The notes beneath the pieces are model-generated. The model saw only the letters and a program-made list of their open reading frames with translations. It had not been told where the DNA came from and did not search any database. The translations under genes and the position numbers were made by a program. From positions 1-14,568 of the forward strand of contig JBBISH010000143.1 in NCBI GenBank assembly GCA_037441385.1: DNA of 14,568 bases. Reading direction: 5' to 3'. The stretch is from Myxococcales bacterium. Lineage in GTDB: Bacteria; Myxococcota_A; UBA9042. Below, piece after piece: positions 1-14,568 of the stretch (within the stretch, counting starts at the first letter, position 1; each line of letters starts with the position of its first letter).

Positions 1-99
1 CGGAGCCGGAGGCGCAGGCGGAGCCGGGGGCGCGGGCGGAGCCGGAGGCGCAGGCGGTGCGGGCGGGGCGGGCGGGGCGGGAGGCGTGGGGTCTGGCAT
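1..99 (-). CDS. Partial CDS (N-terminus MPDPT(PPA)9P...), probable capsid scaffolding protein; absent from the ORF track
   Basis: ATG at 99 is preceded by SD GGAG (108-111) and the frame is open to the window edge. A Pro/Ala low-complexity N-terminus downstream of portal suggests a scaffold (synteny inference). Confidence 0.7.
   Translation of the reverse strand, partial: MPDPTPPAPPAPPAPPAPPAPPAPPAPPAPPAP
4..84 (-). repeat. 9-bp coding tandem repeat, nine Pro-Pro-Ala units, continuing off the window
   Basis: Read directly as (CCN CCN GCN)x9 with synonymous variation. Confidence 0.9.
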
Positions 100-123
100 C
101 GTGGTTTCTCCAGCCGCGACAGG

Positions 124-167
124 CGGCGTCAGGCTGGAGCGTAGGGCTGGCCAAACCAGCAGGTCAG
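124..167 (-). promoter_or_regulatory. Putative phage late promoter, copy 1: CTGACC-N13-AGCCCTACGCT-N7-GACGCCG
   Basis: The same blocks recur at 5644-5686 (same N13 spacer, N6 instead of N7). CTGACC-N18-TACGCT has -35/-10 geometry, and TACGCT ends 38 nt before the ATG in both copies. Confidence 0.7.
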
Positions 168-961
168 AGGGCGCGGCGCAGCTTGGCCCAAAGCGCCGGA
201 TCACCAGCCGGACGCTCTGCCAGCTGGCTCACTTCGCTGACGGCCAAGCGACCCGCACGCAGCGCAGCGATCATCGCATCGAGCACCAGGTTGGCGGCCA
301 GGTCCTGCACCACATCGTTGCAGGCCTCCAGCTCGCTGAGCTTGGGTGCCAACACGTTGACCTTCTTGGACTCCAGTACCGACCACGCCTTGAAGTTGTT
401 GGTCACCCGTGCGTCGTCGCGCATGTACTTCGCAAAGAAGTTGGTAAGGCGGTTCAGCGCGTTGCGCTTTGCGCCCTTGCTCGTGAGCGCGGCGATCCGG
501 GTTTTCTCGGCCTGGTACAGCTTCGCCACTTCCTTGATGGGTTTGCGCCACTGTACGGACTGTGCCTGGCTCGAACCGGTGAACTCTGTCGTGGTTTGGC
601 TTAGGCCGACGTTGCGCGTGCGCATGGAGCGCCACATGCCCGCCGAGCCGAGAAACTGCCCAACGCGCATGTGCAGCGCCGCGTGTGCCTCGGCCGAGCT
701 GCGGTAGACCACCTTGTCGCCAGACAGACCAAGCGACCGCTGGTACGCGCGACTGATGCGCACCTTGCGCCGCTTGCTGCTGTAGGGCGCCACGGGCGTG
801 CCAACGTCCGCGCGCTGAATGGCCCGCTCGCGCACATGCTCATGCAGCACCCCGGCCACCTTGACGGCAAGGTCGAGCCGGGAAAGGTTCTCGCCTTTCT
901 TCTTGAGTTCCGCCGCTTTGCCGACCAGCTGGGCGGGAGCGGGTTCAATCTTGATCATCAT
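164..961 (-). CDS. Basic hypothetical protein, possibly virion morphogenesis / head-tail completion (265 aa)
   Basis: Start moved to ATG 961, which overlaps the portal stop as ATGA. GTPVAPYS...GSAGMWRS loosely resembles phage virion morphogenesis proteins; the function call is weak. Confidence 0.6.
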   Translation of the reverse strand: MMIKIEPAPAQLVGKAAELKKKGENLSRLDLAVKVAGVLHEHVRERAIQRADVGTPVAPYSSKRRKVRISRAYQRSLGLSGDKVVYRSSAEAHAALHMRVGQFLGSAGMWRSMRTRNVGLSQTTTEFTGSSQAQSVQWRKPIKEVAKLYQAEKTRIAALTSKGAKRNALNRLTNFFAKYMRDDARVTNNFKAWSVLESKKVNVLAPKLSELEACNDVVQDLAANLVLDAMIAALRAGRLAVSEVSQLAERPAGDPALWAKLRRAL

Positions 962-2448
962 CCACCTGCTGGCCCAGAACCAGTGGGCGCCGCCGGCAAC
1001 GCGCCGAGCAACCTCGTGGTCAGCTTGAGGTTTTCCACAACGCGCTGCTCGGCCGAGGCCGGGTCCAGGTTGTCGCGCCGGCTGAGGTACGCCGCCGGAT
1101 TGTCCTCGCCGTTGCGGTACTGCGCTTGGCGCGCCGCGGCAGCCGTCTCGGGTTCGGCATCCACGAGCCAGTCGCTCCAGTTGACGATCACATCGAGATC
1201 GTCGGGAAGTCGCTGCGAGTCGAACTGGTTCAGCACGCGAACGATCCACACCACGAGCTGCGACTCGGCGCGGTTGAGCGCAACCAAGTACTGCGCCCTG
1301 CGCACCGCCTGGTCGTGTCGGTCCAGGGTCTTGCTCTGCGTGTTGCTGTAAACCTTCATGAACCAGTCGGCCGGAAGTCCGCGCATCACCGCAAACAGCT
1401 TTAGGTTTTGCTCGTTGTGGTTGTCGAACTCCGCCACCTGCAGCTGCGTGTGAACCGCGGAAATCTCCGTGCCGATGGGCAGGCCCACCCAGTGCTCGGG
1501 CCCAGACGGCATACCCGTGGTGTCGACGTAGTTGCCCTTGGTGGTCGCGGCGTTTTCGTCAGTAGACTTGATGACCTTGGTGGGGAACCCCGAGTGCTTG
1601 ATGCTGTGGTCCGTCGACCCGTTGGCCAGGCACAGCGACAGGACCTCGGCCAGCAGGCTCTGGTCCACGTTGGCGGCAAAGTCGCCCTTGGGCGGCTCCT
1701 CGCCGCGAAGGTCGATGACCGGGTATTGGCCGCCGAACTGGTTGGTCAGGTCGTTCACGTCCTTGTTGTAGGGGTTGTACTTGGACCCGTCGTCGCGCTC
1801 GATGTAGATCTGCAGCGAATTCATGATCAGCTTGCCGTACTGAATGCCATCGCCGTCGTTGCTGACCGGCACGCGCAGCCGAATCTCGGCAGCCTTCTGT
1901 GGGTCGTCGGCGTTGAGCGGGTCGCCAGGCGTGACCTCGAACTCGTAGGGGCAGAAGCTGTGCAGCTTGACCTGGCGGATGTCCTTGGGCATCACCACCA
2001 CCAGCACCGTGTTCTGGGTCACCACCTTGCGCAGCGCCGACTTCATCGCGTCGTCGATGGCGCTGCGAGCGTACACGTCCTTGAGCTTGTTGAACTCTTC
2101 CGGCTTGAGCTGGCGCTCAGCAAGCGCCGTGGTGAAGTAGCGCCGCGGCGGCCGGTCGTAGTGCGTCGCCACGTCGCCCACCCAGCGCTTGACCAGGGGA
2201 ATGAAGCGCGGGCGCATCTCGTTGGCGTGCTTGTAGTCGCGCTTCATCGCCGACAGGATGCAGGCGTAGTTGCCCGCGGTCAGCTGGTCGAGCGCGATGC
2301 TCTGGCGCCGCCGGCTGGTGTACGTGTCGTCAAACTGACCGTCCCAGGTGGAGGCCTGCTCGCCGGGCCCAGAGGTCCGGTCGGACTGCCACATCGCCGA
2401 CCACATCGACCGCAACCGCGCGAGAATGCCAATGTTCTGATTTGCCAT
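958..2448 (-). CDS. Phage portal protein (496 aa)
   Basis: Lies immediately after terL and has typical portal size. The C-terminal V.W.D..VD...AA...Q...G segment is portal-like. The call rests mainly on synteny. Confidence 0.8.
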   Translation of the reverse strand: MANQNIGILARLRSMWSAMWQSDRTSGPGEQASTWDGQFDDTYTSRRRQSIALDQLTAGNYACILSAMKRDYKHANEMRPRFIPLVKRWVGDVATHYDRPPRRYFTTALAERQLKPEEFNKLKDVYARSAIDDAMKSALRKVVTQNTVLVVVMPKDIRQVKLHSFCPYEFEVTPGDPLNADDPQKAAEIRLRVPVSNDGDGIQYGKLIMNSLQIYIERDDGSKYNPYNKDVNDLTNQFGGQYPVIDLRGEEPPKGDFAANVDQSLLAEVLSLCLANGSTDHSIKHSGFPTKVIKSTDENAATTKGNYVDTTGMPSGPEHWVGLPIGTEISAVHTQLQVAEFDNHNEQNLKLFAVMRGLPADWFMKVYSNTQSKTLDRHDQAVRRAQYLVALNRAESQLVVWIVRVLNQFDSQRLPDDLDVIVNWSDWLVDAEPETAAAARQAQYRNGEDNPAAYLSRRDNLDPASAEQRVVENLKLTTRLLGALPAAPTGSGPAGG

Positions 2449-2450
2449 GG

Positions 2451-3899
2451 TTAGAACCTATCCTGTTTCGAGTGCTGCCCGTCGCCCGGCTCGGAGTAGC
2501 CGTCTGGCCCCAAACCGTACATCGCCGGCAGCGTCAAATGCAGACGCGAGTCGCGGCGGGCGCCGACCCAGCCGTAACGCAGCGCATCCACGGAGTGCTT
2601 GTGCTCGTTGTCGACCACCACCGGCTTGGGGAACCCGGCCTTGTCGACCTCCCACCGGAACGCCAAAATCGACGGCCGAATACCCGGCGTCTCGCCGCGG
2701 CTCTCCGCTGCCAGCGACTTGGCGAACACAATGCGCGGCGGCCGGCCTGGAGGGTCGAAGGCGTCGCGCAGCATCTCCAGGCCATTGTTGACCCGCTGCT
2801 CGCTGCTCGTTTCCATGGTGATCACCTGAGTTTCGCCGGCAAGCAGGCGCCGCAGGAACCCGTTTTCAGTCACCACCGCGCGATCGGCACATGCCAGCAG
2901 CGGCTTGCTGTTCTTGCGCTTGAGCCAGTCGGCCAGCAGCGTCCGGAACTTGGACTGGTTGAGTCGGCCGTCCGGCAGGTCGCTGGCCTGCGGCACCAGC
3001 TCGTCGGCGACGACCCACTGCTTGGTGATGGGGTTGACGCGGATGTCCAGCGCCACGCAGCCCTTGGTGTCGCCCCAATCGACAGCTAGGACCCACGGCC
3101 ATTTGCGGTGCTCCGCGGTTCGCCAGTCGAAGTCGACCAGGTGCCGCTCGTCGAGCTCGGGGAAAACCACGTGCTCGGGCTTGAGGATCTCGCCGTCGAT
3201 TTCCTGAGCTGCACGCCGAGTACTCATGTTCTCGCGCCAGGCCGCGATGTCCTGCCGGTCCAGGTGCGGGTTGTCGTAGCTGGTGGCGCGGACCACAAAA
3301 TAGCGAATCGCCTCGCCGGTTTGAACAGCGCGATCCTGGGCGTCGCCGAATCGCCGGATGACCGGTGTCACGCCGCGGGGGCTGCAGGTGATGAGCACCT
3401 GTTTGCACGTGCCGATGCGCACGCGCCCGTCCACCACGTCGAACACGTCGCCGTCGTCCACGCCGGAAAAGAACAGCTCGTCCAGCCAGACCCAGGCGTA
3501 CTCCGGGCCGCGCAATTTGTCGTACTGGATGAACCCGCGGAACACGGCCGAGCTGCCGTTGATCAGGGTCAGGATGTTGTTGAGCTTGTCGAACTTGCGA
3601 ACCAGCTGCAGGCCTGTCTCGGCGTGGAACCGGTCGAGCAGCTCCAGCACGCGCGTGGCCAGCTGGTCCATCGCGTCTTTCTTTTCGGTGCGGCCGAGGA
3701 TCGCGCCGCGGTACCCAGGCGACCAGCACAGCATGTGCATGATCGCCCAGGCCGCGCCCGTGTAGGTCTTGCCCGCGCCGATGCCCGCCAAGAACAGCAG
3801 GTAGCGCTGCTCGGCCGCCAGGATGCGCGCCTGCTGATGGTAGGGCGCCAGGATTTTCTGCATGTCGACGTGCAGAGCCCCGTTGATGAGCGCGCTCAC
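2451..3899 (-). CDS. terL: Terminase large subunit (482 aa)
   Basis: Q-motif PYHQQ, Walker A AGIGAGKT, Walker B WVWLDE, SYDNPHL, and nuclease motifs AVDWG and HSVDALRY. GTG start overlaps the upstream stop. Confidence 0.96.
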   Translation of the reverse strand: MSALINGALHVDMQKILAPYHQQARILAAEQRYLLFLAGIGAGKTYTGAAWAIMHMLCWSPGYRGAILGRTEKKDAMDQLATRVLELLDRFHAETGLQLVRKFDKLNNILTLINGSSAVFRGFIQYDKLRGPEYAWVWLDELFFSGVDDGDVFDVVDGRVRIGTCKQVLITCSPRGVTPVIRRFGDAQDRAVQTGEAIRYFVVRATSYDNPHLDRQDIAAWRENMSTRRAAQEIDGEILKPEHVVFPELDERHLVDFDWRTAEHRKWPWVLAVDWGDTKGCVALDIRVNPITKQWVVADELVPQASDLPDGRLNQSKFRTLLADWLKRKNSKPLLACADRAVVTENGFLRRLLAGETQVITMETSSEQRVNNGLEMLRDAFDPPGRPPRIVFAKSLAAESRGETPGIRPSILAFRWEVDKAGFPKPVVVDNEHKHSVDALRYGWVGARRDSRLHLTLPAMYGLGPDGYSEPGDGQHSKQDRF

Positions 3900-4468
3900 T
3901 TCGTCACCAGGCGGTCGCCGCCGGCGCCAGTCGGGTGTGTGGGCGGATCGGGCACGCCGGCCGGACGCTCGCCGTTGGGGATCGCCGACTCGGTAATGGC
4001 GGCGCGCCCGCCAGGAAACTCGATGACCACTTTGTTGGGCAGGCCGCCGCCGCGGACGCGGTAGGCCTCCGCCACCTCCAGCGTCAGCTTGGCGATCTTG
4101 ACCTGGATGAGCATGGCCTCGCCCAGGCTCAGCTCGCGCTCGCCTTCCTTGGGCTTCTTGAGCCCCTCAGCCAGCAATAGCTGCAACGCCATGAGCTGGG
4201 CAACCACGTCTTCCAGGCTGATGTTCGCCACCGCGCGGAGCGTTTTGGAGTAGGCGTCGGCCGCGCCTTTTCCGACCGCTTCTTGCACCAGGCGCCGCGA
4301 GGTCGCCGCCATGCCGGACATGGCTGGAGTCCTTGTCTTTTTCGCCTCGGCGTCCTCGTTCTTGCGCACCAAGGCCGCATACGGTTCAGCCTTCGCCGTC
4401 CGTTTGCTCTTGAAAGTCCCAGGCTTAGTTGGGTCTTTTCGCGCCAAACGGCCCTCGCGAAGTGGCAC
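3896..4468 (-). CDS. Putative terminase small subunit (start uncertain: GTG 4468, or ATG 4321 with SD AAGGA)
   Basis: Coupled to terL by GTGA. Basic N-terminus, helical core and a C-terminal KVVIEF strand. Synteny-based call. Confidence 0.6.
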   Translation of the reverse strand: MPLREGRLARKDPTKPGTFKSKRTAKAEPYAALVRKNEDAEAKKTRTPAMSGMAATSRRLVQEAVGKGAADAYSKTLRAVANISLEDVVAQLMALQLLLAEGLKKPKEGERELSLGEAMLIQVKIAKLTLEVAEAYRVRGGGLPNKVVIEFPGGRAAITESAIPNGERPAGVPDPPTHPTGAGGDRLVTK

Positions 4469-4540
4469 ACAAAAGCGCCGGTTTGTTCCTGTGGTTTCGC
4501 TCGGTTGCCGGCCGTTCGCCGTGTGCGCTCAAATGCGCTG

Positions 4541-4580
4541 TAAGTCCTTGATCACTGGTCGGGAAAATTTTGCAGTTTTT
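4541..4580 (-). promoter_or_regulatory. Candidate IHF-binding site upstream of terS
   Basis: Minus strand reads AAAAACTGCAAAATTTT-N10-GATCAAGGACTTA. This matches WATCAAnnnnTTR except at the first base and has an upstream A/T tract. Confidence 0.5.
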
Positions 4581-4619
4581 CCGGAGTCGCCAGCCCGCGG
4601 TTTCACCCCCGCCCCTTGT

Positions 4620-4669
4620 AAAAAAGCCGAGGGGGTGCCGGCCCTTTCGAGTCGGCACCCCCTGCAGCT
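4620..4669 (-). terminator. Intrinsic terminator after the repeat-protein gene
   Basis: AGGGGGTGCCGAC-TCGAAAGG-GCCGGCACCCCCT hairpin followed by CGGCTTTTTT on the minus strand. Confidence 0.8.
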
Positions 4670-4694
4670 CCGGCCAGGTGGCGGCCATGATGGA

Positions 4695-5618
4695 CTAGGC
4701 GACCGGGATGACCCGGATCACGCCGCGCACCGCGCAGTCGCCGCCCGCACCGCCGTTGGTGCCCGACAGCCGCAGCGTCGAACCCTGCGGAACGATGCGC
4801 TTGGTGCGGTCGATGGTGATGCCGGTGATGGTCGAGTGCTCGGTGGTGCCGTTCAGGTTCTTGACCGCCGTCAGGATGCTGACGCCGTCGACCTGCACGT
4901 CGAGCTGGTCGCCCGCGTTGGCCGACGCCGCCGAGGTCTTCCACAGGTCCAGACCGACCACCTCGTACTTGCGATCGGTCACCACGCCGTTGACCGAGGT
5001 GGCCGAGGTGGTCTCCAGCGGGTAGTCCGCCTGCGCCGCCGGCTTGGTGGCCACGGGCGCGTTGGTGCCATCGACGGCGTTGACCAGCTTGCTCGAGTCC
5101 ACCGACGCCGAGGCCAGCTTGGCCAGGGTGACATTGGCGTCCTTGATCTTGGCCGTCTCCACCGCATCGGCCGCCAGCTTGGCCGCCGTGACATTGGCGT
5201 CCTTGATCTTGGCCGTCTCCACCGCATCGGCCGCCAGCTTGGCCGCCGTGACATTGGCGTCCTTGATCTTGGCCGTCTCCACCGCATCGGCCGCCAGCTT
5301 GGCCGCGGTCACCTGGCCATCCGCAATGGCCTGGGTGGTGATGTCCCGCTCGGCCTCGTCGGGGCACGCCTCGGGGCGCTCGTAGGCGGTCACGCGGTAG
5401 CCGCCGCTCGCGCCGTTGATGGTGGGGCTTTGGGCCGCCGTCTTGACCGGGAACCCTTCGCCGGCCTTGACGGTGATGGCCTCGCCACCGATGGTGAAAG
5501 TCATGTCCACGCCGCCGTCGTTCTTGACGTACCAGCCGCCGGCCATGAAGCCGGCATTGAGGGTATCGGCGCCGCCGTCGCAGGTGCCTTCAAACCGCTT
5601 GAATCGCGAGTTGATCAT
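4695..5618 (-). CDS. Putative virion fibre/decoration protein with VTAAKLAADAVETAKIKDAN repeats (307 aa)
   Basis: ATG 5618 has SD GGAG. Beta-rich N- and C-terminal domains flank 10-residue V-T-x-x-K-[LI]-x-x-x-[AN] repeats of the kind seen in phage tail/fibre (WIAG-tail-like) proteins. Confidence 0.7.
   Translation of the reverse strand: MINSRFKRFEGTCDGGADTLNAGFMAGGWYVKNDGGVDMTFTIGGEAITVKAGEGFPVKTAAQSPTINGASGGYRVTAYERPEACPDEAERDITTQAIADGQVTAAKLAADAVETAKIKDANVTAAKLAADAVETAKIKDANVTAAKLAADAVETAKIKDANVTLAKLASASVDSSKLVNAVDGTNAPVATKPAAQADYPLETTSATSVNGVVTDRKYEVVGLDLWKTSAASANAGDQLDVQVDGVSILTAVKNLNGTTEHSTITGITIDRTKRIVPQGSTLRLSGTNGGAGGDCAVRGVIRVIPVA
5128..5306. repeat. Perfect 60-bp tandem repeat, about 3 copies, in frame
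   Basis: Sequence lines 5161 and 5221 are identical; identity extends from 5128 to 5306. Confidence 0.97.
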
Positions 5619-5643
5619 TGTAGTGCTCCGCGCCGGAATGTAA

Positions 5644-5686
5644 CGGCGTCCTGCCAAGCGTAGGGCTCGCCGCGCGCGGGGGTCAG
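5644..5686 (-). promoter_or_regulatory. Putative phage late promoter, copy 2: CTGACC-N13-AGCCCTACGCT-N6-GACGCCG
   Basis: Matches 124-167 in three sequence blocks, in the N13 spacer and in distance to the downstream ATG. Confidence 0.7.
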
Positions 5687-5690
5687 GGAG

Positions 5691-6344
5691 CTACCCGGAC
5701 GTGTCGAGCCAGTGCGCCTGCAGGGCCAGCGCGGCCGCGGGCGAGGGCAGCTGCTTGGGGTACTGGCGCACCATGGCCTCCAGCAGGTCCAGGTTGGCGT
5801 GGCAATCGACCACGGCCGAGTGCGCCCGCCCTTGGTAGTCCAGGCCGAAGCGAGGCAGCATCATCGCCATGCGGTAGCCGCGGTCGAACCTAGCAGCGCC
5901 GTCGATGGCCTTGAGCAGGACCTTAACGTCGAGCCACATCGGGCTCCAGTGTCGCAGGCCAACCACGTCGCGAGTCATTTCCGCTGCGATCATGCTGTGA
6001 TCGTAGTCCGCGTTGTTGCCGATCCAGAGGCGGCGCGGGCGGGCAAAGTCGATGAGCTCGAACTGCGTCGGCAACCAAGCACCGATTGCCGGCGACTGCG
6101 CGACATCCTTGTCGCTGATGCCGTTGATGGCCGTCACCTTGGGCGGGATCGGCCGACGCGGGTTGAATCGCTGGTTGCAGTGCACGCTGCGTGCGCCGCC
6201 CAGCTGACACCGCACGGCGCCGATCTCGACGATGCGGTCATGGTGGGGCGACAACCCCGTGGTTTCGGTGTCGACCGACAGCAGCTCGGCAAACGTCCAG
6301 GTCGCCCACGTATGTTCAATGTCGGTGAAGTGCTTTGCGTTCAT
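5691..6344 (-). CDS. DEDDh 3'-5' exonuclease, DnaQ/epsilon-like (217 aa)
   Basis: ExoI DTETTG, IVEIGAV, ExoII GNNADYD, ExoIII AHSAVVD. ATG 6344 has SD AAGGA. Confidence 0.93.
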   Translation of the reverse strand: MNAKHFTDIEHTWATWTFAELLSVDTETTGLSPHHDRIVEIGAVRCQLGGARSVHCNQRFNPRRPIPPKVTAINGISDKDVAQSPAIGAWLPTQFELIDFARPRRLWIGNNADYDHSMIAAEMTRDVVGLRHWSPMWLDVKVLLKAIDGAARFDRGYRMAMMLPRFGLDYQGRAHSAVVDCHANLDLLEAMVRQYPKQLPSPAAALALQAHWLDTSG

Positions 6345-6379
6345 GGTGCTTCCTTTGCCCGTGTAGCTGGGTCCAGCTG

Positions 6380-6462
6380 TGTCACGAGGCGGGAATCGAA
6401 CCCGAACAGGTAGCAGCAACCTGCCGCGCTAGTCCCGCGGCCACCTTGGCTTCCTCGTGACA
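6380..6462 (-). ncRNA. Non-canonical tRNA-like RNA with a long variable arm
   Basis: Manual fold: acceptor-like TGTCACGAGG/CCTCGTGACA, D arm GCCA-AGG-TGGC, short arm GCG-GGACTAG-CGC, variable arm CAGGT-N7-ACCTG, T arm CGGG-TTCGATT-CCCG. No encoded CCA and no U33. Confidence 0.75.
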
Positions 6463-6466
6463 TTGT

Positions 6467-6491
6467 GCCCGGCCGGACCCTCCGACCGGGC
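6467..6491 (-). other. 11-bp GC-rich hairpin 4 nt upstream of the tRNA-like element
   Basis: GCCCGGTCGGA-GGG-TCCGGCCGGGC pairs fully only as the minus-strand RNA (one U-G pair). No U tract follows. Confidence 0.65.
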
Positions 6492-6568
6492 TGGGGGTTG
6501 CGACGTGCAGCGGCGCCTTGCTTCACCAACCACACACCCCACGTCCGCCGCGCGCAGCGGCAGCGTTC

Positions 6569-7750
6569 CTAAGCCTGCACGGCCTCGAACCCAACGCCCT
6601 GCTCCCGCCGCCGAAACCGCTTGGGCGCCTCGCACAGGCGCTTGGCCCAGGCCGCGGCAGTCGGGTGGGTGCAGTTGATGGCCAGGCGCAGCTGGTCCTG
6701 AATCCAGCCCATGCCGCGCCAGTGGTCGCGCAGGCCCTTGTCCAGCAGCAGCAGCTCCAGGTCGTCGGCGCTCGGGCTGACCAGGGTGACCACCTCGTTG
6801 TGGTACTCGTCTCGGCTGACCACGAACAGGTCAGGCCGGCTCGCCGCCAACGCGACCAGGGCCTCGTCGGTCAGATGGTTCAAACCTTCGGGGCCGATGA
6901 TGCGGCAGCGAAACGTCGCGAGCTGGCCGCCGCGGCTTTTGAGGAACGCGCGCAGCATCTCATCCGGCGGAACCTTGTCGGGCGCGGGCGGAGGCGTGGT
7001 GCCATCCTCCTCGTCCTCGTCGTCGTCGACGATCTCCGCGTCGACCACGTTCGACGGACCCTGCAAGAGCGGACGCTGGCTTTCCTCGTGCTCCAGCTCC
7101 CGCACGGGCGCGCACAGGCGAAGCCGGTCGACTACCACGCCATCGTCGTCGCACACGCCATCGACCGCCCCAGGCGCGGCCGGCGTAACCGGGGCCTGGT
7201 CCAGAATGCCAGGCAAGGGCTGCTCGCCTGGGTTCAACTTGGGCTGCTCGGGCGCCTTCTGAACCATGAACGCCACGATTCGCGCCTTGGCCTTGGCCAG
7301 GCACAGCTTGTTCAGCGCGGGAACCGCCTTGGCCGACATCTTGAAGTGAAAGTTTTCCTTTCCTTCCATGGACACCGAACACCGCTCTTGCGTCACACGG
7401 CCGATGCCGATCCACGTCGCAGCAGGGTGGCCATCCGGCATCGCGCGGGCCGCACACGCGTCGATGGTGTCGGTCGTCGCCTCGCTCGACAGCAACCAGC
7501 TCTCGACCCACACACATACCTCGCGGCCAACGTTCTCCCCAGGCTGGGGCATCGACAACGACGAGTGCGGGCGGAACTCGCCGCAACCGATGTCCAGCTG
7601 CCACCAGCCGGCCTCGGCGACCGATGACCGCCCCAGCTGCACGGCCATCCTGCCCTCCAGGTAGCGCGCCGGCTTGCCGTCCCAGCCGTTGATCAGGTCC
7701 CATTCCTTCTGCGCGTCTTGACGCAGGTCCACATCGTTCGCTTCGGTCAT
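6569..7750 (-). CDS. Hypothetical protein (393 aa): two probable domains joined by an acidic/Pro-rich linker
   Basis: ATG with SD GGAGG, coupled to the recU-like gene. Codon pattern is consistent with neighbours; no family recognised. Confidence 0.8.
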   Translation of the reverse strand: MTEANDVDLRQDAQKEWDLINGWDGKPARYLEGRMAVQLGRSSVAEAGWWQLDIGCGEFRPHSSLSMPQPGENVGREVCVWVESWLLSSEATTDTIDACAARAMPDGHPAATWIGIGRVTQERCSVSMEGKENFHFKMSAKAVPALNKLCLAKAKARIVAFMVQKAPEQPKLNPGEQPLPGILDQAPVTPAAPGAVDGVCDDDGVVVDRLRLCAPVRELEHEESQRPLLQGPSNVVDAEIVDDDEDEEDGTTPPPAPDKVPPDEMLRAFLKSRGGQLATFRCRIIGPEGLNHLTDEALVALAASRPDLFVVSRDEYHNEVVTLVSPSADDLELLLLDKGLRDHWRGMGWIQDQLRLAINCTHPTAAAWAKRLCEAPKRFRRREQGVGFEAVQA

Positions 7751-7754
7751 GACC

Positions 7755-8231
7755 TCAACCCTCCAGCAGCAGCGGCTTCAAGAACTCGACCGCGGCCACC
7801 GCCCAGCCGTCGTCGGGGCCGATGCTGCCGCGCGCGGCATCGACGGTGTGAAACGGCACCAGGCGCGTGCGGCCAAGCGCCACGAAATCCACCAGCACAT
7901 AGCCGGCGCAGTCACGGAGCCAGTCGCGCTGCTGAGGCTCGATGCGGCTGAGCGGCAGCCGCGGCTCCATTGTGGCCTTGCATTCCAGCGCGAACACGTA
8001 GTGCCGGTCGCGGCCGGTGGCCTCAAGCCACACGCCCAAGAAGTCGGTGTGGGCCTTCTTGCCGTGGCGGGCGCGAAAGGTGCCGTCCGCGCCGACCCTG
8101 CACAGTTGCGAGATGGGCGTCGCGACCTTGTCAATGCGGGCCACGCGCATAGCCAGGTAGCGCTCGCACCCCGCCTGAACGGCCCGCTCCAGCGCGTCGC
8201 CGATGTCCTGGCCAGCTGTACGCGCCATCAC
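7755..8231 (-). CDS. recU: RecU-like Holliday junction resolvase (PD-(D/E)xK nuclease)
   Basis: GxxLE, KxxTP, TDFLG, LECKAT and LxxIxxxQxxxL follow RecU motif order. Confidence 0.78.
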   Translation of the reverse strand: MMARTAGQDIGDALERAVQAGCERYLAMRVARIDKVATPISQLCRVGADGTFRARHGKKAHTDFLGVWLEATGRDRHYVFALECKATMEPRLPLSRIEPQQRDWLRDCAGYVLVDFVALGRTRLVPFHTVDAARGSIGPDDGWAVAAVEFLKPLLLEG

Positions 8232-8713
8232 CGCACCTCGACGAGCTGGGCAACCAGCTCACCGGAAAGCCAGCCCAGGCCGCGCAGCACCAGCGTCGAT
8301 GCCGGGGACGGAACGGGGCGCACGGGCCGCACATCGCATAGCACCCAGCCATATTTCCCAGCAAACCATGCCTCTTGCAGGTGTCCGCCCAGTTCCCCAG
8401 CGGTCAGAAAGCGACCAACGCGCGCCGTGGCCACCACGCGCCCAGCCAAGGCCTCCACCTCGGCGATTGTCACGGTGGGCAACGGCTGGCCGGCGGCGCG
8501 ATACGCCTCGTGCGCGAACGCGCAGACCAGCGCCTCGTGCTGGTTCGCGTGGCGCTCCGCGGCCACGATGGCGATGCGCACGCCGCGCACGCGACCGTCA
8601 GGCTGGCACGCCACGGAGTGCAGCCGCTTGGTGCCGTTGAGCACGTAGGCCGCCTCGGTGGCCGACATGACCAGCGCCGGCACAAGGCCCTGTGGACCGC
8701 AGATGTTCATCAT
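8228..8713 (-). CDS. Divergent ASCH-domain protein (161 aa)
   Basis: ALxxxxxxAxxVLNGTK, RIAIVA, GRVVATARV and WFAGKYGWVLxDVRPxxPVP match the ASCH scaffold. The GxKxxExR motif is degenerate. Confidence 0.72.
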   Translation of the reverse strand: MMNICGPQGLVPALVMSATEAAYVLNGTKRLHSVACQPDGRVRGVRIAIVAAERHANQHEALVCAFAHEAYRAAGQPLPTVTIAEVEALAGRVVATARVGRFLTAGELGGHLQEAWFAGKYGWVLCDVRPVRPVPSPASTLVLRGLGWLSGELVAQLVEVR

Positions 8714-9126
8714 GTGTACTCCACCTCGGCGTCTGCGCCGATGAATGCGTGCCGAAAATCAGCCAGTTTTGACAGGTCAGGGAAGCCCAGATACAGGAAC
8801 TCCAGCGCGTGCTCTTCGAGCTGCAGGATGCGAGCTCGGCTGATGTCGAGCTGGTACTCGACCGCGCCCATCGTCAGGTCGCGGCTCTGCACCAGGTCGA
8901 GTACGCAGCTCCAGGGCGTCGCCTCGGGGTCACCTTGCCGCTCGTCGGCCAGCTCGCCGCCGGGCCAGTGCGGTTTGACCTGCACCACGCGGCCATCGCG
9001 CAGCAGGTCGACCGCCAGGTGGTGGCGGCAGGACACCCACGGGCATGGACGAACGCCGGACTCGCACTGCGAGCGCACGCGCGGCCGCGACAGCGACAGC
9101 AGGGCGACGGGCACGGCCTCACTCAC
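8710..9126 (-). CDS. Cys/His-containing sigma70 region-4-like HTH DNA-binding protein (138 aa)
   Basis: GTG 9126 overlaps the upstream stop. RPRxRxxC-x6-C-x4-CxHHL...SCVLD is followed by LTMxxVxxxLxISRxRIxQLExxAL, the region 4 HTH pattern. Confidence 0.82.
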   Translation of the reverse strand: MSEAVPVALLSLSRPRVRSQCESGVRPCPWVSCRHHLAVDLLRDGRVVQVKPHWPGGELADERQGDPEATPWSCVLDLVQSRDLTMGAVEYQLDISRARILQLEEHALEFLYLGFPDLSKLADFRHAFIGADAEVEYT

Positions 9127-9383
9127 CGACCGGACTCCCCAGGGCGAACCATGCGGTAGGCGCCGGTGTCGGCGTTGGCGGGGCCAGTCAACTCGGCCGT
9201 AGCCTGGCCGAGCTCGCCGTCCAGGTCCTGCAGCGACCAGGTGCCCTGCAGGCCCAGGCGCTTGGTCAGGACGGCCAGCGCCGCCATGTCGAGCTCTGCG
9301 GCCTCGCGCGGGCTGCACGAGCCGATGGCGCGCCGGGGTTGGTCCGGGGCCGGGCTGTAGTCGAACGAGATCCTAGCCCGCAT
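9123..9383 (-). CDS. Hypothetical protein (86 aa, MRARISFDY...)
   Basis: ATG 9383 has SD GGAGG inside the end of the upstream gene. Its stop overlaps the next GTG. Confidence 0.7.
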   Translation of the reverse strand: MRARISFDYSPAPDQPRRAIGSCSPREAAELDMAALAVLTKRLGLQGTWSLQDLDGELGQATAELTGPANADTGAYRMVRPGESGR

Positions 9384-10455
9384 GGGCAACCTCCGCAGAC
9401 TTGGCGGCGACCACCAGGTGACCATCGCGCAGCAGCAGCCCACGGTTGATGGCTTGGCGAATGACCTCGATGACCGCGCCGCGGTCGCCGTGGCCGTCTT
9501 GCACCAGCTGCTCGATGAGCGCGGCATGCAAGACGGGCTGTTTCGCAGCCTCCAGCGCCGCCTCTGTGGTGCCGCGCTTGGCATTGCCGAGGCCCCGCTT
9601 GTCCCAGTGCAGGTCCTTGCGGTTGGCCTCGCGCTCGGCGGCGCGCTTGGCAACCGTGGCCTCGCTGGGCTTGCGGCCGGGCAGCTTGGCGTGCTGGTGC
9701 TCGACGCAGAGCCTGGAGCGGCCGGCGGCAGTGCGCTGGCAGTAGTAGCACTTGCGTGGCGCCGGCTCGGCTGGAGTCTCGACGGACTGGCGCGTCCCCT
9801 CATCGTCCAGGTCGACCGGTTCGGCAAGGTCGCTGCTGAACCAGGTCCGGCAGGCCGGGCAGGTGCTGCGGCTGTCGGCGTACTCAGCGGCGCAGACCGG
9901 GCAGTCGCGGGCCAGTCGGTCGGGCTCTCCGGGCTGCAGGTCGCACGGCTCCGTGTCAGTGCTGGACGCCTGTTCAGTGCTGAACGCCTGTTCAGTGTCG
10001 CTCACAAATTCATCGCCGGCCCGGGCAACGGCCGCGTCCAGCGCCGCCAGCTCCGCGTCGCCCGTCGCCCGCAGATGGTCAAGCTGCTCGGTCGAGACCG
10101 TAGTGGCGATGGCTGCCTCGGTCTCGGCCATGGCCGCCTGCTCATCGCACCAGCACGCGTCGCAGATGTCGCCCAGGTCAATGCGCGTTCCGCAGGCCCT
10201 GCACGGGTAGTTTTCATCGCTGAGCGCGGTCGGCTGGGTCGAGCTGCGCATGAGCTCCGCAGCCAGCGTCTCGTGTGTGGCCAGATCCTCGCGGGCCTCA
10301 TTCAGGGCAAGCTGGACCGCCAGCAGCGACGCTTCCACCATCCGAATTGCATGCAAACAGTCCGCTACCTTGGCGCGCCGCTCGTCGACGCACTTGGCAA
10401 TCGTCAGCAGTTGTTGACCGCGCGCCGCCATCGCTACCGTGTCCACCGTGTACAT
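9373..10455 (-). CDS. Hypothetical multi-zinc-ribbon protein with an N-terminal coiled coil (360 aa)
   Basis: ATG 10455 has SD AGGAGG. Motifs CRAC..CDAC, CPVC..CPAC and CYYC..CVEH. Confidence 0.78.
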   Translation of the reverse strand: MYTVDTVAMAARGQQLLTIAKCVDERRAKVADCLHAIRMVEASLLAVQLALNEAREDLATHETLAAELMRSSTQPTALSDENYPCRACGTRIDLGDICDACWCDEQAAMAETEAAIATTVSTEQLDHLRATGDAELAALDAAVARAGDEFVSDTEQAFSTEQASSTDTEPCDLQPGEPDRLARDCPVCAAEYADSRSTCPACRTWFSSDLAEPVDLDDEGTRQSVETPAEPAPRKCYYCQRTAAGRSRLCVEHQHAKLPGRKPSEATVAKRAAEREANRKDLHWDKRGLGNAKRGTTEAALEAAKQPVLHAALIEQLVQDGHGDRGAVIEVIRQAINRGLLLRDGHLVVAAKSAEVAHAG

Positions 10456-10465
10456 CGCCCCCCTC

Positions 10466-11065
10466 CTACTGCGGCCCGAGCCACATGACTTCCGCGCGGT
10501 CACCAGCACGCCGCGCAATCTCGCGCACCATCGCCAGCCCGGCCGGCCCGCCGCCCCACACCACCAGGCACGAGGCGAACGTGCCGCCGCCGCTGATCTG
10601 GATGCCGGCGCTGTTGCAGAAGTGCACCCGGCCGCGAATGGCAATCACCGCGCGCGCCAGGCCGAAGATGGGGCCCCACCAGTACGACTCGCTGGGCCGG
10701 AAGGGGATCAGCGCGACGATGGGGTCGGCGCGGCCGGCGCGAAACTCTGCCGCACACTTGCCCATCCAGCGCTCGAGCTGGCTGGTGTTGTTGGGGTCGC
10801 GGTTATACGGCGGGTTGCAGTAGACCAGCGCCGGCCTGGGCGACACATGGGGCTTGCCGCGAATGGGGCCCCACGCCTCGCTGAGGCCATCGCCGCCCTC
10901 GCAACCCACGATGTGGCGCACGGCCGGGAAGCGCCGCGCCGGCTCCGCGCACGGGTCCAGGTCGACCTTGCCCACCCAGCTTGCGATGAGCGGCGGGGTG
11001 TAGAACTCGTCCGAGCGCGAGGTCAGGGCCTCGGCCGCGACTTCAAGCAGTCTGAGTTGAGCCAC
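10466..11065 (-). CDS. dam: Phage-type DNA N6-adenine methyltransferase (Dam family)
   Basis: SDEFYTP, DLDPCA, DGLxxxW, catalytic NPPY, and RGRVHF. Confidence 0.9.
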   Translation of the reverse strand: MAQLRLLEVAAEALTSRSDEFYTPPLIASWVGKVDLDPCAEPARRFPAVRHIVGCEGGDGLSEAWGPIRGKPHVSPRPALVYCNPPYNRDPNNTSQLERWMGKCAAEFRAGRADPIVALIPFRPSESYWWGPIFGLARAVIAIRGRVHFCNSAGIQISGGGTFASCLVVWGGGPAGLAMVREIARRAGDRAEVMWLGPQ

Positions 11066-11792
11066 TTGCTGCCTCCCTCTGTGGGTTCTGACGGACCGCC
11101 TTGGCGACCTCGTGCCGCAACAGCGTTTCCATAGTCACAGCCAAGGACTCGCCCTTGACCCGCAACGGTCGCGCGCCCTGGTCAGTGCGAGCGGCGACAG
11201 CGCCGAAGTACGTGCTCCACCACTTCATGTCAGAGCGGTTCGCCCAGGCTGCGGCGATAGCTGTTCGTAGGGGCGCGCCAGGCGCCATCTTGTCGCGGTC
11301 AGGCATCTGGGCATGGGGGAGCCGTTTGCGGTATTCGCGCTTGACCTGCACTTCCGGCGATGCGTCCGGGTCGAACTCTTCGATGAGCGGCGCCAGTTCA
11401 GCCAGGGCCACGCGCTTGGGCTCGCAGTCCGGAAGCAGCAGCAGTTCCTCGCGCCGCTTGTCGACGTGCGAAAACTGACTCGCCTTGATGCCAACAGAGT
11501 CCCAGTTGAGCACATAGACCAGGCCGACGATTTCATCCCACACGATGACTGGCGGGCCTCCCACAGGACGAGCCAACGCCTCGAGCGCCTTCCGAGCCCG
11601 TCCGGGCTGCAGCCTTCGGTGTCCGCCGGCTTGCGACTCCCACATCATGGCGATGGCGAGCTGGTCGCAGCTCAGGTGAGCGATGCCGCAAATCTCGGCG
11701 ATGACCTTAAGCAGCGCCAGATATGCTGCAAGGCCATCCGCGCCAAGGTAGCGCAGGCCACTCCACCACTTTTCGCGGTCGCTCTGTCTCAC
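11043..11792 (-). CDS. Putative phage replication initiator / replisome organiser (249 aa)
   Basis: GTG 11792 overlaps the upstream stop. The N-terminal winged-helix-like pattern (W..L..L....YL.LL...G....IA....AL..L...I.WD....V...NW) and C-terminal WxxYF...TMETLL recall phage replication proteins. Confidence 0.6.
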   Translation of the reverse strand: MRQSDREKWWSGLRYLGADGLAAYLALLKVIAEICGIAHLSCDQLAIAMMWESQAGGHRRLQPGRARKALEALARPVGGPPVIVWDEIVGLVYVLNWDSVGIKASQFSHVDKRREELLLLPDCEPKRVALAELAPLIEEFDPDASPEVQVKREYRKRLPHAQMPDRDKMAPGAPLRTAIAAAWANRSDMKWWSTYFGAVAARTDQGARPLRVKGESLAVTMETLLRHEVAKAVRQNPQREAASGSTQTA

Positions 11793-12028
11793 CGGCGCAC
11801 CCCCGGATTTGCCAGCGCCCAACACGCCTCACACGTCTTCCTTCGGTAATGAACGCCACGAACGGACATATCGTCCGGTCCCAGGCCCAAATCGCCGCGG
11901 TAGCCGCAGATAGCGAATCGCGCCGAGCGGTCCAGCTTGTGCAGCTCTTCAACCCGCGCATCCCAGAACCAGTGGCCTGGGTTTTTCGGTGCGTCGAACG
12001 GTAGTTCGACGGCTTCGGGCCTAGCCAT
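11789..12028 (-). CDS. Small putative zinc-finger protein (79 aa; H...CG...CxxC)
   Basis: ATG 12028 overlaps the ASCH gene end and its stop overlaps the next start. Confidence 0.65.
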   Translation of the reverse strand: MARPEAVELPFDAPKNPGHWFWDARVEELHKLDRSARFAICGYRGDLGLGPDDMSVRGVHYRRKTCEACWALANPGVRR

Positions 12029-12533
12029 GATCCACCGCCCGCGCGCCCTCGGCGACACCAAGCCAATACCGAACGCGGCTCTCCACATCGGCCGGCAGCG
12101 TCCAGAACCCCAGCGAGCCCTTGACCGGACCGATGGCAGTCGGCAGCGCGCGCACGTTTGTCAGGTGGAAGCCATAGTCACCAAAGAACCAGGGCGACTG
12201 GTCGATGGGGCTCGGGGCACGGCCGCCGTTGTAGCGGCCCTCTGCCGGGTAGCATCCCGCGATAGTCGCCACGGCCAGCACGCGGCCACAGCCGTGCTGC
12301 AGGTCGGCCACATCCTTGAGGTGACTGCGCTCCAGCACGGAGCGCTCGGCGAGCTGGGCGACGGTGCCCCACGCCAGACGTAGGTCGACACCCGAAATGA
12401 GGCGCGCCGACGCGTGAATGGCCACGTCCTGGCCAATGAGGGCCTTGGGGCAGGGCCAGTCGCGGTTTTCCACGTCCTTGCCCAGGTAGGCGATGGCGGC
12501 GGCCCAGGGCTGCTGCACGGTGATGGCTTTCAT
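12021..12533 (-). CDS. ASCH domain protein (170 aa)
   Basis: MKAITVQQPWAxxIxxxGKDVENRxW, AIHAS, SPWFFGxYGF, PVKGSLGFW. Start is an ATGA overlap at 12530-12533. Confidence 0.93.
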   Translation of the reverse strand: MKAITVQQPWAAAIAYLGKDVENRDWPCPKALIGQDVAIHASARLISGVDLRLAWGTVAQLAERSVLERSHLKDVADLQHGCGRVLAVATIAGCYPAEGRYNGGRAPSPIDQSPWFFGDYGFHLTNVRALPTAIGPVKGSLGFWTLPADVESRVRYWLGVAEGARAVDHG

Positions 12534-12814
12534 GCGGCACCTCGAACTGCGGCGGCGCGCCGGCACAGGCGGCACACGTGGGGAGCTGCGGAGAGGTCGG
12601 GTTCGGCCAGAGGGAGGTGGTCGGTGTTGGCGTCGAACGTCCACTTGCCACATGCCGAGCGAGAGCCGTCGCGCGTGTCCCGGTAGAAGTGCCAGCGCCA
12701 CTCCTGTGGACGTTGCTCGGGAGTGCCGGCGGCGATGCCTTGCCAAGGCCAGCACCAGCCGGTTCCAAAGCAAGCAGCCTCAGCCGCGGCCTGGTACTGA
12801 ATGGCTGCGCTCAC
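12530..12814 (-). CDS. Small putative zinc-finger protein (94 aa; WHFY...SACG...CxxC)
   Basis: GTG 12814 overlaps the Gp37Gp68 stop; its own stop overlaps the ASCH start. Confidence 0.7.
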   Translation of the reverse strand: MSAAIQYQAAAEAACFGTGWCWPWQGIAAGTPEQRPQEWRWHFYRDTRDGSRSACGKWTFDANTDHLPLAEPDLSAAPHVCRLCRRAAAVRGAA

Positions 12815-13755
12815 GACGCACCTCCCACCTTCGGGAACTGCTGCACCTGGAGGTCGGCGGGCCACTCGGCGGGGTTGGCCCCAGCACGGTCCCAGATGAA
12901 GTCGTGAGCATCGCGCCGAGCCGAATCGCGGAGCACACGGCCGCGCTCGTGAGGATTGGACCCGAGCTGCTTCATGAAGAACGGCACGCCGGCCACCGCG
13001 CACTGGTCACGCACCGACCTCGCCCAGGCCAGGTCAAACGGACGGGCCTTGTCGCCGCTCTCGCCGCCGCAGATCACCCACCCGATACCGGTAAGATCCA
13101 CGTCGCCCAAGTGCTCAAGCTGCGGCTCAACCGACAAGAACCGCAGCGCCGCTGGAATCTCGCGCAGGTGGTCAATGCGGCTCTTGCGCTGCCGGTCTTC
13201 TACGGTGGTGCCAAGCCAGACGTTCGCAGGTGGAGTGCCGTTCAGCCAGCCGCCCACCATCAGACATCCGTCGAGTTGGTTGCGCACCCCATCGTTGAAC
13301 GCGGCCCGCAAACGTTCCCTCCAAAGTTCAGGCCGCTTGGTCAGCAGTAGCCAGTCCAAATGGGGGGTACGCTCAATGACCAACAAGAAGTCGGACAGCC
13401 ATTCAACCGGGACCTCATGATCAAGCCAGTCCGCCATGCTGGCGCAGAAGACGCGGGCGCGCCGGAGTTCCCCGATAGCGCCGAGCTGACCACAGGCACA
13501 GTCAAGCGCGCGGTAACACGGCTGGCCACAGTCCACGCAAACGCCACCATCCGCCTCGCGGTTCCACTTCAACGGCTCGCGCCAGTTTTTCACGGAAGTG
13601 CGCCGCCGGTCCTTGCCGATGCCCCAGTGTCCGCCCAGAAAGCGCTGGTCAACGGCCTCGGCGTAGCAGTTGGCGCATCCGGGCGAGACCTTGGTGCAGC
13701 CCCACCACGGGTTGAACGTGTGGTCGCACCAGCTAATTTTGGTGTCCTTGCCCAT
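12811..13755 (-). CDS. Phage Gp37Gp68 / DUF5131 family radical-SAM-like protein (314 aa)
   Basis: TKISWCDHTFNPWWGCTKVSPGCANCYA (CX6CX2C), VFCASMAD, LLTKRPE, FLSVEP, WVICGGESG, PFFMKQLG. Confidence 0.95.
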   Translation of the reverse strand: MGKDTKISWCDHTFNPWWGCTKVSPGCANCYAEAVDQRFLGGHWGIGKDRRRTSVKNWREPLKWNREADGGVCVDCGQPCYRALDCACGQLGAIGELRRARVFCASMADWLDHEVPVEWLSDFLLVIERTPHLDWLLLTKRPELWRERLRAAFNDGVRNQLDGCLMVGGWLNGTPPANVWLGTTVEDRQRKSRIDHLREIPAALRFLSVEPQLEHLGDVDLTGIGWVICGGESGDKARPFDLAWARSVRDQCAVAGVPFFMKQLGSNPHERGRVLRDSARRDAHDFIWDRAGANPAEWPADLQVQQFPKVGGAS

Positions 13756-13768
13756 GACCTAGCCCTCC
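13752..13768 (-). repeat. 17-bp direct repeat, copy 1 (GGAGGGCTAGGTCATGG)
   Basis: Identical to 14073-14089; contains SD, TAG stop and ATG start. Confidence 0.9.
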
Positions 13769-14076
13769 TGAAAATCCAGCGGCAACTGCTGATGCAGGTC
13801 CGGAGTCAGCACCAGCCGGCGACCGCAGTCGTTGCACTCCAGGTCGGGGACATTGCCCATGCCGCGGTAGATCTTGACGACAAAACCACCGCAAATCGGG
13901 CATACCCAATCGGTTGCAGAGCGCATCCCAATCAGCCCTCTGGCCAACTCGCGGTCAGCCACGGCGTGGTCAGCACGTTGCTCAGCCGTCAGCGATTCCG
14001 GAGCTGGATGTGTGCCGTGGCATTCGCCGCAGCACGGACAGATGTCGGCTTGGCAGATAGGACACTGTTCAGCCAT
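13759..14076 (-). CDS. Cys-rich zinc-ribbon hypothetical protein (105 aa) ending in QQLPLDFQEG
   Basis: SD GGAGG; motifs CPIC, CPCCGECH, CPIC and CNDC. Confidence 0.78.
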   Translation of the reverse strand: MAEQCPICQADICPCCGECHGTHPAPESLTAEQRADHAVADRELARGLIGMRSATDWVCPICGGFVVKIYRGMGNVPDLECNDCGRRLVLTPDLHQQLPLDFQEG

Positions 14077-14089
14077 GACCTAGCCCTCC
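14073..14089 (-). repeat. 17-bp direct repeat, copy 2
   Basis: Identical to 13752-13768. Confidence 0.9.
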
Positions 14090-14418
14090 GCCGCCGCGAG
14101 CTTCGAGGCCCGCCGGCACGCCGCCGGATTGCACTGGCGGCCGTTGTGGTGCTTGAGGGTGTCGCCGTCGAACCAGCACAGGCCCAGCAGGTCCAGCGCC
14201 GCCACCAGGAGGTCGCTCAGGTCCTGCCAGCCAGGCTCGGTCGCGGTCACGCGCCGAATGGTCGGGGTGTAGCCGTGCTCGGGCCAGGTCGCCGGGTCGC
14301 TGATGCGGTCGCGGACGAGCTGCGCCGCAGCCTGGCGGTCACTGGCCGGGGCGTGGGCAAAGGGTTCGAACAGGTCGAGCGCGCTGTTTCCGTTGTTTTC
14401 GCTGTTGTGTTGCGGCAT
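14080..14418 (-). CDS. Hypothetical protein (112 aa)
   Basis: GC3-rich codons and coupled to the next gene. SD is weak, so the start is uncertain. Confidence 0.68.
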   Translation of the reverse strand: MPQHNSENNGNSALDLFEPFAHAPASDRQAAAQLVRDRISDPATWPEHGYTPTIRRVTATEPGWQDLSDLLVAALDLLGLCWFDGDTLKHHNGRQCNPAACRRASKLAAAEG

Positions 14419-14449
14419 TGCGCGCCGCGACCGGCCTTGTCAGGAAGCG

Positions 14450-14478
14450 CGCGGGTTCAAGTCCCGTCCGCTCCGCCA
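14450..14478 (+). pseudogene. 3' fragment of tRNA-Asp; probable att core
   Basis: CGCGGG-TTCAAGT-CCCGT-CCGCTCC-G-CCA gives a T arm, acceptor 3' strand, G73 and CCA, as in bacterial tRNA-Asp (5' GGAGCGG). No 5' half is present upstream. Confidence 0.85.
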
Positions 14479-14494
14479 AGTGTTCCCGTTCATC

Positions 14495-14536
14495 GCGAAA
14501 GGCTCAGATTCCACTACGGATCTGAGCCTTTTTCGC
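14495..14536 (+). terminator. Intrinsic terminator downstream of the tRNA fragment, possibly bidirectional
   Basis: AAAGGCTCAGAT...ATCTGAGCCTTT stem ending in a T5 run, with outer GCGAA/TTCGC pairing. Confidence 0.85.
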
Positions 14537-14568
14537 TTGAACGCCGGTCGCCCTCCTTTTGCGTTGGT

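Follow-up and report, generated by a model that had tools for sequence, protein, structure and literature searches.

Phage tRNA genes are now viewed as tools against the tRNA-targeting defences of the host, and irregular genes resembling the selenocysteine tRNA (tRNA-Sec) have been catalogued, few of which have an assigned role. The window analysed here, the whole stretch of 14,568 nucleotides of DNA, poses a question that touches on both: what is an 83-nt stretch, lying inside a phage operon, which keeps the elbow and the acceptor/T half of a tRNA and has lost the features required for decoding? The answer that we favour, tentatively and at rather less than an even chance, is that it specifies a non-decoding, class-II-derived (Ser- or Sec-like) tRNA-like phage RNA that would be excised by RNase P and 3' processing, punctuating the operon transcript.

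The element and its arms are listed here, indexed such that position 6462 is index 1 and position 6380 is index 83:

6380..6462, minus strand, 83 nt: tRNA-like gene (sequence, Rfam tRNA-Sec alignment and fold z score)
6453..6462, minus strand: 5' strand of the terminal, acceptor-like stem, forming a perfect 10 bp with 6380-6389 (index 1-10 with 74-83)
6440..6450, minus strand: minimal D arm, with a GCC/GGC stem and the loop AAGGU, which contains GG
6425..6439, minus strand: anticodon-like arm, with the 4-bp stem CGCG/CGCG and the 7-nt loop GGACUAG
6407..6423, minus strand: long variable arm of 5 bp with a 7-nt loop, a class II feature
6390..6404, minus strand: T arm, with the 4-bp stem CGGG/CCCG and the loop UUCGAUU

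An earlier annotation made from the letters of the window, to which we refer as the sequence-only reading, had described a perfect 10-bp terminal stem abutting a 4-bp T stem with a TTCGATT loop, a minimal D hairpin keeping its GG and a long variable arm, all of which are present when the minus strand is read. All 26 pairs of the cloverleaf are of the Watson-Crick type, with neither a mismatch nor a G-U pair. The geometry may be taken as 9/4, where the G at 6461 is position +1 and the A at 6380 is the discriminator, or as 10/4; the continuous acceptor/T helix accordingly spans 13-14 bp with the -1/73 position paired, and a fifth pair in the T stem, beyond its four, would be a U-C mismatch. Two nucleotides, AA, link the terminal stem to the D hairpin, which has an alternative pairing of 4 bp with an AGG triloop, whilst a single unpaired G lies between the anticodon-like and variable arms, and UU between the variable and T arms. 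The acceptor stem is separated from the variable arm by 29 nt. As previously noted, no CCA is encoded, the bases that follow the element being CAGC.

The preservation of the elbow, through the T loop UUCGAUU and the GG of the D loop AAGGU, and the loss of the decoding features had also been proposed, and both are borne out by the sequence. The loop of the anticodon-like arm, whose stem is indeed only 4 bp long, carries G33 in place of U33, together with A37, and its nominal anticodon is ACU; the CUA that it contains is displaced by one position, and we found no other pairing that would bring it to positions 34-36.

Whether this is nonetheless an ordinary tRNA was addressed with ARAGORN and Rfam, which bear out the contrary view of the sequence-only reading. 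Default ARAGORN reports 0 tRNA genes and no tmRNA over the whole window, and Rfam returns 0 matches in the window at its gathering thresholds, from which it follows that the general tRNA model (RF00005, cut-off 29 bits) stays below 29 bits. The best-scoring Rfam family for the element is tRNA-Sec (RF01852), at 39.4 bits (E 1.4e-6, 351 nt searched), which is below its own gathering cut-off of 47 bits; the full length of the model (1-91) is aligned to 6381-6461 on the minus strand. In this covariance-model alignment the acceptor, T and variable stems are of 9, 4 and 5 bp, whilst five positions of the D arm and four of the anticodon arm (7 residues versus 11 in the model) are deleted. ARAGORN names the element 'tRNA-Ser(act)' when relaxed (-ps90, thresholds at 90 %), for which it has to displace the acceptor into a 7/5 arrangement that contains two mismatches. 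The tRNA-like domain of tmRNA was considered and rejected, ARAGORN finding no tmRNA and Rfam none. Its arms and these alignments identify the element as a descendant of the long-variable-arm class of tRNAs, yet as no ordinary tRNA.

The predicted fold is more stable than chance would provide, with a minimum free energy (MFE) z score of -2.76 and an equally stable structure in none of 200 shuffles. The MFE being -40.1 kcal/mol, the variants of the cloverleaf, which evaluate at between -35.9 and -37.8 kcal/mol, lie 2.3-4.2 kcal/mol above it, and a gap of this size is usual for tRNAs. The 10-bp inverted repeat alone is unremarkable in a GC-rich window, since perfect 10-bp inverted repeats with a spacer of 40-100 nt number 2 in the window, compared with a mean of 2.9 in 300 dinucleotide shuffles; the significance lies in its combination with a T arm and with helices nested inside it. 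The other such repeat, at 10415-10502 with arms beginning at 10415 and 10493, lies in the overlap of a 423-aa ORF and the methyltransferase ORF.

The main alternative, if a rather unlikely one, is that the element is a decaying, functionless pseudogene of a class II (Ser-like) tRNA that the phage formerly carried; it would have lost nucleotides of the D loop and anticodon stem as well as U33, and its perfect stems would be due to chance or to its having arisen recently. It falls below threshold in every detector, and its D and anticodon arms are truncated; inactive allo-tRNA pseudogenes are, moreover, known according to the accessible text of PMC5389517. Decay of this kind would have to reconcile 26 pairs having zero mismatches and zero G-U pairs with losses that spare everything outside the decoding limb, and an anticodon stem that is shorter yet still paired, which amounts to matched deletions on both of its strands. 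It would also have to account for the position of the element in one of only two large gaps of a gene-dense phage.

How the element relates to known irregular tRNAs can be judged by its geometry. Its resemblance to tRNA-Sec consists of the 9-bp acceptor and 4-bp T stem (a 13-bp stack), the long variable arm, the 2-nt linker, the small D loop with GG and the canonical T loop. Unlike tRNA-Sec, it has neither the UCA anticodon nor U33, and its discriminator is A. According to the accessible text of PMC7609411, the D and anticodon stems of tRNA-Sec both measure 6 bp and its D loop 4 nt; those stems of the element measure 3-4 bp and 4 bp, and its anticodon-like stem can reach 6 bp only at the expense of the D stem. 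No gene family of the Sec pathway was matched in the window. Compared with a canonical bacterial tRNA, the element shares the T-loop consensus and G18 G19, with a purine, A37, also present, and lacks default detection, 7/5 geometry, a 5-bp anticodon stem and U33.

The allo-tRNAs offer a further comparison. As far as the accessible text of PMC5389517 describes them, these combine a 12-bp branch of 8/4 or 9/3 geometry and a long variable arm with an anticodon stem longer than normal and a long D stem capped by a tetraloop; phages of alpha-proteobacteria carry (8/4) tRNA-Ser and tRNA-His; and an inactive allo-tRNA-UAU group, apparently unused in translation, is reported alongside allo-tRNA pseudogenes. 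Mukai et al. 2017 (PMC5389517) also catalogued tRNA-Sec-like 'false positives'. The element resembles this irregular set and the allo-tRNAs in its lengthened acceptor, 4-bp T stem and long variable arm, and some members are likewise phage-borne or apparently non-translating. It differs from the allo-tRNAs in that its D and anticodon stems are shorter than normal rather than longer and U33 is lacking, and probably also in its stack, which, depending on where the mature ends fall, would be of 13-14 bp, as in the continuous helix, rather than 12. A motif look-up in the supplementary text of Mukai et al. (sheets of 731, 111 and 54 rows) gave 0 occurrences of the motifs of the element in the part available. 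By these comparisons of arms and motifs, the element is a variant of the irregular tRNA-Sec-like genes of phages and bacteria, outside both the allo-tRNA and the tRNA-Sec families.

Could such a molecule decode? A working, unorthodox adaptor would be either a serine tRNA reading AGU through the anticodon ACU or an amber suppressor acting through CUA, and we regard this as very improbable. The name given by relaxed ARAGORN and the long variable arm speak for it, and allo-tRNAs of odd geometry do translate in E. coli, as described in the accessible part of PMC5389517. That ARAGORN model, on the other hand, requires the two mismatches in its shifted acceptor, and the element has G33, its anticodon and D stems comprise 4 and 3 bp, and CUA is out of register. 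As predicted from the pairing, the D/anticodon limb falls about 3 bp short, with about 7 stacked pairs versus about 10, and since the loop also lacks U33, the adaptor would be unable to span the ribosome. Codon usage tells against it as well: TAG stops 8 of the 18 putative genes, an in-frame TAG is needed by none of them, and AGT occurs at 2.1 per 1000 codons. Amber suppression and recoding were rejected on codon usage.

Two minor features of codon and word usage may be recorded here. At 66 % G+C, it is unusual that 8 of 18 putative minus-strand genes should have TAG as the stop codon. The window is also strongly depleted in the tetranucleotide CTAG, of which base composition predicts about 44 copies and 8 are observed; five of the eight are at gene stops and one is in the anticodon-like loop of the element.

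The surroundings of the element had been supposed to be those of a phage, and matches to PHROG and Pfam, with terminase and portal-like genes among them, agree. The recognisable features of the window are:

958-2448, minus strand: portal-like gene (comparison of TerL-portal synteny)
2451-3899, minus strand: large terminase, TerL (Pfam, PHROG and NCBIfam profile matches)
4695-5657, minus strand: repeat protein of 320 aa (profile matches)
5691..6344, minus strand: DnaQ-like DEDDh 3'-5' exonuclease of 217 aa (Pfam RNase_T 1.6e-20, PHROG 192, NCBIfam DEDD exonuclease families)
6569..7750, minus strand: orphan 393-aa gene upstream of the element (no family match)
7755-8231, minus strand: Holliday-junction resolvase (profile matches)
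10466-11065, minus strand: adenine methyltransferase (profile matches)
12811-13755, minus strand: DUF5131 protein (Pfam 7e-79)
14436-14478, plus strand: 3' half of tRNA-Asp, comprising the GUC anticodon loop, T arm, 3' strand of the acceptor, G discriminator and an encoded CCA ending at 14478

Judged by its terminase and portal-like genes, the window is temperate (pro)phage DNA. The segment at 14436-14478, whose best match in E. coli is the 3' end of tRNA-Asp, is followed by a strong intrinsic terminator, a hairpin at 14497-14532 with a T-run (the whole feature spanning 14436-14534 on the plus strand), and looks like the att site of the phage, either attR or attP. This pairing of a tRNA-Asp 3' half with a terminator at the right end is the signature of an att site and is the reason for considering the phage temperate. 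No integrase was recognised among the window ORFs scanned with Pfam, PHROG and NCBIfam.

The use of a tRNA-type att site by the phage itself raises the further alternative that the element acts as DNA, either serving tRNA-targeting integrases as a landing pad or secondary attachment site or forming a protein-binding inverted repeat near a replication/recombination module, its 10-bp arms forming a perfect inverted repeat. We give this only a slight chance. The arms are unique in the window, neither the terminal-stem 10-mer nor its complement having another copy there, and the nested helices and T-loop consensus have no rationale at the level of DNA; the window ORFs scanned, as stated, include no recognised integrase. 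An att fragment was rejected for the reason that the element is a complete cloverleaf in mid-operon, rather than a 3'-only part of a tRNA.

Two of the genes listed have additional matches. The repeat region of the 320-aa protein (residues ~100-225) matches 'tail fiber' PHROGs, pentapeptide and decapeptide repeat models and, weakly, PADLOC PD-Lambda-5_A, and its gene is placed at the end of the early operon, away from the tail genes. The DUF5131 protein also matches PADLOC PDC-M41B and PDC-M30B and, less strongly, the NCBIfam 'radical SAM mobile pair protein A'.

The element lies on the same strand as all of its flanking genes, inside an operon and between the 393-aa orphan gene and the exonuclease. 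The start of the latter is the ATG at 6344, where a database protein (P0019) also begins, and the only close relative (P0020, 68 %) begins at the same ATG, so that it has no N-terminal read-through in which the element would be exposed; an ORF translated across the element has no counterpart in the protein database. The 393-aa protein has no match in Pfam, PHROG, PDB, NCBIfam or PADLOC and has three relatives among 1.84 billion cluster representatives, themselves without a Pfam match, one relative (P0140) being 64 % identical. A language-model score (Atlas, 0.82-0.83) provides a weak lead that it may be a single-strand annealing protein; its AlphaFold2 model, at a pLDDT of 45, is too poor for a fold search.

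These neighbours do not favour the idea, raised in the sequence-only reading, that the element is the ligand of a protein encoded beside it: one is a DnaQ-type DEDDh exonuclease and the other an orphan without a recognisable RNA-binding family. In none of 8 phages sampled from 108 records of exonuclease homologues was a tRNA-like element detected within 1.5 kb of the homologue (by annotation, Rfam and R1, a covariance model built on the element), so that the element is not tied to this exonuclease family. The related alternative of a Y-RNA-like tRNA mimic is affected by the same count. Mimicry of tRNA is indeed known among the Y RNAs of bacteria and phages: in the accessible text of PMC4201824, YrlA has a T arm, a D-like loop and a reduced anticodon region, can serve as a substrate for RNase P and the CCA-adding enzyme, and is found in phages, with a Ro60/Rsr gene adjacent and a long Ro-binding stem. 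The flanks of the element have some complementarity, through which Deinococcus_Y_RNA aligns weakly, at 15.8 bits (E 3.2) against a cut-off of 80; in contrast to Y RNAs, these flanks form local hairpins with no long terminal stem, there is no adjacent TROVE gene, and Pfam finds no TROVE (Ro60/Rsr) domain in 29 + 10 ORF translations. Whether as a Y-RNA-like mimic or as the specific ligand of a neighbour, this explanation is largely refuted and we find it scarcely credible.

What the operon itself offers is a set of local hairpins, as follows:

4617..4664, minus strand: canonical intrinsic terminator of the operon of the element, a strong hairpin with a U-run
6365..6378, minus strand: weak hairpin of 5 bp, directly 3' of the element
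6467..6491, minus strand: GC-rich hairpin of 11 pairs, one of them G-U, with a GGG loop, -23.4 kcal/mol

The phage is gene-dense apart from two large intergenic gaps, one of which is occupied by the element. Here, the GC-rich hairpin at 6467-6491, the second strongest local hairpin of the minus-strand RNA, ends 4 nt before the 5' end of the tRNA-like structure and has no U-run after it. The strongest, at 4629-4664 (-28.6 kcal/mol), is found in the other large gap and is the true terminator of the operon, for the reason that a U-run follows it. We count it in favour of a processing mark that each large gap contains one of the two strongest hairpins of this strand. On the 3' side of the element, the weak hairpin is followed by a Shine-Dalgarno sequence, AAGGAAG, at 6349-6355 and then by the ATG of the exonuclease at 6342-6344. 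A scan of 5600-7900 found no terminator-like site and a single promoter-like site, at 5617-5644, with none between the upstream gene and the element; with neither terminator nor promoter before it, the simplest view is that the element belongs to a polycistronic transcript, which would end at about 4617. The hairpin at 6467-6491 could itself be a plain U-less terminator or an attenuator. After the operon terminator and before a putative small-terminase gene there is an unusually A+T-rich stretch (4470-4664, minus strand), which is probably the boundary between the early/middle and late operons.

The suggestion that the element is a processing signal would provide the best fit to this local anatomy, and we build our favoured reading, the non-decoding processing mark, upon it. 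The acceptor/T half and the elbow are the parts of a tRNA that are read by RNase P, by the enzymes of 3'-end processing and CCA addition and by T-loop modifiers. The element, made within a polycistronic minus-strand transcript, would be cut at its 5' end by RNase P, the simplest site being the junction of U(6462) with G(6461), which puts a U at position -1, where RNase P commonly prefers it. Its 3' end would be trimmed, endo- or exonucleolytically, to about 6380, and a stable RNA of about 80 nt (some 81 nt), with or without CCA, would be released. The message would in this way be split into an upstream mRNA ending in the 6467-6491 hairpin, which may shield its 3' end after cleavage, and a separate exonuclease mRNA, uncoupled from the upstream one. 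The homology to tRNA, the geometry, the lost decoding features and the position in the operon after a U-less hairpin are all observed; we infer from them that the element is transcribed and cleaved, and that it may thereby influence how the flanking genes are expressed.

Arrangements of this type have been described elsewhere. A tRNA-shaped module, mascRNA (Rfam RF01684), is situated at the 3' end of MALAT1, and the t-elements of plant mitochondria are tRNA-like processing marks, as presented in the accessible text of PMC1920247. In common with these, the element is tRNA-shaped, non-decoding and embedded in a longer transcript, and an RNase P cut at its 5' side would leave an upstream RNA ending in a protective structure. 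They differ from it in being eukaryotic or organellar and in showing no sequence relation to it that we could find, and the processing that they undergo is for the element a prediction. By this analogy, such tRNA-shaped processing marks would be its nearest functional analogues.

The element could also be a decoy or sponge, an excised RNA, with or without added CCA, that titrates a host factor binding the acceptor/T half or the elbow. Such a factor might be an immune effector directed at tRNA, a toxin, or an enzyme that modifies or charges tRNAs. The elbow and the acceptor/T helix are intact and the decoding features are gone, and the long variable arm is a recognition feature of the SerRS type, according to the accessible text of PMC5389517. 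Phage tRNAs do counter tRNA-targeting defences (PMC10264068, PMC11464382 and PMC11555353, in the parts accessible), but the published cases are working tRNAs with altered anticodon loops, and among the matches listed in a literature search no title or opening of an abstract describes a phage tRNA-like decoy. Furthermore, the element would be poor bait for anticodon nucleases, since its loop GGACUAG is unlike that of any cellular anticodon arm. Neither a defence or counter-defence gene nor a tRNA enzyme was recognised near the element with PADLOC and NCBIfam. We consider the decoy quite improbable on this balance. A broader proposition is that the phage keeps a 'top-half-only' tRNA mimic, excised from an early operon, for mascRNA-like punctuation by RNase P, as a sponge for acceptor- or elbow-binding factors, or for both; this we think unlikely, if less so than the decoy taken by itself.

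If the element is indeed a phage RNA that has only the enzyme-recognition half of a tRNA, it would extend the concept of phage tRNAs from 'replacement adaptors' to 'non-decoding mimics', and should punctuation by RNase P be correct, it would be a clean bacterial case of tRNA-type mRNA processing within a protein-coding operon. As one sequence without known relatives, its value is that of a precise, testable candidate over that of a discovery.

Relatives of the element were sought in several collections. Against 50,697 phage records, neither the whole window (megablast) nor the region 6340-6520 (blastn) gave a match. The 83-nt element, compared by blastn with phages and plasmids at E up to 10, gave only pieces of 17-35 nt, which in phages lie mostly over the T arm of ordinary tRNAs and in plasmids are scattered. 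An exact-pattern scan of genome contigs for the anticodon-like arm together with the T loop found 0 stretches. That no relative appears in the collections searched is a further point for the pseudogene; known from one sequence, the element would look the same whether selection had maintained its shape, as the sequence-only reading proposed, or it were a young relic.

The terminase was used as an anchor for a search of related loci. TerL has few relatives, nearly all of them from metagenome-derived sources and the close ones, P0002-P0005, at 73-77 % identity, and the TerL-anchored scan gave 80 loci, the best with only 34-36 % TerL identity, which are mostly alphaproteobacterial and possibly gene-transfer-agent-like. 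Across these 80 loci, the covariance model R1 scored nothing above 20.2 bits (E 0.27), and an Rfam scan by E-value of five of them (L001-L005) gave 0 matches. In four (L001-L004), only the module of TerL, portal and a 361-aa protein is syntenic with the window, and the exonuclease and the 393-aa gene are missing.

In the 60 of the 80 loci scanned with ARAGORN, only ordinary-looking tRNAs were found. Two alphaproteobacterial loci gave a 91-nt 'tRNA-Ala' with its anticodon at position 31 (L013, 3190-3280, and L014, 3980-4070, both on the minus strand); these calls are probably false positives, being unconfirmed by Rfam at gathering thresholds. Both of these loci carry the terC RNA motif.
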